Source of the DNA: an uncultured Candidatus Saccharibacteria bacterium
Lineage (GTDB): Bacteria; Patescibacteriota; Minisyncoccia; Phycocordibacterales; WO2-35-19
Direction: 5' to 3'
Assembly: GCA_964440955.1 (NCBI GenBank)
Contig: CAYTTP010000003.1
Location: 1-56,332, forward strand
Length of the DNA: 56,332 nucleotides
In this document: positions 1-56,332 of the stretch, one piece after another
Numbering within the stretch: the stretch's first letter is position 1
How the letters are laid out: each line of letters starts with the position of its first letter
Made by a program: the position numbers and the translations under genes
Notes under the pieces: model-generated
Seen by the model: only the letters and a program-made list of their open reading frames with translations
Database searches by the model: none
Told to the model about the DNA's origin: nothing

Positions 1-32
1 TAAACTTCTTCTAATTATAGTTCACATGGTGT

Positions 33-161
33 CTAGAGAAAGGGGTCCACTTCAATTTGTCCCACAACACCTTTGTCGGTAAAACCGTCCAGAAGGAACC
101 GGTCGAGCAATGCAACTCGTTGTATTTCGCTTACTTCAACTTTTATCTCTGTTTCGTACAT
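33..161 (-). CDS. small hypothetical protein (42 aa)
   Basis: Minus-strand ORF MYETEIKVEVSEIQRVALLDRFLLDGFTDKGVVGQIEVDPFL with GGAGG 5 nt upstream of its ATG; below the ORF-track size cutoff. Confidence 0.3.
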   Translation of the reverse strand: MYETEIKVEVSEIQRVALLDRFLLDGFTDKGVVGQIEVDPFL

Positions 162-282
162 AGTGCCTCCATTGTTAAATTACATTTATTTTACAAAAAA
201 ACAAGGGCCGACGATAGCTCCCTTACTTTTTCTATCCTTCTCGGGCGCTGTTATTGCAACACGAATAACAGCTAACTGTCAA

Positions 283-357
283 TGGTGACCCTACGGGGAG
301 TCGAACCCCGCTTTTCGCCTTGAAAAGGCGACGTCCTAACCGATAGACGATAGGGCC
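283..357 (-). tRNA. tRNA-Glu (anticodon TTC), CCA encoded
   Basis: Reverse complement folds as a cloverleaf: acceptor ggcccta/tagggtc, anticodon stem tcgcc/ggcga, loop ttttcaa, T-arm cgggg-ttcgact-ccccg, 3' CCA. Confidence 0.85.
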
Positions 358-415
358 TTTAAATAGAAGCTAGAATCTGGAAGCCAGAATCTAGACAGGA
401 AAATAGTAACATTTT

Positions 416-443
416 TTGCTAAAAACACAAAATTCACTATAAT
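416..443 (+). promoter_or_regulatory. sigma70-like promoter (TTGCTA - 16 nt - TATAAT) upstream of the tRNA-Ser locus
   Basis: TTGCTA and TATAAT hexamers with a 16-nt spacer read directly. Confidence 0.45.
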
Positions 444-453
444 GCCATAATAA

Positions 454-586
454 GCGATATATACGGAAGTGTGGCTGAGTGGATGAAAAGCAAACTGCTT
501 TGCTTTTCATCCGGAGCAAAGCGTAGGTGGCAAATATGAAGCCACTGTTCGCAAAGCGACTTCCGTTTGAGCATCGCGATATATAC
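454..586 (+). repeat. duplicated 5' leader plus 5' part of tRNA-Ser, flanking an ~90-bp hairpin-containing insert
   Basis: 29-bp direct repeat gcgatatatacggaagtgtggctgagtgg at 454-482 and 576-604. The insert contains the hairpin atgaaaagcaaaCTGCtttgcttttcat and words shared with the tRNA-associated repeat family (ccggagcaaagcgtagg). Confidence 0.55.
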
Positions 587-673
587 GGAAGTGTGGCTGA
601 GTGGTTGAAGGCACCGGTTTCGAAAACCGGCATGCTCGAAAGGGCATCAGAGGTTCAAATCCTCTCACTTCCG
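587..673 (+). tRNA. tRNA-Ser (anticodon CGA)
   Basis: Acceptor ggaagtg/cacttcc, anticodon arm ccggt-ttcgaaa-accgg, long variable arm, T-arm agagg-ttcaaat-cctct, discriminator G; no encoded CCA. Confidence 0.85.
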
Positions 674-850
674 CAAAACAAGGAACAAAATGAGTAGCAT
701 TTTGCGACTATGTTTTTGCGAGAAAAGGAGAGATTTGAAGACCTTTTGAGCTAAAATTAATTTTAAGAAAATTTTAGCCAAAAGGTGTACTGAAACTGTA
801 AGTTTCAAATCCTCTCACTTCCGCAAAACAAGGAACAAAATGAGTAGCAT
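652..850 (+). repeat. 49-bp direct repeat (652-700 and 802-850) covering the tRNA-Ser 3' end through the ATG of the downstream gene, flanking a 101-bp insert
   Basis: ggttcaaatcctctcacttccgcaaaacaaggaacaaaatgagtagcat repeated with one mismatch. The insert carries the perfect hairpin gctaaaatt...aattttagc. Confidence 0.7.
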
Positions 851-1262
851 GTACCCCAAAACCTCCAAAAAACAAAAAATAAAAAAGATGGATACTCCGG
901 TTGGTCCGAAGGACAGTGCCGAAGTCATTTTCTTTGAAGATGCAAAAATTTTTCGTCTCTGGCTCTCGAAAAATGTCGAAAGAGAGGAGGGGATATGGGT
1001 CAGGTTTTTTAAAAAATCTTCTGGCAAGAAAACACTTACATACAAAGAAGCACTTGATGAAGCACTTTGTTTTGGTTGGATAGATAGTTTGTTGCGACGC
1101 TTTGATGACGAATCGTATATTCAAAAATTCACCCCTCGTCGAAAAAAGAGTATGTGGTCACAAGTAAACAAGGGTAAAGTTGCCGAGCTTATAAAAAAGA
1201 AGCGGATGACCAAGCATGGACTTTTTGAAATAGAGCGAGCAAAAAAAGATGGTCGGTGGTGA
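840..1262 (+). CDS. YdeI/OmpD-associated (bacteriocin-protection-like) family protein
   Basis: Motifs WL..N...EGIWVRF.KKSSGKK.LTY.EALDEALCFGWIDS...FDDESY.QKFTPRRKKS.WS typical of the YdeI/OmdA family; AAGGAA ribosome-binding site. Confidence 0.5.
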   Translation: MSSMYPKTSKKQKIKKMDTPVGPKDSAEVIFFEDAKIFRLWLSKNVEREEGIWVRFFKKSSGKKTLTYKEALDEALCFGWIDSLLRRFDDESYIQKFTPRRKKSMWSQVNKGKVAELIKKKRMTKHGLFEIERAKKDGRW

Positions 1263-1327
1263 CAAAAAAATTTCTTAAATTGGTAATTTAAGAATGATTT
1301 AGCTTGTGATAATATCAAAAAATAAAG

Positions 1328-1398
1328 GGGCCCATAGTTAAGTGGTATAACGCATCCATGGCATGGATGAGGCCGGAGTCCGATTCTCCGTGGGTCCA
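1328..1398 (+). tRNA. tRNA-Ala (anticodon GGC)
   Basis: Acceptor gggccca/tgggtcc with the G3:U70 alanine identity pair, anticodon arm catcc-atggcat-ggatg, T-arm cggag-tccgatt-ctccg. Confidence 0.8.
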
Positions 1399-1545
1399 CA
1401 AGCGTGAAGAAAATCTAAACTGCTTTAGATTTTTAGCTTGTGGAAGGCGCAGTGATGTTTTTGTTTGAGCGAAGCGAAAGGCAAAAACCACGAGCCGGGG
1501 TCGCGAGATTTTTCTGTCAAGAAAAATACTTGTGACCACAAGCGT
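1399..1545 (+). repeat. tRNA-associated repeat unit (family member, Ala locus)
   Basis: Begins agcgtgaagaaaatctaaaCTGCtttagatttttagcttgt (identical 42-mer also at 18239-18280). Contains gagcgaagcgaaag, ccggggtcgcgag, hairpin atttttct-gtca-agaaaaat, and ends acttgtgacc followed by a short copy of the tRNA 3' tail (ccacaagcgt). Confidence 0.6.
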
Positions 1546-1598
1546 AAGAGTGCAAGCGCTTCATTTTGAATTTGGACAAAATATGTTAGAATAGCGGA

Positions 1599-2222
1599 AT
1601 GATAATTTCATACCACGGCGCACAAGCTTGTAAAGTCCAGTTTGGTGATACGACTATCGCTTTTGACCCTATTTCTAAGGAGTCAAAAATAAAGGCGGTA
1701 AGTTTTGGGGCTGACATCACTCTTATTTCCGTGAATCACCCTGATATGAATGGGGTAGAGCAAACAAGCCGTGGCGAAAAGAAAAGTTTTGTCGTTGGTG
1801 GTCCAGGAGAGTATGAAGTGCAGGGAGTTTTTATCAAGGGTTTGCCAAGTACCTCGACTTATGGAGGTGAAGAGATGATAAACACCATCTACACAGTGAG
1901 TTTGGAAAATATGAATATTTGTTTTTTGGGAGCGCTTGGGGATGCTGCTCTAAAAAGGGAAACTCTAGAACAACTCGAACAAATAGATATCCTATTTGTT
2001 CCAATAGGAGGAGAGGGTGTTTTAAATCCGGCCGAAGCTTATAAGCTTGCAGTATCGCTCGAGCCTTCAATCATTATCCCTATAAACTATGACGCGAAGA
2101 CTCTTGCACAATTTTTGAAAGAAGCTGGACAATCGACTGAGACTCTCGACAAACTCACTATTAAGAAAAAGGATTTGGAAGGAAAGGAAGGTGAAGTGGT
2201 AGTGCTTGACTCGTCCCGTTAG
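1599..2222 (+). CDS. MBL-fold metal-dependent hydrolase
   Basis: 207-aa ORF matching the metallo-beta-lactamase superfamily (UPF0173-like): ISYHGAQACKVQF, ...LISVNHPDMNGVE, ...ILFVPIGGEG. Confidence 0.55.
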   Translation: MIISYHGAQACKVQFGDTTIAFDPISKESKIKAVSFGADITLISVNHPDMNGVEQTSRGEKKSFVVGGPGEYEVQGVFIKGLPSTSTYGGEEMINTIYTVSLENMNICFLGALGDAALKRETLEQLEQIDILFVPIGGEGVLNPAEAYKLAVSLEPSIIIPINYDAKTLAQFLKEAGQSTETLDKLTIKKKDLEGKEGEVVVLDSSR

Positions 2223-2244
2223 AGTTTTTGTTATAATAATTTGC

Positions 2245-2610
2245 ATGATCTTACAAAAGTACAACGCGATAATGACTCGCGAAAAAGAGTATCGCAATAA
2301 GTGGGCACTCGCGCTCACCGCTCTCACTTTTGTTTTGGTGCTTGCCGCCTTTGGTTTTTATAAGGGCTTCCTACCACTTGGTGGAGGTGCCGCCGCGCTC
2401 ACTTCAAGCCAAAAAGCAGCCGAAGAAGAAGCAGAGCGGGAGATGATAGCCAAAAATACTCAAAAAATGCCCTCACCTCTCCAAAATAGTGTTCAAACTA
2501 TCTCGACTGCCGCCTCCGAAATGAAAACTGTTTATGACTCTTTTGTCGGTAGCCTCTCCTCGGTGCTCGTGCCGTTTATTTCGAGTATCGATGTTTATAA
2601 TAAGGAATAG
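2245..2610 (+). CDS. hypothetical membrane protein
   Basis: ORF with one transmembrane helix (WALALTALTFVLVLAAFGFY); start codon uncertain (ATG at 2245 or 2272; ORF track begins at TTG 2206). Confidence 0.35.
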   Translation: MILQKYNAIMTREKEYRNKWALALTALTFVLVLAAFGFYKGFLPLGGGAAALTSSQKAAEEEAEREMIAKNTQKMPSPLQNSVQTISTAASEMKTVYDSFVGSLSSVLVPFISSIDVYNKE

Positions 2611-2663
2611 GTTGAAGCCAGGCTCTATTTTTGCTATACTTATAGACACAAATAACCTCATAT

Positions 2664-5129
2664 ATGGCTAAAAAACCGAGCAAAACCGAAGTGGAGGAAG
2701 TGGCACATGTAAGTGTTGTCCCACGTTCGATCGTGACCGAAATGAAAGAGTCGTTTATCGACTACGCGATGTCGGTCATCACTGACCGTGCCTTACCCGA
2801 CGTGCGCGACGGGCTAAAGCCAGTACATCGTCGCATCCTCTATGCAATGAACACTATGGGTCTCACCGCAAACGCCAAAACTCGAAAGTCGGCGACTGTG
2901 GTGGGAGAAGTGCTTGGTAACTATCACCCACACGGCGATCAGGCCGCTTATGACGCGATGGTCAAAATGGCCCAAGATTTTGGCCATCGTTACCCGCTTA
3001 TCGTCGGTCAAGGAAACTTTGGCTCGGTCGACGGCGATAGTCCTGCGGCAATGCGTTATACCGAAGCTAAAATGAGCAAGGTCGCAGGCGAGCTTTTGCG
3101 CGACATCCAAAAGGAAACTGTCGATTGGGTACCAAACTACGACTCAACCAAAAAAGAGCCAAAAGTATTGCCGGCCGCTGTGCCAAATATTTTACTAAAC
3201 GGTACTTTGGGTATTGCCGTTGGTATGGCGACCAATATTCCTCCACACAACTTGCGAGAGGTTATCGACGCAACTTCATACCTTATTGACAACAAAGACG
3301 CGACCACTGAAGACTTACTCCAATTTGTCCAGGGGCCGGACTTCCCACTTGGTGGCATCATTTTCAATAGCAAAGACATTCATCATGCTTATGCGACTGG
3401 TCGCGGCGGCATCGTCGCTCGCGGTGTGGCAGAGATAGTCGAAGACAAAAATATTTCTCAAATTGTTATTACTTCCATTCCGTTTCGCGTCAACAAATCA
3501 GCTCTTATTGAAAAGATCGCTGAGCTCGTGCGTGACAAAAAAATCGACGGCATCAAAGGTTTGCGTGACGAGTCGACCAAGGACATCAGAGTGGTGATTG
3601 ATCTCAAAAATGGCAGCCATCCTCAAAAGGTCTTAAACTTTTTATACAAGCACACTCAACTCGAAGAAACTTTTCACGTCAACTTGGTCGCTTTGGTTGA
3701 CGGCGTACCCCAAACACTCTCGCTTAAAGGTATTCTTGAAGAGTTTGTGAAGCATCGCCAAGTGGTGATCCGTCGCAGGACCGAATTTGACTTGCGTGAA
3801 GCCGAAGCACGCGAGCATATACTGCTTGGTCTCAAAAAGGCACTCGATCATATCGATGAAATAGTGAAGCTCATCAAAAAAAGCAAGGATGTCGATACAG
3901 CGAGAGCAAACCTCATGAAGGAGTTTAAGTTTTCCGAAATTCAGGCAAACGCTATTCTTGAGATGCGTCTCCAAAAGCTTGCTAGCCTTGAGCGTCAAAA
4001 AATAGAGGACGAATTGAAGGCTATCCAAACACTTATCAAAGAGCTTCGCGATATTTTGGCCAATCCAAAAAAGATTTTGACCATCATCAAAAAAGAGCTT
4101 TCCGAAATAAGTGAAAAGTATGGCGATGATCGTCGCACCAAGGTAGTCAAAGGTGGAGTCAAAATATTGACCGTCGAAGATTTGGTGGCTGATGAAGAAA
4201 ACACACTTATCCTCACTGCTGGTGGCTATGTGAAGCGTACTCACCCCGACGAATACAAAAAACAAAAACGCGGTGGGGTCGGCGTAGTTGACCTTGATAC
4301 CAAAGAGGAAGATTTTGTCACCCATTTTCTCACCGCTTCAACTCATTCGGACATACTATTTTTCACTGACCGTGGTAAGGCATACCAACTCAAGATGCAC
4401 GAACTTCCAGAAGGCAAGCGAGCCACTCGTGGCAAATCGATAATGAACTTCCTATCACTCTCTGAAGGTGAGCGAGTGACTTCTATTCTCCAAGTTTCAA
4501 AAGACTCAAAAGCAAATAAAGATTTGTCGCTCATCATGGTGACAGCTGATGGCACTGGCAAAAAAGTCTCGGCGGCAAGCTTCGCGGATGTGCGGGCAAG
4601 TGGTATCATTGCAATCAAACTCGAAACTGGCGATAGATTGGTGTCTGTTTCCCAGGTTTCAAAGAGTGACTCCTGTGTTATCGTCACGGCGCAAGGCCAA
4701 TCGATCCGCTTCAAAGAGTCTGATGTTCGAGAAATGGGTCGTACAGCGATAGGGGTACGGGTCATCAAACTCGACAAGGGCGACCGCGTTGTCGGAGCCC
4801 ACTCACTTTCCAAAGAAAATGAAAAGTCGGCGACCCTCCTTACTATGGGAGCAAATGGTTATGGTAAGCAAACTCCGATTTCTGAATACAAGATCCAGGG
4901 CAGAGGTGGCTCCGGTATCAAAACAAGCAATGTCACGAGCAAAACTGGTGAGATCATTGCTTCCACTATCATCAAGGGTGACGAGGAGGAAGCAGTCGCA
5001 ATGTCCAAAAAGAGCCAAGTCATTCGACTCGCTTTAAACGAAATACCGACTCTCGGTCGTTCGACTCAGGGGGTGCGTATCATGCGTATGCGTGAGGGGG
5101 ACAGTATTGCGTCGTTTATTTGTCTTTAG
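2664..5129 (+). CDS. gyrA: DNA gyrase subunit A
   Basis: 821 aa with canonical GyrA N-terminus [30 protein letters not shown] and the active-site region [10 protein letters not shown]. Confidence 0.95.
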
Positions 5130-5223
5130 GTATCACCCCCCTCCCCTCTTATAATTAAGAGGGGAGCCAAACCATCCCCAGCTTCTGATGCGATTTGTCT
5201 CTATATTTTCTATAATATAAAAC

Positions 5224-6507
5224 ATGACCAAATTTCAGGTTTTTCTTTTTGGGACTTTCCTGGTTTTTATAGTTGTTGGGGTTTTCATATTTTCAAACTA
5301 TAGAGGTGACTCTGAAGGTTCGGTGCCGGTCGTCGTTTGGGGTACTCTACCTACCAACACTTTTCAGTCGGCTGTCCAGGTGTCGGGTTTATATCAAAAC
5401 GAAAGTTACTCGGTGACCTATGTCGAAAAAAGTGAGGACTCTATCGATGCTGATTTTATTGAAGCGCTTGCTTCTGGCAGTGGTCCCGACCTATTTTTGC
5501 TTCCATCAAACAAAATAATCCTCCATCGCAACAAAATTTATGCCTTGCCTTACGACTTAATCACCGAACGTGATTTTAAGGATTATTTTATCGAAGGTAG
5601 TGAAATATACATGACGCCCGAAGGTGTGGTCGGCTTGCCGCTTTTGGTCGACCCGCTTGTCATGTATTGGAATAGGGATATTTTCACCGATGTCGGCCTA
5701 GTCGCCACACCAAAATATTGGGACGAATTTTTTGATCTTGCGGCTAAGATTTCAGTCAAGGATGGAGCTCTCAATGTTTCAAGGAGCGCAGTCGCTTTTG
5801 GCGAGTATGCAAACATTGCAAACGCCAAAGACATAGTGTTAAACCTTGCCCTTCAAGCTGGGACACCTATCACTATTTGGGAAAATGGCAAGGTAAGGAG
5901 TGTCTTTGCGGAGTCTTTGGGCAAGCCGACGGTCCCAGGGGACGCGGCGGTCAATTTTTATACCGAATTTAGCAACCCATCAAAAGCTTCGTACTCGTGG
6001 AATCGCGCCCTCCCCAACTCGACCAATTTTTTTCTAGCTGGTGACTTGGCTCTATATTTTGGCTTTGCAAGTGAAATCGGAACTTTGCAGCTCAAAAATC
6101 CAAACCTCAATTTTGATGTCGCAAGTACTCCTCTTTCGCGTGAAGGCGGGGTCAATGTTTCGCTCGGCAACTATCTTGGAGTGTCTGTGGTTAAAGCTTC
6201 AAAAAATCCAGCAGCTGCTTACGCTGTTGCCTCCATATTGGCTGGTACCGATAGTGTGAAAGCTCTCTCTCAAGCTCTTGATTTGCCACCGGCAAGGCGC
6301 GATTTGCTAAGTGAGAGGCAAGTAAGCGCACATCGTAGTGTGTTTTATACAAGTGCCATCCGCTCACGCAGCTGGCTTGACCCTTCACCCAAGGTTTCAA
6401 ATACTATTTTTAAAGACATGATAGAATCAATCACGAGCGGTCGAGCTCGGGCGGGGGAGGCAGTGACCCGCGTAGAGCGTGAATTAAATGCCTTGTTCAA
6501 CAAATAA
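5224..6507 (+). CDS. extracellular solute-binding protein (ABC-type, family 1-like)
   Basis: N-terminal transmembrane/signal segment followed by a periplasmic-binding-protein-like sequence (VVVWGTLP..., GSGPDLFLLPSNKI...). Confidence 0.45.
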   Translation: MTKFQVFLFGTFLVFIVVGVFIFSNYRGDSEGSVPVVVWGTLPTNTFQSAVQVSGLYQNESYSVTYVEKSEDSIDADFIEALASGSGPDLFLLPSNKIILHRNKIYALPYDLITERDFKDYFIEGSEIYMTPEGVVGLPLLVDPLVMYWNRDIFTDVGLVATPKYWDEFFDLAAKISVKDGALNVSRSAVAFGEYANIANAKDIVLNLALQAGTPITIWENGKVRSVFAESLGKPTVPGDAAVNFYTEFSNPSKASYSWNRALPNSTNFFLAGDLALYFGFASEIGTLQLKNPNLNFDVASTPLSREGGVNVSLGNYLGVSVVKASKNPAAAYAVASILAGTDSVKALSQALDLPPARRDLLSERQVSAHRSVFYTSAIRSRSWLDPSPKVSNTIFKDMIESITSGRARAGEAVTRVERELNALFNK

Positions 6508-6514
6508 AAAATAA

Positions 6515-6952
6515 ATGAATCGTCAAAATTTTAAAAAAGTTTTCACTATTGTTTTGGTACTTGCTCTTGTGGCGAGCGTCATCCTACCTCTCTTCACTTC
6601 GGCTCAAACCACTGATGATTCTAATCCACTCGTCCCTTGCGGTGGTCCTGGCCAAAAAGCTTGTGGCTATTACGACTTGTTGCGACTTGTGAACAATCTC
6701 ATTGATTGGGTGATCAAAATATCCATCCCTATTTCGGCCGGCATTTTTGCTTGGGCAGGTATTCAATATATGATGACGGGTGTTATGGACAAAAAAGCTC
6801 AAGCCAAAAAAATGCTAATGAATACCTTTTGGGGTTTTGTTTTTATTCTCTCTGCTTGGATTATAGTGTCGCTTGTGATAAATACCTTGCTCAATCCGGA
6901 GTATCGGGCTGATGTTGATGATACAATAAATCTAACCAAACCAACCAACTAA
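6515..6952 (+). CDS. TrbC/VirB2-like pilin family protein (paralog 1 of 8)
   Basis: Signal peptide, Cys pair, two hydrophobic helices AGIFAWAGIQYM...FWGFVFILSAWIIVSLV separated by a charged loop; same architecture as the downstream paralogs. Confidence 0.45.
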   Translation: MNRQNFKKVFTIVLVLALVASVILPLFTSAQTTDDSNPLVPCGGPGQKACGYYDLLRLVNNLIDWVIKISIPISAGIFAWAGIQYMMTGVMDKKAQAKKMLMNTFWGFVFILSAWIIVSLVINTLLNPEYRADVDDTINLTKPTN

Positions 6953-6954
6953 CC

Positions 6955-7371
6955 ATGAAAACATTTTTTAAAAAATATTTTTTTGTTTCGCTGATTACTT
7001 GTATTCTATCTTTGTCCTTTTTACCAAGCAGTTTATACTCTCAAGATGGTGGCAATCCTGGTGCTGGGGGTGGTAATCCGGGAGGTGGTTCCTCTTACCC
7101 AATCAAAATAGCAAACCCATTTAAACAAAGCAGTATCACCGACCTTATCACTATAATCATCAAAGAAATATTGATGCCAATAGGGGCAGTGATTGCGGTA
7201 CTTATGATCATGTATGCTGGTTTTATGTATGTTACTGCTCAAGGCAATTCAACTAAAATCACCGAAGCCACTAAAGCTCTCAAATATGCCGTCATCGGCT
7301 CAGCCATCCTTATCGGCGCTTGGACTATTTCCGAAGCTATTAGGGCGACTGTCGGTCAATTAAGGGTATAA
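6955..7371 (+). CDS. TrbC/VirB2-like pilin family protein (paralog 2, Gly-rich N-terminal region)
   Basis: Signal peptide, GGNPGAGGGNPGGG low-complexity stretch, two-helix hairpin IGAVIAVLMIMYAGFMYV...AVIGSAILIGAWTI. Confidence 0.45.
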   Translation: MKTFFKKYFFVSLITCILSLSFLPSSLYSQDGGNPGAGGGNPGGGSSYPIKIANPFKQSSITDLITIIIKEILMPIGAVIAVLMIMYAGFMYVTAQGNSTKITEATKALKYAVIGSAILIGAWTISEAIRATVGQLRV

Positions 7372-7387
7372 TTAAAACTCTAACAGG

Positions 7388-7669
7388 ATGAAAAACTTAA
7401 CCGAATTTATAACTTTTTTTACCGATATGGGGCTTAGGCTTGTACCACTATTTGCTGTCCTCGCCTTCATGTATTTTGTGTGGGGAGTAGCACGCTTCAT
7501 CAAAGCGGCGGGCAATGAAAAAGAGGTGGGGGACAGCAAAAAGATACTTATTTGGGGTGTTGTCGGCCTACTCGTGCTTACAAGTATTTGGGGTATTATT
7601 TCCTTTCTCAAAGGTGAGCTAAGATTTGGCGACAATGTTGGTATTCCTCAAATAAAATTTGAAAATTAG
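7388..7669 (+). CDS. TrbC/VirB2-like pilin family protein (paralog 3)
   Basis: FMYFVWGVARFIKAAGNEKE...ILIWGVVGLLVLTSIWGIISFLKG. Confidence 0.5.
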   Translation: MKNLTEFITFFTDMGLRLVPLFAVLAFMYFVWGVARFIKAAGNEKEVGDSKKILIWGVVGLLVLTSIWGIISFLKGELRFGDNVGIPQIKFEN

Positions 7670-7679
7670 ATGAAATAAA

Positions 7680-7949
7680 ATGAATGATTTTATTGATAAA
7701 GGTTATTCGATTATCACCAATACTCTCATCCCGCTTGGGTACTTTGTTTGCCTCTTTTACTTTGCTTGGGGTATTGCAAAGTACATCAAATCGATCGGTG
7801 ACGGCAAGGAGCAGGGCAGGCAAATAATGATTTGGGGAGTAGTTGGCCTTTTTGTAGTTACGAGTATTTGGGGTATTATTGAATTTATAAAGCTCGAAGT
7901 TGGCTTGCCTTTCGATAATTCAGAGCTCGATGCAAAAGTTTATAGGTAA
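7680..7949 (+). CDS. TrbC/VirB2-like pilin family protein (paralog 4)
   Basis: YFAWGIAKYIKSIGDGKEQGRQIMIWGVVGLFVVTSIWGIIEFIK. Confidence 0.5.
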   Translation: MNDFIDKGYSIITNTLIPLGYFVCLFYFAWGIAKYIKSIGDGKEQGRQIMIWGVVGLFVVTSIWGIIEFIKLEVGLPFDNSELDAKVYR

Positions 7950-7961
7950 AAATATAAAAAC

Positions 7962-8318
7962 ATGAAAAATAATTTTAAAAAAATAATTCCGGTTTCCCTC
8001 TTCCTTTTACCAATTTTAACAAGCGCTCAACTTGATGGGACAGACAAATTTTTTGGGAAAGCAAAGTCAATCGTAAGTGATACTTTGGTACCAGGAGCAT
8101 TTTTTGTAGCCCTCGTGTATTTCTTCTACGGTATCGCCAAATACATCAAGTCTGAAGGTGCCGGCAAAGCCGAAGGCAAAATGATCATGGTGTGGGGAGT
8201 GGTCGCTTTGTTTGTTGCTTCGTCAGTTTGGGGTTTGGTCACTCTTTTACAAAAGGAAATAGGGATAAACAGTAACCCTGGCAGTATGAAAATACCAACT
8301 TTAGAAACATATAGATAA
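7962..8318 (+). CDS. TrbC/VirB2-like pilin family protein (paralog 5)
   Basis: Signal peptide; YFFYGIAKYIKSEGAGKAEGKMIMVWGVVALFVASSVWGLVTLLQ. Confidence 0.5.
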   Translation: MKNNFKKIIPVSLFLLPILTSAQLDGTDKFFGKAKSIVSDTLVPGAFFVALVYFFYGIAKYIKSEGAGKAEGKMIMVWGVVALFVASSVWGLVTLLQKEIGINSNPGSMKIPTLETYR

Positions 8319-8323
8319 TATTT

Positions 8324-8620
8324 ATGCTTACAAACACCGAAACTTTTTTGAATCAAGCTATTACTCTTTTGACCAATAGAGTCATACCTATTGTCTTTAT
8401 CCTCGCTACGCTCTACTTCTTTTGGGGCATTGTCAAATACATCAAGTCGGAAGGTGCTGGCAAAGCTGAAGGAAAAGCCATTATGGTGTGGGGAGTAGTA
8501 GCCCTTTTTGTGATGACTAGCGTATGGGGCATCGTTCGCTTGTTGAGAGTTGATTTGCTTAGTGGGCAGGACACCAACAGTATCCAAATCCCAACCGCCA
8601 CTTACGGTACTACTCGCTAA
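8324..8620 (+). CDS. TrbC/VirB2-like pilin family protein (paralog 6)
   Basis: YFFWGIVKYIKSEGAGKAEGKAIMVWGVVALFVMTSVWGIVRLLR; near-identical core to paralog 5. Confidence 0.5.
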   Translation: MLTNTETFLNQAITLLTNRVIPIVFILATLYFFWGIVKYIKSEGAGKAEGKAIMVWGVVALFVMTSVWGIVRLLRVDLLSGQDTNSIQIPTATYGTTR

Positions 8621-8751
8621 CCACTTCCCACCTACTCCCTACTCCCTCTGTGGATTACTTTTTGCTTGCAAAGGCAAAAAATGGTAAAGTAATGGTAAAT
8701 TAAAAATGTTTATTCATTTTAATTATTATTAAAAAGTATTTGCTAAATTAA

Positions 8752-9096
8752 ATGAAAAAAGTATCTATAGCAGTAGCGATGGCTCTTTTGCCACTTTCAA
8801 CCTTTGCCCAACAGCTCGGCAATATCAGCAACTTAGTTGATAGCGCAAGCGGTATAATCAATAAGGTTATACCTATATTGTTTACACTTGCTTTGCTCGG
8901 CTTCTTTTGGGGCTTGGTCAGATTTCTTTTTGGTGGTGCTGAAGACAAGGATCAGGCAAAAAACATTATGATTTGGGGCGTAGTAGCGCTTGCGGTCATG
9001 GCTTCAGTTTGGGGATTGGTCAACTTCCTTGGTTCGGCATTTAACATCAACAAGGATGCCGCTCCTTCTGTAAACCCTCTTATTCCAAAACCTTAG
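8752..9096 (+). CDS. TrbC/VirB2-like pilin family protein (paralog 7)
   Basis: Signal peptide; FFWGLVRFLFGGAEDKDQAKNIMIWGVVALAVMASVWGLVNFLG. Confidence 0.5.
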   Translation: MKKVSIAVAMALLPLSTFAQQLGNISNLVDSASGIINKVIPILFTLALLGFFWGLVRFLFGGAEDKDQAKNIMIWGVVALAVMASVWGLVNFLGSAFNINKDAAPSVNPLIPKP

Positions 9097-9118
9097 TTGG
9101 TCTTTGGTCTACAAAACA

Positions 9119-9150
9119 AAAGAGCCGTATTGTACGGCTCTTTTGTTTTC
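9119..9150 (+). terminator. rho-independent terminator
   Basis: aaagagccgta-ttg-tacggctcttt hairpin followed by a T-run. Confidence 0.6.
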
Positions 9151-9251
9151 CCTTGAATTTTATTACCTAACATTTAGAATTAGAAATATCACCCCTAGCC
9201 CCTCTTACTTTAAGAGGGGAACAACAACTTAATTTTTAATTTTCAATCCTT

Positions 9252-9515
9252 ATGCCTGTCATCAAAAGCTTGCTCAATCAAATAGCCACACTCTTTTTGA
9301 ACCCGCTCATCATTCTTGGTTTTGTTGTTGCTACACTCTATCTTTTTTGGGGTATTGGGCAAATGATACTAAACGCCGACTCAAGCAAGCTCGACGAACA
9401 TCGGAAGGGAGTTATTTGGGGCGTTGTTGGCTTACTTATCATGTTCTCCGTTTACGGCATTCTCCGTCTTGTTATCCAAACTTTTGAGATCGAGTGTAAT
9501 TTGTATTTTTGTTAG
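9252..9515 (+). CDS. TrbC/VirB2-like pilin family protein (paralog 8)
   Basis: LYLFWGIGQMILNADSSKLDEHRKGVIWGVVGLLIMFSVYGILRLV. Confidence 0.45.
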   Translation: MPVIKSLLNQIATLFLNPLIILGFVVATLYLFWGIGQMILNADSSKLDEHRKGVIWGVVGLLIMFSVYGILRLVIQTFEIECNLYFC

Positions 9516-9548
9516 TTCCATTTAGAAAAATAAAAAAATAAGCATGAA

Positions 9549-9574
9549 AAAAGGGGCGCTAGCGCGCCCCTTTC
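9549..9574. terminator. bidirectional GC-rich hairpin terminator between convergent genes
   Basis: aaaggggcgc-tagc-gcgcccctttt perfect hairpin with A-run and T-run on either side. Confidence 0.5.
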
Positions 9575-10353
9575 GGTGGGAAGAACATGATGCCCACCTC
9601 CATTTTGCCTGGGTCCCGCTTGCGAACCCAGAGTTTCTCGGCATTCAGATGCACCCGCACCTTTGCTGCTGGGTCGAAACTCCTCTTTTCTCCCCGCTCG
9701 TTCAGGTATTCGATTGCCTCTTTTGTCGAGATGTTGTAAGTCCAGTTTACAGGGATTGTGACCCCTCCATTAAAGGTCTCACTATCTACCTCCAATTTGT
9801 AGGAGAACTCCCTGCCGATCTTCGGCGCCCAGCACTGAGCACTTCCGTGCCAAGCGATGAGCCCGACTTCATGGTACATTTTGACCATCTTCTGAAACTT
9901 CTCCTGAGTCTCAAAAAGGTCGGTCTCACACATCGCGACGGCTCGGAGTTCTTTTGGAGCCTTTGAGAGCATTCGCTCAAAGTTTTTCCTCTCCTTGAAT
10001 TCTTTGGCGGTTAGATCTCCACGGTCTACCACCGTATATGCTGTGGTGAGGAAAGCCACAGCTAAGATTGCTCCTAACCATTTTGCTGCTTTTTGAGCAG
10101 TCGGGTGGGGCTTCTTATCTGGGCCTTCCAAGGTATTCAAGAGGGCAACAATGAAGATGCCTAAATTGAAGACAACCAGAGAAAGTCCAGAAAAAAACAA
10201 GATTCTCCACATCCATGGTATGGCCTGGGAGATCAGCACATTGGCTAAAACAAGAGAGCCAATAATGATGATGGTATTATTCTTAAGTCTCTGCTGCTCT
10301 TCGGGTGTACCCGCAAGCATCAGAAGAAGCTTCTTGATTTTATTTGTGTTCAT
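9559..10353 (-). CDS. hypothetical membrane protein
   Basis: Start moved to MNTNKIKK (AGAGAGG ribosome-binding site); three predicted transmembrane helices then a soluble C-terminal domain; no family recognised. Confidence 0.45.
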   Translation of the reverse strand: MNTNKIKKLLLMLAGTPEEQQRLKNNTIIIIGSLVLANVLISQAIPWMWRILFFSGLSLVVFNLGIFIVALLNTLEGPDKKPHPTAQKAAKWLGAILAVAFLTTAYTVVDRGDLTAKEFKERKNFERMLSKAPKELRAVAMCETDLFETQEKFQKMVKMYHEVGLIAWHGSAQCWAPKIGREFSYKLEVDSETFNGGVTIPVNWTYNISTKEAIEYLNERGEKRSFDPAAKVRVHLNAEKLWVRKRDPGKMEVGIMFFPPKGAR

Positions 10354-10437
10354 TTGTACCTCTCTTACCATTATATCATATTTAGATAAAAAGTAAAGGG
10401 CTACCGGAATCCGGTAGCCCTTGGTTGAAAGGGTTGC

Positions 10438-11895
10438 TTATGGGTGAGGTTTCGGTGTTGCTGTGGGGTTCGTGGGTGGGGGTGGGGCTGAAGTAGGAGT
10501 GGTTACTATGGTCTGTACTGCTTTGGTTAGTGATCCAATAATGGATAAATCCATCGGCAGGATCACACCTCCTTTCCCTTGACTGGCTTCAACTGCCGCT
10601 TCAGTTTTCACAATGAGTTCACCCATAGGTGAATCACCGAGTGCGGCAATCTTAGCTTTGATACCAGCGGCTTCAGCAAGCATGTCAGCTTGTTTAGCTG
10701 ATGCATTACCTGCTCCTTCGTTGATCTTCTTTTTCTTGTCACCTTCAGAGATGTTAATCGTCGACTGCCGGGTACCCTCTGAAGCAGTGACGATAGCGGC
10801 TTTTTTGTAGCCAGCCTCCACTGCGTGCGCCATCTCCTTATTGACGTCTTTGGGGAAACCAGGGTCTTTGATGGAGACACTGATTAGATTTACTCCTAGG
10901 TTCGGGTTGGGGTTAGTAAGGCCTTGTTGGCTATTCGGCTCCCCGATCAACTGTTCGATTCGGTATCTGATAATAGCGCAAACAATGTCTTTGTGTGCGT
11001 TCATCATACCTGCCGTCATGACACCGGTGAGCTCTTGGATTGTTCCCTTTGCCACATTAGCGATATTTCTACTCAGTGTTTCAATATCACCAAGAGTAGA
11101 AATGAACTTGCCAGCGTCCTCGATCCTGTATGACAGGATTAGGCGTGGTTCGCATGTGATGGCTTGGTGTAGTGGGTCGTTCTTTGATTTCCCGTACTTC
11201 TGCACTTCTGGTAATCCTATCCTTAGGGCATCTGGGATATTACCTATGGTCCCTTTTGCCAAGAGGAGAGCGTCTATCGACGGGAAAGTCACTCTGAATG
11301 GCGCTCTGTCCAGAAAAGTGTTGTTGATTTTATCATCCACAATTGCTTTTCCGAGTGTATCTGTAAGATGGGACCCAACCTCCGTTTGGATGACATTTTC
11401 AGTCACTGTCTCTATCCTGTTTAATAAGGCAAAGACATAGTATAGGCCAGGCCCGACCTTCCCCTTATTGCGTTCAAGTTGGAGTCTTACCCCAATTTCG
11501 CCAATGACGACTCTTTTGAAGCTTATCAGTACATGCAGTGTAACTGCGATGCATGCGAGAGGCAGCCAGTTTGACTCTTCATCGCTTAGCACCATCCCCA
11601 CCATGATTACGGTAGGGTATGTTACTAGCGCTAACAAGGCATCAATCTGTGATAACAATGACTGGGGCCCGTTTACGGGAGGTATGTACTTAAACAACCT
11701 CCTGCCGTAGTATATTGTGGCCACTAGCATCGCAATTCCCACGGCATAGATGATATTCCACGGGAAACCATAGGTGACTACGCTTTGTAGCCATCCCCAG
11801 ATTTCTTTCAGTCTTGCTACTGTGTTTATTACTGCCACGAGTAGCCCGAGGATACCACCGGCCCACCATGCAATCTTCTTCTTTCTGGGCGACAT
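10438..11895 (-). CDS. SPFH/band-7 (flotillin-like) domain protein
   Basis: N-terminal transmembrane helices then an SPFH-like core (RIETVTENVIQTEVGSHLTDTLGKAIVDDK...LGDIETLSRNIANVAKGTIQELTGVMTAGMMNAHKDIV), Ala/Lys coiled coil and a Pro-rich tail. Confidence 0.55.
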   Translation of the reverse strand: MSPRKKKIAWWAGGILGLLVAVINTVARLKEIWGWLQSVVTYGFPWNIIYAVGIAMLVATIYYGRRLFKYIPPVNGPQSLLSQIDALLALVTYPTVIMVGMVLSDEESNWLPLACIAVTLHVLISFKRVVIGEIGVRLQLERNKGKVGPGLYYVFALLNRIETVTENVIQTEVGSHLTDTLGKAIVDDKINNTFLDRAPFRVTFPSIDALLLAKGTIGNIPDALRIGLPEVQKYGKSKNDPLHQAITCEPRLILSYRIEDAGKFISTLGDIETLSRNIANVAKGTIQELTGVMTAGMMNAHKDIVCAIIRYRIEQLIGEPNSQQGLTNPNPNLGVNLISVSIKDPGFPKDVNKEMAHAVEAGYKKAAIVTASEGTRQSTINISEGDKKKKINEGAGNASAKQADMLAEAAGIKAKIAALGDSPMGELIVKTEAAVEASQGKGGVILPMDLSIIGSLTKAVQTIVTTPTSAPPPPTNPTATPKPHP

Positions 11896-12039
11896 AAATC
11901 TCCTTCTTAAGGTTGAACTATTTCTAGTCGCTATTATATCACTATTTCATAAAAAAGCAAGATTTGAGGTTGTGGGAATAGGTGTTGTGTGGTAAGGTTG
12001 TTTTAGGTCTTCATTTGAGATAACAGCTGTTACTTGTCG

Positions 12040-12300
12040 GCTTTGGCTTAGCGGGTTTTGCCCGTCTTCGCTAAAGCTTTGGCGGGTGATAGAGGAAAGT
12101 CCGAACATGGGTCTCGACCGAAAGGTACGGGAAAGAGTAGCGGGTAACGCCCGTCGTGCGCAAGCATAGGGTTGCGAACAGAAACGATCCGGTTAAGTCC
12201 GGCTGAAACGGCAAAATACCTATTTCCATGCAAGGCCGTACTGGGAGATGAAAGTTTCTCAGGGTGCCGCTAAAAATCCCCATAAGGATTTTTATCCTGA
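12040..12300 (+). ncRNA. rnpB: RNase P RNA-like structured RNA (reduced bacterial type)
   Basis: P3-like hairpin cccgtc-ttcgctaaagcttt-ggcggg followed by GAGGAAAGUCCG (P4 5'-strand-like conserved region). Downstream GGGAAAGAGUAGCGGGUAACGCCCG (similar to the conserved-region II/III GGUAAGAGCGCACC), a GCAA tetraloop hairpin, and ACAGAAACGAUCCGGUUAAG resembling conserved region V (ACAGAACCCGGCUUA). Boundaries approximate. Confidence 0.4.
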
Positions 12301-12827
12301 GCTAATTTAGGTACATATATCTAAATTGGTCGAAGGATTCTAATCATTAAGGATTGATGATTCGTTTGGCAACAAACGCAACAGATGAATTGTTATCACC
12401 AATTTTGTCTACCGGAGGTAGTAACAAAATTGAGTGTCCCGCGAAACGTAGTGGAGTGGGGCATATCCAACTTCGCCTTTCGATAAACTCAAGGCTACGC
12501 TGGATGCTCAATTTTGCAGCTACTTGCAGTAGGCAAAATTGGCACAGAATTCGGCTTATGATAATGAAGATCGAAAAATGCAAAAACCGCCCCTCAAAGG
12601 CGGTTTTTGCTTCCTCAATTTTTTCTCATCTTTTATTTTTAATCCAATTACACAAGTTTTTACGATCGTGAAAACTTGTGTAGAGAGTATTTTTTTATTT
12701 TTATTGGAAATTTCCAGAATATCCCACGAGCTTGCTGTGGGGATGAATGGAAGTAAACAACCACCAGACTTAGGTCCGGTGGTTGTTTACATATCTAAAA
12801 ATATGTATATTGAATGTGGAGGTGGTT

Positions 12828-13439
12828 ATGAAAAAAGTGATCGCGGTGTTTGTTTGGACATTCTCACTTTTTGCCCAGCAGGATAACGCTCTTGTTTGCG
12901 AAAACTATCCGATCACCGATGGTCGGACAATTGAACAGAGAGCGAAGAGTCTGATGCTGTTTAATTACAGCTCGGAATACTTTGTCAGGATCTTGAAAGA
13001 TCCAAAGAAAAAATCGTGTAGGATGAACGCAGTGGTCTTTCTTGGCTTTATTGGTGGCGACAAAGAAGCCAAATTTCTGCACGACCTTATTCATGAGAGA
13101 GGGAAGGTGGATGAGGATGAAGTGTATGTTCGGGGGCTCGCGGTGTTGGCTCTTGGCAATATGGCTCGACGTTGTGTTGTGCGAGCTACGCCATACCTAT
13201 TTAGCATCTGGAGATCGGCGATGGCGTCGGAGATCGGTCTACCAGCGCCCTATCCAGGTGTTGATCCAAACATCTATTTTGCCAATAAAGCTATATTTTC
13301 CCTAGGCAATATAGGTCTTGTTGAGATAGAAAATATACTCAACAGGTTTGAGGGGTATAATGGCGGTGTATATAGGGAAGTTACAAGGAAGGCGGTTCAG
13401 GTAAGTAAGGAAAAAAGAATGAAGGGTTGTGTTCCTTGA
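12828..13439 (+). CDS. secreted HEAT-like repeat protein (paralog A)
   Basis: ATG after GGAGGTGG; signal peptide MKKVIAVFVWTFSLFA; HEAT-like segments NAVVFLGFIGGDKEA / VRGLAVLALGNMA. Confidence 0.45.
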   Translation: MKKVIAVFVWTFSLFAQQDNALVCENYPITDGRTIEQRAKSLMLFNYSSEYFVRILKDPKKKSCRMNAVVFLGFIGGDKEAKFLHDLIHERGKVDEDEVYVRGLAVLALGNMARRCVVRATPYLFSIWRSAMASEIGLPAPYPGVDPNIYFANKAIFSLGNIGLVEIENILNRFEGYNGGVYREVTRKAVQVSKEKRMKGCVP

Positions 13440-13460
13440 CTCCAAGTGGCAAGAATTTTG

Positions 13461-13487
13461 GCCGGCGCGCTCGCGCGCCGGCTTTTC
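13461..13487 (+). terminator. rho-independent terminator
   Basis: gccggcgcgc-tc-gcgcgccggc hairpin plus TTTT. Confidence 0.6.
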
Positions 13488-13527
13488 ATATGTCTAAAAA
13501 ATATGTATATTAAACGTGGAGGTGGCT

Positions 13528-14163
13528 ATGAAAACTATCATTGCCGTGCTGTTTGCTTTTGTCGGCCTCTTCGGAGCCGACACGGAAAGTTTTATTTGTC
13601 GAGAGCCATTCGACTTGCATGGCTTCGGTCGTTTGGACCGGACCGAGAAGGTGAGGGATGAAATCCGCTCGCTCACTGGGTCCGACAACCCTGTTTGCGC
13701 TCGGAACGCTCTCCGCGCACTCGGACTCATGGGAGACCTTGAGTTTCTCACTTCAAGGTTCAGTCACGGAGAAGGTGAGCTCAGTCACGAAACATACAGC
13801 GATAAACTCGCGACCATGTCGGAGATCACAATGATTGCGATGAACTTTAAGGATGAGAGGGTGGGTAAGGATGCCCTCTTGTTTATGAAGGGTATTGCGG
13901 TTGACAATAGTTTGCCTTGGTGGCACGGCGCCTCAGAGGTCTTGGGAAGAAGTAAATACGACTCCACCAAGATCTTCACTGTGACAATGTTGTCGCGATT
14001 AGGGACGGAGGATGTGGAGAAATTCCTCCTATACGCCAAGGAGTCGGGGGTGATCTTTGGCAAGGGGAGGCTGGTTGATGTTTTGGACGCCGCTATTGAG
14101 GACAACTCAAAAAGAGCTTTCGAATATTTCTTCCACGGCCTATTCAGTCACCGTATGCCGTAG
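13528..14163 (+). CDS. secreted HEAT-like repeat protein (paralog B)
   Basis: Same upstream 40-bp block (tctaaaaatatgtatatt..gtggaggtgg) and ribosome-binding site as paralog A; signal peptide MKTIIAVLFAFVGLFG; NALRALGLMGDLE repeat. Confidence 0.45.
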   Translation: MKTIIAVLFAFVGLFGADTESFICREPFDLHGFGRLDRTEKVRDEIRSLTGSDNPVCARNALRALGLMGDLEFLTSRFSHGEGELSHETYSDKLATMSEITMIAMNFKDERVGKDALLFMKGIAVDNSLPWWHGASEVLGRSKYDSTKIFTVTMLSRLGTEDVEKFLLYAKESGVIFGKGRLVDVLDAAIEDNSKRAFEYFFHGLFSHRMP

Positions 14164-14196
14164 GGCGGGTGACACGACCTATCTACTCCCCACCAA

Positions 14197-14230
14197 AAGC
14201 CGGCGCACCCCGCCGGCTTTCATTTTTTAT
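14197..14230 (+). terminator. rho-independent terminator
   Basis: aaagccggcg-caccc-cgccggcttt hairpin followed by a T-run. Confidence 0.55.
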
Positions 14231-14347
14231 ATTCACACATTAATTTTTTGCTAGCTTAAAATCTTAGGTTAAAATACTTTTTCAACCAAAAACTATCTTG
14301 CTTATCACCCCATCTCCCCCAATATCAGCCATAGCTGATATTGGGGT

Positions 14348-14698
14348 TTAACCTCTAATTTTTATAATTAATTTTCTGATTAAATATCCCAAGACAAAGC
14401 CAGCGATAGCTAATATTATTGGTATATAAATATGATTAAAATCTCCTGCTACAAAATAAAGTATGGCTGGTAGTAATAACCAAAACTTTATTTTTGATGA
14501 TTCAAAAAATATTGGTACGAAAAAAATATATGCCAGCGGTACTCCTACTAGTGAGATCAATATATCCTTACTTACCCCTCTGGTGTTGTCATATTGTGGA
14601 GAAAATTTATCATACCAGTTACCAAATATATCTGACAAAAAATAACTGATAATTAAAACAGCTACAAACAACAATGTATTTTTTAAAAAATTTTTCAT
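14348..14698 (-). CDS. hypothetical membrane protein (4 transmembrane helices)
   Basis: 116-aa hydrophobic ORF abutting (2-nt overlap) the upstream large secreted protein gene. Confidence 0.4.
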   Translation of the reverse strand: MKNFLKNTLLFVAVLIISYFLSDIFGNWYDKFSPQYDNTRGVSKDILISLVGVPLAYIFFVPIFFESSKIKFWLLLPAILYFVAGDFNHIYIPIILAIAGFVLGYLIRKLIIKIRG

Positions 14699-14699
14699 A

Positions 14700-17249
14700 T
14701 TAATTATTCTTTAGTATAAATTCTAAATCTTTTTGTAATAAATCAAATGCTTCTTTAGTTATTTTGTTTTTCCTTACCAGTAATTTTAGCTCGGTCTCTA
14801 AAAGTCTCAACAATATTTTGTCAACAACTTTTTCAAATTTTCCATTGCGCTTTTTTTCGGACTTAACTATTAGCTTTGCTTGAGCGATCAAAGCTTCCTT
14901 GGTGCCTCTGTCTTTGATCCACTTCATACGATAGGCGCCTTCTATATCCTGAATCAACAGCTCGAGGGTGACTTGTCTTTCTGTTTCTATGACGTCTGGC
15001 TTACTTTCGTCGATCTTTATCTCTAAATCTGTTATTTGGTTTGGGGATGTTACTCCTTCTATTGTACTTGTAGCCACTTTTGTTTCGGTGATAAAACTTG
15101 TGAGTACTGTGTATTTGCCACCACTGTCAGTACCTTGAGTTTGTACCTTGTATTCTCCGTCCTGTGGATTGAGGATCACGATATACTCTTGGTCGGTCTG
15201 GTGGCCGGAATAAAATGCACCTGGTATTTGATCGTATTCGGTGTTAGTTGAAAAATCTTTGCCCACTTTTTTGCCATCAGGCGCAGTGACGACAAAGTCT
15301 ACAGGGGAGAGTAATTGAATTATCAAAGCCTTGCTATCTAGACCATAATTATTATCGAACGTGACAACTGGTTCTTTGCCCGTAAGTGTCTTGAATATTA
15401 TTCTTTGTGCTAATACCGGTATTCTGTCATGTGAAGCAGTTATTGTTTCGTTTGTAATAGATGGGTGTAAGGTCGACCCAATCAATGTGACTGTATTGTC
15501 TCCTGACCCTCTTTCTAATCCTTTATCGCCTGTTATTACATAAAAACCATCCGGTTCACCATGCTCCCACAGGCCAAGTTTATTACTAGGAACGATCCTT
15601 ATCTTTTCTATTGTCTTGTCTTCTCCAGAATCTCCGACAATATTTGTTATCTTTACTCCTGAGTTCAATAATTTATTTATCCCTGTCTGACTGTTCAAAT
15701 CTTCAAGAAAGTTATTTCTTGGGTAATTGGTAGGGTAGGTCCGCATTGCCACAGTACTTTTATCTTTCAGATAATCAAAGGTCGGTAGTAGCTCTTGGAC
15801 CGAAGTTATAGGTCTGTTTTGGATGTAGCTAAATATATTTTTGTAGCCATTTTTTAATGCCTCAGCTTGAAAGAAAGATTCAGCAAACATATCAAAAAAT
15901 GTATCTGGAAATCTTCCCCCCTCCCACTGCAAGTACGCTTTAGGCGAGCCTTGGTGAGGGGTGCCGAGGAAGATGAGTTGGTCAATATCGTTTTGATAAT
16001 GGTTTGATTGAATGTATTGCCTTGCGACTAGTCCTCCCATCGAGTGAGCTACTACATCGACTTTGTAGCAGGAAGTATCGTTTAGGTTTGCTAAGGTACA
16101 GGCTTCTTTCGCTTCGTTTATTTTTGTCCTCAAAGAGAGAGCGGTGAGTACGTTGGAGTCACGCCATTCGTAAGGGAAGGGGAATAAAGTTTTTTCTTTT
16201 TCGTAACCGTTTGCTGTAAGGGTGTCGATGAGGTCATCATAAGCGTGAAGGATAGGGTCGATCACTAGTTTGCCATTTTTGTAAGCGCTCCCCATGATAC
16301 CAGGTACGATGATGACCGGATTTATTTTTTGTTCCGTGCCGGGTAGAGAAGTGAGGAACGGGCTGAACAATACATTGCCACGCACTTTTTCTCGCGGGTC
16401 ATTTATTTCTCCATTTACTACTATTGGTCCAGCTGCATCGTTCCACCAATTATTGATCGCATTTAGCGTGTTTGTTGATTCATTGAAAACTGCGTATTCT
16501 TTGTTGTTCTCAAAAACTGAATCAGTCACATCTATATTGCCATCCACCATTCTTATGCCAGCTAAATTGTCTTTAAATACTGATTTTCTGATTGTGCTTG
16601 TGCCGTTATTTTGATAAATACCATAAATATTGTCTTCAAAAATTGAATCAGTAATATCAAGACTACCTTCGACATTTTGGATCGCGTATCCGTGGTTATA
16701 ATGTCCGACCGACCAATCAAAGAGAGTAGCGTAATTTCTTTTGAATTCAGAGTTTTTTATTGAAACATTTCCATTTAATATCCTGATTGCTGAATATTTG
16801 CCCCACCCATATCCGGCCGCGCCTGCATCTTTCAAAATAAGATTTTCTATTTCACCGACCCCGCCTTCTTTAAAATGTAGACCTTGCCAACTGCCTGGAG
16901 TTGAAGAGCTGGTTTCGCTATCTTCGTTTGTGTCGCCACCTATATCATCGAAAAAAGAAGTAAAAATTACCGGATTTTCTTTTGTGCCCTTTATTATTAT
17001 TTCACCCAAAATTGTTGGGCCATCGGTGCGAATATTTGTGTTTTTGGCTTTGACGACGACTCCTGCTTCGATCGTGAGTGTTGTATCGGGAAGTACCAAG
17101 AAATCACTATCAATAACATATACACCTCCAGTTGTTGTCCAAGTAGTGTCGCTTGAAATCGGGGCGGTAACAAATGTATCGGCACTTGCGATTTTTGAGC
17201 TAAATAAAAAGAGGGAGAGTAAGACGATTTTGCCGACAACGTTATTCAT
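14700..17249 (-). CDS. secreted multidomain protein: right-handed beta-helix repeats plus alpha/beta-hydrolase (lipase-like GHSMGG) domain
   Basis: Signal peptide; parallel beta-helix repeat signatures (NSEFKRNYATLFD, DSIFEDNIYGIYQNNGTS, SVFKDNLAGIRM, SVFENNKEYAV); lipase/esterase nucleophile elbow VVAHSMGGLVARQYI. Confidence 0.55.
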   Translation of the reverse strand: MNNVVGKIVLLSLFLFSSKIASADTFVTAPISSDTTWTTTGGVYVIDSDFLVLPDTTLTIEAGVVVKAKNTNIRTDGPTILGEIIIKGTKENPVIFTSFFDDIGGDTNEDSETSSSTPGSWQGLHFKEGGVGEIENLILKDAGAAGYGWGKYSAIRILNGNVSIKNSEFKRNYATLFDWSVGHYNHGYAIQNVEGSLDITDSIFEDNIYGIYQNNGTSTIRKSVFKDNLAGIRMVDGNIDVTDSVFENNKEYAVFNESTNTLNAINNWWNDAAGPIVVNGEINDPREKVRGNVLFSPFLTSLPGTEQKINPVIIVPGIMGSAYKNGKLVIDPILHAYDDLIDTLTANGYEKEKTLFPFPYEWRDSNVLTALSLRTKINEAKEACTLANLNDTSCYKVDVVAHSMGGLVARQYIQSNHYQNDIDQLIFLGTPHQGSPKAYLQWEGGRFPDTFFDMFAESFFQAEALKNGYKNIFSYIQNRPITSVQELLPTFDYLKDKSTVAMRTYPTNYPRNNFLEDLNSQTGINKLLNSGVKITNIVGDSGEDKTIEKIRIVPSNKLGLWEHGEPDGFYVITGDKGLERGSGDNTVTLIGSTLHPSITNETITASHDRIPVLAQRIIFKTLTGKEPVVTFDNNYGLDSKALIIQLLSPVDFVVTAPDGKKVGKDFSTNTEYDQIPGAFYSGHQTDQEYIVILNPQDGEYKVQTQGTDSGGKYTVLTSFITETKVATSTIEGVTSPNQITDLEIKIDESKPDVIETERQVTLELLIQDIEGAYRMKWIKDRGTKEALIAQAKLIVKSEKKRNGKFEKVVDKILLRLLETELKLLVRKNKITKEAFDLLQKDLEFILKNN

Positions 17250-17362
17250 ATAAATTGACCAGTAAAGCCTTTGAAATGGCTCTGCTTATAATTTGCCACC
17301 ATCATAACAAAAAAAATTTTGATAATTTTTAAAAATGGGGATAGTGGGGTATCATTGTAGCT

Positions 17363-17761
17363 ATGGAACAGGGTGTCGAACAAAAAAAGCGCATCAAATG
17401 GTGGATGGCTGGGTGTTTAGTCGCGGTAGCGGTTACAATCGACCTGATCCAACTTTTATTGACTTTGGTTGTTGTTGGGGCTGTGATAAGTCCAATCATA
17501 ACTATAGGAGCAACAATGCTCTTTTGGACATGGTATAAAATGCTCGGCATTTCTTTTGTGACCAATCCCAAGCAAATTGCGACTCTTACTACACAATTTT
17601 TTGGTGAATTGATACCTGTAGTTGATGTACTCCCACTTTGGACTATTGGTACTATCGTCACCATTGTTATCACTAATTCGGAAGACAAGGGAGGTTTGTT
17701 GGGCAAAGTGACATCTATTGCCGACTCCGCTACTCACTTCACGAGTGTGAAGAAGGTTTAA
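17363..17761 (+). CDS. hypothetical membrane protein
   Basis: 132-aa ORF with 3-4 predicted transmembrane helices. Confidence 0.35.
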   Translation: MEQGVEQKKRIKWWMAGCLVAVAVTIDLIQLLLTLVVVGAVISPIITIGATMLFWTWYKMLGISFVTNPKQIATLTTQFFGELIPVVDVLPLWTIGTIVTIVITNSEDKGGLLGKVTSIADSATHFTSVKKV

Positions 17762-17768
17762 AATTTTG

Positions 17769-17849
17769 TGCTGGGGGGGAGACTTGAACTCCCACGGATT
17801 ACTCCACTGGTTCCTAAGACCAGCGCGGCTACCATTACGCCACCCCAGC
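17769..17849 (-). tRNA. tRNA-Leu (anticodon TAG)
   Basis: Reverse complement: acceptor gctgggg/ccccagc, anticodon arm ctggt-cttagga-accag, long variable arm, T-arm gggag-ttcaagt-ctccc, discriminator A. Confidence 0.8.
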
Positions 17850-18003
17850 AGTGATTTGTGTTCATATAATACATCAAATTGATTATTTTTAAAGTGTTTT
17901 ATGTATAAATAAAAATCAAGATACAAACTTTCACGGCCGTGAAAAGTTGTATCAAAAGCATATTTCTTTGATATGAGAAGTATGTTATAAATATTCTGAT
18001 CGC

Positions 18004-18076
18004 CCGCCCGTAGCTCAGTTGGTAGAGCAGCTCCCTCTTAAGGAGATGGTCGTAGGTTCGACTCCTACCGGGCGGA
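18004..18076 (+). tRNA. tRNA-Lys (anticodon CTT)
   Basis: Acceptor ccgcccg/cgggcgg, D-arm gctc-agttggta-gagc, anticodon loop ctcttaa, T-arm gtagg-ttcgact-cctac, discriminator A. Confidence 0.8.
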
Positions 18077-18365
18077 CAATATTGTTTCGCAATATTGTTC
18101 GACCGAGCACGCAAACTGCTTTGCGTGCGTGTAGGAAGTCGAAAGCCGGAGCCATGTTGAGCGAAGCGAAACAGGCGAGGCGGGGTCGCAAGATTTTGCT
18201 AAGCAAAATACTTGTGACCGACTCCTACCGGGCGGACAAGCGTGAAGAAAATCTAAACTGCTTTAGATTTTTAGCTTGTCCGAGACGGAGCCATGTTTTT
18301 GTAGCAACAAAAACAGGCGAGTCAGGATCGTGGAAATTTTTGAGCGACGGCGATAAAATTATCCA
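18077..18365 (+). repeat. two tandem tRNA-associated repeat units (Lys locus) separated by a 19-bp copy of the tRNA-Lys 3' end
   Basis: Unit X 18077-18219 ends ...ggcggggtcgcaag-attttgc-taa-gcaaaat-acttgtgacc. Then gactcctaccgggcggaca at 18220-18238 is identical to tRNA positions 18058-18076. Unit Y starts with the 42-mer shared with 1403-1444. Both units contain caaaCTGCtttg-type hairpins. Confidence 0.65.
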
Positions 18366-18449
18366 TGATGACAATATTGCGAAGTGGTGATGATTTACGA
18401 AACTTAATATAAAACGAAGGGCACTCGATGTTCGGGTGCCCTTAGGAAT

Positions 18450-19046
18450 TCATCTGGTCTTGTTCAGCACGTCTTTTATGTCGAAGACGGGGAGCCTATG
18501 CTTTATTCGAAGCCATCTTCTCTGCGTGATCCAACTACCGTCGATCATCACGAATGACTCGTATTTCAATGAGAAGTTGGCTAGCACAAACCCGTCCGAG
18601 TCTTCGATGCCGAGCGCCTCAATAACTGCTCGGGCAATCACGATCGCTTGATCGCAAAACTCTTCGCTGTCAGTGAGATTGAAGGTCAGCGTGAATTTCC
18701 CATCGATCCACGACTTATCCTTTGGTGGGTCGACACGGACTCCGTATTGACGGGCAGCATTGGGGCCATCCGTCAATTTTTTAAAAGCAGATTTGAGACG
18801 TTCGACGATCGCTTCTGTCGCTGTGTCGACGTTGTGGCTCTGCTTTATGTGAAGGACCATCACTCCACGTCTTTGATCTTCTTGGTCAGAGTATGCAGAG
18901 AATGCCGACATCCCGTGCACATCATGTCGTCGATGCTGTGAAAGGCACTTCGACACTTTTCTATCGAAGTCCCCATTCTCGGTAATAGATGTGCGAAGAC
19001 CTATACTGCAATCCCACGTAATAGTAGTCTTATTCCATGTATTCAC
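18450..19046 (-). CDS. hypothetical protein
   Basis: 198-aa ORF with AAGGAGA ribosome-binding site; roughly 50% GC versus the AT-rich surroundings; embedded in the tRNA cluster. Confidence 0.4.
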   Translation of the reverse strand: MNTWNKTTITWDCSIGLRTSITENGDFDRKVSKCLSQHRRHDVHGMSAFSAYSDQEDQRRGVMVLHIKQSHNVDTATEAIVERLKSAFKKLTDGPNAARQYGVRVDPPKDKSWIDGKFTLTFNLTDSEEFCDQAIVIARAVIEALGIEDSDGFVLANFSLKYESFVMIDGSWITQRRWLRIKHRLPVFDIKDVLNKTR

Positions 19047-19185
19047 GTCCTCTCCTTGTTGTTCATTAAACCTAAGTTTCTAGGGGCTGTATTATCCCCC
19101 AGACATTCAGAGTAATCTGTTTTTAATACTAATGATAAATTTTTAGAAAGCAAATACTTTGAAGCTCCTTTACTAAGGAGTAAAG

Positions 19186-19273
19186 TGGTGCTCGGGGTGA
19201 GACTCGAACTCACACGTCCTGTAACGGACAAGGGATTTTAAGTCCCTCGTGTCTACCATTCCACCACCCGAGC
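19186..19273 (-). tRNA. tRNA-Leu (anticodon TAA), CCA encoded
   Basis: Reverse complement: acceptor gctcggg/cccgagc, anticodon arm aggga-cttaaaa-tccct, long variable arm, T-arm gtgag-ttcgagt-ctcac, ACCA 3' end. Confidence 0.8.
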
Positions 19274-19359
19274 TTTATAAAAAATTTCTATCCGCCTTCG
19301 CTAAAGCTACGGCGGGACGCTGAAATTTTATAGTCACTTCCTTTCTTAAAATTTCGCGG

Positions 19360-19432
19360 AGGCCTGGGAGGGATTCGCACCCTCGTATAGCGGTTTTGCA
19401 GACCGCCGTGTTAGCTTCTTCACCACCAGGCC
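19360..19432 (-). tRNA. tRNA-Cys (anticodon GCA)
   Basis: Reverse complement: acceptor ggcctgg/ccaggcc, anticodon arm gcggt-ctgcaaa-accgc, T-arm gaggg-tgcgaat-ccctc, discriminator U73 (cysteine identity). Confidence 0.7.
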
Positions 19433-19509
19433 ATTTATCACTTGCTTGTCCCGCCGAAGCCATTTTGTGTTGGTGGCGAAGGGGGAGCGACTAGGTCACT
19501 TTCGTGATT

Positions 19510-19845
19510 TTAGCCTTTTTGGAGCAATTCATCAATTCTTTGCCTGTTGTGTTCGCCGTGATCAACTTCAAAATTGATATGTGGTACGAAACCAAGTGAG
19601 CTGTTCTCCATTACAAACTTTCTAAAATCACGATTTTTGCGCTTAGCAAAAAGCAAAACATTGGGCTCTTCACTTTCTGGTAGAGCGGTGAAGTATACGA
19701 GCGCGTGTTTACCTTTGTCGTATACTTCTGTCCGGGTCACGGTCATGAGAGAGTTTCTGTTTGACTCTACAGCAAAATATCGGGCGGCTAGCTCGGTAAG
19801 TAGAGAAGCAAGTTTTTCATCCTTGTGTTGCTTTTCGTTTTTCAT
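19510..19845 (-). CDS. rbfA: ribosome-binding factor A
   Basis: SLMTVTRTEVYDKGKHALVYFTAL matches the RbfA core; located directly downstream of infB. Confidence 0.8.
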   Translation of the reverse strand: MKNEKQHKDEKLASLLTELAARYFAVESNRNSLMTVTRTEVYDKGKHALVYFTALPESEEPNVLLFAKRKNRDFRKFVMENSSLGFVPHINFEVDHGEHNRQRIDELLQKG

Positions 19846-21324
19846 TTAGGCTTTGACCATTCTTACTGCTTCGATTCGGTCACCGGGGACGAGCTCTATT
19901 TTTGATTCGATCATGAGCCCACACTCGTCACCCTCTTTGGCTCGTCCGGATTTTATTTTTTGGACTTGAAGTTCGCGGATCATGCCATGGCCTATCACGG
20001 CATCGCGGCGAAGTATTTTGAGCTCCTCGCCTTGACCGATTTCACCCGACTCGACCCTCGCTCCAACCACTTGCTTGTCCTTATTTTTGCTAAAAACCTT
20101 GAGGATCTTGCCTGAACCAGTGATACTCTCAATCATCTCAATTGGAGTCGCTTCCTTCATTTTTTCATGGACGTATTCTACAAGCTCGTAGATTATCTTG
20201 AATATTTTGACCTCAACTTTGTCGCGCAAAGCCAGAGTTTCGGCGTTTTTGTCGACAATGACACTAAAGCCAATGACCGGACTCTTTTTTATATTGGCAG
20301 TTTTGATGTCGCTTTCGCTTATAGCTCCTACTCCGCGGCTCACTATTTTGGCAAATATTTTTTCATTACCAAGCTTTTTAAATTCATGTTCGATCGCGTC
20401 TAGCGAACCAAAGGTGTCAGCCTTTATGACAATAGGGAAAGCGATGCCGTTTTCGTTTGTATCGATTGTTTTTGATTCATTTATTTTGTCGTTTATTTGG
20501 GAATATTCGAGGGCTTCATCTTTGGTTTTGAAAGCTTGAAACTGGCCGCCCACCTTTGGTGTCCCACTCCAACCGACGATTTTGACAGGGCTTGAAAATG
20601 TAGCTGATTCGATCGCTACACCTGCGCTATTTTCGATATTTCTCACTGACACATAAGCTCCGGGGGCACCCAAAAATAATCCAGATCGGATACTACCGTC
20701 TTTAATGACCAAGGTTGCGCGCACTCCCTGCTTTGGGTTCAAGTCGCATTCAACAACAAAACCACTACCTAAAGTGTCACTTTCACCTACAAGTTCTTCA
20801 AGGTCGGCCTGCAGAGTGATGAGTTCCAAAAGTTCGCTTACACCTTCACCGGTCTTGCTTGATATTGGGGCGCAAGGCACTGTCCCGCCCCAACCTTCAA
20901 CAAAGACCTCTCTTTCTGCAAGATCTTGCTTTACTTTGTCGATATTGGCTCCGGGTTTGTCTATTTTACTTATTGCCACAATGAAAGGGAGAGAATTTTT
21001 TTTGATATAGTTTAATGCTTCGACGGTCTGTGGTTTGACACCGTCTTCAGCGGAAACAATGAGGATGGCGATGTCGGCTACTCTAGAACCGCGTTCGCGA
21101 ATAGCATAAAAAGCTTCATGGCCCGGTGTATCCAAAAAAGTGATCGTCTTTTTTTCTCCTGCTATTTCAGTAGTGGCTTCATAAGCGGAGACGTGTTGGG
21201 TTATCCCACCACTTTCTTTGTCGGTAGTATTTTCTTTTCGTATATAGTCGAGCAGAGTTGATTTGCCATGGTCAATATGGCCCATCACCACGACGACTGG
21301 CGGTCGGGCTGTTTTTTTATTCAT
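19846..21324 (-). CDS. infB: translation initiation factor IF-2 (short form lacking the N-terminal extension)
   Basis: GTPase motifs VVMGHIDHGKSTLLD, LDTPGHEAF, plus C-terminal beta-barrel domains. Confidence 0.9.
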   Translation of the reverse strand: MNKKTARPPVVVVMGHIDHGKSTLLDYIRKENTTDKESGGITQHVSAYEATTEIAGEKKTITFLDTPGHEAFYAIRERGSRVADIAILIVSAEDGVKPQTVEALNYIKKNSLPFIVAISKIDKPGANIDKVKQDLAEREVFVEGWGGTVPCAPISSKTGEGVSELLELITLQADLEELVGESDTLGSGFVVECDLNPKQGVRATLVIKDGSIRSGLFLGAPGAYVSVRNIENSAGVAIESATFSSPVKIVGWSGTPKVGGQFQAFKTKDEALEYSQINDKINESKTIDTNENGIAFPIVIKADTFGSLDAIEHEFKKLGNEKIFAKIVSRGVGAISESDIKTANIKKSPVIGFSVIVDKNAETLALRDKVEVKIFKIIYELVEYVHEKMKEATPIEMIESITGSGKILKVFSKNKDKQVVGARVESGEIGQGEELKILRRDAVIGHGMIRELQVQKIKSGRAKEGDECGLMIESKIELVPGDRIEAVRMVKA

Positions 21325-21862
21325 TTATTTTTTGTCTGTCTTGAGCTTCTTGTCCTTCAAATCCTTCATGACTACTTTGAGGTTTTCGAACGGATCGGAG
21401 AGCTTTTTCTATTGTTTGCTCCTCTTCTTCACCGAGCTCGTACTCGCTTTTCCATGAAGTGAGTGGTTTAGCGAATACGTTTGTTCTCTCGCGTGTGTGC
21501 ATGCTTGTTATCACGACACCATCGCCTTTTTCGTCCGCAAATACCGATACAAAACTCTGGTTGCCACCCACCCCCTCACCCTGGAATGGATTGTAGCGAA
21601 GCGTTTTTGCGCTCATTAGTTTTTGCTGTATTCTCCGGTCGAGATCTTTCATGTAATCTATTGCTTCGTCCCTAAACTTGAGCAGGTCATGAACAGTTGC
21701 ACCATGTCTTTGAAGCAGTGACTCTACGTCTGGCATTTTTGCCGAAGCGAAAATTTTGCTGACTCTTCGATGCATCCAAATCGCTAAAGCTAGGGCGACT
21801 AGGGAAGTCGTTAGGCAAAGAGCAATGGCGATATGTATGCCGTATACATATATGAAAGACAT
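21317..21862 (-). CDS. DUF4446-family protein
   Basis: N-terminal transmembrane helix; TLRYNPFQGEGVGGNQSFVSVFADEKGDGVVITSMHTRERTNVFAKP matches the DUF4446 core. Confidence 0.5.
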   Translation of the reverse strand: MSFIYVYGIHIAIALCLTTSLVALALAIWMHRRVSKIFASAKMPDVESLLQRHGATVHDLLKFRDEAIDYMKDLDRRIQQKLMSAKTLRYNPFQGEGVGGNQSFVSVFADEKGDGVVITSMHTRERTNVFAKPLTSWKSEYELGEEEEQTIEKALRSVRKPQSSHEGFEGQEAQDRQKINE

Positions 21863-21928
21863 GCGCGAAATTGTACACTATTTTTATATAAAAAGGAATA
21901 TTTTGGCTGTTATGATAGTATTTGTCTC

Positions 21929-23134
21929 ATGAATTGGTTTAAAAAGAATAAAAGGATATTTCTTGACCATGCTTCGACGACCCCAGTTGAACCAGCGGTT
22001 TTGAAACAAATGAGTACTATCCAAAAAGATTTTTGGGCAAACCCATCCTCTATACATGACGATGGTTTGAAGGCAAAAGAGCTTCTTCGTGAGGCAAGGT
22101 CTAGTATTGCACTTTCATTGGGGGTGCAGGCGTCAGAAGTGTACTTTACTTCGGGTGGGACCGAGGCTTTGAACATAGCTATTTTGGGTACGGCTTTGGC
22201 TTATAGGAGAGTTTATGATAAAGAGCCACACATCATCACTTCAACTATCGAGCATCCGGCTGTCCTCGAACCGATAAAGCATTTGGCACGAAATGGTCTT
22301 GCTAAGATTTCCTACATTCAACCAAATGAGGAGGGGATAGTTTCCCCCGAATCTATCAAAAAAGAACTTTGCGACGAAACGGCACTTGTCGTTATTCAAC
22401 ACGCGAACAATGAGATAGGGGTCATTCAGCCAGTCCAAACTATTGGGCGAATGATCGAACAATTTAGAGGAGAAAAAAAGGGACACCATTCAAAATTTTC
22501 CCACCAGCCTCATCCATATTTTTTGGTCGATGCAAGTCAGAGTATTTTGTATGAAAATGTTTCGCCAAACCGTTTGCATGCCGACATCATAGTTTTTGAT
22601 GGTATAAAAATGTATGGTCCGCGTGGAGTGGGAGCTATGGTCGCAAGACGTTTTTCCCTTATTGACCCCATCATCTTTGGTGGTGGTCAAGAGGAAGGGC
22701 TTCGCCCTGGTACCGAAAATGTGGCTTCGGCTTGCGGGCTTGCCGAAGCTCTGAAAATCGCTGATAAAATAAGAAAGTCCGAATCAGAAAGGTTGGCAAA
22801 AATCCGAGACTATTTTTTTGGTCGTATAGAAAAAGAATTTCCAAAAATTTCTATAAACGGCTCAAAGGAGTTTCGTTTGCCAAACAATATAAATATTTGC
22901 ATCAAGGATGAGAAGGTTGACTCTGAGTTTTTGGTTATCAAGCTCGACACTTTGGGTTTTTCTGCTTCTTCTGCTTCCGCCTGCCACACTCTTTCTTTGG
23001 AAAATTCTTCGTATGTTGTTTCGGCGCTCGGTGACCTTGATTGTGCTTCTCGCTCGCTCCGCTTCACTCTTGGTCGCGATACCAAAAGGCAGGACATAGA
23101 CAGGTTGATCGATGCTCTCAAAAAGATCTTATAA
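21929..23134 (+). CDS. cysteine desulfurase (class V aminotransferase, IscS/NifS-like)
   Basis: Start taken at MNWFKK; FLDHASTTPVEP...FTSGGTEALNIAI and the PLP-lysine region. Confidence 0.75.
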   Translation: MNWFKKNKRIFLDHASTTPVEPAVLKQMSTIQKDFWANPSSIHDDGLKAKELLREARSSIALSLGVQASEVYFTSGGTEALNIAILGTALAYRRVYDKEPHIITSTIEHPAVLEPIKHLARNGLAKISYIQPNEEGIVSPESIKKELCDETALVVIQHANNEIGVIQPVQTIGRMIEQFRGEKKGHHSKFSHQPHPYFLVDASQSILYENVSPNRLHADIIVFDGIKMYGPRGVGAMVARRFSLIDPIIFGGGQEEGLRPGTENVASACGLAEALKIADKIRKSESERLAKIRDYFFGRIEKEFPKISINGSKEFRLPNNINICIKDEKVDSEFLVIKLDTLGFSASSASACHTLSLENSSYVVSALGDLDCASRSLRFTLGRDTKRQDIDRLIDALKKIL

Positions 23135-23242
23135 TTTTTATCCCCAAATTGTTTTTAAATTTTATTTTTGGTATCATTATTTTAAATGTTTTCGTTTTTT
23201 AAAGTTTTCAATATTTAATTTTCAATCTTCAATTTTAAAAAC

Positions 23243-24067
23243 ATGGAAGATCTAACCAAACATCAACTTATTCTCCTCACCATCTTGATAACCTTCGTGA
23301 CTTCGATCGCGACGGGTATTATTACCTTTACTCTTTTGTCCGAAGCTCCAGTCGAGGTGACTCAAACCATCAACCGAGTGGTAGAAAAGACGATTGAACA
23401 GGTGGTGCCAGTTGAAACAGGTAAGACCGAAACAAAAGTCACCACTGTTGTCGTGAGTGAGGAGGATAGGGTACTTGAGTCAATATCCAAAAATGAAAAA
23501 TCTATCGTCCGTCTCAAAACGCGCGGCAATGACGGTACTGAAGTTTTTTCGGGTCTTGGTATTGTGGTGAATACAAGTGGTGTAGTCGTATCTGACTTAA
23601 GAAGTTATAATCCAGGTTTCGCTTATACTATTATATTGAGCAACGGCAAAACTTACTCATCTCAAAAAGTTTTTGCCGATACTGAAAACGGTCTTGTCTT
23701 TATTACACCTAGTATTCAAAAAAATGACCCTGGTCCGCACTCGTTTTCACCGGCCTCGTTTGGCGACTCTTCGAAGCTCAATATTGGTCAAACCGTTATC
23801 GCTGTCTCTGGTCGCGAGTCAAATGCGGTATCAATCGGGCGTATCCGCCAGCTTATAAAGTCGGCCGATGGCAAAAAAATTCTCGATATATTCTCTGATA
23901 TTGCGCTCGGTCGTAGTACCCCAGGTAGCCCTATCCTCAATCTTTCGGGTGAAATAGTCGGTATGGAAAAGGTGGTCAGTGAAGGCGATGATACTTACTC
24001 TTACACCCCAATTCAGGACATCACAGCTACCTTCAAAAATGCCCTTGCCGAGCTCGCCAAAAACTAA
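23243..24067 (+). CDS. membrane-anchored trypsin-like serine protease (S1C-like, no PDZ domain)
   Basis: N-terminal transmembrane helix; chymotrypsin-fold signatures (GSGFVV-like GLGIVVNTSG, GRSTPGSPILN in place of GNSGGPL). Confidence 0.45.
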   Translation: MEDLTKHQLILLTILITFVTSIATGIITFTLLSEAPVEVTQTINRVVEKTIEQVVPVETGKTETKVTTVVVSEEDRVLESISKNEKSIVRLKTRGNDGTEVFSGLGIVVNTSGVVVSDLRSYNPGFAYTIILSNGKTYSSQKVFADTENGLVFITPSIQKNDPGPHSFSPASFGDSSKLNIGQTVIAVSGRESNAVSIGRIRQLIKSADGKKILDIFSDIALGRSTPGSPILNLSGEIVGMEKVVSEGDDTYSYTPIQDITATFKNALAELAKN

Positions 24068-24117
24068 GACCAAACTCAAGTGGCTTGACCTCTGATTTTA
24101 TGCTATAATGGCTATAA

Positions 24118-26832
24118 ATGACGCCATTTAACCATTTTACTACCAAAGCCAAAGAAGCCATAAAACGTGCTCACGAGCTCGTTATTGAACGAGGCCAAAA
24201 CCACGTCGGACCACTCCAGCTTTTGACTGCTCTCATCTTGCAGGAGGAAAGTATGGTTGCCTCTATTTTGGATCGCCTGGAGGTTGATACCATCCTTCTC
24301 ACCGATTCTCTTTTTGATGCGATGGAGGGCGCGATTGTTGGCAATACTTCTACTCCTTCATATCAAATTTATTTGACGCCAGAGCTTGCGCATATTATCG
24401 AGCATTCTTCTAAGGTGGCTTCTTCGATGAACGATGAATTTGTCTCGACCGAGCACCTCTTTATTGCTTGTCTAGAAGTGCCAAGTCAGGCGCGCGACAT
24501 TCTTTCCAAATTCAAAATCGAAAAAGACAAAGTGATGTTTTTGATCCAAGAAATAAAAGAAGGGAGAGTCAACGAACCAAAACAGCCGCAAAAAAACAAA
24601 ACTCTGGTCAAATATACTCGCTCGCTCACCAAGCTTGCCAAAGAAAACAAGCTTGACCCGGTGATTGGTCGCGATGAGGAAATTTCCCGAATCATTCAAA
24701 TACTTTCACGTAGGACAAAAAACAATCCAATCCTCATCGGTGAGGCTGGGGTAGGCAAAACTGCTATCGCTGAAGGTCTTGCTATGCGCATGGCAAACGG
24801 TAATGTGCCTGAATCATTGAAGGACAAAGAAATAGTTTCCCTAGATTTGGGGTTGCTTGTCGCGGGTACCAAGTTTCGTGGTGAGTTTGAAGAACGTCTA
24901 AAAAATATAATCAAAGACATTGAAAAGTCAGAGGGCAAGATTATTTTGTTTATCGATGAAATCCACACTATCGTTGGTGCCGGTAGTGCTGAAGGTTCGC
25001 TCGATGCCTCCAATATGCTGAAGCCTCCACTTGCAAGAGGTGAGCTAAGGGCGATTGGCGCGACCACTATCAAGGAATATCAAAAACATATCGAAAAGGA
25101 CCCGGCCCTTACTCGTCGCTTTCAACCGGTGTATGTTTCCGAACCTTCAGTTGATGATGCGATCACTATTTTGCGTGGACTCAAAGAAAAGTACGAGCTC
25201 TATCACGGTGTCCATATAACTGATGATGCTATCAAGTCGGCTGTCAATCTTTCTTCTCGATATATTGCTGACAGGTTTTTGCCGGACAAAGCAGTTGACC
25301 TCATCGACGAAGCTGCTTCTCACCTCAAAATATCGTTGGAAAATATGCCACCTATTTTGCAAGAAACTAATTCTAAAATAGTAAAGCTTGAAATTGAGCG
25401 CGAAGCTTTGAAAAAAGAAGCAGAAAACAAAAATAGCAAAGCCAAAGCCCGCCTCCAAGAAATTGAAAAAGAGGTAGCTGATCTTAAGGAAAAGACCGGA
25501 GAGATAGATTTGAAATGGAAAAACGAAAAGGAGACTGTTGGTGAAATAAAGCGAATCAAAAAAGAGCTTGAATCTGCTCGCCTTGAAGCTGAGGCTGCTG
25601 AAGCACGGGTGGATTTGGGTCGAGCCGCTGAAGTACGCTACGGTAAGATACCAAGCTTAGAAAAGGACCTCGATACCAACGTCAAAAAACTCAAAAAACT
25701 CCAAAGCTCTCGTCGTATTTTGAAAGAGGAAATAACTGAAAATGATATTGCCAATATTGTAGCCAAATGGACGGGCATCCCAGTTTCTAGAATGCTTGAA
25801 GAAGAGGCTGAAAAACTTTCTCGAATGGAAGAAAATTTGAAAAAGAGAATCGTCGGTCAAGATGAAGCCGTCCAAAAAATTTCTGACACGATCAAACGCT
25901 CTCGTGCTGGTATTTCTGATCCAAATCGTCCGATCGGCTCCTTCATCTTTTTGGGTCCAACCGGAGTGGGAAAGACAGAGCTTACCAAAGCACTTGCCGA
26001 ATTTATGTTCAACGACGAGAAGGCGCTCATCCGTGTTGATATGTCCGAATTTATGGAAAAACACTCGGTTTCCAAGCTTATTGGCGCACCTCCTGGCTAT
26101 GTTGGTTTTGACGAAGGGGGTGGTATCACAGAGATGGTGCGTCACCGGCCGTATTCGATAGTTTTGTTCGACGAAATCGAGAAGGCTCACCCTGAAGTGT
26201 TTAACGTGCTCCTTCAAGTGCTCGACAATGGCCGACTTACCGACTCAAAGGGTCGCACTGTCAACTTCAAAAACACGATCATTATTATGACTTCAAATAT
26301 TGGTGCTCAATATATCGATAAGATGGAAAGGATGGGCTTTGGTGAAAATAGGAGTGATGAAAAAAATTATAATGATGTTAAAGACAGGGTGCTTGAAGCA
26401 ACCAAAGACTATTTCCGTCCGGAGTTTTTGAACCGCATTGACGACATTATTGTCTTTGATGTTTTGCCGATTGAAGCGATTCGCGATATCGTCCGCATTC
26501 AAGTTGATTTGGTCAAGGAGCGATTGGCTCAAAAAGAAATTTCTCTCGAGCTTTCTTCTGAAGCTTATGAATATCTTGCGAAAGAAGGTTACAATCCACA
26601 GTATGGTGCTCGCCCACTCAAGCGTGTAATCCAAAATAAGATTTTAAACAAAGTTGCTTCTCTCATTATAAGCAAGGGGATCATGAAAGGTGGCACAGTT
26701 TCTATTTCTGTCAAAAAATCAACCAATGCTTCAGGACCTGATGAACTTGTCTTTGATATCAAAAAAGGCCGTCGGGGTTCAATCATCGAAGCCTCTCTTC
26801 TCGACGACACCCCAAAAGAAACCGTGGTGTAA
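24118..26832 (+). CDS. clpB: ATP-dependent chaperone ClpB
   Basis: Two AAA+ modules ([15 protein letters not shown]; [16 protein letters not shown]), long middle coiled-coil, 904 aa. Confidence 0.9.
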
Positions 26833-26904
26833 AAATGGAAAGGCGTTCACTAAAAGTGAACGTCGATATAAAGTACTTATAATTCCCTAGAACACCACTT
26901 ATGA

Positions 26905-27090
26905 GCACGTGAGAGAAAGATGAACGAACATTGGTGGTGTCCTAAGCCCGAAAGTGGCGAGGGTAAGGCCGCTTGAGATCCAAGTCGGACTACCAGCATA
27001 CCCCCAAGATCTTCTGGTTTACTCTAAAGAGAGTATTCCGCTCCATCGTGTGACGATGAAGGCTGTTTTTCGACGTCTCTCACAGGTCCA
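26905..27090 (+). ncRNA. candidate retron non-coding RNA (msr-msd-like) upstream of the RT
   Basis: 8-bp inverted repeats gtgagaga (26909-26916) and tctctcac (27076-27083) bracket roughly 160 nt of GC-rich structured sequence containing the hairpins acaccac/gtggtgt and catcg-tgtga-cgatg. Matches the a1/a2 retron architecture; not verified. Confidence 0.3.
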
Positions 27091-27135
27091 AGCCGGACTG
27101 TTTTGATTGTAGCATGTTTTTATATATAAGTTTAG

Positions 27136-28056
27136 TTGTATAAATCAAATAAAATAGGTTATCCTCTGTTCGGAGGCCTTGTGGATAAACCTGCATTTGA
27201 AAGGTATTTTCTGAGAGATGTAAATCATCAGAGTGGTAGGGTGAAAAATCGAGAAATTTTTGCTCCAAACGATTCAATGCGTGAGGTGCAAGAGGGTATA
27301 GTGGCCAAACTTCGGTCTTTGGAGATTGAGATGCCGAGCGCGACTGGTGGTGTCAGGAATGGTTCGCCAGTCAATAACGTCCTCAAACATTGGTCACCTT
27401 ACAATAAGAGTGCGAGATACTTTTTTCTGCTTGATCTAGCATCTGCTTACAAGAATGTCCTTGTGAGCGATATGTTAGTTGAACTGAAGAGGGTGTGGCC
27501 ACATGATTGCGACGAGAAGTTTGTTCAGAGTGTTATGAATCACTGCTTGATACCGGGTGAGGGTTTGGCAACTGGAGGTAACGCCTCGCCAGATATTTTC
27601 AACCTATGTATGGAGATTTCGATTGATCGGCAAATACGCTCGTATGCCGAATACAACGATCTCACCTACACTCGTTATCTCGATGATCTGACTTTCTCAT
27701 CTCCTTTTCCGATAGGTAAGAGGAAGAGGAATACGATCATCAAGATTCTCACTGAAGCTGGTTGTGTCGTTAACCATCAAAAGTCTCAGGTGCTTGATAT
27801 CGAAAAGCATCATGTGGAAATAAATGGTATCGGCTTGCGTCGTAGCGGACACTTCTTCATGCCTAGTCGGGTCTTGGATGAGTTAAAAAACTTGCTCTAT
27901 CGGGCAACTAGAGGGGAGTCCATTTCCGATTCTCTCATTCAAGGCAAGATGGGCGGGTTCATCTATCTTAGGAGAAAAGGCTTGCTTGCTCTGACCGAGA
28001 GAGAACGTAATATCCTTCGACGGTACGAGCAATATCTGCCGTTGCGCCGGGGTTAA
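27136..28056 (+). CDS. reverse transcriptase, retron-type (RT domains 1-7 with YTRYLDD)
   Basis: RT motifs REIFAPNDSMREVQEGI, SATGGVRNGSPVNNVLKH (NAxxH-like), FLLDLASAYKNV, GLATGGNASPDIFN (QGxxxSP-like), YTRYLDDLTF (retron-like YTRYADD), VEINGIGL (VTG-like). The likelier start is GTG at 27181 after GGAGG; the ORF track begins at TTG 27136. Confidence 0.75.
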   Translation: MYKSNKIGYPLFGGLVDKPAFERYFLRDVNHQSGRVKNREIFAPNDSMREVQEGIVAKLRSLEIEMPSATGGVRNGSPVNNVLKHWSPYNKSARYFFLLDLASAYKNVLVSDMLVELKRVWPHDCDEKFVQSVMNHCLIPGEGLATGGNASPDIFNLCMEISIDRQIRSYAEYNDLTYTRYLDDLTFSSPFPIGKRKRNTIIKILTEAGCVVNHQKSQVLDIEKHHVEINGIGLRRSGHFFMPSRVLDELKNLLYRATRGESISDSLIQGKMGGFIYLRRKGLLALTERERNILRRYEQYLPLRRG

Positions 28057-28130
28057 ATCCTCGGCGCTCTGTTTTTAATAGTGTGTAAAAATTTTGAAAT
28101 ATCTGGTATTGTGTGCGGAGGAGGTGAACT

Positions 28131-28535
28131 ATGTCCAGTATCTCGAATAGAGAAATGACATTTGTTGTAGCTGTTCTGTACTCTTTGCCCGAAAAGTGGC
28201 GAGGGGTTGGCCGTTCTTTCTCGTTTGAGGATGTGCAAGATAGGCTACATCTTGCTTGGCATAGACTCTATCAAGAAGGATTGCTTGGGGAGTTTGGTGA
28301 ATCGTTTTCTTTTGACGCTCTTTGTGGCTCAGACAGTCTTGGGCAAGCACTTCGCACAGCTGCGGTAGATGGGCTCATAAGGATCGGTGGCTCTGATATG
28401 GCTTATCATGTTGATGTCCTGAAGCCTGACCAAATTGATCGTATGTTAGAGTCGTGCGTAATAGACCGAAGTGCCGTGACTACTGCTGTCAAACGTCTCG
28501 AAGCTATTCTCGAAGAGAAACCCTCCCCGGCTTAG
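28131..28535 (+). CDS. hypothetical small acidic protein downstream of the RT (candidate retron accessory/effector)
   Basis: 134-aa ORF with strong GGAGGAGGTG ribosome-binding site, 75 nt after the RT stop; no recognisable family. Confidence 0.45.
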   Translation: MSSISNREMTFVVAVLYSLPEKWRGVGRSFSFEDVQDRLHLAWHRLYQEGLLGEFGESFSFDALCGSDSLGQALRTAAVDGLIRIGGSDMAYHVDVLKPDQIDRMLESCVIDRSAVTTAVKRLEAILEEKPSPA

Positions 28536-28597
28536 AGTCGGGGAGTTTGGTTTGTAATAAACTAAAAATCTGTTAAAATCTCAAAAGTAATAATATT

Positions 28598-28681
28598 GCG
28601 TCGGTGGTAGAGTGGTCAATTACAACAGACTGTAAATCTGTCGCCCATTGGGCTACGCAGGTTCGAATCCTGCCCGGCGCA
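28598..28681 (+). tRNA. tRNA-Tyr (anticodon GTA)
   Basis: Acceptor gcgtcgg/ccggcgc, anticodon arm acaga-ctgtaaa-tctgt, long variable arm cgcccattgggctac, T-arm gcagg-ttcgaat-cctgc; no encoded CCA. Confidence 0.8.
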
Positions 28682-28872
28682 CAAAATAAAACCCAGCTTC
28701 TGCTGGTGTTTTATTTTGTGCGCCGGAAGTGCAGCTTTGTGTAGCAAAGCGTAGCACGGATTCGAAAGGCGGAAGAAATTTTTTAGCAAAAAAATTTCTG
28801 AGCCGGGGTCGCGAGCGATTTTGCTTGACTGAAGCAAAATCGACTTGTGACCGAATCCTGCCCGGCGCACCA
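28682..28872 (+). repeat. tRNA-associated repeat unit (Tyr locus) ending in a copy of the tRNA-Tyr 3' end with CCA
   Basis: Long hairpin gcgcacaaaataaaacccagc/gctggtgttttattttgtgcgc, then ...gagccggggtcgcgagcg-gattttgc..gcaaaatc-gacttgtgacc followed by cgaatcctgcccggcgcaCCA (28852-28872). The gene itself reads ...ggcgcaCAA. Confidence 0.65.
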
Positions 28873-29285
28873 CTTCGCTCTGTTATCACAGAGCTTCGCG
28901 GTGCAAGCACAAAAAGATCCCCAGAGATGGTGGTATTTTTGTTATAATTAAGCGAAGTGGTCCCGCGGAGCTAAACCCAGCAAAGCTTTAGCGAAGTTGG
29001 GTAGCGGAGTGGGGCACAAATAAAATTATATGAAAAAGACGCCTTGAGAGGCGTCTGGATGAGGGTGGGGAGTCAGGCTGCCGCAGGACGCGGATTATCC
29101 TATTCTCATAGGACAGACCGCTATTTGCCTATCTCTACCCACCCTCAAGCGGTGAGGATGAAGAGAGCTTCACGCAGGGCGCTTGCGCTGGCACCTGTGT
29201 GGGGTGGGTTGCTCAATCTCCATCCTCACGCATTTACTATTATAGCAAATGTTTGATTGCCTGTCAATAAATTTCAGTGGAAAGA

Positions 29286-30584
29286 TTATTTACCAATCAG
29301 GGCTTCACTCCATTTGTAAATATTGCCCGCACCCATAAGGACGATGCAGAGAGGTTTATCTGATTTTATCGTTTCTATTTCTCGTTTTAGTTCCCCAGCA
29401 TTTTCTACTGTATTAGCTTCAGTATGTTTATTGACTGCTTCAGCAAGGGTTTGGTTCGTCACTACACCTGTGGCATTTTCCTTATTTATATATATAGGCG
29501 CAATGAAAACTTTGTCGGCAATTTTTAGCGATTCGACAAAATCGTCAAAAAACATTTTGGTTCGGAGTTCTTGATGTGGTTCGAAAACACAGACAAGGGT
29601 GTGTTCTGGGTATTCCCCCTTTAGAGCTGAAAGGGAAGCGGTGATTTCGGTTGGGTGGTGAGCATAATCCGTATAAAAAATATTTCCATCTTTTTCGTCT
29701 ACCTTTTCGAGTCTTCTCCATGTGCCTCTAAAATCTTTTAGAGCATTTTCTGATTTTTCTTTTGGGATGTTTAAACTTTCAGTTGCCGTAATAGATGCTT
29801 TGGCGTCTAAGATATTGTGCTTCCCTGGTACTAAGAGTTTTATATTCAAATCATTTTTTGTGTAATCCAAAACTTTAGCTTGAACATTTTTCAAAACTGG
29901 TTCGATGTTTGGGTGGTTGGGGTCGGTCACGATAAACCCATCTCGACCAACTTTTTGGGCTATTTCTTCAAAAGCATTTTGAATGTCGGCAAGGTCTTTG
30001 TAATAGTCGAGGTGATCAGCTTCAATATTGGTGATCACTAAAATAGAAGGGGAGAGATTTAAAAATGATCTTTTATATTCACATGCCTCGACGACCAGAT
30101 ATTTTGATTTGCCAGCGACGAAGTTTGTGTATTCTTGGGCCTTTGAATCAATCATTTTCGAACCAACAACGATAGTCGGGTCGAAGCCTGCTTCTTGGAG
30201 AATGTGGCCGATCATGGCAGTGGTCGTCGTTTTGCCGTGAGTGCCAGCTATCGCGATTGTATACATTTGCTTTGAAAGTTCTCCTAAAGCTTGAGGATAG
30301 GTGATACAAGTAAGACCTCGTTTGCGAGCCTCGATAAGCTCTGGATTTTCCTCTGTTATCGCTACGGTATAGATGACAATCTCGACATTATTACCAATAT
30401 TTTCGGGCCTTTGACCGATCATAATTTCAACTCCTATTTTTTGGAGTGCCTCGGTTATTTCTGAAGCAGAATTATCCGAGCCGGCTACCTTTTTGCCTTG
30501 CAAGACAAGCATTTTGGCGATGGCTGAAATCCCAATCCCGCCAATGCCTATAAAGTGATAGTTGTTTTTTGAAAAGATATCCAC
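29286..30584 (-). CDS. murC: UDP-N-acetylmuramate--L-alanine ligase
   Basis: FIGIGGIGISAIA, AIAGTHGKTTTTAMI, Mur ligase central and C-terminal domains. Confidence 0.9.
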   Translation of the reverse strand: MDIFSKNNYHFIGIGGIGISAIAKMLVLQGKKVAGSDNSASEITEALQKIGVEIMIGQRPENIGNNVEIVIYTVAITEENPELIEARKRGLTCITYPQALGELSKQMYTIAIAGTHGKTTTTAMIGHILQEAGFDPTIVVGSKMIDSKAQEYTNFVAGKSKYLVVEACEYKRSFLNLSPSILVITNIEADHLDYYKDLADIQNAFEEIAQKVGRDGFIVTDPNHPNIEPVLKNVQAKVLDYTKNDLNIKLLVPGKHNILDAKASITATESLNIPKEKSENALKDFRGTWRRLEKVDEKDGNIFYTDYAHHPTEITASLSALKGEYPEHTLVCVFEPHQELRTKMFFDDFVESLKIADKVFIAPIYINKENATGVVTNQTLAEAVNKHTEANTVENAGELKREIETIKSDKPLCIVLMGAGNIYKWSEALIGK

Positions 30585-30629
30585 TGCACAATTATTACAT
30601 ATGTGATATAAAAATTGTAGGAGGTCACA

Positions 30630-30856
30630 TGTTTGAACCTGATACCTGTGTCCGGCTTAAGGAGCGTGGTTCGGACGAGTTTTCTACAAGACTTTTGGAT
30701 GGTTGGAGAAAGGCGTATGCTCATCTTGAACCGTTTTTCGTCCATCAACATCCCGATTCGGAACATGTTTCAATCAGGGGTGCAGATGGGCAGATTATCC
30801 ACTTTGGTAGTGTGGAATGTCCATTACTCCATATCTCGTTTATCGAGGTAGTCTGA
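30630..30856 (+). CDS. hypothetical small protein
   Basis: 75-aa ORF after a GTAGGAGGT ribosome-binding site; hairpin terminator follows. Confidence 0.35.
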
Positions 30857-30902
30857 TGGTCTCTTTCAAAAGACTGGCGGTCATCTAGGTGGCCGCCAAT
30901 TT

Positions 30903-31952
30903 TTATTCCACCAGATTTACTTCGCGCTCGAGGGTAATGCCGAATTTTTTATATACGCTATCGCTGATATATTTTTGAGCTTTGAGTAAGTCTTTAAATG
31001 AAGCCTTGTTTGGATTGGTGAGGACTAGGGCGTTATTTTTGTAAATAACAATATTTGAAATCGTTTTACCTTTGAGGCCTAAACTATCAATCAAAAAACC
31101 TGCCGGCACCTTGGTACCCTCTTCTGATTCAAAAAGTGGCAGGGTGGGGAATTTTTGTTTTAATTTTTTGGCTGACAATTTTGAGATAAACGGGTTTTTA
31201 AAAAACGAGCCACAGTTTGGGATTATTTTTGGGTCGGGTAGTTTGTGAGCACGTATTTTTATAATAGCTTTTCGTATTTGTTTTAAATTTGGAGACGTGA
31301 TGCCTTGCTCCGCAAAATAGTTTTGAACATCTTTATAATTTGGTATTTTTACATTATTGATATGATCCCCCTTCGCTTTGTTTCGGCGTGGCAAGTTGTG
31401 AGTAGGGTGTAATTTGAAAGTGACATAAGTGATAACCCATCTTTTTGGGTATTTTTTAAAAATACTATTTCGATAACTAAATTGGCAGTCCTTGTTTTTA
31501 AGGGTGACCCATTTTTTTGTTTTTGTATCATAAGCTTCGACCAAAACAATTGTATCTTTTACTTCGCTTCCATAGGCACCAATATTTTGAATAGGGGAAG
31601 CACCAACCGTACCAGGGATAGCGGAGAGTGCTTCAATACCAGAAAGATTTTTGGAAACGGTGAATTTCACGAACTTATCCCAATTTTCTCCAGCTCCTAC
31701 TCTGATCATTGTTGATTTTGAGTTTGTCTGCCTAACCTCCACTCCTCGTATTTTTATAAGGCCGATTATATAAGGAAGTGAGGTATCGGAAAATATACTA
31801 TTGCTTCCCCCTCCTAAAATGATAGTTTTGTTTTTGTCCGATCTTTCTACAAATCTTTCTATATCACTCTTTGTTCTTAAAATAGATAGAGACAGAGCTT
31901 TGCCCCCGATCCGCATAGTACTCAAATGACGCGTTTCCACAGTTTTTTTCAT
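30903..31952 (-). CDS. murB: UDP-N-acetylenolpyruvoylglucosamine reductase
   Basis: FAD-binding region RIGGKALSLSIL...ILGGGSNSIFSD and the MurB C-terminal domain. Confidence 0.8.
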   Translation of the reverse strand: MKKTVETRHLSTMRIGGKALSLSILRTKSDIERFVERSDKNKTIILGGGSNSIFSDTSLPYIIGLIKIRGVEVRQTNSKSTMIRVGAGENWDKFVKFTVSKNLSGIEALSAIPGTVGASPIQNIGAYGSEVKDTIVLVEAYDTKTKKWVTLKNKDCQFSYRNSIFKKYPKRWVITYVTFKLHPTHNLPRRNKAKGDHINNVKIPNYKDVQNYFAEQGITSPNLKQIRKAIIKIRAHKLPDPKIIPNCGSFFKNPFISKLSAKKLKQKFPTLPLFESEEGTKVPAGFLIDSLGLKGKTISNIVIYKNNALVLTNPNKASFKDLLKAQKYISDSVYKKFGITLEREVNLVE

Positions 31953-31986
31953 ATAAAAATTATATCACATATGATATATTACCAAT

Positions 31987-33495
31987 ATGAGCAATCAACA
32001 ACGCATAGGGGCACTTATCAAAAGTCTTAGGGAAAGGAGAGGTCTCACTCAGCAGGAATTTGCAAAACACCTTAAGACTTCACAGAGTGCGGTAGCGCGA
32101 ATGGAAAGTGGTAATCAAAATTTTACTTCTAAAGAAATAGAGAAAATAAGTGAGGCATTAGATCGCAAGATAATAGCTCTCGATGAAAGTATCGATTTTA
32201 AGATTGAGGGTGGGTATCGTCTTAAAGGTTCTGTTGATACAAACCCATCTAAAAATGGTGCGTTGGGTTTGCTTTGTGCTTCTCTTTTAAACAAATCAAA
32301 GACTACACTTCATGGTATTCCAAAGATTGAGGAAGTTTTTCGTTTGATCGAGGTTTTTAAGAGTATTGGCATTTCTGTCTCTTGGGTTGGTCCTCAATCA
32401 TTAGAAATAATTCCTCCAAAAAAATTTAGTATAAAAAATATAAATAATAAATCTGCTGGCAAAATACGCTCAGTCCTCATGATGATTGGTGCCTTGATTC
32501 ATCACGAAAAGGAGTTTCGCATACCACATGCTGGTGGTTGCAAAATGGGCGAGCGAACAATAGAAGCTCATCGGCACGGACTCAACTCACTCGGTGTTTC
32601 TATTATGACAGGTGAAGATTCTTATAAAATTTCTAGTGGTAAATTGTCCGCTACTCCTATTGTCATGTATGAATCAAGTGATACCGCGACAGAAAACATT
32701 TTGATAGCTGCCTCACTTATACCTGGCAAAACAGTCATTGAATTTGCTCCGCCAAATTACCAAGTACAGGAAGTTTGTTTTTTCTTGGAGACTTGCGGAG
32801 TAAAGATTGAAGGTATCGGTACAACCACGCTTACTGTACATGGTGTGTCTCAAATAGATAGACCGATCGAGTATCACAATAGCGAAGACCCGATTGAATC
32901 GATGATGTTTATCTCGGCTGGTATCACTACTAATTCGACGCTTACTATAAAGAGATGCCCCTATGATTTTTTGAAATTGGAAATGCTCAAACTAAAGAAG
33001 ATGGGGTTGAAGTACAAAATGAGTAAGCAATATTTTTCGCACAACGGTCGAACAAAACTTGTTGATATAACGGTCTACCCATCAAAGCTAGTGGCTCCAA
33101 GTGATAAGATACATGCTCAACCATACCCAGGTATAAACTCTGACAACCTTCCGTTTTTTGTACCGATTGCTACTCAAGCAGAAGGGCGCACTCTCATCCA
33201 TGATTGGATGTGGGAAAATAGAGCTATCTATTTTACTGAAATCAATAAACTTGGAGGTTCAGTAGCGCTCGCTGATCCACATAGGGTATTTGTAAACGGA
33301 CCAACCAAACTTTCAGGTACTCAAGTAGTTTGTCCACCGGCACTACGTCCAGCAATGATTATTTTGATTGCAATGCTTTCAGCTAAGGGGACATCGATCC
33401 TTCGAAATGTATACTCGATTTATCGTGGTTATGAGGAAATAGCAGAGCGTCTCAACGCTCTCGGTGCTAAAATACAAGTAATAAAAGGAATGTAA
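31987..33495 (+). CDS. murA: UDP-N-acetylglucosamine 1-carboxyvinyltransferase fused to an N-terminal XRE-type helix-turn-helix domain
   Basis: Residues 1-60 ALIKSLRERRGLTQQEFAKHLKTSQSAVARMESG form an HTH_3 domain; the remainder is MurA (IEGGYRLKGSVDTNPSKNGALGLLCASLL ... C-terminal EPT fold). Confidence 0.8.
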   Translation: MSNQQRIGALIKSLRERRGLTQQEFAKHLKTSQSAVARMESGNQNFTSKEIEKISEALDRKIIALDESIDFKIEGGYRLKGSVDTNPSKNGALGLLCASLLNKSKTTLHGIPKIEEVFRLIEVFKSIGISVSWVGPQSLEIIPPKKFSIKNINNKSAGKIRSVLMMIGALIHHEKEFRIPHAGGCKMGERTIEAHRHGLNSLGVSIMTGEDSYKISSGKLSATPIVMYESSDTATENILIAASLIPGKTVIEFAPPNYQVQEVCFFLETCGVKIEGIGTTTLTVHGVSQIDRPIEYHNSEDPIESMMFISAGITTNSTLTIKRCPYDFLKLEMLKLKKMGLKYKMSKQYFSHNGRTKLVDITVYPSKLVAPSDKIHAQPYPGINSDNLPFFVPIATQAEGRTLIHDWMWENRAIYFTEINKLGGSVALADPHRVFVNGPTKLSGTQVVCPPALRPAMIILIAMLSAKGTSILRNVYSIYRGYEEIAERLNALGAKIQVIKGM

Positions 33496-34871
33496 TGGAT
33501 ATTAAAGGTAAAAAAGTGTTATTGATGGGATTGGGGATTTTAGGTGGCGGAGTAGCGACTGCGCGATTTTTAGTAGAGCAGGGAGCTATACTCACTGTGA
33601 CTGATATGAAAGATGCAAATTATCTTGCGTCATCACTTGAAAAACTCTCTGATCTAAAAGAGAAAATAAAGTGGGTGCTTGGCGAACACAGGGAGGAAGA
33701 TTTTTTAGAGTGCGACATACTTGTCATCAACCCAGACGTACCAGCCTCAAACCCGTTTGTCGAAAAGGCGAGACAGGCCGGCAAACCAATCGAAAATGAA
33801 TTGACTTTGTTTTTCAAATTTTCTCCATGCAAAAGCATTATCGCGATCACTGGTACTCGTGGCAAGACAACAACGACCAATTGGACCGGACACATTTTGA
33901 AAGAAGCGGGGATTGATGCACGGGTGATCGGTAATGATCCGGAGAGACCATTTCTTTCGGAAATCAAAAAATGCACCAAAGATACAGTCGCGGTTATTGA
34001 AACTCCTTCTTTTCAACTTGAAATATTTGGTGAGTCTGGTTGCGCTCCTCACATCGCAGTCATCACCAACCTCTATCAAGACCATTTGAGTCGCCACAAA
34101 ACAATGGAAGAATATGCGCTTGCTAAGGCCAATATTTTTAAAAATCAGAAACCTGGTGACTATTTATTGCTCGATGATTATTTTGATGAATGGACTCAGT
34201 TTTTTATCTCTAAAAGTTCGGCGACGGTCCATCATTATGCTGATTTTTCTATCATCGGTTTTGACGCTCGTGGTTTTGCCGAGAAGTATGGTCGTCATAA
34301 TTTGAAGAACCTGCGCGCTGCTATTTCCGCATGTCATTTTTTTGGATTGACTCTTGAACAAATACTTCCGGCTATTGAGACATTGCCATTCATTCACTGG
34401 AGGCAGGAGCTTGTGTACGAGAGCGATAAACTAAAAATTTATAACGACACTGCAGCCACTTCCCCTGAAGCTTCGATGGTAGCTATAGAGCGCTTTCATA
34501 CTGAAAAGCAAAAGTCGGCTATCCCCTCGCTTGGACGTTTTTTCCCTGATCTTAATAACATGATCCTTATTTGTGGCGGAACTGATCGCGAGCTTGAGTT
34601 TAAAGGTTGGGCGCAAACAGTCAAAAAATATCTAAAACCAGAACAAGTAGTTTTTCTTTCTGGTAGTGCGACCGAAAAAATGAAAAAAGAACTGGAGTGG
34701 GAAAGTTATAATGAACACGACACGCTCGAGCAATGTTTTAAAAGCGCTCTTGACTTAGCTTCTAGGGGCAGGTCGGTGATCGTGTTCTCCCCTGGAGCAA
34801 AAAGTTTTGAAAAATTCAAAAATGAGTTTGATCGAGGCGAAAAGTTTAATGAACTCGTAAAGATGTTATAA
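33495..34871 (+). CDS. murD: UDP-N-acetylmuramoylalanine--D-glutamate ligase
   Basis: GLGILGGGVATARFL, ITGTRGKTTTT, Mur ligase domains; start overlaps the murA stop (ATGA). Confidence 0.85.
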   Translation: MDIKGKKVLLMGLGILGGGVATARFLVEQGAILTVTDMKDANYLASSLEKLSDLKEKIKWVLGEHREEDFLECDILVINPDVPASNPFVEKARQAGKPIENELTLFFKFSPCKSIIAITGTRGKTTTTNWTGHILKEAGIDARVIGNDPERPFLSEIKKCTKDTVAVIETPSFQLEIFGESGCAPHIAVITNLYQDHLSRHKTMEEYALAKANIFKNQKPGDYLLLDDYFDEWTQFFISKSSATVHHYADFSIIGFDARGFAEKYGRHNLKNLRAAISACHFFGLTLEQILPAIETLPFIHWRQELVYESDKLKIYNDTAATSPEASMVAIERFHTEKQKSAIPSLGRFFPDLNNMILICGGTDRELEFKGWAQTVKKYLKPEQVVFLSGSATEKMKKELEWESYNEHDTLEQCFKSALDLASRGRSVIVFSPGAKSFEKFKNEFDRGEKFNELVKML

Positions 34872-34882
34872 TCCCAATTGTT

Positions 34883-35725
34883 ATGCAACAATACTGCTTT
34901 TTTAATGGCAAAATCGTACCAATAGAGGAGGCGAAAGTCTCTGTTTTGGACATTGGGCTTTTGCGAGGTTATGGTATTTATGATGGTATCCCAAGCTTCA
35001 ATGGTAAACCATTTCGTTTTGCTGATCATTGGAGCAGGTTTGTCGCTGGGGCACATACGCTCAATTTGAACATCCCGATCACTGAAGAGAAGGCAGAAAA
35101 AGTAGTGATTGAGTTGCTTGAAAAAAACGGAATGACTGAGAGAGCTAACGTGCGTTTTATTTTGACTGGTGGCGACACGATAAGTGGTATTGAATATGAT
35201 TTTGAAAAGCCTACATTCTACATAATCACTGAAAGATGGGAGAAGCTTCCAGAGGAAGTGTATAGCGAAGGTGCCAAACTTATCACCTACCGTCACGTAC
35301 GAGAGTTACCAGAATCAAAAACTATCAATTATATTCGCGCTGTCAATTTGCAAAATTTTAAAAAAGAGGAGAAGGCTCTCGAGATCCTGTATACCTACGA
35401 TGGCGAGGTGCTTGAGTGCGCGACTAGCAATGTTTTTCTTGTAAAGAACAAAAAAATCATCACTCCGGCCGAAAATGTTTTGAAGGGTATCACTCGCAGG
35501 GTTGTGCTCGAAATTGCTTCCGATACTTACGAAGTCGAGGAAAGGATAGTACATGAAAGTGAGCTCAAAGAGGCTGATGAGGTATTTATTACTTCCTCAT
35601 TTAAAGATATAGTCCCGATAGTCAAAATAGACGATATGGTGGTCGCAAATGGAGAGGTGGGAAGTGTCACTAAAGACATAATGTTTCGGTATAGACGAGT
35701 CATTCAAAACGTTCCCCTCGCTTAG
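34883..35725 (+). CDS. class IV aminotransferase (D-amino-acid / branched-chain aminotransferase family)
   Basis: 280 aa; fold-type IV PLP enzyme signatures (FNGKIVPIEEAKVSVLDIGLLRGYGIYD..., catalytic Lys region); sits in the mur cluster. Confidence 0.6.
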   Translation: MQQYCFFNGKIVPIEEAKVSVLDIGLLRGYGIYDGIPSFNGKPFRFADHWSRFVAGAHTLNLNIPITEEKAEKVVIELLEKNGMTERANVRFILTGGDTISGIEYDFEKPTFYIITERWEKLPEEVYSEGAKLITYRHVRELPESKTINYIRAVNLQNFKKEEKALEILYTYDGEVLECATSNVFLVKNKKIITPAENVLKGITRRVVLEIASDTYEVEERIVHESELKEADEVFITSSFKDIVPIVKIDDMVVANGEVGSVTKDIMFRYRRVIQNVPLA

Positions 35726-35896
35726 CACACATAATTTTCTGCTGAAAATTTGTTCTGCTCGGTGCACCTGCGCAAGGCACGCTCGGGGAAGTTTCTGAAT
35801 GGCTCGTCCCTCATTGCAAATAATTAGCTTTGTGTTATTATTGGCTCTGTCCTAAATGGTATCTTAATTTTCAATCTTTAATTCTAAATTCAAAAA

Positions 35897-36052
35897 ATGT
35901 CCCAAGACCAACTTATAAAATTGATGCATAAGGCGACTGGCGAGATCTACTGGACCCGCAAAAACAAGCGAAAAGTAGAGCGCAAGATCGAGCTCAAAAA
36001 ATACAGCAAAAAGCTCCGCAAACGAGTGGTTTTTAAAGAAATCAAGAAGTAG
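35897..36052 (+). CDS. rpmG: 50S ribosomal protein L33
   Basis: 51-aa ORF (below the ORF-track cutoff): MSQDQLIKLMHKATGEIYWTRKNKRKVERKIELKKYSKKLRKRVVFKEIKK; terminator hairpin follows. Confidence 0.7.
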   Translation: MSQDQLIKLMHKATGEIYWTRKNKRKVERKIELKKYSKKLRKRVVFKEIKK

Positions 36053-36057
36053 TCGCA

Positions 36058-36088
36058 ACAAAAACTGGCTCATCGAGCCAGTTTTTGT
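36058..36088 (+). terminator. rho-independent terminator
   Basis: aaaaactggctc-atc-gagccagttttt. Confidence 0.6.
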
Positions 36089-36104
36089 TAGTATCAAGTT
36101 ACTA

Positions 36105-36205
36105 TAGGGCCTATAGTTCACCATGTCATTCGCGAATGACGTGGTCAGTGGTAGAATAGCGGTCTCCACCCCGTCGCTCGCGAGCGACAGGGTCCAAAAC
36201 CAATA
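36105..36205 (+). pseudogene. degenerate tRNA-Trp-like 5' fragment interrupted by two small palindromic insertions
   Basis: gggccta-ta-gttca[ccatgtcattcgcgaatgacgtgg]tcagtggtag-aat-agcggtctcca[ccccgtcgctcgcgagcgacagggt]ccaaaacc parallels the downstream tRNA-Trp (gggtgat-ta-gtta-agtggcat-aat-agcggtctccaaaacc) but lacks a 3' half. Confidence 0.4.
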
Positions 36206-36209
36206 CCAG

Positions 36210-36470
36210 ATGTATTACGTCTATATTCTTAAAAATTTAGAGTCTGACTACTTATACATAGGCTACAGTTGTAATCTCAGAAGGAGAATAGAAGAACATA
36301 AAAGTGGTAAGGTTTATACCACCAAGCGATTAGGTAAAAATATCGAGCTTATTTACTACGAAGCTTATAAGAGCAAAGAGGATGCGCAGGATAGGGAAAA
36401 GAGTTTTAAAAAATCTGGTTCAGTGTATAATGGCCTTATTAAAAGAATAAAGAGAAGTAGGGGTGATTAG
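36210..36470 (+). CDS. GIY-YIG family nuclease (small, YhbQ/homing-endonuclease-like)
   Basis: MYYVYILKNLESDYLYIGYSCNLRRRIEEHKSG... has the GIY-(10)-YIG ... R ... E/H motif order. ATG read from the ORF-track frame; the stop overlaps the tRNA-Trp 5' end. Confidence 0.65.
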   Translation: MYYVYILKNLESDYLYIGYSCNLRRRIEEHKSGKVYTTKRLGKNIELIYYEAYKSKEDAQDREKSFKKSGSVYNGLIKRIKRSRGD

Positions 36471-36534
36471 TTAAGTGGCATAATAGCGGTCTCCAAAACC
36501 GCGGTCGTGGGTTCGATTCCCTCATCACCCGCCA
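36461..36534 (+). tRNA. tRNA-Trp (anticodon CCA), CCA encoded
   Basis: Acceptor gggtgat/atcaccc, D-arm gtta-agtggca-taat, anticodon arm gcggt-ctccaaa-accgc, T-arm gtggg-ttcgatt-ccctc (one U-U mismatch), discriminator G then CCA. Confidence 0.65.
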
Positions 36535-36587
36535 AGTCGGGTAGCGCCCGAGACGCGTTAATGAAATACTTTTTAGGTTTTGCATAG

Positions 36588-37256
36588 ATGAAGGATACAA
36601 AATATTCGTATCAGAATTTAGTAGGATATATAAGTAGAATAATATTTATATTTGGCGTACCACTTATATTTGTCTATTTTTTTATTTATAAACCACTCAC
36701 TTTAAATAAATGTTTTTCATTTGTTAGTGAGGATGCTCTAAATAACAAGACTGTTGAAATTCAGGTGATCCGTTCTTTGGACCAGGTTGCACAAGAAATT
36801 AAATCATTGGATCCTATTTTACCATTAAATAATGACTGGTTTAAATTTAATGTAACTTTTAGTAATAATTTTAAAGTTGCAATAGTAACATCTAAACCAG
36901 ATTCATACACAGAGGCAACGACAACTTTTTTCTTAGAAACAAAAAACGGAAGCTCTACTATTCCATATGACCAGAAAATAATCATCAATGAAGTAGGGTC
37001 AGAAAATTTAAATAGTCTTATTACAAATCTTGGTTTTATTACAAACAATAAACCTATTTATGTACCTGGCGGCAGTATGATTTCCTTACAAACTAATCCA
37101 AATTTAGGTCAGTTCTGCTCTTTAGTGGAATTAAGTAGAAAATACAAGTTATTAATATACATTGAATCTCTTATAATATTTATTGGTCTGCTTTTAATAA
37201 CCAAAGAAATAATTAGCTTTATAAAACAAGGATTTTCAAATTATTTTAAATTATGA
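36588..37256 (+). CDS. hypothetical membrane-anchored protein (very AT-rich, Asn/Ile/Lys-rich)
   Basis: 222-aa ORF with N- and C-terminal transmembrane helices; roughly 28% GC, well below neighbouring genes. Confidence 0.45.
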   Translation: MKDTKYSYQNLVGYISRIIFIFGVPLIFVYFFIYKPLTLNKCFSFVSEDALNNKTVEIQVIRSLDQVAQEIKSLDPILPLNNDWFKFNVTFSNNFKVAIVTSKPDSYTEATTTFFLETKNGSSTIPYDQKIIINEVGSENLNSLITNLGFITNNKPIYVPGGSMISLQTNPNLGQFCSLVELSRKYKLLIYIESLIIFIGLLLITKEIISFIKQGFSNYFKL

Positions 37257-37283
37257 TAACCTCTGGCCAGAAGGAGGTATGTT

Positions 37284-37763
37284 TTGAACGAACATTGGAC
37301 AGAGATTGAAATTCAAGCTTTGGCCGGAGTCTCAACGTTTGAGGAATTGGCTGAGGTTGCAGTTTGTATTGTTGGACGCATGAGTGCAACTGGAAAGGAG
37401 GTAGTCCAAATCTGTGGGCCAATGAGTACTGGCGGGCTCGGCAACCTAAAGGACAACATGGCCCGTTTTCGTTTGGCCATTGATCGAGCTGCTGAAAATG
37501 GCATCTTGGTCTTCGACCAAATTCCTTTCCAGAACGAGATTATCCGTCTCTGTTCTTTTAAGGAAGGGCAAGACAAATACGATTGGGAGATTCTTGAGGT
37601 TTTCTACAAAAGAATTTTCGAATCAGGTTATGTCCATCGTGCTCTTTTTCTACCAGGTTGGGAGGATTCAGTGGGAGCGAGTTGGGAGCGAGAACTTACA
37701 ACCAAACTTGGCCTCATTGTTGAAGACTACCCAGTCGAGTGGCTTCAGGATTTATGGGTCTGA
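37284..37763 (+). CDS. hypothetical protein
   Basis: 159-aa ORF with GGAGG ribosome-binding site, roughly 48% GC; no confident family assignment. Confidence 0.4.
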   Translation: MNEHWTEIEIQALAGVSTFEELAEVAVCIVGRMSATGKEVVQICGPMSTGGLGNLKDNMARFRLAIDRAAENGILVFDQIPFQNEIIRLCSFKEGQDKYDWEILEVFYKRIFESGYVHRALFLPGWEDSVGASWERELTTKLGLIVEDYPVEWLQDLWV

Positions 37764-37810
37764 ACAGAAGTTCAGACCCAATTTTGTTACCGCCCGAGAT
37801 GCTTCGATTA

Positions 37811-37885
37811 TGCTAGTATAAAAATAATAAGAAAAGCCTTGTGGTGCAATGAACAAAAGAGGTTCGAATCCGAGACGGCCCGCCA
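37811..37885 (+). repeat. repeat unit ending in a tRNA 3'-end-like fragment (ggttcgaatccgagacggcccgCCA)
   Basis: tgctagtataaaa...cttgtgg...ggttcgaatccgagacggcccgcca; a homologous unit lies at 38884-38957. Followed by the conserved leader cccgccaagtcg...ttaatgaaata...ttttgcatagac, also seen after tRNA-Trp at 36525-36587. Confidence 0.55.
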
Positions 37886-37974
37886 AGTCGTGCACAGCAC
37901 GAGATGCATTAATGAAATAGTTTTCTAATTTTGCATAGACTTACCTTAAATTTATGAGCTGATATAATTTTGGT

Positions 37975-38388
37975 ATGAAAATCATTGATCCCGGCCATAT
38001 CTACGAGCTAAGGCAATTAGGCGATGATAAGACTCAAACTCTGACTTTTATAAAACGTTCTAGTGGTACAATCCAATATGATAAAGAATGGTCAGGACTT
38101 CAAACTCAAGAAGTTTTAAGAGCTTTGATAGATAGGACTTTATATTTAGATAAGGTTTTAGAATGTAAAGAAACAAAAGAAGCAATTAAACATCTCCGAG
38201 CTACCTTATACTGGTATGAAGTGAGAGCTTTGAGGAGAAAAAGATCAAAAACAAATCGAACAACAAACAACCATGATGATTCTGAAACTCCTCCCTATGA
38301 AATGCAATATGCTCCAGATATTCCATTTACTGAAGTTGATATAGAGAAAAAAGAGATTGGAGAGGATGGTCATATAATTCAGTATTAA
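37975..38388 (+). CDS. hypothetical protein
   Basis: 137-aa ORF, no family recognised. Confidence 0.35.
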   Translation: MKIIDPGHIYELRQLGDDKTQTLTFIKRSSGTIQYDKEWSGLQTQEVLRALIDRTLYLDKVLECKETKEAIKHLRATLYWYEVRALRRKRSKTNRTTNNHDDSETPPYEMQYAPDIPFTEVDIEKKEIGEDGHIIQY

Positions 38389-38390
38389 AT

Positions 38391-38879
38391 ATGAGGAATT
38401 CTACTCTTGTTTTTTTGGTTAAAAGGAATACTAGCAAGAATATTGAAAATATTTGTCTTGCTATGAAAAAGAGAGGCTTTGGGGCTGGGCGATATAACGG
38501 CACAGGTGGAAAGGTAGAAGAAGAAACTATAGAAGAAGCAGCCATTCGGGAAACAAGAGAGGAGATTGGTGTTCAAGTGGAAAATTTAGTTAAAGTTGCA
38601 AAATTAGAATTTAGATTTCCACATAATCCAGCATGGGATCAGATAGTGCATGTATTTTTGTCAGAAATTTGGGATGGAGAACTGACGGAAAGTGAAGAGA
38701 TGAAACCAGAATGGTTTTCGGTTAGTAAGATTCCATACGATACTATGTGGCCAGATGATAAGTTCTGGTTGCCAAAAGTTATTGCTGGAGATCTGATTAA
38801 AGGTAGTTTCGTCTTTGGTGAGAATGATATTGTAGTTCAGCAAGAAGTCGATGTGGTATCTATGTTCAGGGAAGCTTAG
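38391..38879 (+). CDS. NUDIX hydrolase (MutT-like)
   Basis: Nudix box GGKVEEEETIEEAAIRETREEIGV. Confidence 0.7.
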   Translation: MRNSTLVFLVKRNTSKNIENICLAMKKRGFGAGRYNGTGGKVEEETIEEAAIRETREEIGVQVENLVKVAKLEFRFPHNPAWDQIVHVFLSEIWDGELTESEEMKPEWFSVSKIPYDTMWPDDKFWLPKVIAGDLIKGSFVFGENDIVVQQEVDVVSMFREA

Positions 38880-38883
38880 ATTG

Positions 38884-38957
38884 TGCTAGTATAAAATTGA
38901 TTAGAAAAATCTTGTGGGACGACAAACTTAAAATGTTTGAACCCGAGACGGCCCGCA
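38884..38957 (+). repeat. second copy of the tgctagtataaaa...cttgtgg...ccgagacggcccgca repeat unit
   Basis: attgtgctagtataaaattgattagaaaaatcttgtgggacgacaaacttaaaatgtttgaacccgagacggcccgca aligns with 37808-37884. Confidence 0.5.
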
Positions 38958-38966
38958 ATATTTGAA

Positions 38967-39506
38967 ATGAATAACAATCTCAAAACAGCGGTGTTTGCCA
39001 ATGGATGCTTTTGGTGTACAGAAGCAGTATTTAAAATGCTTAGAGGAGTTTTGTCGGTAGTACCCGGATATACAGGAGGTGACACACCAAACCCAACTTA
39101 TGACAACGTTTGTAGTGGTGCGACCGGACACGCTGAAGCTATAAAAATTGAGTATGACTCGACTATTATTTCGTATGAAGATTTGCTTACTGTCTTCTTT
39201 TACACTCATGATCCAACCACTCTAAACAGACAGGGCAATGATGTAGGTACCCAATACCGTTCGGCCATCTTTTACACAACAAGCGAAGAGAAAGAAAAAG
39301 CAGAAGCGGTAATAAAAGAATTAAATGATAAACATGCATACGATAAGCCGATAGTCACAGAGGTGACTTTGCTGGACCATTTTTATGAAGCAGAAAATTA
39401 TCACCATGATTATTATGAAAATCACAAAGATCAAACTTATTGCAACCTTGTCATAACACCCAAACTTGAAAAGATGCAAAAGCGCTTTGCTGAATTATTA
39501 AAATAA
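38967..39506 (+). CDS. msrA: peptide methionine sulfoxide reductase MsrA
   Basis: [10 protein letters not shown]...[27 protein letters not shown]...[19 protein letters not shown]; start taken at MNNNLK. Confidence 0.85.
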
Positions 39507-39517
39507 ATTTAAATATT

Positions 39518-39910
39518 ATGGACGAGCAGGAAATCAAAAACAAGCTTACACCTGAAGAATATGTTGTTTTGAGGGAGAAGGGTACTGAAGCGCCTTTTTC
39601 CGGCAAATTACTTCATGAAAAAAGGAGTGGTACTTACAATTGCAAAGTTTGTGGGACTGCCCTTTTTGCTTCGACTGCTAAGTTTGATTCGGGTACTGGT
39701 TGGCCTTCGTTTGACCAAGCTCTGCCTGACGCAGTGAAAGAAATCGAGGACAATAGCCATGGTATGCGTCGAGTGGAGATAGTTTGTGCGAAGTGTGGCT
39801 CTCACCTCGGGCATGTTTTCCCTGATGGACCAACAAAAACCGGCATGCGCTATTGTTTAAATTCGGTCTGTCTTGATTTGTCGCCTGACAAGGATCAACC
39901 TCTAAATTAA
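39518..39910 (+). CDS. msrB: peptide-methionine (R)-S-oxide reductase MsrB
   Basis: CxxC...CxxC zinc motif and the catalytic region [17 protein letters not shown]. Confidence 0.85.
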
Positions 39911-40899
39911 TCCAAAAATTTCCTCACTTCCTTTTTGATGAGGGAGGATTTGGGGGTAAGTCTCTCGACAGAGCTCGGGGTGAACTTTTCGACTTCGCTC
40001 AGGGTAAGCCACCTAATATTTTTGTCTTTCTTGAACCAAGTCATCTGGCGTTTGGCGTAATGCCAAATGGCGGTTTCAAGTTGGGCAAGCATTTCTTCTT
40101 TTGTTATTTTATTCTGCAAAAATAAGGCTAGGTATTTGTATTCAAGTCCGAGTTCTTGCATGCGTTTAAAACTCAAGCCTTTAGCGTGGAGTTTTTTGGC
40201 TTCTTGTACCATGCCCTGCTTCATACGTTTTAGTAGGCGAGTATGAATTCTTTTTCTTAACTCCTCTCCCTCTATTTTTATGCCTATCTTGCATACTTCG
40301 TACCCGCCCGCTTCGACTACGCTTACGTGTCGGGCAGGTTTCCTAGCTTCTAGATTCGAGCTTCTAGATTCTAGTTTTGGAACATGTCCCAAAGCCTCCA
40401 CTATTTCAATCGCCCTTATCAATCGTCGAGGGTTTTTGGAATCGATGGTTTTGGCTCTGTCGGGATCAAGTTTTTGGAGCATTTTAAACAAGCTCTCGGT
40501 CGATTTGGTTCCAAGTTTCTTTCTTAGTTTTTCATTTGGTGGTACTTCAGGAATTTGTTTGTCGCCCAAAAGAGCGTCAATATAAAATCCGGTTCCACCA
40601 CAAATAATTGGCACTTTACCTTTCTCTACAATTTGTCCGATCGTCGCTTTTGTAGATGTGACAAAGTCGGAAGCGGTAAATTGATTTTTTGGATTTGCGA
40701 CATCAAGGAGGTGGTGTGGGATGCCTCGCATTTCTTTTTTTGTTATCTTGCCGGTCCCTATATTGAGTCCTTTGTAAACTTGGCGAGAATCAGCGGAAAT
40801 CACTTCGCCGTTTATGGCTCGCGCCAACTCTACCGCCAAGTTGCTTTTGCCACTCGCCGTCGGCCCGCAGATAATTATAATTTTTTGCCTCGCTCTCAT
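39907..40899 (-). CDS. miaA: tRNA dimethylallyltransferase
   Basis: P-loop [33 protein letters not shown]. Confidence 0.85.
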
Positions 40900-40949
40900 T
40901 TCTAGAGTATATTGATTTTTACTTGATTTTCAATATAATTTTAGAGTAT

Positions 40950-41030
40950 GCCGGAGTGGCGGAATGGTAGACGCGCACGACTCAAAATCGTGTCTCGCAA
41001 GGGGTGGAGGTTCAAGTCCTCTCTCCGGCA
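40950..41030 (+). tRNA. tRNA-Leu (anticodon CAA)
   Basis: Acceptor gccggag/ctccggc, anticodon arm cacga-ctcaaaa-tcgtg, long variable arm, T-arm ggagg-ttcaagt-cctct, discriminator A; no encoded CCA. Confidence 0.8.
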
Positions 41031-41190
41031 CAGATTGAGCAAAGCGAAAGTGGTGTCGGAGAGGCGTAGCTTTTTGTAAAAAAGCGTTACGCGGACTTGA
41101 AACCCGATTGAGATTTTTTAGGAGTATCGCGAACTAAAAAACCAATTGGGGTACTGAGTCTGTAAGACTCAAGTCCTCTCTCCGGCACCA
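41031..41190 (+). repeat. tRNA-associated repeat unit (Leu-CAA locus, diverged) ending in a copy of the tRNA 3' end with CCA
   Basis: gagcaaagcgaaag...ctgtaagac followed by tcaagtcctctctccggcaCCA (41169-41190), copying tRNA positions 41012-41030; the gene continues ...ggcaCAG. Confidence 0.55.
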
Positions 41191-41224
41191 GAATTTTGCT
41201 CTTCTGTGTTAGAATATTTTTGTA

Positions 41225-42253
41225 ATGAACAATAATTCAAATTTTTATCAAAATTCAATATTTTGGGTGGAGGTAGACAAAATCAAACCAAACCCATTTC
41301 AGCCACGGCGCGAATTTGACCCAGAGGCTCTTAAGGCACTCGCTGATTCTATAAAACAATATGGAGTTTTGCAGGCACTTGTGGTCACACGACGCGAATT
41401 TGAAAAACCGGAAGGCGGGCTTGGAGTTGAATATGAACTTATCGCCGGTGAACGCAGGCTTCGAGCCTCAAAAATAGCTGGTCTCTCTCAAGTACCGGTT
41501 TTGATACGTATCGGGGAAACAGATACAAAGCACGCCGAAGATTTGATGAAGCTCGAACTTGCAATCATCGAAAACGTTCAACGAGAGGATCTAAATCCGG
41601 TCGAAAGAGCCAAAGCTTTCAAAAAACTTGCCGACGATTTTGGTTTCAAACATCAACAAATTGCCCAGAAGATAGGTAAGAGTCGAGTGTATGTGACAAA
41701 CACAATGCGCATACTTGATTTGCCGGAAGAGATGCTCATCGCTCTTTCGGAAGGAAAAATCAATGAAGGCCATACTCGCCCACTACTCATGCTCATCGAA
41801 AGACCAGAAGAACAAAAAGTGCTCTTTCAAGATATCATGCTCCGCAAAATGACTGTGCGGGAAGCAGAGGTAGCGGCGCGACGTATTGCTCTTGAGAGGG
41901 TGCGCAAAATAAACGCTTCGATTGACCCAGAAATAATGGCTTTGGAAGAAAAATTTACTGAGTCGCTCGGTACTCGAGTACGTATTGAAAAGAAAGAAAA
42001 TGGCGGCAAACTTATGATCGAGTTTTTCTCGAATGATGATTTGGAAGATATTTTGAAGATGATAAATAAAAAAGAGAATCATGAATTAGGTATTATGAAT
42101 CATGGCGAGGAAAAGGAGGAAGAAGGCCAAAAAATAGAAGACGATAGGACGGGGGAGCAAATAAAAGTAGCAGAAGAAACACCAATCCCAACTCTGGACG
42201 AGGCAGCGAAGCAAGAGGAGGAGCTCTATTCGATCAAAAACTTTTCTCTTTAA
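41225..42253 (+). CDS. parB: chromosome partitioning protein ParB/Spo0J
   Basis: ParB box GERRLRASKIAG, HTH region, acidic C-terminal tail. Confidence 0.8.
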   Translation: MNNNSNFYQNSIFWVEVDKIKPNPFQPRREFDPEALKALADSIKQYGVLQALVVTRREFEKPEGGLGVEYELIAGERRLRASKIAGLSQVPVLIRIGETDTKHAEDLMKLELAIIENVQREDLNPVERAKAFKKLADDFGFKHQQIAQKIGKSRVYVTNTMRILDLPEEMLIALSEGKINEGHTRPLLMLIERPEEQKVLFQDIMLRKMTVREAEVAARRIALERVRKINASIDPEIMALEEKFTESLGTRVRIEKKENGGKLMIEFFSNDDLEDILKMINKKENHELGIMNHGEEKEEEGQKIEDDRTGEQIKVAEETPIPTLDEAAKQEEELYSIKNFSL

Positions 42254-43627
42254 TTAAAGATTTCCCCTTATATACTTTTTAGCAAAACTTGTTTTTGCAT
42301 ATTCAAGCCATTTGCGGTTTGGCTTAGAATTTTTGTTGGTTACAACTTCGACGATCTCGCCTCCCTTGAGGATGGTGTCGATTGATTTCATTTGGCCATT
42401 TACTTTTGCTCCTGACATTTTATTACCGATCGCTGAGTGTATCGAATAAGCAAAGTCGATAACCGATGCTCCTTGTGGCAAATCAACAACATCTCCCTTT
42501 GGAGTGAAGACAAATATTCGCTCGCTTAAGAAATCGGTCTTGATATCTTTTTCTGAAAATTCAGCCATAGCTTCAAGCCATGGAGCCAGTTGTTTTTGGG
42601 TTGCTCCTTTGTAGACTCCATGAGAAGCTACTCCGTACTCGGCAGAAGTATGCATTTCTTCTGTTCGGATTTGAATCTCGACCATATCACCGTTGCCAGT
42701 AAATACGGTAGTATGCAGGCTTTGGTAACCGTTTTGTTTTGGGAAAGCAATATAATCTTTTATCTTGCCTGGGACTGGTTTCCATGAAGCATGAACGATA
42801 CCAAGGGCTCGATAACAGTCCTCGGTCTTTTTGGTGATGATACGCATGGCGAGGACGTCAGTTATCTTGTCGATATCTTTTTTGCTTTTCAAATATTTTT
42901 TGTATAAGCTCCACGACCCCTTAACCCGATAGTCAGAATGAAATTCGACAAAATTGGCTGAAGCCAGTTCTTTACTTACTGACTTTCTAAATTTTTCTAG
43001 ATTCTTGACACGTGAGTCGTAATCTTTTTTTATAAGCTCTGTTATTTCCTTATAACCAAGAGGTTCTACATATTTGAAAGCGAGGTCTTCGAGTTCTCTC
43101 GACAATTTCCTGATACCAAGTCGATAGGCTATCGGAGCGTATATCTCAATGGTCTCTCTCGCTATGCGAAACTGTTTTTCTTTAGGTACAAATTCAAGAG
43201 TTTGCATATTGTGAAGTCTGTCGCAGAGCTTCACTATAAGAACACGGATATCCTTTGATGTTGCAAGAAGTAGTTTGCGTAGAGATTCGTTGTGTCTGTC
43301 GGATCCATGGTATCGAAGCTCGCCAAGTCGAGAAACACCTTCGACAATAAATCGTACATCTTTGCCAAATTCTGCTTCAATGGTCTCGGTTGTCATCTTG
43401 GTGTCTTCTATTACATCATGCAATAGTCCGGCACTTATAGTCGTAGCGTCCATACCAAGTTCGGCTATCTTTAAAGCTGTCAAAAATAGGTGATTGAAAT
43501 ACGGTTCACCGCTGTGTCTTTTTTGATCCCTGTGCGCTCTTTCGGCAAAATCATAAGCTCGCGACACCATATCGCTCTCTTCTTTCGATACTACAAATTC
43601 TAAGAGCTTTTTTAGGTTCGGCTCCAT
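42254..43627 (-). CDS. bifunctional (p)ppGpp synthetase/hydrolase Rel/SpoT (short form without TGS/ACT domains)
   Basis: HD domain (HLFLTALKIAELGMDATTISAGLLHDVIEDT) followed by a RelA/SpoT synthetase domain. Confidence 0.8.
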   Translation of the reverse strand: MEPNLKKLLEFVVSKEESDMVSRAYDFAERAHRDQKRHSGEPYFNHLFLTALKIAELGMDATTISAGLLHDVIEDTKMTTETIEAEFGKDVRFIVEGVSRLGELRYHGSDRHNESLRKLLLATSKDIRVLIVKLCDRLHNMQTLEFVPKEKQFRIARETIEIYAPIAYRLGIRKLSRELEDLAFKYVEPLGYKEITELIKKDYDSRVKNLEKFRKSVSKELASANFVEFHSDYRVKGSWSLYKKYLKSKKDIDKITDVLAMRIITKKTEDCYRALGIVHASWKPVPGKIKDYIAFPKQNGYQSLHTTVFTGNGDMVEIQIRTEEMHTSAEYGVASHGVYKGATQKQLAPWLEAMAEFSEKDIKTDFLSERIFVFTPKGDVVDLPQGASVIDFAYSIHSAIGNKMSGAKVNGQMKSIDTILKGGEIVEVVTNKNSKPNRKWLEYAKTSFAKKYIRGNL

Positions 43628-43674
43628 TTTTTGATTATGCAGGAGATATTTGATTTTGTAAAACTATTTAAAAT

Positions 43675-45933
43675 CTATTCAGTTTTCTTTTTGAAACGAC
43701 CGCGACCAAATTTTTTTGGTTCTTTGAATATTTCCAATGCTCTCTCTAAGGATACTGTATAAACATCGTCGGTCTTGAGTGAGCGAAAATCTTTTTGATG
43801 GACGACATATGGTCCAAAACGACCGATGTTTGCGCTTATCATTTCGCCAGTCTCGGTGTGGACTCCAAGCTCGCGAGGCAAGCTCAAATATTTGAGGGCT
43901 TCCTCGAGAGTCACTTCGTTTGGATTTTTGTCTTTCGGGATACTCGCCCTTCGTGGCTTCTCTTTTTTTGTCTTTATTTTTTTACTCTTTTTTTCTGATG
44001 ATTTTTCTTCTATATTTTCAATTTTCAATTTTTCTTTTTCAATTTGGATTCCTCCGAGTTGGACATACGGTCCAAACCTGCCATCCATCACGTAGACTGG
44101 CAGATTGGACACAGGGTCAATACCAATTGCTTCAGCTTCCTTTACTTCAGAGCCATCGATATTTCTCATTCCTTTGCATGTAGGAAAATCCTCGCAAGAG
44201 AGAAACTTACCACCCTTGCCAAGCTTTACTACCATGCCTTTGCCACAGACTGGACATTTTAGTTTTGGATCAGCTTCACCAAGGGTGGTCAGCTTTGCTG
44301 TTTTGTCTTTTTCTTTTACTTCCTTTATAAATGGTTTATAAAATTCTTCGAGAGTAGTTTTGTAGTCGCGCTTGCCGTCGGCGATATCGTCGAGTTCGTT
44401 TTCCATCTCTGCGGTGAAGGTGTCGCTAATATAATTTTCAAAGTTATTCTCAAGAAAAGTTGAAACCACATCACCGGTGTCGGTCGGTTTTAGAGTCCTA
44501 CCGTCTTTTTCGACATAGCCACGCTCAATGATGGTGTTGATTATAGAAGCATAAGTTGAAGGTCGGCCGATACCACGTTTTTCGAGCTCTTTGATAAGCC
44601 CTGCTTCACTGTAACGGTTTGGTGGCTCGGTTTGTTTTTCCTCACTTTTTATATCAAGGAGGTTTAATGGTTCATTTGTCGTGACCTTTGGCAAAATGAC
44701 ATCTTCACCTTTGGCGCGTGGGTCGGCAAGAAGCCAACCTTCTTTGACGACTCGGGAACCATTTGAATGGAAATCGGGGATCTTACTTTGCGAAACGGTG
44801 CTCACTATTTTGGTGCGCATCACGAGTGCATCCACCATCTGGCTTGAAACAGCTCTTTGCCAGATGAGTTTGTAAAGTTTTTTTTGATCTTCGGTACTAC
44901 CTACTTCTTCGCGTTCGAAATGGGTAGGGCGGATCGCTTCGTGGGCCTCTTGGGCATTTTTGGATTTGGTTTTGTAGCCACGGGTTTGTACCATCTCCGC
45001 ACCATATTTTTTGGAGACGATTGTTTGTATTTGACCGATTGCTACTTGAGCCATGTTGAGGCTGTCGGTGCGCATATAGGTAATGTGTCCGGCTTCATAG
45101 AGTTTTTGAGCGGCCATCATGGTGCGCTTTGGTGAAAAGCCGAGTCGAGTCGAGGCTGACTGTTGCAAGGTGGAGGTGCTAAATGGCGGACGAGGGCTAC
45201 GTTTTGCTTCGGTTTCGGTCACTTCTTTCACACTCCACGAACCAGTCTTTACTGCTTCATAAATCTTATCCGCTTCCTCTTTGGTTTTTGGTTCAATTTC
45301 GCAAAAAGCTTGAAATGGGGCTTTGGAATTATTTTCTAAGGTCGCACCAATAACAAAAAAAGTTTCCGGTTTGAAGGCTCGGATTTCGCGTTCGCGCTCC
45401 ATGAGTATTCGGAGGGCGGGTGATTGGACGCGTCCGGCTGAAAGACCATAACGTACCTTTTTCCAGATGAGGCCTGATAGGTCGTAACCAACGAGGCGAT
45501 CGAGGACTCGCCGTGCTTCTTGGGCTTTGCGCAAGTCTTGGTCAATTGCTCGAGGATGCTTCAGAGCTTCTTCAATCGCTTCTTTGGTTATCTCTTGATA
45601 TGTAACTCTTTTAATTTTCGAATCTTCAATCTTCAATTTTTTAATCTCTTCCGCGAGGTGCCAAGCTATCGCTTCGCCTTCACGGTCGGGGTCGGTCGCG
45701 AGGAGTATTTCGTCTGCCTTTTTGGCCAGCCTCCCTATTTCTTCGATCACTCTCTCTTTACCTTTGGAGATTTCGTAGTGGGGGACAAAGCCTGCTTCGA
45801 TATCGATTGCCTTTTTGTTTGACTTTGGTAAGTCACGCACATGACCAACGCTTGCGACTACATTAAAATCACTACCGACATACTTGCCGATAGTTTTGGC
45901 TTTGGCGGGCGACTCGACGATGAGTAATTTCAT
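43675..45933 (-). CDS. topA: DNA topoisomerase I
   Basis: TOPRIM MKLLIVESPAKAKTI, active-site Tyr region, C-terminal zinc-ribbon (CPVCGK) and a Lys-rich tail. Confidence 0.9.
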   Translation of the reverse strand: MKLLIVESPAKAKTIGKYVGSDFNVVASVGHVRDLPKSNKKAIDIEAGFVPHYEISKGKERVIEEIGRLAKKADEILLATDPDREGEAIAWHLAEEIKKLKIEDSKIKRVTYQEITKEAIEEALKHPRAIDQDLRKAQEARRVLDRLVGYDLSGLIWKKVRYGLSAGRVQSPALRILMEREREIRAFKPETFFVIGATLENNSKAPFQAFCEIEPKTKEEADKIYEAVKTGSWSVKEVTETEAKRSPRPPFSTSTLQQSASTRLGFSPKRTMMAAQKLYEAGHITYMRTDSLNMAQVAIGQIQTIVSKKYGAEMVQTRGYKTKSKNAQEAHEAIRPTHFEREEVGSTEDQKKLYKLIWQRAVSSQMVDALVMRTKIVSTVSQSKIPDFHSNGSRVVKEGWLLADPRAKGEDVILPKVTTNEPLNLLDIKSEEKQTEPPNRYSEAGLIKELEKRGIGRPSTYASIINTIIERGYVEKDGRTLKPTDTGDVVSTFLENNFENYISDTFTAEMENELDDIADGKRDYKTTLEEFYKPFIKEVKEKDKTAKLTTLGEADPKLKCPVCGKGMVVKLGKGGKFLSCEDFPTCKGMRNIDGSEVKEAEAIGIDPVSNLPVYVMDGRFGPYVQLGGIQIEKEKLKIENIEEKSSEKKSKKIKTKKEKPRRASIPKDKNPNEVTLEEALKYLSLPRELGVHTETGEMISANIGRFGPYVVHQKDFRSLKTDDVYTVSLERALEIFKEPKKFGRGRFKKKTE

Positions 45934-46398
45934 AATACGAAGTAACGAATTGATTGCGAATATATACGAATGTATCTAAGAATAAATGGAAAAGGCGGAA
46001 AATGCAAAATCGCACCTCAAACAGACCTCACCCTCGCTCCGCTCTCCTTACAGGAGCTGTACACCTTTCGCATTAGGAAATGCTCAAGGTCTTGCGAAGC
46101 TCCACGCATTCACTTCTCACCCTCTCCTAGACTTAGGAGAGGGAAAGCAAGAACAACAAACAAAAAAGGGCAAGCCCAGTCGCGTCTGACGCGGCTGGGC
46201 TTGGATTGAAAAAGTTTCAGTCCTCGTTTAGTGTCGTAGCTTATGACGAAGCTGGATAACAAACAAGAGTAAGATTGTGAGGAAGGCTAGGCCTATCCTA
46301 CCCATGCCGCTTTCGATAGACGGCAGAAGTAGGATGGAACCAAGCAGGGCCGTAACTGAAAGAGTTTTTAGCATGGAGGAACTCTGACAAATAGCATA

Positions 46399-47286
46399 CT
46401 ACACTTTCCGCACTTCTCCAAGGGATTCCTTAATGAGGCTTTTGAGCTCGAGGAGGGAGAGCAGGGTTTGAGCTTCGCCGACGTGGATTGAGTGGTCGGT
46501 CGAGAGCTTTCGGATGATTTCGTCTCGCGGGAGTGGTTCGTTGAGAAGTCGAAGTATTAATATTTCTTTTTCACTGCAATCAAAATATTTATCCTCGTCA
46601 CGCCGTAGCGGGGCGGAGGCGGATTCATCGAGTATACCAAGCGCCTCCAAAATGTCGTCACTGTTTCGAATCGGGGTCGCTCCGAGGCGGATGAGCATCA
46701 AAGGTCCTTCACTGGTTGAATTCCAAACGCTCCCCGGTACAGCAAGTACCTCTCTGTTGTATTCGGTCGCAAACTTGGAAGTGATGAGGGTGCCCGACTT
46801 TTTTTCTGCTTCGATAACAAGGGTTGCGTGTGACATGCCGGCCATGATGCGATTGCGTTGAGGGAAGCTGTATTGGGTCGCTTTGAAGTCTGGTTCAAAT
46901 TCGGAAAGCAGAGTACCACCTTCTTTTACTATTTTTTCAGCAAGCAGTATGTGTGATTGGGGGTGAAGTACTTCTGGTGAAAGCCCGGAGCCGGGGACGG
47001 AAATGGTCGGTAATTTGTTTTTGAGGGCAGAGTTATGAGCAATTGAGTCGATACCAAGTGCCAAACCGGAGACTATTGTCACAGGATTTCCTTTCAAACC
47101 CTCGATCAAACTTTCAGTCACCTCCTTGCCATATTGGGTGTATTTGCGCGCACCGACCACACAAAGAAGTTTGCGACTCCAGTCAGGCACTTGGCCTGCA
47201 AAGTTTAGTTTTAGAGGAGGCTTTGGAATTTCGGAGAGCAGGGGAGGCCAATTGGTGGTGTCGAGATTTTTTATTTCGTAGGCCAT
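46399..47286 (-). CDS. dprA: DNA processing protein DprA (Smf)
   Basis: Rossmann-like core VVGARKYTQYGKEVTESLIEGL...IVSGLALGIDSIAH; classic dprA-topA synteny. Confidence 0.8.
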   Translation of the reverse strand: MAYEIKNLDTTNWPPLLSEIPKPPLKLNFAGQVPDWSRKLLCVVGARKYTQYGKEVTESLIEGLKGNPVTIVSGLALGIDSIAHNSALKNKLPTISVPGSGLSPEVLHPQSHILLAEKIVKEGGTLLSEFEPDFKATQYSFPQRNRIMAGMSHATLVIEAEKKSGTLITSKFATEYNREVLAVPGSVWNSTSEGPLMLIRLGATPIRNSDDILEALGILDESASAPLRRDEDKYFDCSEKEILILRLLNEPLPRDEIIRKLSTDHSIHVGEAQTLLSLLELKSLIKESLGEVRKV

Positions 47287-47404
47287 ATGGGTTTAGGTTT
47301 CCAAATATTATAACATCTGTTAATATTTGAATCATGAAGTACGAATCATGAATTATGCAAATTGTGCCCATAATTTATGACTCATAATTCAATATTCATC
47401 CACC

Positions 47405-48676
47405 ATGCTTGATATCAAATTTATCCGTGAAAATGCAGATCTTATAAATGAAGGTGCTAAAAAGAAACACATCGATTTTGATGTGAAGGCTCTTATTGAA
47501 GTTGATGATGCTCGTCGGGAACTCTCTAAATCAATAGAAGAAAAAAGAGCTCTTCAAAATATTGTTAGCACTCAAATACCAAATGCTTCAGAAGAAGAAA
47601 AGAAGGCTCTCATCGAAGATATGCAACCAATAAAGGAGTCTCTCCAAAAATTGGAAGAAGAATATAAAAACGTGATGACTGCTTGGCAGAAGCTTATGGT
47701 CTCGGTGCCAAATATCCCCGATGTCTCGGTGCCAGATGGTGAGGACGATAGTGGTAATGTAGAAATAAAAAAGTGGGGAGAGATAAAACAATTTAATTTT
47801 AAACCCAAAGACCATATTGAGTTGATGGAAAGTTTGGATTTGGCTGATTTTGAAATGGGTGCCAAAGTCTCTGGTTTTAGAGGGTATTTTTTGAAAAATA
47901 CTGGTGCGGAACTTGCTTTTGCTGTTTGGAGCCTTACTCTCGATTTGTTTAGAAAAAACCACCCAGAATACGGTTTGATGTTTGTACCATCGCTCGTGCG
48001 TCGCGAGACTCTTATGGGTACAGGTTATTTGCCACAAGGGGAGGACGACATGTATAAAACCCAAGACGATGACTACCTTGCTGGGACGGCTGAAGTGGCG
48101 ACTATGAGCTACTTTGCCGATACTGTATTGGAAAAGAACTCTTTGCCGATGAAGAAACTTGCTTTTTCACCGGCTTTTCGTAGAGAAGCGGGGAGTCACA
48201 ATAAAGATGTAAAAGGACTTTATAGAGTCCATGAGTTTATGAAGCTTGAGCAGGTGATCTTGTGCGAAGCTTCTCATGAAGAATCAGTAAAATATCATGA
48301 GGAACTTCTTTTAAATGCAGAAGAAATATTACAAGCCTTAAAATTGCCATATCATGTGGTGGTGAATTGTGGTGGCGACTTGGGGCTTGGCCAAGTCAAA
48401 AAATATGATGTTGAAACTTGGATGCCTTCAAAAGAAAAATATGGTGAGACCCACTCATGCTCTTACTTTCATGATTTTCAAACACGTCGACTCAATATTC
48501 GCTATCGTGACACCGATGGCAAGTTGAAATATGCTCACTCTTTAAACAATACAGCTGCAGCTACTCCCCGCCTCCTTATTCAAATAGTTGAAAACTATCA
48601 AAACGAAGACGGTTCGATAACTATTCCAGAAGTTTTGCGACAGTACATGGGAGGAAAAGAAAAAATCACGCTATAA
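47405..48676 (+). CDS. serS: seryl-tRNA synthetase
   Basis: N-terminal coiled coil plus class II aaRS motifs (FRRE..GSHNKDVKGLYRVHEF, ...GGDLGLGQ). Confidence 0.9.
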   Translation: MLDIKFIRENADLINEGAKKKHIDFDVKALIEVDDARRELSKSIEEKRALQNIVSTQIPNASEEEKKALIEDMQPIKESLQKLEEEYKNVMTAWQKLMVSVPNIPDVSVPDGEDDSGNVEIKKWGEIKQFNFKPKDHIELMESLDLADFEMGAKVSGFRGYFLKNTGAELAFAVWSLTLDLFRKNHPEYGLMFVPSLVRRETLMGTGYLPQGEDDMYKTQDDDYLAGTAEVATMSYFADTVLEKNSLPMKKLAFSPAFRREAGSHNKDVKGLYRVHEFMKLEQVILCEASHEESVKYHEELLLNAEEILQALKLPYHVVVNCGGDLGLGQVKKYDVETWMPSKEKYGETHSCSYFHDFQTRRLNIRYRDTDGKLKYAHSLNNTAAATPRLLIQIVENYQNEDGSITIPEVLRQYMGGKEKITL

Positions 48677-48684
48677 TAGTTTGC

Positions 48685-49476
48685 ATGCAGGAAAAGCGCT
48701 TTCAAGAAAGGGCGTCAAGCCGGATAGCTTCGCGCAATAAATTTCGCCACCAGATGCTTGTCGGCTTCAGGATTTTTTTGTTGCTCTGTTTTATTTCGTT
48801 TTTGATATTTTTTTTGAGAACTGAAAAACTGCAAATCCAAAATGTTGAGGTTTTTGGAGTAGTGGAAAGCGAAGCTCGGGAGGTGCGTTTGGCGGCGCTC
48901 GCGTTTTTGGCCAAACCAAAACTAGCCATTGTGCCGGGTACTCATACTCTTTTTATAAATGAAGACGCACTTGCAAAATATCTCAAGCAAAAATCCCAAT
49001 CGATCGAGCAACTAGAAGTCAGTACCGAAATTTGGAATCGAAAAGTTCAAATTTCTTTACTTGAATACTCGGCTGATTTTTTGTGGTGCCGAGGTGAAGC
49101 CGAGTGTTTCAATATGACAAAAGATGGTTTGGTTTTTGAGAGGTCGTCTGAAAGTGGGGGCAAGCTGATTTTTAAAGGTTTGTTGGAAGGAGAACCTGTT
49201 TCCCAAAAATTTGCTACTCCGGAGCGTATGCGAGAGTTTGCTGAAATAGCTACGCTTCTTGCTTCGAAAAATATGAGCGTTTCCTTAATTGAAATTGTTT
49301 CTTTACATAAGGGAGTCATGAAAACTTTAGGGTGTGACATTGTCTTTGATCCAGAAGGAAAGATCGTTGAACAAGTCAAAAATGCTATTACTGTGATTGA
49401 AGACCTTGCCTTGCACGGCGAGGCAGATGTGGAGTATGTGGATGCAAGATTTGGTAACAAAGTTTTTTACAAGTGA
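48685..49476 (+). CDS. cell division protein FtsQ/DivIB-like (POTRA domain)
   Basis: Single transmembrane helix, POTRA-like IQNVEVFGVVE..., C-terminal VDARFGNKVFYK; downstream of the mur cluster. Confidence 0.5.
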   Translation: MQEKRFQERASSRIASRNKFRHQMLVGFRIFLLLCFISFLIFFLRTEKLQIQNVEVFGVVESEAREVRLAALAFLAKPKLAIVPGTHTLFINEDALAKYLKQKSQSIEQLEVSTEIWNRKVQISLLEYSADFLWCRGEAECFNMTKDGLVFERSSESGGKLIFKGLLEGEPVSQKFATPERMREFAEIATLLASKNMSVSLIEIVSLHKGVMKTLGCDIVFDPEGKIVEQVKNAITVIEDLALHGEADVEYVDARFGNKVFYK

Positions 49477-49488
49477 TATAATTTTTAA

Positions 49489-49890
49489 ATGAGCTCAACT
49501 TATCATACCGAGTCTTATTTGGTTGCTTATCTGCACTTTCATTATGGTCGAGGTCTACGTGAACTTTTGGGAGTGGCTCAAAATTTACTCTGGTTCATTC
49601 TTCACTTCTTTTCGATAAAACTTTTGTTCCGGACACTTTTTGCGCCGTGGCATCGTTTGGGTGAAGCTTATGGCTCCATTATCAACTTTGAAGCTTTCTT
49701 TTCTGTTTTTATTGTGAATATATTGATGAGGTTGGTTGGTTTTGTGACTAGAAGTGTGGTTATTGTGATGGGCTTGATCGCTTATGTTGTCACCTTTGTT
49801 GGTTCGGTAGCGATGTTTTTGGTTTGGGTTTTTGCTCCGATTTTGTTTGTTGGGATGCTTGTTTTGTCGATAACTTTTTTTGCCATATAA
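49489..49890 (+). CDS. hypothetical membrane protein
   Basis: 133-aa ORF with 3 transmembrane helices. Confidence 0.35.
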   Translation: MSSTYHTESYLVAYLHFHYGRGLRELLGVAQNLLWFILHFFSIKLLFRTLFAPWHRLGEAYGSIINFEAFFSVFIVNILMRLVGFVTRSVVIVMGLIAYVVTFVGSVAMFLVWVFAPILFVGMLVLSITFFAI

Positions 49891-49893
49891 AAC

Positions 49894-52311
49894 ATGACTT
49901 TCAAACACTTGCAGGAAATTTCGGTCCCTCATTTCTACGCTCTTGCGATTGATCGTTTTTTGCCAGAGAGGGTGAGGTTATTTTTGCGATATCTAGCTCT
50001 TGTGACCGCAGCTGTTTCTTTTGCTTCTTCGTTTGGCTCTCTCCCTCTATATTTTGGTTATGGTGATGCGATTTTCTTTTTGAGTATTTCTATTTATCTT
50101 TTGCTTTCCTGTCTTGAGTTTTTTTATCGTTCCAGCAAAAACGAAGGTATAGGTCGGATGCGGATAATAGAAAATATCGCGGGCGGCCCAGAGATAGATT
50201 ATAGTCTTTCTTCTATTATTTTTGCCACTGACGAGATAGATGCGACTCGCGCTATTTTTGAAACAAAAGTTGGCAAGGAGGTGCTTTTGCGAAGCGGACT
50301 CTCTCTTGAAATGATCCAAAAATTTATCCATTCGGATCGACATCCCATCATTTCCTCTTCACTTTCGTATGGTGATGGTGAAGTAGTTGGTTTTGTATCG
50401 TATCTTGAAACTATCTACGAAGCCGACGAAAGCTTCCGTTCTTTTTTGTCGAGGTATGCAGTCACTCGAGAAGATTTTTTGGGAGCGGCCGCTTGGGTTG
50501 GTCATAAAGAAGCCAAAAAGAGAAGGGAAAATCGTTTTTGGAGCAGGGAAAATTTGGGAGCTATCCCCTCGATTGGTACGAGTTGGGCTTATGGTATGCC
50601 CTATGATTTAAACGAATATGGCCGACCTTTCAATGACGCCCTGCTTGTGCCGATAGATCTTGAAAATGGTTATCGTCAAAAAGAAGTAGAAACTTTGGAA
50701 GGTGTGCTGACGCGAGTGAGCGAAGCAAATGCGATAATAATAGATGACGACGAGAGTGTGGTTCGGGATATTTTGGCGCGCTTTGTCAAAAACATAAAGC
50801 TCGGCACCATCATGCCAGCTCTCGAACACAAACAACTTATTGAGCTTGATTGGCAGTCGCTTGTTTCTAATTTTAAAGACAAATCAGCTTTCGAAAACCA
50901 ATTTATGAAAATAATGCAGGAGTCGGCTCTTGCTGGCAATGTTTTGCTTTATATTCCCGACTTGTCTGGATTTATTTCTAGATTAAAAAATGCGGGCATC
51001 AATCTGTCTTCACTTATTTCGCCATACCTTGCTTCTTCAAGACTTCATATTATCACTCACGCAACGACAGCCGACTTTCATTTTTTTATTGAAACGAGTA
51101 GCGCTTTGCTTGGCAGGTTTGAGCGTATCATTCCTGAGCCGGCAGGCGCTCCGGCTACTACTTCTGTTTTGCTTGAGCAATCAACTATTTTGGAAGAGAG
51201 ATACCAGATTATTTTTTCGTATCCTTCACTTGTTTCGCTTGTTGAAGCGGCGGAGCGGTTTGTTACCTATGGAGAGATGCCGGGCAAGGCTTTGGATTTG
51301 ATTTATGAGATTGCGCCTTGGGCAGCTGAAAAAGGAGACGATATAGTTTCTAAACAAGATGTTGCTGTTTTTGTTTCAGGCAAGACAGGTATCAAAACAG
51401 GCGAAATACAAGCTGATGAGATGGAGCGGATCGAGCATCTCTCGGAGGCTTTGCACAAGCGAGTAGTCGGTCAAAACGAAGCGGTAGAGGCGGTGGTTGG
51501 TGCTATTCGTCGTTCGCGTTCGGGGATAGGCAATCCAAAGCGTCCAATTGCCTCCTTTTTGTTTTTGGGTCCGACCGGAGTGGGCAAAACCGAAGTATCA
51601 AAGGCGCTTGCTGAGAGTTTTTTTGGTGATGAACATAAGATGATTCGTTTTGATATGTCAGAGTACGATGCACCCGACGCTCTACCTCGCCTTATTGGCA
51701 ATTTTGCGGAAAACAAAAAAGGCATACTCGCGAGCAAGGTTCGCGACAATCCATACAGTGTTCTCTTGCTCGATGAGTTTGAAAAAGCTTCGCCAGATGT
51801 ACTCGATTTGTTTTTGCAGGTACTCGACGAGGGAGTTTTTAGTGATGCGGAAGGTAAACCGGTTGGTTGTCGAAACTTGATTATTATTGCAACCTCAAAT
51901 GCTGGAGCGGAATATATTTGGGAAAAAGCAAAAACTGGAAGTTTGGTAGCAGCGAAGGACGAGATTGTGGACAATATAGTTAAAGACCATGTGTTTAAAC
52001 CAGAACTTCTAAACCGTTTTGATGGTGTTATTTTATTTCATCCGCTTGAAAAGACTGATCTCGAACATGTGACTCGTATTGGCTTGGAAAAATTGGTCTC
52101 TCGTCTCAAAGAAAAAAATATTGAATTTGTCGTTTCTGATTTTTTGGTTAAACATGTAGCGGCAAAAGGTGAGGATCCAAAGTTTGGTGGGCGGGCGATC
52201 AATCGCGCTATTCAAAGCGAGGTGGAGGATGTGGTTGCGCGAAAAATAGTGAGTGGGGAGGTGAAGCCGGGTTCTAAATTGGAGCTTACTCAAGCTGATT
52301 TCAATAGTTGA
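49894..52311 (+). CDS. Clp/Hsp100-family AAA+ ATPase with N-terminal transmembrane anchor, degenerate first ATPase domain (D1) and intact second domain (D2)
   Basis: Two N-terminal transmembrane helices. No Walker A in the D1-equivalent region. C-terminal half matches ClpA/ClpB D2 ([75 protein letters not shown]). Confidence 0.65.
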   Translation: MTFKHLQEISVPHFYALAIDRFLPERVRLFLRYLALVTAAVSFASSFGSLPLYFGYGDAIFFLSISIYLLLSCLEFFYRSSKNEGIGRMRIIENIAGGPEIDYSLSSIIFATDEIDATRAIFETKVGKEVLLRSGLSLEMIQKFIHSDRHPIISSSLSYGDGEVVGFVSYLETIYEADESFRSFLSRYAVTREDFLGAAAWVGHKEAKKRRENRFWSRENLGAIPSIGTSWAYGMPYDLNEYGRPFNDALLVPIDLENGYRQKEVETLEGVLTRVSEANAIIIDDDESVVRDILARFVKNIKLGTIMPALEHKQLIELDWQSLVSNFKDKSAFENQFMKIMQESALAGNVLLYIPDLSGFISRLKNAGINLSSLISPYLASSRLHIITHATTADFHFFIETSSALLGRFERIIPEPAGAPATTSVLLEQSTILEERYQIIFSYPSLVSLVEAAERFVTYGEMPGKALDLIYEIAPWAAEKGDDIVSKQDVAVFVSGKTGIKTGEIQADEMERIEHLSEALHKRVVGQNEAVEAVVGAIRRSRSGIGNPKRPIASFLFLGPTGVGKTEVSKALAESFFGDEHKMIRFDMSEYDAPDALPRLIGNFAENKKGILASKVRDNPYSVLLLDEFEKASPDVLDLFLQVLDEGVFSDAEGKPVGCRNLIIIATSNAGAEYIWEKAKTGSLVAAKDEIVDNIVKDHVFKPELLNRFDGVILFHPLEKTDLEHVTRIGLEKLVSRLKEKNIEFVVSDFLVKHVAAKGEDPKFGGRAINRAIQSEVEDVVARKIVSGEVKPGSKLELTQADFNS

Positions 52312-52331
52312 TTTTGTGTTAGGATGGAGGC

Positions 52332-53357
52332 ATGAATTTTTGGAATAAAATGGAAAAGCCGATCCTATGCCTTGCACCAATGGCCGATGTTACCGATGCT
52401 AGTTTTCGTCGTGTTATTTCCAAATGTTCAAAGATTGAAGGCAGTGTGCCTTTTGTCACCTGGACAGAGTTTGTCTCAGCGGATGGTTTGGTGCTTGCAC
52501 CCGAAAAAGGCAAGCAAAAGCTTTTAAAAGATTTGGAGTATGATGAAAGCGAGCGCCCAATAGTTGCCCAACTTTTTTCGGGTCGTCCAGAGATGATGGA
52601 AAAGGCTGCCTACTTGGTCGCCTCTTTGGGTTTCGATGGACTTGATATCAATATGGGCTGTCCGGACAAAAGTGTTGAAAAGCAAGGTGCTGGTGCTGCT
52701 CTTATCAAAAATCCCAATTTGGCTCGCGAAATTATTAAAGCAGCGAAGCGTGGAGTGGAAAGGTTTGCTGAAGAAAAAGGTCTTGAGGAGGCAATACCAG
52801 TATCGGTCAAAACTCGCCTCGGCTACAATCAAGACGAGCTAGAGACTTGGTTGCCGGAACTTTTGGCAGAGCAACCAGCGGCTATCACCATTCATGCGCG
52901 AACTAGAAAAGAAATGTCAAAGGTGCCTGCGCGATGGGAGAGGGTGAAGAGGGCGGTCGAGATAAGAGGAGGAGCCGAAAAGACACTTATCTTTGGCAAT
53001 GGTGATGTTGAAAATATCGATGAGGCGCTAAAGTTAGCAAAAGAAACAGGTTGTGATGGTGTGATGTTGGGGAGAGCAATCTTTGGCAATCCTTATATTT
53101 TTTCGAAGCACGAACCAACTTTTGAAGAGCAGCTTGTAGCACTTCTTGAACACACCAAGACTTTTGATACAGTATTGGGTGGGATAAAAAATTTTGCACT
53201 AATGAAAAAACATTTCAAATCATACCTTTCTTTGGGTACGAGACCTCATACACCAGAAATAGACAAAAGAGTCATAGCTTTAAAAGACGCTCTTCTTGAG
53301 GCTAAGGATGCCGGGGGAGTTATCACCATCATTTCAAATTTTTTGTCGTATAATTAG
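52332..53357 (+). CDS. tRNA-dihydrouridine synthase
   Basis: Dus family TIM barrel (LAPMADVTDASFRRV, ...DINMGCP..., catalytic Cys region). Confidence 0.75.
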   Translation: MNFWNKMEKPILCLAPMADVTDASFRRVISKCSKIEGSVPFVTWTEFVSADGLVLAPEKGKQKLLKDLEYDESERPIVAQLFSGRPEMMEKAAYLVASLGFDGLDINMGCPDKSVEKQGAGAALIKNPNLAREIIKAAKRGVERFAEEKGLEEAIPVSVKTRLGYNQDELETWLPELLAEQPAAITIHARTRKEMSKVPARWERVKRAVEIRGGAEKTLIFGNGDVENIDEALKLAKETGCDGVMLGRAIFGNPYIFSKHEPTFEEQLVALLEHTKTFDTVLGGIKNFALMKKHFKSYLSLGTRPHTPEIDKRVIALKDALLEAKDAGGVITIISNFLSYN

Positions 53358-53360
53358 TAA

Positions 53361-53582
53361 ATGGAATTCTTAAACAAATTATTCAATATTTCGATAACTG
53401 GCGAATCAGTCGCTGACCTTATCTTTTTCTTTGTTTCTGCTTTTTCTCTGATCCTTACATTCATTTTGTTTTTTCATTGGCGGCGCTACGGTATTGGGAG
53501 GATCGGTATTTCGATCGCAGAAATAATTTATTTGGTCGGTTCGGCTGGTTTGATTATGTTTGTCTTTTTACAATTACCTTAA
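53361..53582 (+). CDS. small hypothetical membrane protein
   Basis: 73-aa ORF with 2 transmembrane helices. Confidence 0.3.
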   Translation: MEFLNKLFNISITGESVADLIFFFVSAFSLILTFILFFHWRRYGIGRIGISIAEIIYLVGSAGLIMFVFLQLP

Positions 53583-53586
53583 ATAA

Positions 53587-54118
53587 ATGGTCAACTTTGA
53601 ACCTGGAGAGGAAGTGATGCTTGTCGTACGTAGGCACTATTTTGTTCTTCTGCCTTTTGTCTTGGCGCTTATCTTGCTTGCAGTATTACCGCTTTTTTTT
53701 GAAAACTTTTTTCACTAGCCAATTTTTGGCACTTGATCCAAGTTTGATCGGAGGCTTTTTGAGTTTTATTGATGAATGGGGAGGGTTTGCTTACTCCGTT
53801 TGGTTTTTTATTTTATGGATGATTTTTTTCATTGAGTGGACCGACTACTATTTGGATTTTTGGGTTATCACAAATCGGCGCATTGTTGATGCCGAACAGA
53901 TAGGGTTTTTCAGGAGGCAGGTGGTGAGTTTGGGTTACGAACAAATTCAAGACATCACAGTCGAGACTAAAGGCTTCATTCGCACTATCTTCAATTTTGG
54001 GACGCTTCATATTCAAACTGCCGGTGAACGTAATGATATAGTGATCAGTGACGCTCATTTTCCCGAGGATGCTAGATCTTTGATTTTGAAACTCCAAGAG
54101 CAATCCAAAGCCAGATAG
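53587..54118 (+). pseudogene. bacterial PH-domain (bPH_2/YdbT-like) membrane protein, frameshifted at a T8 homopolymer
   Basis: ATG 53587 frame gives MVNFEPGEEVMLVVRRHYFVLLPFVLALILLAVLPLFF then a stop at about 53722. The +1 frame (ORF track 53621..54118) continues with YYLDFWVITNRRIVDAEQIGFFRRQVVSLGYEQIQDITVE (bPH_2 core). Removing one T from the T8 run at 53689-53696 fuses them. Confidence 0.55.
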
Positions 54119-54656
54119 CTCCGACGAGATAGCCCGCTAATACATCGGAGAGATAATGGACTCCAAGGTAGAGCCTGCTTAGACCGATCAAAAATATCAA
54201 GGTAGTTAGAAAAATTATCATTTTGTTTTTGAGATGATGTTTTTCGTGCTTGCCTGTCGTAGCTTGAAGAGAGGGAGGAGCGAAGTCGGGTTTCCAAATA
54301 AGAGAAATCAAAAAGCCATAGAGGGCGATTGCGATCGCGCTATGCCAACTTGGAAAGGAATGTGTACTTTCAAAATAAAATGCTCCAAGTGGTCGAGTGC
54401 GCTCAAAAAATTCTTTTAAAAAATAAACTGAAAAAGAACTACCGACAATTGAAACAATCAATCCCCATATCTTGTAAGTGTGTTTGTGTATAAACAAGGA
54501 AAGGGAAGTGAGGATGGTCACGATCGCGACTACTGTGTACCCAGCCGAGTAAGTAACAATAAGCATGAGGGCAGAGAGCCATTCGCTTTGATGATTTATA
54601 AAAAAATGCAACACTACTTGGTCAATAAAATACATTACATTTATTATATACCACAA
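54072..54656 (-). CDS. PAP2-family phosphatase (undecaprenyl-diphosphatase-like)
   Basis: PAP2 motifs KEFFERTRP, SFPSWHSAIAIAL, SRLYLGVHYLSDVLAG. Confidence 0.7.
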   Translation of the reverse strand: MWYIINVMYFIDQVVLHFFINHQSEWLSALMLIVTYSAGYTVVAIVTILTSLSLFIHKHTYKIWGLIVSIVGSSFSVYFLKEFFERTRPLGAFYFESTHSFPSWHSAIAIALYGFLISLIWKPDFAPPSLQATTGKHEKHHLKNKMIIFLTTLIFLIGLSRLYLGVHYLSDVLAGYLVGAIWLWIALGVSKSKI

Positions 54657-54729
54657 TGGTTGCCTAAGGGGTGATGTTTCTGGTACAATGCTCTCGTTCT
54701 TTGAAATTCCAAAAATTAGATTTTTTTGC

Positions 54730-55061
54730 TCCGGGATAGCTCAGCGGTAGAGCGAGCGACTGTGTCGTGACGCAGCTTCCAAAAGAAATTTTGGTTGAAA
54801 AACGAGGTGAATTCGGGGGAACCCCAAGTGGGCAATCCCGAGCCAATCCTAAATTAAAGAAAGATATTGTTGTGTAAAAACTTTAATTAAGGCAGGTGTA
54901 GAGACTATTCCGAAAGGAAGTACTTACTCCGTATTTCGGAGTCGGGAAGCGCCTCGCTCCTAATAGCCAATTTGGTTAAAGGAGATGATATAGTCCATAC
55001 TTCTAGTAATAGAAGAGAATATGTAATCGCTTGGTCGTAGGTTCGATCCCTACTCCCGGAG
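54730..55061 (+). tRNA. tRNA-Asn (anticodon GTT) interrupted by a group I intron in the anticodon loop
   Basis: 5' exon 54730-54763: tccggga-ta-gctc-agcggta-gagc-g-agcga-ctgt. 3' exon 55024-55061: taa-tcgct-tggtc-gtagg-ttcgatc-cctac-tcccgga-g. U1:A72 and G73 fit Asn; the 5' splice site follows a U and the intron ends in G. Confidence 0.7.
54764..55023 (+). other. group I self-splicing intron (~260 nt) within tRNA-Asn
   Basis: Conserved core elements R-like GTAGAGACTA (about 54897), S-like GATATAGTCC (about 54988), P-like AATTCGGGGGAA; the internal guide GCAG can pair with the exon end CTGT (U-G at the splice site); no ORF inside. Confidence 0.6.
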
Positions 55062-55077
55062 CAAAGGAATTTAATAT

Positions 55078-55452
55078 ATGACCCTTGAGTATATAGATCA
55101 TATAGTTTTAATAGTTAAAAATATTGAAGAAACTGAGAAGTTTTATTCTTCTTTTCTTGGTAAACCCGAATATCAGGATGAAAACCAAGTTGCCTATAAA
55201 ATTGGAGAAACTAAAATTTTCTTCGGTTTACCTTATGGAGAATATGAGAAATCAGATAAGGATAAAACAAGTTTGAATCACTTAGCTTTCGGAGTAAAGA
55301 CAGGAGAAGAATTGAGAAATATTGAGAAAGTTCTAAATGACGCAGGTATACAAAATAGCGGAATAAAAATAGATAAGTATGGTAACAAAGAATTTATATG
55401 GTTTGATGATCCGAGCAGTATTCGTTTAGAGATTTATTGCAGGCCAGAATAA
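55078..55452 (+). CDS. VOC-family (glyoxalase/bleomycin-resistance/dioxygenase fold) protein
   Basis: IDHIVLIVKNIEETEKFYSSFLG ... LNHLAFGV... Confidence 0.55.
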   Translation: MTLEYIDHIVLIVKNIEETEKFYSSFLGKPEYQDENQVAYKIGETKIFFGLPYGEYEKSDKDKTSLNHLAFGVKTGEELRNIEKVLNDAGIQNSGIKIDKYGNKEFIWFDDPSSIRLEIYCRPE

Positions 55453-55454
55453 TT

Positions 55455-55988
55455 ATGAATAAAACTAACCTCGAACTAAAACATTACTGTAAGGACTTCA
55501 CTAAGATTAGAACTGTTTTGAAAGGAATAGGAGCTAAAAAGGTTATGGTCAAAAACCAAAAGGATTATTTCTTTAATTTGCCTGCTATAAATAAAGCTAA
55601 ATCTCCAAGGTTAAAATTGAGGATTGAAAATAAAAAACAATATCTTATTTATTATGAAAGACCAAAGTTTGTTAAGGGTAAAGATACAGCTTCTGATATT
55701 AAACTTTATGATGTAAAAGATAAGAAACTTTTACCATTCCTTATTAAATCCCTGGGAACCCAAGCAATCGTCGAAAAAAAGCGAGAAGTTTGGAGAAAGA
55801 CCAACACTGTATTTCATTTGGATACTGTGAAGAGTGTCGGTGGTGTATTTGAGGTAGAACTACAAAAGAAAGGCGGTCTAATTACTGAGGATGACAGAAA
55901 AATCTTCAAATCTTATCAGGATAAATTACTCCCTTTTCTGGGTTCGGTTATAAAAGGTTCTAACGTGGATTTAGTAAATAAGTTATAA
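55455..55988 (+). CDS. CYTH-domain protein (class IV adenylate cyclase / CyaB-like)
   Basis: ELKHYC.DF..IR..L..IGA, QKDYFF, LKLRIE, KKREVW, FHLDTVKSVGGVFEVE match the CYTH fold pattern; start taken at MNKTNLELK. Confidence 0.55.
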   Translation: MNKTNLELKHYCKDFTKIRTVLKGIGAKKVMVKNQKDYFFNLPAINKAKSPRLKLRIENKKQYLIYYERPKFVKGKDTASDIKLYDVKDKKLLPFLIKSLGTQAIVEKKREVWRKTNTVFHLDTVKSVGGVFEVELQKKGGLITEDDRKIFKSYQDKLLPFLGSVIKGSNVDLVNKL

Positions 55989-56332
55989 CATCCTGAAGTT
56001 TTTCTCTGAGACAAATAGTCTCTATTCTTTCTTCAACTACTTCTTCAAATTTCCCGACTTCATCGATATGAGGATCGGCTCCTTGTTCTGGTTTAAATCT
56101 ACCTACACCTTTTTTACATTTTTAGTTGCAACAGGATTCATGTCTTAAATTAAGCATAATTTACCACATTTTAGGCCTTCAGTAAACGATTTTTCTTATG
56201 CTAAAATATCTTAATCAAGCCATTTTTATAGATATTGACTAATTACTAATAATATGCTAATATATGAATAGTTTAGAAATGTAAATTCTGGGGTGAAGTG
56301 CAACTGCAGTTGCTAATACCTCAGAGTATACC

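Follow-up and report, generated by a model that had tools for sequence, protein, structure and literature searches.

A probable small non-coding insertion element with a target-derived duplication behind a tRNA-Tyr gene of Candidatus Saccharibacteria

Anatomy of the tRNA-Tyr locus

The analyzed window is a stretch of 56,332 nucleotides from an uncultured Candidatus Saccharibacteria bacterium (contig CAYTTP010000003.1 of assembly GCA_964440955.1). A tRNA-Tyr(GTA) gene was called on its + strand at 28598-28681/2 by both ARAGORN and Rfam (Rfam tRNA score of 60.6 bits). About 540 bp 5′ of this gene lies a reverse transcriptase (RT) gene, the RVT_1 ORF at 27136-28056, with a 134-aa ORF located between the two. 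The 18-mer CGAATCCTGCCCGGCGCA has two exact occurrences, at 28664 and 28852, compared to a chance expectation of 0.01. The exact repeat of the tRNA 3′ end amounts to 19 nt, CGAATCCTGCCCGGCGCAC, at 28664-28682 and 28852-28870; the copies are spaced by 188 nt, leaving a 169-bp unit between them. The copy in the gene is followed by AA, giving ..GCA-CAA, and the displaced copy by CA, giving ..GCA-CCA. The end of the gene also takes part in a perfect hairpin with arms of 19 nt each (28674-28692 / 28708-28726, 100% complementary), which an inner 5-bp stem (28693-28697 / 28702-28706) lengthens to 24 bp with one bulged T. An earlier sequence-only reading had reported a CCA on the displaced copy that is absent from the functional gene, a unit of about 170 bp between the copies, a long perfect hairpin taking in the tRNA end and an RT gene some 550 bp away, all of which agree with these measurements. 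The parts of the locus are as follows.

28598 to 28681, + strand: intact tRNA-Tyr(GTA) gene; the discriminator A is 28681, followed by CAA, and CCA is not encoded
28664 to 28682, + strand: upstream copy of the repeat (S1), from T-loop C56 to position 74, within the functional gene
28683 to 28717, + strand: left module of A-tract, GC hairpin (CCAGC-TTCT-GCTGG) and T-tract, supported by the hairpin and the fold
28718 to 28726, + strand: A5′, GTGCGCCGG, antisense to the 3′ strand of the tRNA acceptor (inverted repeat I2, 19/19 complementary)
28727 to 28757, + strand: hp1, a hairpin that splits the antisense segment at the acceptor/T-stem junction, located by the fold and by a position shared with other members of the family
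28758 to 28766, + strand: A3′ (the candidate guide), GGATTCGAA, antisense to tRNA positions 54-62 and followed by one unpaired A
28767 to 28852, + strand: conserved structured core (match to covariance model R1 at 28764-28852)
28852 to 28872, + strand: displaced tRNA 3′ end (S2), 19 nt plus CA, ending ..GCACCA
28873 to 28968, + strand: flank of S2, which includes an imperfect second palindrome (I1, an inverted repeat of 29 nt with 76% complementarity)

To judge by its sequence, the left module looks like an intrinsic terminator for tRNA-Tyr, and terminator prediction gave a terminator-like site at 28693-28706 on both strands; A5′ carries the palindrome onward into the gene. The core is made up of a 3-bp helix (GGC/GCC), a hairpin (hp2) flanked by GGA..GAG, and then GGGGTCGCGAG-hp3-ACTTGTGAC, and its last base pair recruits the first C of S2. 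Model R1 scored this core at 55.2 bits on the + strand versus 11.5 bits on the − strand. When folded by itself, the element reached -99 kcal/mol (z = -10.8) with exactly the predicted helices. There is no ORF within the 169-bp insert, and no promoter for the element was found by prediction; since a terminator-like site separates the tRNA from the core, any role at the RNA level would need read-through. In the region 28560-29300, only the tRNA reached the gathering threshold of Rfam 15, with all other hits at or below 22 bits (E ≥ 0.07), and no group I intron or self-cleaving ribozyme was matched there at E ≤ 10. Within the flank of S2, GCGAAGTGGTCCCGCGG at 28952-28968 is antisense to S2 plus CCACTTCGC, and this second palindrome is probably the remnant of an older core-less insertion.

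A family of structured elements behind tRNA genes

The arrangement is repeated within the window. When all ten tRNA genes were surveyed for k-mers and repeats, five of them, those for tRNA-Tyr, tRNA-Ser(CGA), tRNA-Ala(GGC), tRNA-Lys(CTT) and tRNA-Leu(CAA), proved to have a downstream duplicate of their 3′ part around an insert of 100-190 bp. All five share the same order, namely intact tRNA, terminator-like palindrome, antisense segment, structured core and duplicated 3′ fragment, and every insert includes sequence antisense to the 3′ portion of the tRNA that it follows. Besides the tRNA-Tyr insert, the following elements were delineated.

654 to 850, + strand: element behind tRNA-Ser(CGA), with a 47-nt duplicate (654-700 / 804-850) and a type-2 core ending GGTGTACTGAAACTGTAAGT
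1400 to 1545, + strand: type-1 element behind tRNA-Ala(GGC), R1 score of 53 bits
18078 to 18372, + strand: tandem pair behind tRNA-Lys(CTT), the second element at 18238-18372
41032 to 41190, + strand: type-2 element behind tRNA-Leu(CAA), with a 20-nt duplicate at 41169-41188

The duplicate of tRNA-Ala(GGC) measures 9 nt (CACAAGCGT, 1537-1545) and begins at the acceptor end, and the first tRNA-Lys(CTT) element has a type-1 core (63.8 bits) and a 21-nt duplicate at 18219-18239. The duplicate of tRNA-Leu(CAA) is followed by CA, so that CCA is found on the copy only, as at tRNA-Tyr. A type-1 right end of the core, GGGGTCGCRAG-hairpin-ACTTGTGAC, is common to the Tyr, Lys and Ala inserts; the Ser and Leu inserts share a different one (type 2). 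The three type-1 copies of the window scored 53-64 bits on the + strand versus 11-14 bits on the − strand. In Logan, contigs assembled from short reads of the same strain stop inside the Tyr insert; one continues from there into a tRNA-Ser(GCT) locus with a left part of its own. Such breaks and mis-joins are expected where an assembler meets a dispersed repeat.

A covariance model (R1) built on 19 copies of the core finds 114 copies in 100 sources among the sampled loci. Standard pairs fill 97.7% of the pair cells in the R1 alignment compared to 74.5% in shuffled and about 40% in slid controls, the pairing being somewhat inflated as the alignment was fitted to the model. Compensatory changes were observed in 21 of the 23 pairs; the helix adjoining the target was pre-set by the search motif, while the variable hairpins and the 3-bp helix were free to vary. 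The middle pair of this 3-bp helix occurs in all four Watson-Crick forms, and one G.U pair shows no variation (110/110). The core is a conserved, strand-specific structured motif of single-stranded nucleic acid, which may act as RNA or as single-stranded DNA, the invariant G.U pair notwithstanding.

When one genome per species was scanned with the type-1 motif GGGGTCGCRAG-N8-38-CTTGTGAC, at least 118 loci were found, nearly all of them in Patescibacteria and several in Elusimicrobia. The patescibacterial groups among the listed matches are Saccharibacteria, Paceibacterota, Parcubacteria, Nomurabacteria, Berkelbacteria and Kaiserbacteria; a few GC-rich matches that lack the surrounding architecture are probably due to chance. 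The motif is associated and co-oriented with tRNA genes. Among the 123 matches listed, a same-strand tRNA ends 60-280 nt upstream in 73 and starts 12-120 nt downstream in 12, and an opposite-strand tRNA within 400 nt was found in none. All tRNA isotypes are represented beside these matches. Some copies lie behind tmRNA 3′ ends, two genomes (L044 and L119) share an insertion at an identical position downstream of a protein gene's 3′ end, and insertions in tRNA 5′ fragments were seen as well.

Across the family, the left part consists of the gene, then A-tract, GC hairpin and T-tract, A5′ (antisense to the acceptor 3′ strand) and hp1, and the right part of A3′ (antisense to positions 54-62/65), one unpaired purine, the core and the duplicated target fragment. 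Nearly all copies are 100-190 bp long and ORF-free, tandem and nested copies occur, and the duplicate measures 9-59 nt. With the 3′ half of the tRNA-Tyr gene as bait, 117 metagenomic loci were retrieved, 16 of which have a downstream duplicate; the cores at these 16 belong to several unrelated types, while the overall plan is unchanged. Altogether, the tRNA-Tyr insert belongs to a family with a wide distribution in Patescibacteria (CPR) and further members in Elusimicrobia. A literature search that included the core sequence as a query returned no description of such elements, and Rfam holds no family for the element even at E ≤ 10. The searched passages of a 2026 survey of Patescibacteria tRNA introns, whose subject is group I introns (PMC13011429), are silent on them. 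Only one genuine core was detected in 2.9 million viral contigs of IMG/VR, and on this count a phage origin was rejected.

Target-derived duplicates, CCA ends and the antisense segment

Two elements in other genomes locate the source of the duplicate. The elements at loci L011 and L022 are about 94% identical over some 150 nt, a stretch that opens directly after the tRNA and closes with the right module. Their host genes differ, being tRNA-Lys(CTT) at one locus and tRNA-Arg(TCT) at the other, with no relationship between the tRNA bodies or the outer flanks, yet the fragment downstream of each element is the 3′ part of the local tRNA. The duplicate therefore appears to come from the target and not to be carried by the element. 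A second pair of relatives, with upstream DNA about 80-85% identical, has a bare tRNA-Tyr gene in one (L194) and an occupied one in the other (L173), and the flank after the downstream copy in the occupied locus matches the sequence after the gene in the empty one. The orthologous ClpB - tRNA-Tyr - murC locus is likewise empty in L242 and L241 and contains a different variant with a 19/19 duplicate in L240.

Target-derived duplicates together with empty related loci argue that the Tyr insert is an insertion that duplicates its target, and by the same comparisons S2 and its flank are read as original chromosome and the 169 bp as inserted DNA. At the exact tRNA-Tyr locus, where this reading is drawn from L173/L194 and L011/L022, S2 is most likely the original end of the tRNA-Tyr gene with its original downstream flank. 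The sequence-only reading had proposed, as one of two histories, that an element entered an ancestral CCA-encoding tRNA-Tyr gene and supplied a replacement 3′ end. The entry into such a gene is favored by the flank kept after the copy and by the mobility of the family, whereas a 3′ end supplied by the element disagrees with L011 and L022. The comparison of related genomes that it had called for yielded empty sites (L242 and L241) and a variant (L240), in relatives that are not close: databases contain no close relative for an empty-site test of the exact window locus (the nearest MurC is 67% identical), and exact-protein look-ups yielded nothing but same-strain contigs whose ends fall in or close to the repeat.

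The CCA ends were counted over 48 tRNA genes that have a near-exact duplicate downstream. Ten of the displaced copies and seven of the functional copies are followed by CCA; in five cases it is found on the copy only and in two on the gene only. Among element-free tRNA genes of the fetched loci, 75 of 312 (24%) encode CCA, compared to 21% of displaced copies, so displaced copies resemble a random sample of native gene ends. In the set of tRNA-Tyr genes with this 3′ half, CCA is encoded in 32/87 without a duplicate versus 1/16 with one. A genome-wide rule for displaced copies with CCA, which the sequence-only reading had proposed to check, does not hold across the family (10/48 vs 75/312). The CCA of the displaced tRNA-Tyr copy most plausibly derives from the ancestral gene, and the Tyr and Leu(CAA) cases are insertions at CCA-encoding genes with a duplication that stopped at C74. 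As CCA is encoded by only three of the window's ten tRNA genes, the organism presumably must add CCA enzymatically.

The antisense segment keeps a fixed register. Among 54 T-loop-class elements, at least 94% have Watson-Crick complementarity between the segment to the left of the core and tRNA positions 54-61, and the pairing often reaches position 65. A common register, from -2 to at least +9 relative to the start of the duplicate, followed by one unpaired purine and the core, is present in 35 of the 40 evaluable elements, and the same register was observed at targets other than the T-loop, namely a tRNA acceptor end, the 3′ region of a protein gene (L044) and L081, where the target is likewise not a tRNA. 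Where the displaced copy has diverged, the segment fits the functional gene and not the copy. This points to selection or gene conversion, possibly to a host-level function, over pure selfish decay. The segment of L011 and L022 fits the shared T-loop only and is not re-templated to the new T-stem, which argues that it belongs to the element. The Tyr and Ser(GCT) elements of the same genome have at least 31 nt of core sequence in common and different antisense segments, so modules have been exchanged. Mismatches of G.U type are not favored over those of A.C type (19 vs 20), and an RNA-specific tolerance of G.U in the segment was rejected on these numbers. We infer that the antisense segment is a guide that sets the insertion point; alternatively, it may serve cleavage or processing at the gene end, or may reflect concerted evolution of the palindrome.

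Interpretation and comparison with known systems

At a probability of roughly 70%, we regard the 169 bp as a small non-coding, non-autonomous insertion element with a target-derived duplication. Such elements would enter tRNA and tmRNA genes, and occasionally others, always in the orientation of the gene, with the usual insertion point between T-loop positions 55 and 56. The insertion would duplicate the target from this point through the end of the gene, so that the gene stays intact (S1) and the original 3′ end with its flank is left downstream (S2). The palindrome of the element, terminator-like in appearance, would now end the transcription unit of the tRNA. The antisense stretch starts 2 nt before the insertion point, continues for 9-20 nt beyond it and is often split by a hairpin. 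One unpaired purine follows, and then a two-helix core, with the invariant G.U pair in one helix and a final pair made with the first target nucleotide. In the present case, the ancestral tRNA-Tyr would have ended ..GCA-CCA, and an uninterrupted allele would run ..GGTT-CGAATCCTGCCCGGCGCACCACTTCGC; as the duplication would have ended at C74, the functional tRNA-Tyr now reads ..GCA-CAA and would depend on post-transcriptional CCA addition, like seven of the ten tRNA genes in the window. An excised or circular form would bear a junction in which ..CTTGTGAC is joined directly to CGAATCC..-trailer. We further infer that the target is chosen through base pairing of the antisense segment, that an enzyme encoded elsewhere recognizes the core, and that the insertion intermediate is single-stranded.

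A broader proposal is made only tentatively, and on balance it is doubtful: the family could be a new class of guide-bearing miniature mobile elements that are targeted by base pairing and mobilized by a trans-acting enzyme. Each element would then combine a scaffold of about 70 nt, as RNA or single-stranded DNA, with a guide of 9-20 nt, and would insert at a fixed offset, 2 nt inside the paired stretch. By default it would be aimed at the near-universal T-loop of tRNA and tmRNA genes, and it could be redirected to tRNA ends and to 3′ regions of protein genes; duplication would restore the 3′ end of the gene. Clustering of about 1,150 neighboring ORFs from some 110 loci identified no transposase, integrase or RT that is consistently associated. 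Large serine recombinases (3), GIY-YIG genes (4) and a 220-aa HTH protein (7) were encountered near element loci, none of them inside an element, and the other neighbor clusters represent housekeeping synteny (MiaA, ClpB). The HTH protein was rejected as a partner, having a conserved position beside tRNA-Trp or tRNA-Tyr. The cargo of a long interval at L068 comprises a protein kinase and ORFs of unknown function and contains no recombinase. Counted against the insertion reading are the lack of a consistent enzyme and of a close relative, the conserved position in L044 and L119, the persistent antisense match, the terminator-like site before a core for which no promoter was found, and the G.U mismatches that are not favored.

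Two other explanations start from the tRNA itself. The displaced copy could be a retro-copy of a mature CCA-tailed tRNA-Tyr or a tRNA-primed cDNA, made by the nearby RT or another one, as the sequence-only reading had proposed for the neighboring RT. Its CCA end, the RVT_1 ORF 540 bp upstream and a possible tRNA-like fold of the element with S2 would suit such an origin. However, CCA on displaced copies is at background (21%) and follows only 1 of 16 downstream copies in the tRNA-Tyr set, the copy begins at C56 rather than comprising the full tRNA, and the complement of the antisense segment is the genomic trailer ..GCAC-AAAATAAAAC rather than ..CCA. The RT of 306 aa has its best scores against retron RT profiles, and retron RTs copy their own ncRNA. 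By tblastn, neither the RT nor the 134-aa ORF has a homolog in about 230 other fetched loci, many of which bear elements, and the RT cassette is missing between ClpB and tRNA-Tyr in the relative L242. The RT is thus a retron-type bystander and not part of the element, the proposal of reverse copying by it does not stand, and a retro-copy of any kind is highly improbable. Another possibility is a T-loop intron, in which the tRNA would consist of its 5′ part and S2, with the 188 nt from S1 to the core spliced out. The minimum-energy fold of the co-transcript does pair the 5′ acceptor strand with S2 and S1 with the antisense segment; one group I intron was found in the window by Rfam, and passages of PMC13011429 describe group I introns as common in CPR tRNAs. 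The upstream tRNA-Tyr is nevertheless complete when unspliced, Rfam gives neither an intron nor a ribozyme match for the region at E ≤ 10, and in none of 125 cores did removal of the insert in silico restore a tRNA that lacks an intact neighbor. Since no core interrupts a tRNA without a nearby intact copy, an obligatory intron is not involved, and the explanation as a whole is scarcely credible.

The insert could also be the remnant of a classical integrative element (phage, ICE or island): an integrase would have recombined the attP of the element, including a tRNA 3′ end, with the gene, and most of the element would later have been deleted, leaving attL and attR 169 bp apart. Direct repeats from T-loop to 3′ end, such as the 19-nt repeat with a spacing of 188 that flanks the insert, are reportedly the signature of T-loop-class integrases. 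Tandem arrays occur among the elements, L006, L097 and L076 each have a large serine recombinase gene at 50-170 nt from the tRNA or the element, and a 3.4-kb gene-carrying interval in L068 ends in a core and a tRNA-Val fragment. Passages on Dehalococcoides ssrA islands report ~20-nt repeats and serine recombinases (PMC3146451). This origin is unlikely given that one and the same element occurs at different tRNAs, each time with a duplicate specific to the target, and that more than 110 copies share one covarying core with an invariant G.U pair, unlike the arm sites of integrases. Moreover, the copies are ORF-free and of 100-190 bp, no recombinase is present between S1 and the core, the duplicate varies from 9 to 59 nt, and viral contigs gave a single genuine match. 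Selection rather than mobility is invoked by the idea of a host-beneficial RNA module, either a terminator or processing element or a tRNA-like small RNA, spread by duplication. In line with it, the core sequence is conserved across phyla with its invariant G.U pair, the match between the antisense segment and the functional tRNA persists even as the displaced copy degenerates, a terminator-like hairpin comes with the element, and the position is conserved in L044 and L119; in addition, the antisense segment, hp1, core and S2 fold into an acceptor/T-stem mimic that ends in CCA. Against this stand the differences in presence among related loci, the tandem and nested copies, the insertions in a protein gene and in tRNA 5′ fragments, and the restriction to a subset of tRNAs. 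The terminator is also upstream of the core, no promoter was detected, and the displaced copy, without which the fold does not close, is in many cases degenerate, all of which makes such a module quite improbable.

If the insertion reading is true, the CCA asymmetry is an ordinary by-product of insertion and not evidence for reverse transcription of tRNA; the interest rests with the element family and not with this asymmetry. Patescibacteria have genomes of ~1 Mb and are thought to be poor in mobile DNA. They would then carry abundant, conserved and tiny elements that colonize tRNA and tmRNA genes without destroying them, which would account for both the stray tRNA fragments and the contig breaks at tRNA genes in CPR assemblies. 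Strain-level change in uncultured CPR bacteria could also be tracked with the element as a marker. The fixed geometry of guide and scaffold suggests targeting by base pairing, and the partner enzyme would then be a candidate for a compact programmable insertion system.

Among known systems, integrative elements of tRNA and tmRNA genes have in common with this family the insertion in the 3′ part, the repeat from T-loop to gene end, the preserved functional gene, the displaced fragment and the tandem arrays; phages 21 and e14 similarly replace the 3′ end of icd. In contrast, the present elements have no integrase and no cargo and measure only 100-190 bp, one lineage occurs at different tRNAs, and a structured core is combined with an internal antisense segment. 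MITEs and the PATEs of IS200/IS605 are likewise small, non-coding, multi-copy and hairpin-rich, are presumably mobilized in trans, and have a conserved structure on one strand only. Unlike in MITEs, the ends AAAATAAAAC.. and ..ACTTGTGAC are not inverted repeats, and the duplication of 9-59 nt is not short and fixed; in IS200/IS605, a duplication is absent. All five elements of the window are on the leading (+) strand. Over 302 tRNAs classified by local GC skew, however, the leading strand holds 29 of 50 element-bearing (58%) and 152 of 252 element-free (60%) tRNAs, so the orientation bias of a single-strand transposon was rejected, and this lack of a replication-strand bias weakens an IS200/IS605-like single-strand model.

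The retron comparison is limited to the RT cassette that adjoins tRNA-Tyr, which is absent from other element loci and from the orthologous locus. Like tRNA-derived SINEs, the antisense segment, core and copy fold as an acceptor/T-stem mimic that may end in CCA, and the duplications of variable length recall target-primed insertion. Unlike SINEs, the elements are bacterial and have no internal promoter, no A-tail and no partner RT among those found. Guide-directed elements include group II introns (EBS/IBS), IS200/IS605 with its tetranucleotides, and IS110/IS1111 with bridge or seek RNAs. A target-complementary internal sequence at a fixed distance from the insertion, beside a structured scaffold, is a shared property. 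Here, on the other hand, the pairing is mostly downstream, on one strand and over 9-20 nt, the target is duplicated, and no ribozyme domains, RT or DEDD recombinase are encoded; when compared with the criteria for IS110 bridge RNAs, the element has no ORF and a single-strand guide only. The likeness is one of logic only, with no match in parts. The elements do not conform to the definition of an att remnant (no recombinase, no fixed target), a MITE, an IS200/IS605 derivative, a retro-copy or an intron; the outcome is that of classical integration into a tRNA gene.

Parts shared between elements and cores in unusual places

Some of the elements behind tRNA genes in the window have parts in common. 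The Ala element and the second Lys element are identical over their first 42 nt (1400-1443 and 18238-18281; AAGCGTGAAGAAAATCTAAACTGCTTTAGATTTTTAGCTTGT), but beyond this stretch they differ both in the antisense bases that come next (GGA versus CCG), which are complementary to the 3' part of the target tRNA, and in their cores. Modules seem to be exchanged between elements. At some loci from other genomes and metagenomes (L011, L012, L022, L038, L074, L075, L080 and L086) an extra module of 12-14 nt (CGAAAGTGTACTCA or close variants) lies directly 3' of the type-1 core, the conserved right part of the Tyr, first Lys and Ala elements, and precedes the displaced tRNA fragment. This module is similar to the GTGTACTG motif in the type-2 right end, which is common to the Ser(CGA) and Leu(CAA) elements.

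Cores were also encountered outside the usual setting. A weak match to the covariance model of the core was found in the window:

35729-35778, minus strand: weak core-model match (17 bits, E about 0.02)

It includes the typical sequence of hp3, a hairpin within the core (AUUUUCAGCAGAAAAU), and may be a degenerate element fragment, not adjoining any tRNA. In locus L058 (2751-2900) a type-1 core apparently lies inside a tRNA-Trp, 3' of ..GGTAGAG in the D-arm; it is followed by the tRNA's anticodon arm and 3' half, and the junction holds a run of 20 masked N's. At orthologous positions in L044 and L119, a type-1 element follows a protein gene with zinc-ribbon-like repeats at its end. Here a decayed duplicate of the protein gene's last ~100+ nt forms the displaced fragment, and therefore the outcome of inserting and regenerating the 3' end also occurs in a protein-coding gene.

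Protein genes and a transcript candidate

Both sides of the tRNA-Tyr locus carry further features, and a probable gene array lies elsewhere in the window:

7544-9363, plus strand: three or four tandem paralogous segments (65-98 nt cores, 60-80% identical, spacing 280-485 nt)
27136-28535, plus strand: cassette of a retron-type RT (306 aa) and a 134-aa ORF, between ClpB and tRNA-Tyr
29037-29232, minus strand: unannotated, highly structured transcript candidate of ~195 nt, between the tRNA-Tyr element and murC
29267-29239, minus strand: its promoter, a perfect TTGACA-17-TATAAT
29056-29037, minus strand: its intrinsic terminator

The RT cassette, whose 134-aa ORF had no family match, is absent from the syntenic locus of the relative L242, and for this reason it has the look of a defence-type insertion that was acquired independently. 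The msr/msd RNA of such a retron would be expected at about 26833-27135. The transcript candidate has a predicted fold of -100 kcal/mol (z = -8.25), and no Rfam family matched it at E<=10. The tandem segments point to small membrane-protein genes, related to one another and arranged in an array. In L125, L145, L190, L217, L095, L006 and L022, a protein of ~220 aa is encoded immediately upstream of tRNA-Trp or tRNA-Tyr, in some cases overlapping the tRNA gene. Its N-terminal part is a resolvase-like HTH, and its C-terminal domain, which has the motif LYWAEGNK, is uncharacterised.

tRNA genes with 5'-side insertions or an intron

Other interruptions and duplications are seen at tRNA genes of the window:

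454-482 and 576-604, plus strand: 29-nt duplication at tRNA-Ser(CGA), made up of the leader plus the gene's first 18 nt
36107-36470, plus strand: region with a tRNA-Trp 5' pseudo-fragment carrying two palindromic insertions and, after it, an ORF
36210-36464, plus strand: 84-aa ORF that follows the pseudo-fragment
36461-36534, plus strand: intact tRNA-Trp
about 54729-54765 and 55017-55050, plus strand: exons of an intron-split tRNA
54754-55016, plus strand: group I intron (Rfam, 78.2 bits)

The repeats at tRNA-Ser(CGA) enclose an insert of ~93 nt with a AAACTGCTTT-loop hairpin, and this gene therefore has insertions on both sides. The tRNA-Trp arrangement, with palindromic insertions of 24-25 nt each, mirrors the 3' duplications, yet it is 5'-sided and has protein-coding cargo. 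A GIY-YIG gene is annotated beside this tRNA, and by its sequence the 84-aa ORF looks like a GIY-YIG nuclease.

The group I intron splits the anticodon loop 3' of ..GACTGT, and ARAGORN made no call for the split tRNA (about 54729-55050). Introns at position 35/36 in tRNA-Asn/Asp were recently described in Patescibacteria (PMC13011429), and the intron in the window looks like these.

Follow-up and report, generated by a model that had tools for sequence, protein, structure and literature searches.

A stand-alone GIY-YIG nuclease gene and a foreign-type tRNA-Trp in a broken tRNA-Trp gene of a Patescibacterium: perhaps a member of a hitherto undescribed family of minute selfish elements

The window analysed here, a stretch of 56,332 nucleotides from an uncultured Candidatus Saccharibacteria bacterium, raises the question of how a small gene coding for a GIY-YIG nuclease came to lie between the 5' part of one tRNA-Trp gene, interrupted by two palindromes, and a second, intact tRNA-Trp gene (Table 1). 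This order had been pointed out in a preliminary description made from the sequence alone, together with the overlap of the nuclease stop codon with the intact tRNA gene, and all the elements were found at that place, the TAG codon (36468-36470) coinciding with nucleotides 8-10 of the tRNA. Chance is ruled out as the origin of the layout, since the two palindromes are unique in the 56 kb, where no further extended TCGCGA-centred palindrome was found, and since the arrangement recurs in independent assemblies. The tRNA-Trp gene that was invaded is the only visible one of this ultra-small bacterium, and a tblastn search of the 56 kb revealed no second GIY-YIG gene.

Table 1. Features of the tRNA-Trp locus and its surroundings; positions refer to the window.
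Feature	Position	Strand	Support
rpmG (ribosomal protein L33)	35897..36052	+	Pfam PF00471, E=5.7e-11
Remnant of the native tRNA-Trp gene, first 40 nt, with both palindromes inside	36107..36201	+	
PAL-D, 24-nt palindrome in the D loop, CCATGTCATTCGCGAATGACGTGG	36121..36144	no strand	
PAL-AC, 24-nt palindrome in the anticodon loop, CCCCGTCGCTCGCGAGCGACAGGG	36169..36192	no strand	
Short leader aataccag, from the tRNA remnant to the start codon	36202..36209	+	
Stand-alone GIY-YIG nuclease gene, 86 aa	36210..36470	+	Pfam PF01541, E=2.3e-16
Intact tRNA-Trp, CCA anticodon, CCA end encoded	36461..36534	+	ARAGORN; Rfam, 61.2 bits
Decayed 3' fragment of native-type tRNA-Trp (T arm, acceptor, CCA)	37860..37885	+	nhmmer

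The nuclease gene is only 260 bases long, and the whole cassette, tRNA included, measures ca. 350 bp. Its true start is the ATG at 36210, as in all homologues, and the 115-aa ORF given by gene callers, beginning at 36123, is a translation through the tRNA fragment and a palindrome. The junction of the remnant with the gene, AAAACC followed by (t)aata or taaat and ATG, is common to the window and loci L094, L011, and L096. A consensus scan from rpmG to the ORF gave no convincing promoter.

The first point to be settled is which of the two tRNAs belongs to this lineage. In relatives whose aminotransferase is 73-82% identical to that of the window (loci L204-L208), the aminotransferase gene, rpmG, and tRNA-Trp follow each other uninterrupted, without nuclease gene, palindrome, or fragment, and rpmG is the conserved upstream neighbour of tRNA-Trp both at these empty sites and at many element-bearing loci. 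The remnant, which comprises the acceptor 5' strand, the D arm, and the anticodon stem-loop as far as ACC, becomes GGGCCTATAGTTCAGTGGTAGAATAGCGGTCTCCAAAACC when both palindromes and one copy of each direct repeat are taken out. This sequence is identical to the tRNA-Trp of L204 in 39 of 40 positions, to that of L207 in 37, and to the intact tRNA of the window in 33; it is thus a clean 5' part rather than the degenerate fragment described earlier. The intact tRNA-Trp has an acceptor stem of its own, with matching strands, and is identical in 64 of 74 positions to the tRNA that accompanies the nearest homologue of the nuclease (L002), whereas only 48-51 of 72-73 positions agree with the native tRNA of L204 and L207. 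Because the tRNA of the relatives matches the fragment so closely once the palindromes are removed, the fragment is to be regarded as the native gene and the intact tRNA as having arrived with the nuclease gene. The comparison shows that the native tRNA-Trp gene was broken after nucleotide 40 and that a cassette of a nuclease gene fused to a complete tRNA-Trp gene, of a type foreign to this lineage and imported along with the nuclease, now supplies the tRNA. The proposal that the gene is a mobile insertion at tRNA-Trp is borne out by the empty sites, but the insertion did not simply duplicate its target, as had been suggested, the native piece being the upstream one.

The same layout is found in dozens of CPR (Patescibacteria) assemblies. 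Twelve metagenome loci match 83 or more of the 86 residues with an identity of 61% or higher; in all of them the tRNA-Trp start lies from -9 to +60 nt from the nuclease stop, and in 11 a palindrome core is located 30-70 nt upstream. In L096 and L003 the halves of the old tRNA are situated on either side of the cassette and their acceptor strands match (GGGAGTG/CACTCCC and GGGCGAT/ATCGCCC, respectively). One palindrome occurs on either side of the cassette in L096 and L055, the upstream palindrome of L003 being placed in the D loop. The tRNA-Trp-linked protein lineage always occurs in company with palindromes and tRNA pieces, and always in the native rpmG-linked tRNA-Trp locus.

The fragment together with its palindrome is conserved more strongly than synonymous sites, with 83% against 7 of 16 between the window and L129, and with 100% against 31 of 38 between L002 and L124. 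Pairwise comparisons give conflicting boundaries: the window and L129 have the fragment and both palindromes in common and differ in the downstream tRNA, while L126 and L128 share the downstream tRNA and not the upstream fragment. Since these patterns conflict, the moving unit is not uniquely defined, and a single definition of it was abandoned. A Campbell-type integration of a circle via the 5' part of the tRNA was also considered; it fits loci of the L131 type, but the downstream tRNA of the window is wholly foreign.

The preliminary description had also allowed for a remnant of an intron. That the locus is what is left of a group I intron with an endonuclease gene, or of an integrase island, is hardly credible, even though this genome hosts a group I intron in a tRNA gene elsewhere in the window (54754-55016) and the tRNA 3' end with its flank is directly repeated on both sides of a 1.35-kb segment downstream. 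Between 35500 and 37000 nothing but tRNA was matched in Rfam at E<=1; the ORF begins a mere 8 nt after the tRNA remnant and itself overlaps the intact tRNA, so that there is neither a ribozyme nor room for one. No integrase or recombinase was recognised by Pfam among the ORFs scanned from 34.9 to 38.9 kb, and the tRNA part duplicated beside the nuclease gene is the 5' and not the 3' part. Both candidates were therefore rejected for the 36.1-36.5 kb region. The decayed downstream fragment matches positions 48-73 of the tRNA-Trp profile and is followed by ca. 55 nt homologous to the 3' flank of the intact tRNA (36535-36592); its connection with the element is tentative.

The two palindromes do lie in the D loop and the anticodon loop, as had been described, but each is 24 nt long and perfect over the central 16 nt only, with positions 4 and 21 unpaired (T.G and C.A). 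PAL-D is flanked by TCA repeats (36118-36120 and 36145-36147) and PAL-AC by TCCA repeats (36165-36168 and 36193-36196). These duplications were checked against the empty site, and excision gives back the native tRNA, which shows that both palindromes were inserted into loops of the leftover tRNA, each with a target duplication. PAL-D has an orthologous copy in L129 and D-loop family copies at the same position in L003, L064, L130, and L134; PAL-AC is kept in both sequence and position in L002, L003, L009, L011, L094, L096, L114, and L124-L136. An archaeal-type tRNA intron at the anticodon-loop palindrome was rejected on inspection, as no bulge-helix-bulge pairing is possible and most copies are located in truncated tRNAs.

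The palindrome family occupies more than 100 sites in many CPR classes, the identical 24-mer occurring in unrelated contexts. An exact 4-nt direct repeat is present at 31 of 83 distinct sites (3.1 expected), 13 of these 31 being outside tRNA-Trp, and the flank consensus is T-N-N-A. A nuclease gene is found no more than 600 nt away at 17 of 101 sites and is absent within 4 kb at ca. 80% of them. Besides tRNA loops, the palindromes have hit promoters, terminators, and the stop codon of a ribosomal-protein gene; in independent lineages three different tRNA loops were entered, the anticodon loop in two registers. Their sequence varies with the nuclease clade, and an asymmetric variant (GACAGGG) has been propagated at many sites.

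It is improbable that the palindromes are not mobile DNA at all but selected structural signals, hairpins serving as terminators, 5'-UTR stabilisers, or an operator of the nuclease gene. Such a role would agree with the many copies that either form the tip of an extended A/T-rich hairpin with a T run behind it or adjoin a TTGACA box of the -35 type, with the conservation of fragment and palindrome beyond synonymous sites, and with the strong RNA folding of the region (-40 kcal/mol, z=-2.9). It is opposed by the spread of one 24-mer through unrelated contexts in many CPR classes, the excess of 4-nt repeats, the restoration of the native tRNA sequence by exact removal, the propagation of the asymmetric variant, and the structure itself, a perfect zero-loop dyad being unlike an RNA hairpin.

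How the palindromes are related to the nuclease is suggested by a sister lineage of the protein, the protein tree separating two lifestyles, tRNA-Trp-linked and repeat-bounded. Inverted repeats of at least 10 nt surround the ORF at 40 of 82 sister loci, compared with 6 of 410 shuffles, and the resulting unit of 285-320 bp consists of perfect 11-22-bp terminal inverted repeats with CCCC termini and the nuclease ORF, nothing else being encoded. Of 26 elements bounded by repeats, 11 have an exact 4-nt duplication, mostly T..A, whereas 1000 permutations never gave more than 4, and one sister element recurs with 86% identity in unrelated flanks. These loci show a 285-320-bp unit of inverted ends and an ORF, with 4-nt duplications at T-N-N-A. 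The palindrome has the form of two abutted 12-nt ends, its halves and the repeat termini both starting with CCCCG or CCCCC, and TCCCGCCCTTCG (L142) is similar to TCCCGCACCTTTC (L185); the palindromes thus look like ORF-less pairs of the sister-lineage ends. The view that they form a miniature insertion family is supported by their many CPR sites with target duplications, but the family is probably not separate from that of the nuclease, as the termini, the 4-nt duplication, and the T-N-N-A target are the same. The nuclease gene of the window has no inverted repeats around it, only palindromes beside it, and for the terminal-repeat motif CCCC(A/C)ACACC the window contains no exact match and nine matches with one mismatch. 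A full-length element bounded by half-palindromes was rejected, since no isolated half-palindrome CCCCGTCGCTCG was found in ca. 1 Mb of fetched loci, and none flanking a gene.

The nuclease belongs to the GIY-YIG superfamily (PF01541) by Pfam match, fold, and catalytic residues, Y3, Y5, Y16, G18, R26, H30, and E63 being invariant in 39 sequences. In a profile search of PDB sequences its closest solved relatives were the UPF0213 proteins 1zg2 (E=5e-10) and 1ywl (E=8.6e-8), and an AlphaFold2 model (pLDDT 88) matches 1zg2, Slx1, I-TevI, and the UvrC domains. All 86 aa form the catalytic domain, with no linker and no DNA-binding domain, and the longer family entries in databases are read-through fusions to pilin genes rather than proteins with a DNA-binding domain. 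The dN/dS ratio between homologues is 0.03-0.13, and the L128 copy is a pseudogene; such strong and long-lasting purifying selection would be equally compatible with domestication of the protein. Carriage by phages was rejected, since among the 2.9 million viral contigs of IMG/VR the nuclease, with 2 distant matches, is essentially absent, and the palindrome has 0 matches.

In sequence, fold, size (a single domain of ca. 85-105 aa), and build the protein resembles UPF0213/YhbQ (BH0048, 1zg2; EF2693, 1ywl) and the nuclease domain of Slx1. A housekeeping UPF0213-type nuclease merely standing beside tRNA-Trp, with the tRNA fragment an old decaying local duplication, would explain why the best matches are UPF0213 proteins of Bacillus and Enterococcus, why purifying selection is strong, and why the adjacency to tRNA-Trp is conserved among homologues. 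We nevertheless hold this to be very improbable. The gene does not behave as a vertically inherited UPF0213 gene, being missing from the rpmG-tRNA-Trp locus of the close relatives L204-L208; the fragment is native and the intact tRNA foreign; other genomes have split old tRNAs around the cassette; and the sister lineage is transposon-like. A conserved UPF0213 ortholog in a syntenic position, with no tRNA fragment, had been named beforehand as the finding that would speak against an insertion: the protein is indeed UPF0213-like and adjoins tRNA-Trp in the relatives of the gene, but always with fragments and palindromes, and the close relatives of the organism lack it. Presence/absence polymorphism, disruption of a tRNA gene, and transposon-like ends distinguish it from UPF0213/YhbQ, and to our knowledge UPF0213 proteins have not been described as mobile; a literature search found no such description.

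Taken together, these data lead us to regard it as somewhat probable that the locus represents a family of minute selfish DNA elements in CPR bacteria which has not been described before and whose sole protein would be the stand-alone GIY-YIG nuclease of ca. 85 aa. The nuclease would recognise CCCC...GGGG ends, either flanking the gene or abutting as a palindrome, and would cut in a staggered manner at T-N-N-A targets, for example at the TCCA in the anticodon loop of tRNA-Trp, after which the end-bearing DNA might be inserted by host repair or ligation. The palindromes could be pairs of abutting ends without an ORF that were mobilised in trans, or else could have arisen from the same cutting. 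That the cassette persists in a tRNA gene which is essential and present only once may be due to the substitute tRNA it brings along, and the retained 5' part of the tRNA with its palindrome may serve the cassette as a homology arm or as one of its ends. This manner of movement is inferred, and its insertion chemistry is unproven, as the GIY-YIG enzymes we know of are hydrolytic nucleases and not strand-transfer enzymes. The model is further opposed by the ca. 80% of palindrome sites without a nuclease gene nearby, by the lack of inverted repeats around the gene of the window and of isolated half-palindromes flanking a gene, by the conflicting boundaries of the moving unit, and by the strong purifying selection. 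Two more observations stand apart from it: the anticodon arm GGTCTCCAAAACC is the same in the intact and the broken tRNA, which leaves protection from self-cutting without explanation, and at 21 of 83 palindrome sites there is a 4-14-bp inverted flank extension without duplication, for which the model does not account.

The main competitor, which we consider rather unlikely, is a classical free-standing homing endonuclease cutting a nuclease-less tRNA-Trp gene near the anticodon arm, with the gene and the flanking tRNA copied by double-strand-break repair (intronless homing, known from the Seg proteins of phage T4) and the palindromes being an unrelated miniature transposon, mobilised by a different enzyme and found in the dead tRNA piece by coincidence. 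The constant position at the rpmG-linked tRNA-Trp locus, the sporadic presence at this one target gene with empty alleles in relatives, the occasional pseudogene (L128), as seen in a homing cycle, and the tRNA sequences on both sides, which are conserved beyond neutral expectation and could act as homology arms, would agree with this view, and the SegB protein of phage T4 offers a precedent, as it cuts inside the tRNA gene cluster and adjacent target-gene sequence is co-transferred (PMC2330249). Like the T4 Seg proteins and I-TevI, the nuclease has a GIY-YIG catalytic domain and is encoded by a sporadically distributed free-standing gene beside tRNA genes. It differs from them in consisting of 86 aa without the linker and DNA-binding domain of the classical homing endonucleases, a domain found nowhere in the family, and this tells against the homing-endonuclease type proposed earlier. 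Unlike Seg genes, it is chromosomal in CPR bacteria and nearly absent from viral contigs, and it is accompanied by palindromic mini-insertions and by a sister lineage with terminal repeats and target duplications, which are not produced by homing. Moreover, the presumed target sequence is kept in the intact tRNA, the palindromes occupy three loops and two anticodon-loop registers in independent lineages, and a palindrome sequence changing with the nuclease clade is not expected of an unrelated transposon.

The proposed elements share features with several other kinds of mobile DNA. Like MITEs and REPs/REPINs, the palindromes are short, GC-rich, non-coding, dispersed, and often situated in intergenic hairpins, and like MITEs they give target duplications; however, 24 nt is far below the usual MITE size, and the dyad has no loop. 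Tiny palindromic repeats of a similar kind are the 21-27-nt small dispersed repeats of cyanobacteria and the GC clusters of yeast mitochondria. REPs are imperfect stem-loops with an unpaired GTAG or CGTC tail, and the gene of the Y1 transposase RAYT is REP-flanked (PMC3733652). The palindromes have neither tail, and neither a RAYT-like nor a DDE gene was found linked to them or near the locus, the linked gene being that of the GIY-YIG nuclease; membership in the REP/RAYT class was thus rejected on account of the zero-loop dyad, the missing tail, and the lack of a RAYT-like ORF nearby. The sister lineage resembles insertion sequences in its perfect inverted repeats, single ORF, and 4-nt duplication, and differs in its size and in the ORF, no known transposase class (DDE, DEDD, HUH, serine, or tyrosine) being present inside the 285-320-bp units or at the window locus, whose copy is, moreover, not repeat-flanked. 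As in integrase islands and prophages that restore a tRNA, the invaded gene is an essential one whose function is maintained by incoming sequence, and a displaced native piece is left; unlike there, no integrase is involved, the whole tRNA is imported, the displaced piece is the 5' part, and the cassette measures ca. 350 bp with its tRNA. In the Allomyces mitochondrial atp6 case an endonuclease ORF likewise carries a replacement piece of its target gene. We found no published description of the family, the literature searched containing no paper on the palindrome sequence, on GIY-YIG genes with tRNA in Patescibacteria, or on GIY-YIG elements that have inverted repeats and duplicate their target.

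A bolder reading, which we put forward tentatively and with some doubt, is that the GIY-YIG protein itself mobilises a new superfamily of DNA transposons that have a nuclease as their only enzyme. With inverted ends, one ORF, and a 4-nt T-N-N-A duplication, these would be the smallest of all known autonomous mobile elements (ca. 300 bp), with 24-bp non-autonomous derivatives and a site-specific, gene-drive-like offshoot in the tRNA-Trp lineage. We know of no GIY-YIG nuclease acting as a transposase. If true, that offshoot would disable the resident essential tRNA-Trp and make the cell depend on the copy that it carries.

The finding would assign a function to a large set of tiny CPR ORFs annotated as 'GIY-YIG family' or UPF0213-like, which form 3,652 clusters at 50% identity (E<=1e-10), and would point to mobile DNA close to the smallest possible size, ca. 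300 bp where a gene is carried and 24 bp where none is. It has consequences for annotation, since dead tRNA halves stay in the genome and callers extend the 86-aa protein to 115 aa. An 85-aa nuclease with a defined DNA site could also be a useful tool. Given the kinds of sites that they enter, the palindromes feed regulatory variation into genomes that are regarded as streamlined. Finally, an essential tRNA gene can be exchanged horizontally by a selfish cassette, which matters for both tRNA-based phylogeny and annotation.

Downstream of rpmG and its terminator hairpin, the window, an entire contig of 56,332 bp from a CPR (Patescibacteria) bacterium with its closest named homologues in Zambryskibacteria, reads GGGCCTATAGTTCA, CCATGTCATTCGCGAATGACGTGG, TCAGTGGTAGAATAGCGGTCTCCA, CCCCGTCGCTCGCGAGCGACAGGG, TCCAAAACC, aataccag, and the ATG of the nuclease gene. 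CCATGTCATTCGCGAATGACGTGG and CCCCGTCGCTCGCGAGCGACAGGG, flanked by TCA/TCA and TCCA/TCCA, respectively, are 24-nt palindromes, each a dyad with a single non-pairing position (4/21); of the perfect palindromes of 23-25 nt announced in the preliminary description, the length stands and the perfection does not. The overlap of the nuclease stop codon with the intact tRNA-Trp, also described there, is real, TAG being nucleotides 8-10 of the tRNA. The 56-kb window contains neither a further palindrome of this kind nor a second GIY-YIG gene; additional palindromes, whose existence had been envisaged, occur at many sites in other CPR assemblies. The database version of the nuclease ORF, 115 aa long and starting within the tRNA fragment, is an over-extension, because the MYYVYIL motif is the start in all homologues.

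Positions of the tRNA-associated features of the window
Feature	Position	Remark
rpmG	35897-36052	upstream neighbour
tRNA-Trp 5' fragment	36107-36201	contains both palindromes
CCATGTCATTCGCGAATGACGTGG	36121-36144	D loop
CCCCGTCGCTCGCGAGCGACAGGG	36169-36192	anticodon loop
Nuclease ORF	36210-36470	ATG to TAG, 86 aa, GIY-YIG domain (E=2.3e-16)
Intact tRNA-Trp	36461-36534	
Direct repeat, first copy	36535-36592	tRNA 3' flank
Decayed native-type tRNA-Trp 3' fragment	37860-37885	adjoins second copy
Direct repeat, second copy	37886-37940	
Region following tRNA-Tyr	28683-28872	
Region following tRNA-Ala	1400-1545	
Intron-interrupted tRNA gene	54729-55065	
Group I intron	54754-55016	Rfam RF00028, 78.2 bits
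Hairpins with loop AAACTGCTTT	481-512, 1410-1433, 18107-18128, 18248-18271	

Relatives were traced via the neighbouring aminotransferase (73-82% identity). In three independent contig sets (L204, L205/206, and L207/208), the aminotransferase and rpmG are followed by one uninterrupted tRNA-Trp, and this locus has no nuclease gene, palindrome, or fragment; a syntenic nuclease gene without a tRNA fragment, as expected of a housekeeping protein, is not seen there. The 40-nt fragment sequence, i.e., the window fragment minus both palindromes and minus one repeat copy each, is identical to the tRNA-Trp of L204 at 39/40 positions and to that of L207 at 37/40, as against 33/40 for the intact tRNA-Trp of the window, from which it differs, inter alia, over the entire acceptor strand and at one compensated pair of the D stem. 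The intact tRNA shares 64/74 positions with the tRNA following the nearest nuclease homologue (L002), the values for the native tRNA of the relatives being lower (48-51 of 72-73). On this comparative evidence, the upstream piece is what remains of the native tRNA-Trp gene, both palindromes are genuine insertions accompanied by target duplication, and the functional tRNA-Trp came in along with the nuclease gene. The earlier view of the palindromes as mini-insertions is thus upheld by the L204 match restored on their excision. Of the proposed homing-type insertion that duplicated part of its tRNA target, the invasion is borne out by the empty loci, but the duplication is not, the fragment being native and the intact tRNA foreign. 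The decayed native-type fragment lies 1.35 kb downstream. The direct repeat (ca. 80% identity), which comprises the 3' end of tRNA-Trp plus flanking sequence, brackets 1.35 kb with an unknown 222-aa ORF and a DUF4406 ORF; this segment may represent an earlier insertion at the 3' end of the tRNA.

Searching at the protein level yielded 381 close homologues of the nuclease, almost all of 80-100 aa. Metagenome contigs were scanned by protein pattern, and in the set defined by an identity of 61% or more across 83 or more of the 86 residues, tRNA-Trp starts -9 to +60 nt from the nuclease stop in all 12 loci, the palindrome core lies 30-70 nt upstream in 11 (a degenerate copy in the twelfth), and a fragment covering positions 1-35 of the tRNA-Trp profile precedes the gene in nearly all. 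Three forms occur: a complete old tRNA whose anticodon loop carries a palindrome, then the nuclease gene and the new tRNA (L136, L134); an old tRNA cut off near position 41-46, followed by the gene and the tRNA (the window, L002, L011, L094, L124); and the cassette of nuclease gene and tRNA lying between two old-tRNA halves, with palindromes at the junctions (L096, L055, L003, L009). In this third form, L096 and L055 carry a palindrome on either side of the cassette, the upstream copy of L003 is in the D loop, and in L009 the downstream half alone is retained; in L096 (GGGAGTG/CACTCCC) and L003 (GGGCGAT/ATCGCCC), the halves have acceptor strands that pair with each other. D-loop palindromes are found in the window, L129, L003, L064, L130, and L134, and a T-loop one in L130. 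In a second clade (L055, L058, L066) the anticodon-loop palindrome sits 2 nt further 5', with GTCTC flanks, and the loop has therefore been hit independently on more than one occasion. The remnants in L142, L143, L144, and L177 look like deletions between two palindromes. Resident and incoming tRNA types are interchangeable, L131-L133 showing the reverse of the situation in the window; in L133, a second, different GIY-YIG ORF follows about 50 nt after tRNA-Trp. In homologues neighbouring tRNA-Glu (L139), tRNA-Leu(TAA), and tRNA-Leu(CAA) (L160, L201), a 5' tRNA fragment likewise precedes the GIY-YIG ORF; it is interrupted in both tRNA-Leu loci by a CCC(C)...GGG(G) hairpin and in L139 consists of 12 nt followed by two CCAT...ATGG hairpins. 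tRNA splitting therefore extends beyond tRNA-Trp.

An exact search with one genome per species placed the palindrome at no fewer than 119 loci, and about 100 of the matches listed are in low-GC CPR assemblies of many classes; it is absent from 2.9 million viral contigs. Among its contexts are tRNA-Trp anticodon loops, -35-like boxes (TTGA-PAL-TTGACA, PAL being the palindrome), and the tops of long A/T-rich hairpins; in L100 it interrupts the stop codon of rpmG, where its 27 nt stay in frame and lengthen L33 by nine residues. Among the matches listed, 31 of 83 distinct sites have an exact 4-nt direct repeat (3.1 expected), 13 of them outside tRNA-Trp, and the flank consensus is T-N-N-A on both sides. 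At another 21 of the 83 (e.g., L013, L095, L074) the flanks are perfect inverted copies for 4-14 bp without duplication, giving dyads of up to 52 bp. An asymmetric variant, GACAGGG, is present in the window and propagated at many sites. The nuclease gene lies within 600 nt of 17 of the 101 CPR sites listed, far above expectation for a gene filling <0.1% of the genome.

Homologues with 46-57% identity, which form a transposon-like sister lineage, mostly have no tRNA nearby. In 40/82 distinct loci, the 150 nt preceding the ORF and the 150 nt following it share an inverted repeat of 10 nt or longer, compared with 6/410 shuffles; the repeats are perfect and 11-22 bp long, start 0-30 nt ahead of the ATG and finish at the stop or slightly past it, bounding units of 285-320 bp. 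Their termini are (A)CCCCCACACC..., (A)CCCCGCACC..., or TCCCGCACC.... With the C-run taken as the element end, an exact 4-nt duplication flanks 11/26 distinct elements (TTGA, TAAA, TCAA, TTTA, CACA, TGTG, CTTG, GTAG), compared with at most 4 in any of 1000 permutations, and T..A accounts for half of the left-hand flanks. One element occurs in two unrelated contexts with 86% identity, and in L149 an element lies within the acceptor strand of a tRNA-Ile gene, whose 5' end is rebuilt by the terminal GGG and the duplication. In L145 (3277-3520), a resident tRNA-Ile(TAT) is split in the anticodon loop by an insert of ca. 180 nt, which is flanked by inverted repeats of ca. 17 nt (TCAAATGATTT...AAATCATTTGA) and holds a complete tRNA-Ile(TAT) different from the resident one; the insert is a tRNA-replacement cassette with no nuclease gene inside. 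The tRNA-Trp/palindrome group is cleanly apart from the repeat-bounded group in a neighbour-joining tree. Palindrome halves and repeat termini have in common a CCCCG/CCCCC start, the 4-nt duplication, and the T-N-N-A preference; moreover, a palindrome half from L142, TCCCGCCCTTCG, closely resembles the repeat of L185, TCCCGCACCTTTC, and L159 has an end-to-end repeat pair immediately upstream of the ORF, mirroring the window. For these reasons we read the 24-mers as pairs of element ends without an ORF.

The nuclease is a bare catalytic domain. Among solved structures, UPF0213 proteins match its sequence best (1zg2, 5e-10; 1ywl, 9e-8), the matches to Slx1, I-TevI, and UvrC being weak, and its AlphaFold2 model (pLDDT 88) matches the same set of folds. 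The catalytic residues are invariant, dN/dS is 0.03-0.13 where synonymous sites are unsaturated, and the L128 copy is a pseudogene. The family comprises 3,652 clusters (50% identity, E<=1e-10), its longer members being read-through fusions to type IV pilin genes and not to DNA-binding domains. In the database proteins P0288, P0291, P0299, P0312, and P0326 (210-340 aa), the GIY-YIG domain is N-terminal and a type IV pilin N-methylation motif comes after it; they are probably elements inserted in frame immediately 5' of pilin genes. Between the window and L129, fragment and palindromes are 83% identical, with 7/16 four-fold synonymous sites and about 44% of further-upstream DNA; for L002 and L124 the values are 75/75, 31/38, and 66%. 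Being more conserved than synonymous sites, the retained tRNA part and palindrome appear to be under constraint, as would suit a homology arm or an element end, or alternatively gene conversion.

Sequence comparison shows the invasion of a native tRNA-Trp gene, the import of a replacement tRNA, the insertion of palindromes with duplication, and the kinship to repeat-bounded units. In the mechanism proposed as most likely, the nuclease would recognise CCCC...GGGG ends and cut T-N-N-A with a stagger, and host functions would then join in end-bearing DNA. The tRNA-Trp anticodon arm CTCCAAAACC, containing TCCA, is like the repeat terminus CCCCCACACC at 7/10 positions, which may explain the specialisation for tRNA-Trp. 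The boundaries of the moving unit differ between pairwise comparisons. I-TevI leaves a 2-nt 3' stagger. SegB does so too (PMC2330249), and a stagger of this kind would suit an alternative description in which the unit is A-PAL-T, 26 nt long, and its duplication 2 nt.

A group I intron, with no ORF of at least 70 aa inside, lies in the anticodon loop of a tRNA gene that receives no ARAGORN call. tRNA-Tyr is followed by about 170 nt of non-coding DNA, at whose end the 3' end of the tRNA is repeated (CGAATCCTGCCCGGCGCA, CCA following the second copy) and which contains the motif GAGCCGGGGTCGCGAG, A/T hairpins, and inverted pieces of tRNA 3' sequence. This motif, with a hairpin and ACTTGTGACC, recurs about 100 nt downstream of tRNA-Ala, and sequence similar to it is found after tRNA-Trp in both L064 and L126; it may represent a further family of repeats associated with the 3' ends of tRNAs. 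The four hairpins with the common loop AAACTGCTTT all adjoin tRNA genes, two being identical 24-mers.

The locus behaves most like a free-standing homing endonuclease gene bringing a substitute for the gene it disrupts, SegB of the T4 phage tRNA cluster being the nearest documented relative in kind (PMC2330249). The two-domain architecture that defines the homing endonuclease family is missing from the nuclease of the window. Relatives of the element share the anatomy of insertion sequences but have no known transposase class, and MITEs, REPs, and other nano-repeats are nearest to the palindromes, yet none fits (PMC3733652). In the searchable literature, no description was found of the palindrome, of tRNA-linked GIY-YIG genes in the CPR, or of GIY-YIG units bounded by repeats. 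We rate the locus as a variation on two kinds already known, selfish nuclease genes and miniature transposons, with a substantial chance that the family constitutes a categorically new transposon class.

What the first reader, a model, noticed from the sequence alone, without database searches (positions are those of the whole stretch)
41031..41190. Second case of a CCA-bearing displaced tRNA 3' copy (tRNA-Leu-CAA locus)
The gene ends ...ctccggcaCAG. About 140 bp downstream, after a diverged unit, lies tcaagtcctctctccggcaCCA. The unit contains gagcaaagcgaaag and ends ctgtaagac instead of cttgtgacc. This is the same pattern as the Tyr locus, at an independent tRNA. It strengthens the view that this is one mechanism rather than chance similarity.
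Basis: seen in the sequence. Interest (0 to 1): 0.6.

Follow-up and report, generated by a model that had tools for sequence, protein, structure and literature searches.

The report
Structured repeat element duplicating tRNA ends
The extra tRNA-Leu tail is the right-hand edge of a 140-base folded, non-coding insertion element, one of a large and apparently undescribed family that sits behind tRNA genes of tiny-genome (CPR) bacteria; its CCA ending is probably incidental.

Summary
tRNA-Leu(CAA) ends at A41030 followed by CAG, and an exact 20-nt copy of its 3' part lies at 41169-41188, followed by CA, so it reads CCA.

It is not a two-locus curiosity:
- At least 5 of the 10 ARAGORN-called tRNA genes in the window (Ser, Ala, Lys, Tyr, Leu-CAA) carry the same architecture.
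- Two sequence patterns taken from these elements hit more than 118 species genomes (Patescibacteria, Elusimicrobia) and more than 120 metagenome contigs. The elements lie behind tRNAs of more than 30 anticodons.

Each element has four parts: a spacer hairpin, an inverted complement of the local tRNA 3' strand, a conserved two-hairpin core, and a direct copy of the tRNA from the T-loop (position 54-57) to the discriminator. The core shows strong compensatory covariation and an invariant G.U pair. No Rfam family matches, and no paper found by sequence string or keywords describes it.

CCA after the displaced copy occurs in about 15% of cases. That equals the 16-18% of all tRNA genes in these contigs that encode CCA, so it is not a signature of copying mature tRNA.

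Best reading: a non-autonomous, tRNA-3'-end-targeting insertion element acting through a single-stranded intermediate. The enzyme is unknown.

The parts
40950..41030 (+). tRNA-Leu(CAA) gene. The T-loop is TTCAAGT at 41011-41017 and the discriminator is A41030. No CCA is encoded; the next bases are CAG.
   Evidence: ARAGORN; Rfam tRNA, 59.7 bits; sequence
41031..41050 (+). Spacer or left part of the element (CAGATTGAGCAAAGCGAAAG). It is conserved in the orthologous element of L005.
41051..41063 (+). Acceptor-side 'guide': TGGTGTCGGAGAG. It is the inverted complement of the tRNA acceptor 3' strand plus discriminator plus CCA, with one G.U-type change.
   Evidence: the repeat finder I1 (13 nt, 92% complementary to 41178-41190) and I4. 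In L005 it changes in step with the tRNA.
41064..41092 (+). Inserted hairpin H1 (GGCGTAGCTTTTTGTAAAAAAGCGTTACGC), shared with the Tyr unit (28733-28752)
   Evidence: a compensatory change is seen in L005
41093..41101 (+). T-arm 'guide' GGACTTGAA. It is the complement of T-loop/T-stem positions 54-62. Its first six bases pair with the displaced copy (helix P1). Its last three (GAA) match the TTC that precedes the junction in the intact tRNA.
   Evidence: GAA is present in 97 of 98 type-2 elements, and positions 1-6 are 83-98% paired.
41102..41170 (+). Conserved type-2 core: ACC, then P2 (CCCGATTG..hairpin..CAATTGGG), then GGTACTG, then P3 (GAGTC-TGTAA-GACTC). It ends in C41170.
   Evidence: CM R1 hit 41090-41186, 90.4 bits. 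Covariation: 93% of cells paired, 15 of 22 pairs compensatory.
41171..41187 (+). Displaced direct copy of tRNA positions 57-73 (AAGTCCTCTCTCCGGCA). The exact repeat block as reported is 41169-41188.
41188..41190 (+). CCA following the displaced copy
   Evidence: Its frequency in the family is no higher than at ordinary tRNA gene ends.
675..850 (+). Type-2 element behind tRNA-Ser(CGA). The 47-nt direct repeat (654-700 and 804-850) runs 26 nt into the flank. No CCA.
   Evidence: R1 hit 728-822, 80 bits
1400..1547 (+). Type-1 element behind tRNA-Ala(GGC). Its junction is at the acceptor end, with only a 10-nt repeat CCACAAGCGT.
   Evidence: R2 hit 1436-1543, 53.7 bits
18078..18380 (+). Two tandem type-1 elements behind tRNA-Lys(CTT). 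The displaced copy lies at 18220-18239 and is followed by CAA, not CCA.
   Evidence: R2 hits 18131-18230 (66 bits) and 18270-18380 (17.5 bits)
28683..28872 (+). Type-1 element behind tRNA-Tyr. The core ends ACC at 28850-28852, the copy of positions 57-73 lies at 28853-28869, and CCA is at 28870-28872.
   Evidence: R2 hit 28754-28863, 59.4 bits
46027..46102 (-). Orphan type-2-like core in the dprA-topA intergenic region, not next to a tRNA
   Evidence: R1, 30.8 bits, E = 2e-7; sequence

Best explanation
The displaced tRNA-Leu 3' copy is the right border of a roughly 140-nt non-coding, highly structured insertion element. It is one member ('type 2') of a large family of non-autonomous elements that live immediately downstream of, and co-oriented with, tRNA genes in Patescibacteria (CPR) and Elusimicrobia.

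Shown anatomy, 5' to 3':
1. A tail or spacer that is often a terminator-like hairpin.
2. An inverted complement of the local tRNA 3' strand, with an acceptor part and a T-arm part.
3. A conserved core of two hairpins.
4. A junction that always falls after a C and before R57 of the T-loop, or at the acceptor end in a subclass.
5. A direct copy of the tRNA 3' part.

Inferred mechanism:
- The conserved core is the mobile module.
- It is joined by its 3' end to the tRNA gene at the universally conserved T-loop. It is positioned by base pairing between its 5' 'guide' and the target strand: 3 nt upstream and at least 6 nt downstream of the joint.
- The insertion leaves an intact tRNA gene upstream and a duplicate of tRNA positions about 57-73 downstream. 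Formally this is a target or att duplication, like attL and attR of tRNA-integrating islands.
- The invariant G.U pair, the G.U excess and the strict co-orientation indicate that the active form is single-stranded with the polarity of the tRNA. It would be an RNA co-transcribed with the tRNA, or the equivalent ssDNA folded so that guide plus copy mimic the target duplex.
- The catalyst is unknown and must act in trans.
- The CCA after the Leu and Tyr copies is most simply the ordinary tail of a tRNA gene end. It would be either the displaced original end or the end carried by the element, not a retro-copy of mature tRNA.
For: Recurrence:
- Five tRNAs in the window carry the arrangement.
- The type-1 pattern occurs in more than 118 species genomes, and 95 of 124 copies have a co-oriented tRNA less than 600 nt upstream. 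These cover many isotypes and also a tmRNA.
- The type-2 pattern occurs in more than 120 metagenome contigs, behind tRNAs of more than 30 anticodons.

Structure:
- Type 2: 93% of cells paired, 15 of 22 pairs compensatory, covariation score 0.71 against 0.22 for shuffles.
- Type 1, 116 sequences: 88.8% paired, 30 of 33 pairs compensatory, 0.52 against 0.15. The fifth pair of P3 is an invariant G.U, also in the 17 hits that lack the exact search pattern.
- G.U:A.C ratio in helices is 332:65 for type 1.
- Single-sequence folds give z = -7.6 for Leu and -9.6 for Tyr.

Junction and guide:
- The copies start at tRNA position 54-57.
- The guide ends in GAA in 97 of 98 type-2 copies. Guide-copy pairing averages 7.19 of 9, against 6.24 with shuffled partners (maximum 6.51 in 200 shuffles).
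- The guide changes together with the tRNA in the orthologous L005 element.

Insertion-like behaviour:
- Elements are present or absent at orthologous tRNA-Leu(CAA). The window and L005 have one; L003/L004 and L006 do not.
- Tandem arrays occur (Lys, L007, L014, L070).
- One element is nested in the P3 of another (L014:5562-5708).
- Orphan copies occur after ordinary terminators.
- The same core subtype, with the identical P3 ATTTTTCAGCAGAAAAAT, sits behind different tRNAs in different phyla.
- Displaced copies decay while the gene copies stay intact.

Not a known RNA: no Rfam hit.
Against: - No transposase, integrase or reverse transcriptase is consistently adjacent, so mobility is inferred from distribution only.
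- No allele pair from one population shows an empty and a filled site.
- Copies within this genome are diverged from each other, so there has been no recent burst.
- Which of the two tRNA ends is the original cannot be settled. The 10 nt after the Tyr gene copy (CAAAATAAAA) are shared with the empty site of L006. That favours the gene copy plus its tail being native. By contrast, the gene-like CCA frequency at displaced copies favours the displaced end being a former gene end.
- Outside the pairs fixed by the search pattern, the G.U excess is modest: about 130:65 for type 1 and 25:18 for type 2.
- Strong conservation of the core across phyla could also mean a host function.
Confidence: 0.55

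Rival explanations
1. A host-beneficial, co-transcribed tRNA-trailer RNA rather than a mobile element. In this reading the guide can pair either with the 3' strand of the nascent tRNA or with the downstream copy. This would form a three-part switch, or a tRNA-like minihelix: an acceptor-like stem, the discriminator and sometimes CCA. Such a structure could control 3' processing by RNase Z, RNase P or the CCA-adding enzyme. It could terminate transcription, or act as a decoy for enzymes or toxins that attack tRNA T-loops and acceptor ends.
For: - Orientation is strictly the same as the tRNA.
- Structure is strongly conserved, with covariation and an invariant G.U pair.
- The guide can pair with either copy (I1 against I4). 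Its extension mirrors the gene copy's own tail in 17 cases against 8.
- The folded RNA ends in an acceptor-like helix.
- The core is conserved across phyla.
- An orthologous element is kept in the window and in L005 at 80% ParB identity.
Against: - Close relatives do without it at the same tRNA.
- Only about half of the tRNAs carry one.
- Tandem, nested and orphan copies occur, as do copies after protein-gene terminators.
- Displaced copies are often truncated or mutated, so pairing with them is not maintained.
- Exact direct repeats that run into the flank look like insertion scars.
Confidence: 0.22
2. One reading: the displaced copy is a reverse-transcribed piece of mature, CCA-tailed tRNA (a tRNA-primed or tRNA-templated retro-event). 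A retron-type reverse transcriptase is present in the window.
For: - There is CCA after the Leu and Tyr copies while the genes, and their orthologues in L003, L005 and L006, lack CCA.
- The Leu guide begins TGG, which is complementary to CCA.
- Eight further type-2 cases follow this pattern.
- A retron-type RT ORF lies at 27136-28056, 540 nt upstream of tRNA-Tyr.
Against: - CCA is no more frequent after displaced copies (about 15%) than at any tRNA gene end in these contigs (16-18%).
- Reverse cases exist, with CCA at the gene and not at the copy: L103, L128, L153, L175, L196 and L232.
- Many copies continue into genomic flank.
- No RT was found in the 247 other loci held (about 1.65 Mb).
- The guide extension matches the gene tail more often than the copy tail.
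Confidence: 0.08
3. Scars of classical tyrosine-integrase islands or prophages: attL and attR left after internal deletion, or cis-mobilisable miniature derivatives moved as double-stranded DNA by a P4-type integrase.
For: - The direct repeat runs from the T-loop to the tRNA 3' end. From my knowledge of the literature, that is the sublocation and the repeat length (about 17-20 nt) typical of P4-like integrases.
- The gene copy stays intact and the displaced copy decays.
- Tandem arrays occur.
- Tails of both copies look like real tRNA gene ends.
Against: - Only 76-170 bp lie between the repeats, which is too short to circularise as duplex DNA.
- The same conserved core sits at more than 30 different tRNAs with locus-matched repeats.
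- Helices show covariation and an invariant G.U, which argues for a folded single strand rather than protein-binding duplex arms.
- No integrase is linked, and the single match among viral contigs (L007, in the pattern scan) has no tRNA gene in the 3.3-kb stretch retrieved. blastn against the phage and plasmid collections gave nothing.
Confidence: 0.07

Closest known systems
tRNA-gene-integrating genomic islands and prophages (tyrosine integrases with T-loop or 3'-end sublocations, for example the P4 family)
   Same: Insertion occurs at a tRNA gene 3' end. An intact gene is kept upstream. A displaced direct repeat runs from the T-loop to the 3' end. Tandem accretion is possible.
   Different: The element is 76-170 nt with no genes. 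It carries an inverted complement of the target and a conserved folded core. The same core is used at more than 30 tRNAs. No integrase is linked.
REP/REPIN and MITE-type small repeats (RAYT- or transposase-mobilised)
   Same: They are short, non-coding, hairpin-forming, multi-copy and intergenic. They often lie next to terminators. Like REPs, they show strand-asymmetric G.U/G.T pairs.
   Different: There are no terminal inverted repeats of the element's own sequence and no fixed short target duplication. Target-specific sequence is built into each copy. The junction is precise at one end only. Y1 transposase genes are seen in only 4 of 248 loci.
Folded single-strand recombination substrates (integron attC sites, CTX-phi attP(+))
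   Same: An inverted pair of segments can fold so that a single strand mimics the duplex target. Structure rather than sequence is conserved in the hairpins. The model gives the observed order: gene copy, spacer, inverted copy, core, displaced copy.
   Different: The target is a tRNA gene, not attI or dif. No IntI or Xer-type partner has been identified. The resemblance is purely formal.
Guide-bearing mobile RNAs (group I intron IGS with P1/P10, group II intron EBS/IBS including class C introns behind terminators, IS110 bridge RNAs)
   Same: A 5' segment is complementary to both sides of the insertion point. Its polarity is that of a group I internal guide sequence. The 3' junction is precise. 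The location is right after terminator hairpins.
   Different: The core is only about 65 nt. There are no Rfam intron, ribozyme or bridge-RNA matches. The 5' end of the element is not joined at the target site. No IEP or recombinase gene is present.
tRNA-like RNAs and functional tRNA trailers (YrlA/Y-RNA-like, mascRNA, 3'ETS-leuZ sponge)
   Same: It is co-transcribed with, or mimics, a tRNA. The predicted terminal helix resembles an acceptor stem with a discriminator and sometimes CCA.
   Different: It reuses the exact 3' strand of its neighbouring tRNA, is polymorphic between relatives and is multi-copy.

Membership tests
Any described RNA family (Rfam 15: ribozymes, introns, riboswitches, sRNAs) | A match to the family covariance model at or near its gathering score | tested here: not met
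   In the whole window only tRNAs and one group I intron pass gathering. In E-value mode on the Leu and Tyr units, only hairpin-type chance hits far below gathering appear.
Tyrosine-integrase integrative element (attL/attR) | Direct repeat of the tRNA 3' part flanking the insert, with the gene reconstituted | tested here: met
   Exact 20-nt repeat, intact tRNA upstream
Tyrosine-integrase integrative element (attL/attR) | An integrase gene within or next to the element, or a full-length relative carrying one | tested here: not met
   The insert is 140 nt. The flanking genes are miaA and parB. The one viral-contig match (L007) has no tRNA in the 3.3-kb stretch retrieved; its genes were not examined. 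There is no phage or plasmid hit.
MITE | Terminal inverted repeats of element sequence and a short target-site duplication of fixed length | tested here: not met
   The ends are a variable spacer on the left and the conserved ...GTGACC or a P3 hairpin on the right. Repeat length varies from 4 to more than 80 nt.
REP/REPIN with RAYT | A conserved palindrome with a 5' GTAG-type tetranucleotide and a Y1 (RAYT) gene in the genome | tested here: inconclusive
   Y1_Tnp genes occur in L003/L004, L155 and L195 only. Whole genomes could not be searched.
Group I or group II intron | Catalytic core (P3-P9, or domains I-VI with domain V) and clean exon junctions on both sides | tested here: not met
   There is no Rfam intron hit on the units, although the same scan finds a true group I intron at 54754-55016. 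The 5' end of the element is not at the target site.
Retro-copy of mature tRNA (tRNA-primed retroelement or SINE-like) | Post-transcriptional CCA present at copies more often than in genes, and copies that never extend into the genomic flank | tested here: not met
   CCA occurs at about 15% of copies against 16-18% of gene ends. Flank-containing repeats of 13-80 nt are seen in at least 10 loci.
Retro-copy of mature tRNA (tRNA-primed retroelement or SINE-like) | A reverse transcriptase associated with the elements | tested here: not met
   One retron-type RT lies near tRNA-Tyr in the window. None is found in the 247 other loci held (about 1.65 Mb).
cis-regulatory leader of parB | Conserved upstream of parB in relatives | tested here: not met
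   L003, L006 and L127 parB upstream regions lack it. The element follows the tRNA, not parB (L005).
Structured functional RNA or ssDNA of the tRNA-sense strand | Helices supported by compensatory changes, and strand-specific wobble pairs | tested here: met
   covariation; G.U:A.C ratio of 332:65; the fifth pair of P3 is an invariant G.U

The most novel reading that the evidence does not exclude
The elements are a new class of self-guided mobile RNA, or single-strand DNA. A roughly 65-nt two-hairpin core would use a 5' sequence complementary to the universally conserved tRNA T-loop or acceptor end to attach its own 3' end at C56|R57. It would copy target sequence into itself at each hop, possibly exploiting host tRNA-processing or repair enzymes. 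This would be a bacterial counterpart of SINE- or intron-like parasites of tRNA genes, with no element-encoded protein.
Probability: 0.3. Interest if true: 0.9.

Novelty: new variant of a known kind. Interest (0 to 1): 0.72.

Why it matters
If the reading holds, about half of the tRNA genes sampled here in many CPR and Elusimicrobia genomes are followed by a previously uncatalogued structured element. Each element embeds a guide to the tRNA's own 3' end.

This matters in four ways:
- Annotation: these are hundreds of conserved non-coding structures absent from Rfam. They also coincide with contig ends in the three Logan assemblies of this locus.
- tRNA biology in minimal genomes: the trailers can pair with the tRNA 3' strand or mimic an acceptor end.
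- Mobile-element biology: it would be a protein-less element with a precise T-loop junction and target-matched sequence.
- Tool building: it may be a compact, possibly programmable nucleic-acid-guided joining reaction.

It also corrects an attractive but unsupported inference, that CCA marks reverse transcription of mature tRNA.

Tried and rejected
- Known RNA families and small ribozymes. The Rfam gathering scan of the window and the E-value scans of both units gave nothing. By eye, the hammerhead core (CUGANGA/GAAA/NUH) does not fit the junction strands, and neither do the hairpin-ribozyme or HDV layouts.
- parB leader: rejected, since it is absent upstream of parB in L003, L006 and L127.
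- Phage or plasmid origin. blastn against 50,697 phage and 72,556 plasmid records gave no hit. Viral-contig scans gave one contig for type 1 (L007), with no tRNA gene in the stretch retrieved, and none for the Leu/Tyr hairpin pattern.
- Linkage to the window's retron-type RT or to Y1 transposases: tblastn over 248 loci (1.7 Mb) found none or only a few.
- Literature. Searches for the conserved sequence strings and four keyword searches found no description. This is absence in open-access text only.
- A regex-anchored measurement of guide pairing for type 1 failed because of anchor ambiguity. I replaced it with model-based alignments.
- Deciding which tRNA end is native, by comparing the Tyr locus with the empty site in L006: only 10 nt of shared tail were found, which is suggestive but not decisive.
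- Closer relatives of the Leu locus gave no empty allele. L126 is identical to the window, and L127 (81% ParB) has the tRNA inverted.

Full report
**1. The observation**

tRNA-Leu(CAA) is called at 40950-41031 by ARAGORN and at 40950-41030 by Rfam. The discriminator is A41030 and the next bases are CAG. The repeat finder reports an exact 20-nt direct repeat, TCAAGTCCTCTCTCCGGCAC, at 41012-41031 and 41169-41188. The second copy is followed by CA, so it reads GGCA-CCA. Three independent assemblies carry the identical sequence. By my arithmetic, chance expectation for such a repeat is about 1e-7.

**2.

- The unit contains an inverted complement of the same tRNA end, in two pieces. TGGTGTCGGAGAG (41051-41063) is complementary to CTCTCCGGCACCA. 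GGACTTGAA (41093-41101) is complementary to the T-loop/T-stem TTCAAGTCC. A hairpin that is also present in the Tyr unit separates the two pieces.
- As RNA, 41049-41190 folds into a rod closed by guide:copy pairing: -64.5 kcal/mol, z = -7.6. The Tyr unit gives z = -9.6.
- The same architecture follows tRNA-Ser(CGA), tRNA-Lys(CTT) (two tandem units) and tRNA-Ala(GGC) in this window. Their displaced copies end CAA, not CCA. The Ser repeat is 47 nt long and includes 26 nt of flank.

**3. Two parallel element types**

- Type 2 (Leu, Ser): guide+GAA, then (A/G)CC, then P2 (CGAUUG...CAAUUG), then GGGGUACUG, then P3 (5 bp, loop UGUAA), then the copy.
- Type 1 (Tyr, Lys, Ala): guide+GAA, then AG, then P2 (GCC-G-GA...GA-GGC, a tandem G.A internal loop), then GG, then P3 (GGUCGCGAG...ACUUGUGACC), then the copy. 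The smallest type-1 elements are about 76 nt.
- A covariance model built from 12 type-2 units scores Leu at 90 bits and Ser at 80 bits. It finds an orphan copy at 46027-46102 on the minus strand (E = 2e-7). It also aligns end to end to the type-1 Tyr unit (E = 0.0045), so the types are related.
- The type-1 model finds Lys, Tyr and Ala, plus weaker copies at 18270-18380, 35712-35788 (minus strand) and 29134-29214.

**4. Distribution**

They include Saccharibacteria, Paceibacterota, Nomurabacteria, Berkelbacteria, Microgenomates, Adlerbacteria, Elusimicrobia and a few others.
- 95 of 124 matches have a co-oriented tRNA within 600 nt upstream, usually 60-160 nt away. Many isotypes are represented, and one match follows a tmRNA.
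- A type-2 pattern hit more than 120 metagenome contigs, behind tRNAs of more than 30 anticodons.
- Nothing matches in Rfam, in the phage or plasmid collections, or in open-access text searched by sequence strings or keywords.
- The source organism is a Paceibacterota-type CPR bacterium.

**5. Structure is under constraint**

- Type 2 (12 sequences): 93% of cells paired, 15 of 22 pairs with compensatory changes, covariation score 0.71 against 0.22 for shuffles and at most 0.27 for slid partners.
- Type 1 (116 sequences): 88.8% paired, 30 of 33 pairs compensatory, 0.52 against 0.15.
- The fifth pair of P3 is G.U in all 113 scored sequences. This includes the 17 hits that lack the exact search pattern.
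- G.U pairs outnumber A.C 332:65 in type 1. About 200 of these G.U pairs are imposed by the search pattern. The ratio is 25:18 in type 2.
- Together with strict co-orientation, this points to a folded single strand of tRNA polarity.

**6. The junction and the guide**

- The displaced copy begins at tRNA position 54-57 and, when complete, runs to the discriminator. The element always ends in C and the copy starts with R57. A subclass instead joins at the acceptor end (window Ala, L013, L019, L024, L108 and others).
- In 97 of 98 type-2 elements the guide ends in GAA. This is the complement of the TTC that precedes the joint in an intact T-loop.
- The six guide bases before the GAA pair with the copy at 83-98%.
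- Overall pairing is 7.19 of 9, against 6.24 for shuffled partners (maximum 6.51 in 200 shuffles).
- So the guide spans the joint: 3 nt upstream and at least 6 nt downstream.
- In 51 of 93 full-copy elements there is also an acceptor-side guide. Its extension mirrors the tail of the gene copy (17 cases) more often than the tail of the displaced copy (8 cases), with 16 ties.

**7. Insertion-like behaviour**

- At the orthologous tRNA-Leu(CAA), L005 has an orthologous element of visibly high similarity (by eye; not quantified). It shows compensatory changes, and its guide tracks the changed tRNA sequence. L003/L004 and L006 have none.
- Elements occur in tandem (Lys, L007, L014, L070), nested in one another (L014:5562-5708), after ordinary terminators of protein genes (L039, L096) and at tRNA 5' regions (L005, L022, L080, L092).
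- The same core subtype is found behind different tRNAs in different phyla.
- Displaced copies are frequently truncated or mutated, whereas gene copies are intact.
- No protein is consistently linked.

**8. The CCA question**

- Among full-length copies whose gene lacks CCA, the copy has CCA in 2-3 of about 34 type-1 cases and 9-10 of about 45 type-2 cases. Pooled, this is about 15%.
- In the same contigs, 15.9% of tRNA genes with an element and 18.0% of those without encode CCA. In both groups 65-68% have CA after the discriminator.
- Reverse cases exist, for example L232, a tRNA-Leu(CAA) with CCA at the gene and CAG at the copy.
- CCA is therefore not enriched at displaced copies relative to real gene ends.
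- It is, however, about ten times more frequent than in random sequence. This suggests that the displaced copy plus its tail is itself a former tRNA gene end.
- Repeats that extend 13-80 nt into the flank exclude mature tRNA as the general source.
- A retron-type RT lies 540 nt upstream of tRNA-Tyr but is not found near other elements.

**9. Mechanism**

Shown:
- the anatomy;
- the conserved fold;
- the precise right junction;
- the target-matched guide;
- polymorphism between relatives.

Inferred:
- The core is a non-autonomous mobile module. Its 3' end is joined to the tRNA gene at the T-loop under guidance of base pairing.
- The process leaves an intact gene and a displaced duplicate.

Two sub-models fit the order of parts:
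- (a) Campbell-type strand exchange between the tRNA gene and a folded single-stranded circle, in which guide plus a tRNA 3' segment mimic the target duplex. This is formally like integron attC or CTX-phi.
- (b) A staggered-cut or target-primed insertion, with the first nick at C56|R57 and a variable second nick. This would give duplications of variable length, with part of the left side templated from the target.

The evidence is divided. For (a): the gene-like tails of both copies and the guide mirroring the gene copy's tail. For (b): the tail shared with the empty L006 site and the flank-containing repeats. I cannot discriminate between them, and the catalyst is unknown.

**10. Rivals**

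- A purely host-functional tRNA trailer RNA (a switch, a processing signal or a decoy) explains the conservation and co-orientation. It does not explain the orphans, nesting, tandem arrays, decay of copies or absence in relatives.
- Classical integrase scars explain the repeat. They do not explain the size, the fold or the use of one core at more than 30 tRNAs.
- Retro-copying of mature tRNA fails the CCA frequency test.

**11. Verdict**

The finding is real. It is the visible tip of a widespread, apparently uncatalogued family of structured, guide-bearing elements that duplicate tRNA 3' ends. The emphasis on CCA is not.

Noticed in passing
window 26840-28535 (+): A retron-type reverse transcriptase ORF lies at 27136-28056 (306 aa). 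It hits Pfam RVT_1 at 1e-14 and PADLOC retron RT models at up to 1.7e-23. The NCBIfam retron_St85_RT hit (1e-21) is below its cutoff. It is preceded by about 300 nt of non-coding sequence (a candidate msr/msd) and followed by a 134-aa ORF with no family. The block is inserted between clpB and tRNA-Tyr, which are adjacent in relatives L003 and L006.
   Followed up: partly
window 54728-55063 (+): A tRNA gene is interrupted in the anticodon loop by a group I intron (Rfam Intron_gpI 54754-55016, 78 bits). ARAGORN does not call this tRNA, and no element follows it.
   Followed up: partly
window 40950-41190 compared with L003, L005, L006, L127: The tRNA-Leu(CAA) gene, here with its element, is co-oriented with parB in the window. 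In all four relatives it lies on the opposite strand, so the block has been inverted in this lineage.
   Followed up: partly
window 1397-1440 and 18236-18279: A 44-nt module, ACAAGCGTGAAGAAAATCTAAACTGCTTTAGATTTTTAGCTTGT, is identical behind tRNA-Ala and in Lys unit 2, although the cores that follow differ. Small hairpins with the loop AAACTGCTTT recur inside many elements in other genomes. They may be a separate, smaller repeat.
   Followed up: no
L005 7160-7290 (-); L022, L080, L092: Related units duplicate the 5' end of a tRNA plus its upstream flank, or sit at the D-loop region with the junction ...GTGACC|AGCGGT. The family is therefore not restricted to 3' ends.
   Followed up: no
all loci: In these CPR and Elusimicrobia contigs, 65-68% of tRNA genes have CA directly after the discriminator (CAA, CAG, CAT or CAC) and only 16-18% encode CCA. 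This holds whether or not an element follows the gene.
   Followed up: partly
window 46027-46102 (-) and 35712-35788 (-): Orphan element-like cores lie in the dprA-topA and post-aminotransferase intergenic regions. Each has a guide-like segment complementary to its own flank rather than to a tRNA.
   Followed up: partly
L001, L002, L126 (Logan contigs): Three independent assemblies of this organism all break inside tRNA-Leu(CAA), just upstream of the element. This is consistent with repeat-induced or rearrangement-induced assembly ends.
   Followed up: no
L003 12433-13086, L004, L155, L195: Y1 (IS200/IS605 or RAYT-type) transposase genes occur in a few element-bearing loci. The numbers are too small to link them to the elements.
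   Followed up: partly

What the first reader, a model, noticed from the sequence alone, without database searches (positions are those of the whole stretch)
54730..55061. Group I intron in the anticodon loop of tRNA-Asn (GTT), followed by an AT-rich gene block
The exons reconstruct a canonical tRNA with U1:A72 and G73 (Asn identity) and anticodon stem agcga/tcgct. They are separated by 260 nt that contain group I core-like elements (GTAGAGACTA; GATATAGTCC; AATTCGGGGGAA) and end in G. The intron sits after U35, whereas the classic cyanobacterial tRNA-Leu intron sits after U34. It has no homing-endonuclease ORF. Immediately downstream (55062-56332) the composition drops to roughly 30% GC, with VOC and CYTH genes, suggestive of an island at this tRNA.
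Basis: partly seen in the sequence, partly recalled or inferred. Interest (0 to 1): 0.6.

Follow-up and report, generated by a model that had tools for sequence, protein, structure and literature searches.

The report
Self-splicing intron inside tRNA-Asn gene
A 260-base self-splicing (group I) intron really does interrupt the anticodon loop of the asparagine tRNA gene of an uncultured Patescibacteria bacterium, but this kind of intron at this site was catalogued in 2020 and shown to splice in 2026, so it is an ordinary new example.

Summary
Exons 54730-54763 and 55024-55061 join into a canonical tRNA-Asn(GUU). The 260 nt between them (54764-55023) form a complete group I intron (Rfam 78 bits, gathering score 50). 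It has a U·G wobble at the 5' splice site, a terminal G, helices P1-P9, and two extra hairpins (P7.1/P7.2) typical of subgroup IA. A scan of species-representative genomes returned 77 tRNA-Asn genes split at the same site. Covariation across 39 of them strongly supports the fold. The window is a Patescibacteria contig. The class is already published as "Asn.4Ug" (Williams 2020) and as position-35/36 IA introns of Patescibacteria tRNA-Asn, with precise self-splicing shown in vitro (Nakagawa et al. 2026). This copy has no endonuclease gene, whereas most of the longer relatives carry an HNH gene in the P1 loop. A relative with the same gene order has an intron-less tRNA-Asn at this locus.

The "island" idea is unproven. 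The low GC is real but is intrinsic to the CYTH gene family, and no integrase or att repeat is visible before the contig ends. However, the region downstream of this tRNA slot varies between relatives, and one carries a serine recombinase there.

Verdict: real, well explained, a new member of a known kind, low interest.

The parts
54660..54689 (+). Promoter-like site (TTGCCT, 18-nt spacer, TG-TACAAT) about 40 nt upstream of the tRNA
   Evidence: Consensus scan only. The number of such sites in the region is no higher than in shuffles, so this is a weak inference.
54730..54763 (+). tRNA-Asn 5' exon (positions 1-35, ending ...CUGU, with U35 as U-1)
   Evidence: ARAGORN with introns allowed. The body is 82-89% identical to the most similar Patescibacteria tRNA-Asn exons (family median 76%).
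54760..54775 (+). P1: exon CUGU plus intron GU pair with the internal guide sequence ACGCAG (54770-54775). U54763·G54772 is the wobble pair that marks the 5' splice site.
   Evidence: Rfam alignment. CUGU:GCAG, including the U·G pair, is invariant in 39 of 39 family members.
54764..55023 (+). Group I intron, 260 nt, no ORF, subgroup IA-like
   Evidence: Rfam 78.2 bits; covariation; MFE z-score -3.5.
54779..54794 (+). P2 hairpin (CCAAAA-GAAA-UUUUGG)
   Evidence: 6 of 6 pairs show double-sided changes and 97.4% of cells are paired. Recovered in the centroid fold.
54803..54809 (+). P3 5' strand (CGAGGUG), which pairs with 54950-54956
   Evidence: 99.6% paired; 3 pairs are compensatory and 4 invariant.
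54813..54841 (+). P4 (54813-18 with 54836-41) enclosing P5 (54822-24 with 54830-32)
   Evidence: P4 is 98.3% paired with 5 of 6 pairs compensatory. P5 is 98.7% paired over the two pairs tested, 54822:54832 and 54823:54831; the third pair, 54824:54830, comes from my manual fold and was not tested.
54842..54897 (+). P6 (54842-44 with 54895-97) and the extended P6a hairpin (54848-54892)
   Evidence: P6 is 99.1% paired and P6a 96.6% paired, both with compensatory changes.
54901..54907 (+). P7 5' strand (G-A-GACUA, with A54902 bulged), which pairs with 54991-54996 as a pseudoknot and forms the guanosine-binding helix
   Evidence: All 6 pairs are invariant in 39 of 39 sequences.
54908..54919 (+). 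P7.1 hairpin (UUCC-GAAA-GGAA)
   Evidence: Fully paired in 39 of 41 subtype-A relatives, with 7 different stem sequences.
54927..54941 (+). P7.2 hairpin (CUCCG-UAUUU-CGGAG)
   Evidence: A second hairpin of 4-9 bp with unrelated sequence is present in all 41 subtype-A relatives.
54950..54956 (+). P3 3' strand (CGCCUCG)
54957..54984 (+). P8 (CUCCU with AGGAG, plus an inner hairpin)
   Evidence: 97.4% paired; 4 of 5 pairs compensatory.
54985..54996 (+). J8/7 (AUGAUA) and P7 3' strand (UAGUCC)
   Evidence: Invariant core.
55000..55015 (+). P9 hairpin (CUUCUA-GUAA-UAGAAG) with a GNRA loop
   Evidence: All 41 subtype-A relatives have a 5-10 bp P9 capped by a GNRA loop.
55023..55023 (+). Terminal guanosine (omega-G) at the 3' splice site
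   Evidence: This is the only register that gives U-1 and omega-G together with a 7-nt loop. The Thr(UGU) register would put A55021 at the omega position.
55024..55061 (+). tRNA-Asn 3' exon (U36 to discriminator G73). CCA is not encoded; the next bases are CAAAG.
55078..55988 (+). Context only, not part of the intron: VOC/glyoxalase-family gene (55078-55452) and CYTH gene (55437/55455-55988), both AT-rich (GC 0.31-0.32)
   Evidence: Pfam, composition, and CYTH relatives.

Best explanation
This is the tRNA-Asn(GUU) gene of a Patescibacteria (Parcubacteria/Paceibacteria-type) bacterium, interrupted between anticodon positions 35 and 36 by an intact, ORF-less 260-nt group I intron of subgroup IA.

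The precursor is transcribed as one RNA. The intron folds into P1-P9 plus P7.1/P7.2. Its internal guide sequence (ACGCAG) pairs with the exon end CUGU and the first two intron bases, which places U35 in a U·G wobble pair. An external guanosine bound in P7 attacks after U35. The terminal G55023 then takes over the same site, and the freed U35 3'-OH attacks after G55023. This joins CUGU to UAA and restores the GUU anticodon.

The folding, boundaries and family membership are shown here. The chemistry is inferred from the family; it has been demonstrated in vitro for a related Patescibacteria tRNA-Asn intron, not for this sequence.

The intron probably descends from a mobile form that carried an HNH homing endonuclease in the P1 loop. 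It has since lost, or never had, that gene, so it now persists by vertical inheritance. Imprecise loss would destroy the anticodon.
For: - Rfam Intron_gpI scores 78.2 bits against a gathering score of 50, with a full-length match.
- ARAGORN with introns allowed, and in-silico splicing, give canonical tRNA-Asn(gtt) only for the junction 54763/55024 when U-1 and omega-G are both required.
- 77 of 120 loci sampled from GTDB species representatives are tRNA-Asn genes split at the identical CUGU/UAA site.
- On 39 aligned introns, my structure has 86.8% of cells paired, against 33-43% when the partners are slid. 40 of 59 pairs show double-sided changes. The covariation score is 0.394 against 0.126 in shuffles, with 0 of 500 shuffles reaching the observed value.
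- P7.1, P7.2 and P9 are confirmed sequence by sequence.
- The centroid fold independently recovers P2-P6a, P7.1, P7.2, P8 and P9, with z = -3.5.
- Our copy keeps all 52 invariant columns and 71 of 76 columns that are at least 90% conserved.
- It is about 76-81% identical, over aligned positions, to published Patescibacteria tRNA-Asn introns, including the experimentally spliced one from GCA_016700035.1.
- Literature: the class is Asn.4Ug (Williams 2020, 10.1101/2020.01.27.920355). Nakagawa et al. 2026 (PMC13011429) describe the 35/36 site, the IA subgroup, in vitro self-splicing abolished by an omega-G-to-C change, and HNH genes in some copies.
- Taxonomy: all named top homologs of Dus and CYTH are from Patescibacteria.
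- A syntenic relative, L131, has an intron-less tRNA-Asn in the same slot with the same CGACUGU|UAAUCG context.
- 17 of the 23 long relatives encode a C-x2-C...CANCH protein in the P1 loop. Pfam identifies four of these as HNH, two above the curated cut-off.
Against: - No splicing data exist for this sequence.
- No convincing P10 pairing exists between the 3' exon and the guide sequence, by my inspection. The exons are presumably aligned by the anticodon stem.
- Our copy differs from the family at five near-invariant columns (54847, 54893, 54899, 55007, 55010). None looks damaging. Two are P9 alignment artefacts. One (U54899) is the residue also seen in the Azoarcus intron. The other two recur together in relative L105.
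- Only one 56-kb contig is available, so I cannot show that this is the only tRNA-Asn gene and therefore that splicing is essential.
Confidence: 0.93

Rival explanations
1. The intron is a decaying, splicing-defective relic, and this tRNA-Asn copy is a pseudogene. An intact tRNA-Asn elsewhere in the genome does the work.
For: Only 56 kb of the genome is visible. The copy has no homing endonuclease. It differs from the family at five near-invariant columns.
Against: All invariant core positions are kept, as are P1 with its U·G pair, P3, P4, P6, P7 and P8. The exons form a flawless cloverleaf. Nakagawa et al. report that a genome rarely holds both an intron-containing and an intron-less copy with the same anticodon.
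Confidence: 0.04
2. The gene is tRNA-Thr(UGU) with the intron at position 33/34. This is the register that ARAGORN and tFind often report for this family.
For: ARAGORN gives this call for many relatives. In 48 of 77 relatives, the Thr register also satisfies the U-1/omega-G rule.
Against: In our copy that register would place A55021 at the omega position. The invariant U·G pair in P1 is at U35. The tRNA body has U1:A72 and G73. It is 82-89% identical to the most similar tRNA-Asn exons, against 59-71% to Paceibacterota tRNA-Thr genes. The published RT-PCR sequence of a relative shows the 35/36 junction.
Confidence: 0.01
3. The AT-rich VOC-CYTH block is cargo of a genomic island integrated at the 3' end of this tRNA-Asn. 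This is the reader's side suggestion, and it is compatible with the main explanation.
For: - The last 1,250 nt have the lowest GC in the window.
- The region downstream of the conserved Dus-bPH-PAP2(-tRNA-Asn) block differs in every relative examined.
- In L131 a large serine recombinase abuts the 3' end of the syntenic tRNA-Asn. In L130 a low-GC block with HTH_17 and a DNA methylase follows.
- CYTH homologs reach 87% identity, while the best Dus homolog reaches 72%.
- Two independent assemblies both break about 320-345 nt after CYTH.
Against: - The window holds no integrase, no att-like repeat of the tRNA 3' end, and no mobility gene.
- CYTH is equally AT-rich (0.29-0.34 against 0.40-0.46) in four relatives, where it sits in unrelated contexts that are not next to tRNA-Asn. 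The low GC is therefore intrinsic to the gene family.
- Two genes elsewhere in the window have even lower GC.
- All named CYTH homologs are from Patescibacteria, so the gene is not obviously foreign.
Confidence: 0.2
4. The two tRNA halves are unrelated fragments, or an assembly chimera, that happen to flank a free-standing group I ribozyme.
For: None beyond the fact that this is a metagenomic contig.
Against: An independent Logan assembly carries the flanking genes of the same locus (PAP2, VOC, CYTH) in the same arrangement. The halves complement each other perfectly in the acceptor and anticodon stems. The same split occurs in 77 other genomes.
Confidence: 0.01

Closest known systems
Position-35/36 subgroup-IA group I introns of Patescibacteria tRNA-Asn(GUU) (Nakagawa et al. 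2026, mSystems, PMC13011429); class 'Asn.4Ug' of Williams 2020 (bioRxiv 10.1101/2020.01.27.920355)
   Same: - Same tRNA, same insertion site (CUGU|UAA) and same phylum.
- Same core, and the same P7.1 insertion between P7 and P3'.
- Similar size (260 nt; the published average is 257 nt).
- Usually no endonuclease gene.
- Missed by default tRNA finders, as reported.
- About 76-81% identical over aligned positions to four published members.
   Different: Nothing qualitative. Our copy belongs to the variant with two hairpins (P7.1 tetraloop hairpin, GUAC, then P7.2). The experimentally spliced GCA_016700035.1 intron and the cyanobacterial Pam37 seed have a single hairpin with a conserved GAG..CCAAYAAUA loop there. 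Our copy's register is unambiguous, unlike most relatives.
Cyanobacterial/plastid tRNA-Leu(UAA) group I intron (Anabaena/Nostoc; subgroup IC3)
   Same: It is a self-splicing group I intron in the anticodon loop of a bacterial tRNA gene. It has a U·G pair at the 5' splice site and a terminal G, and it usually has no ORF.
   Different: It is inserted after U34 (34/35) rather than U35. It belongs to subgroup IC3 and has no P7.1/P7.2. The host tRNA is different.
Azoarcus tRNA-Ile(CAU) and Agrobacterium tRNA-Arg(CCU) introns (subgroup IC3)
   Same: Small ORF-less tRNA introns with near-identical J6/7-P7 (GUAGAGACUA) and J8/7-P7' (AUAGUCC) core sequences.
   Different: They are inserted at 36/37. 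They have no P7.1/P7.2. Identity to our intron is about 48%.
Group I introns in the T-loop of tmRNA genes, and phage subgroup-IA introns such as T4 td
   Same: They share the P7.1/P7.2 insertion between P7 and P3'. This appears in the SS_cons line of Williams's seed alignment. Its status as the subgroup-IA hallmark is from my own knowledge of Michel and Westhof 1990.
   Different: The host genes and insertion sites differ. The phage introns usually carry GIY-YIG or HNH ORFs in other loops.

Membership tests
Group I intron (Rfam RF00028) | Conserved catalytic core: P3-P8 with the P3/P7 pseudoknot and the J6/7, J8/7 and J3/4 consensus | tested here: met
   78.2 bits against a gathering score of 50, full model. 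P3, P4, P6 and P8 are 97-100% paired with compensatory changes, and P7 is invariant.
Group I intron (Rfam RF00028) | 5' splice site defined by a U·G wobble in P1, formed with an internal guide sequence | tested here: met
   U54763·G54772 lies within a 6-bp P1. The pair is invariant in 39 of 39 relatives.
Group I intron (Rfam RF00028) | Terminal guanosine (omega-G) at the 3' splice site | tested here: met
   G55023. This is the only U-1/omega-G register that gives a 7-nt anticodon loop.
Group I intron (Rfam RF00028) | Guanosine-initiated self-splicing activity | not testable with these tools
   [quoted passage not shown] Not shown for this sequence.
Group I intron (Rfam RF00028) | Exon ligation restores a functional host RNA | tested here: met
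   The in-silico spliced product is a canonical 72-nt tRNA-Asn(GUU), 82-89% identical to the most similar Patescibacteria tRNA-Asn exons (family median 76%) and 86% identical (62 of 72 positions) to the intron-less syntenic gene in L131.
tRNA-Asn 35/36 ('Asn.4Ug') intron class | Host is tRNA-Asn(GUU), with the intron between anticodon positions 35 and 36 (CUGU|UAA) | tested here: met
   The same site occurs in 77 sampled genomes and in the published tables.
tRNA-Asn 35/36 ('Asn.4Ug') intron class | Sequence homology to class members beyond the universal core | tested here: met
   blastn finds 70-82% identity over core segments to L049, L074 and L085, and 76-81% over aligned positions to published members. 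The guide sequence GCAG and the GGUGAAUU and AGCGCC motifs are shared.
Subgroup IA (as opposed to IC3, the classical bacterial tRNA introns) | Extra helices P7.1/P7.2 between the P7 5' strand and the P3 3' strand | tested here: met
   There are two hairpins, at 54908-19 and 54927-41. P7.1 is fully paired in 39 of 41 relatives with 7 stem variants, and P7.2 is present in all. The formal subgroup covariance models used by Nakagawa et al. were not available here.
Mobile (homing) group I intron | Intron-encoded homing endonuclease | tested here: not met
   The 260-nt intron has no such ORF, and its P1 loop is only 4 nt. 17 of 23 long relatives carry an HNH-type ORF in the P1 loop.
tRNA-associated genomic island | Integrase or recombinase next to the tRNA, plus a direct repeat of the tRNA 3' end at the far border | tested here: inconclusive
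   Neither is present in the 1.27 kb before the contig ends. A relative has a serine recombinase abutting the syntenic tRNA-Asn.

The most novel reading that the evidence does not exclude
If this is the only tRNA-Asn gene of a reduced genome, all Asn decoding depends on a guanosine-dependent ribozyme. Intron splicing could then act as an RNA-level gate that couples tRNA-Asn supply, and so translation, to GTP/guanosine or Mg2+ status. Nakagawa et al. raise this idea as a speculation for Patescibacteria. Nothing here tests it. The evidence only fails to exclude it.
Probability: 0.08. Interest if true: 0.55.

Novelty: new member of a known kind. Interest (0 to 1): 0.15.

Why it matters
The value is mainly practical. 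Default tRNA finders (ARAGORN and the Rfam tRNA model here; tRNAscan-SE according to the literature) miss this gene. The genome would therefore appear to lack tRNA-Asn and would score as less complete.

This locus adds one unambiguous example to a class whose boundaries are often mis-called by two nucleotides as tRNA-Thr. The syntenic relative with an intron-less tRNA-Asn gives a clean presence/absence pair for studying intron gain and loss in Patescibacteria. The finding does not open a new question about ribozymes or tRNA biology.

Tried and rejected
- Default ARAGORN and the Rfam tRNA model found no tRNA at this site. Intron mode was needed.
- I tested all junctions within about ±4 nt of the predicted splice sites (54759-54767 on the 5' side, 55019-55028 on the 3' side). 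Many give some tRNA call, but only 54763/55024 combines U-1, omega-G and a 7-nt loop.
- The Thr(UGU) register was rejected.
- The MAFFT alignment mis-registers P9, P7.1, P7.2 and the intron side of P1, which gives falsely low pairing of 35-70% there. I re-tested these helices with anchored, per-sequence checks instead.
- I looked for a P10 pairing between the 3' exon and the guide sequence and found none convincing.
- I looked for an att-like repeat of the tRNA 3' end. The only 15-mer match is the T-arm of tRNA-Lys at 18047.
- tblastn of window proteins against the 120 fetched loci gave few hits and no synteny.
- VOC has no homolog in any fetched locus.
- CYTH relatives showed no conserved neighbourhood.
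- The first literature search, with 'tRNA-Asn' hyphenated, found only organelle papers. The spelling 'tRNAAsn' found the key paper.
- 43 of the 120 pattern hits had no split-tRNA call and were not examined further.

Full report
**Observation.** The region reads as the first-stage reader described.
- Rfam's group I intron model matches 54754-55016 on the + strand at 78.2 bits (gathering score 50; E 3e-18), over the whole model.
- ARAGORN in default mode and Rfam's tRNA model report ten other tRNAs in the window but nothing here.
- Joining 54763 to 55024 gives a canonical cloverleaf. It has acceptor UCCGGGA/UCCCGGA with U1:A72, discriminator G73 at 55061, anticodon stem AGCGA/UCGCU and loop CUGUUAA. 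CCA is not encoded.
- I tested all junctions within about ±4 nt of the predicted splice sites. Only this one combines a U before the 5' splice site, a G at the intron's 3' end and a 7-nt loop.
- The alternative tRNA-Thr(UGU) register, which software often reports for this family, would put A55021 at the terminal-G position. It also does not fit the tRNA body, which is 82-89% identical to the most similar Patescibacteria tRNA-Asn exons (family median 76%) but only 59-71% identical to Paceibacterota tRNA-Thr genes.

**Anatomy.** Coordinates are window positions.
- P1 pairs exon C60-U63 and intron G64-U65 with A70-G75 (all 547xx). U54763·G54772 is the wobble pair that defines the 5' splice site.
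- The remaining helices are P2 (54779-94, GAAA loop); P3 (54803-09 with 54950-56); P4 (54813-18 with 54836-41); P5; P6 and a long P6a; P7 (54901-07 with 54991-96, with A54902 bulged); two hairpins between P7 and P3', namely P7.1 (54908-19, GAAA loop) and P7.2 (54927-41); P8 (54957-84); and P9 (55000-15, GUAA loop).
- The intron ends at omega-G 55023.
- The thermodynamic centroid fold independently recovers every non-pseudoknotted helix from P2 to P9 (P1 needs the exon bases, which were not in the folded sequence). The energy z-score is -3.5 against 200 shuffles.
- The P7.1/P7.2 insertion marks subgroup IA rather than IC3, the subgroup of the classical bacterial tRNA introns. That this insertion defines IA is from my own knowledge of Michel and Westhof 1990. 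The same insertion appears in the consensus structure line of Williams's seed alignment.

**Relatives.** A pattern spanning P3', J8/7-P7', P9 and the first exon bases is unique in the window and absent from 100 shuffles.
- 77 of them are tRNA-Asn(GUU) genes split at exactly CUGU|UAA.
- The host labels include many Patescibacteria lineages (WWE3, Portnoy-, Nealson-, Magasanikii-, Uhr- and Saccharibacteria). They also include Elusimicrobia, Nitrospira, Acidobacteriota, Cyanobacteria and deltaproteobacterial MAGs.
- Intron lengths run from 230 to 723 nt. Of the 23 introns longer than 400 nt, 17 encode a protein of about 84-135 aa with C-x2-C ... CANCHxE(V/I)H motifs. Pfam identifies four tested examples as HNH, two above the curated cut-off. 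From a published sequence, the ORF sits in the P1 loop.
- Our copy has a 4-nt P1 loop and no ORF.

**Covariation.** I aligned our intron with 38 ORF-less relatives (A1) and projected my structure onto the alignment.
- 86.8% of cells form standard pairs, against 33-43% when the 3' partners are slid by 1-3 columns.
- 40 of 59 pairs show changes on both sides.
- The covariation score is 0.394, against 0.126 ± 0.007 in shuffles, and 0 of 500 shuffles reach it.
- P2, P3, P4, P6, P6a and P8 are 96.6-99.6% paired, with several pair types each. The exon part of P1 (including the U·G pair) and P7 never vary.
- The low values for P9, P7.1, P7.2 and the intron side of P1 come from MAFFT mis-registration. 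In an anchored test on the 41 sequences that share our two-hairpin architecture, P7.1 is fully paired in 39, with seven different stem sequences. A second hairpin of 4-9 bp is always present, and P9 always ends in a GNRA loop.
- The family splits into two variants of the P7-P3' insert. Ours has two hairpins and is typical of Patescibacteria, Elusimicrobia and some Clostridia-labelled MAGs. The other has a single hairpin with a conserved GAGGANCC...CCAAUAA loop and occurs in Cyanobacteria, Nitrospira and Acidobacteriota.
- Our copy keeps all invariant columns and differs at only 5 of 76 columns that are at least 90% conserved. None of the five lies in a core helix. It looks intact.

**What is already known.** Williams (2020, bioRxiv 10.1101/2020.01.27.920355) expanded bacterial tRNA group I intron types from 4 to 21. 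His seed alignment contains 'Pam37.Asn.4Ug', the same tRNA and the same site. Our intron is about 53% identical to it, and it is of the cyanobacterial variant.

Nakagawa et al. (2026, mSystems, PMC13011429; preprint 10.1101/2025.07.03.662931) report the following:
[quoted passage not shown] There are 15 tRNA-Asn cases in 95 genomes.
- ARAGORN and tFind often mis-call them as tRNA-Thr(UGU) with the intron at 33/34, because of a 2-nt boundary shift.
- 25 of the 28 introns at 35/36 are subgroup IA.
- Most lack endonuclease genes, and four tRNA-Asn introns carry HNH genes.
- The tRNA-Asn intron of GCA_016700035.1 self-splices precisely in vitro, and an omega-G-to-C change blocks exon ligation.

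Our intron is 76-81% identical, over aligned positions, to four sequences from their Table S3, including the experimentally spliced one. The finding is therefore a new member of a described and experimentally validated class.

**Organism.** All named top homologs of the housekeeping Dus protein (best 72% identity) are from Patescibacteria: Parcubacteria group, Zambryskibacteria and Pacebacteria. The same holds for CYTH: Paceibacterota, Liptonbacteria and Uhrbacteria. The tRNA body and the intron variant agree with this.

**The same locus in relatives.** The gene order TopA-DprA-SerRS-(two ORFs)-ClpB-like-Dus-(small ORF)-bPH-PAP2 recurs largely intact in three relatives whose Dus proteins are 66-72% identical to ours (L129 lacks the ClpB-like and bPH genes). 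After PAP2 the order breaks down.
- L131 (GCA_013565735.1) has an intron-less tRNA-Asn(GUU) in the same slot and orientation. It is 86% identical to our spliced product (62 of 72 positions) and has the identical CGACUGU|UAAUCG context. A 544-aa large serine recombinase abuts its 3' end.
- L130 has no tRNA there. It has a 1.1-kb gene-free gap followed by a low-GC block with HTH_17 and an N6/N4 DNA methylase.
- L129 has no tRNA there and continues with DUF6390.

This shows intron presence/absence polymorphism at a conserved locus. It fits the gain-and-loss cycle of homing-endonuclease introns, and our closest sampled intron relative (L049) carries the HNH gene.

**The island suggestion.**
- The last 1,250 nt of the window have GC 0.312, the lowest of all such windows. 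The VOC and CYTH genes lie about 2 sd below the gene mean.
- However, two genes elsewhere in the window have lower GC, about 0.27.
- There is no integrase, no repeat of the tRNA 3' end and no other mobility gene before the contig ends.
- The CYTH gene is equally AT-rich (0.29-0.34 against 0.40-0.46) in four relatives, where it lies in unrelated neighbourhoods. The compositional signal therefore belongs to the gene family and does not show an insertion here.
- In favour of the idea, the region downstream of this tRNA slot is clearly variable, a relative carries a recombinase there, and two independent assemblies both break shortly after CYTH.
- I rate the island reading at about 0.2. It does not affect the main conclusion.

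**Verdict.** The mechanism is standard group I self-splicing that restores the GUU anticodon. The class, the site, the subgroup, the host phylum and the activity are all published. Interest is low. The value lies in annotation and in the intron-plus/intron-minus comparison at a syntenic locus.

Noticed in passing
window 55437-55988; L122, L124, L126, L128: The CYTH (class IV adenylate cyclase-like) gene has more than 300 homologs. The listed top 120 are 60-87% identical, and all named ones are from Patescibacteria. That is higher than the best match of the housekeeping Dus protein (72%). In every genome checked the gene is much more AT-rich than its surroundings and lies in a different neighbourhood. 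In L126 it is 125 nt downstream of a tRNA-Gln. It behaves like a small, conserved gene that moves around.
   Followed up: partly
L131 8219-8730 and 8716-10350: In the syntenic relative, about 320 nt upstream of the intron-less tRNA-Asn, there is a second copy of the tRNA's upstream region plus its first 12 nt (…ATATAAAATTGTGATCAAAA.GGATTAT.TAATCATTCCGGGGTAGC). A GC-rich hairpin insert and a degenerate D-arm follow it. A large serine recombinase abuts the tRNA's 3' end. This looks like the scar of recombination at this tRNA.
   Followed up: partly
L012, L056, L068, L106, L113 (also L022, L027, L092, L099 with degenerate ORFs): HNH-encoding tRNA-Asn 35/36 introns occur on contigs labelled Deltaproteobacteria, Acidobacteriota (a 241-kb contig), Heliobacteriaceae and Gammaproteobacteria. 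Introns of about 550 nt in Nitrospira and deltaproteobacterial MAGs look like decayed versions. Nakagawa et al., working on complete genomes only, found endonuclease-bearing 35/36 IA introns only in Patescibacteria. MAG mis-binning cannot be excluded for the short contigs.
   Followed up: partly
L111 (contig CAYTFL010000170.1, 1,963 nt): A bacterial-type tRNA-Asn 35/36 intron sits on a contig binned as 'Candidatus Woesearchaeota archaeon'. This is probably mis-binning, as Williams suspected for a Pacearchaeota case.
   Followed up: no
L039, L091, L013 (tRNA-Tyr); L052, L066 (tRNA-Phe); L051 (tRNA-Leu CAA): The same 3'-core pattern also picked up related IA-type introns in other tRNA genes, several of them in Patescibacteria and Omnitrophota MAGs.
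   Followed up: no
window 55990-56150, minus strand: This looks like a small ORF broken at an A6 run. Adding one A gives a 53-aa reading frame, MNPVATKNVKKGVGRFKPEQGADPHIDEVGKFEEVVEERIETICLREKLQDVI. It has no Pfam match. A terminator-like hairpin lies at 56008-56022.
   Followed up: partly
window 36588-37256 (+) and 14348-14698 (-): These two genes have even lower GC (0.27) than the VOC/CYTH block, so AT-rich genes are scattered through this contig.
   Followed up: no
window 54847 and 54893: Our intron has U and C at these positions, flanking P6a, where 37 of 38 relatives have G and A. Relative L105 has the same U/C combination. This suggests a covarying non-canonical pair.
   Followed up: no
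43 of the 120 loci (e.g. L006-L009, L011, L014, L018): These pattern matches had no split-tRNA call. They could be chance matches, introns in other genes, or truncated contigs. I did not examine them.
   Followed up: no
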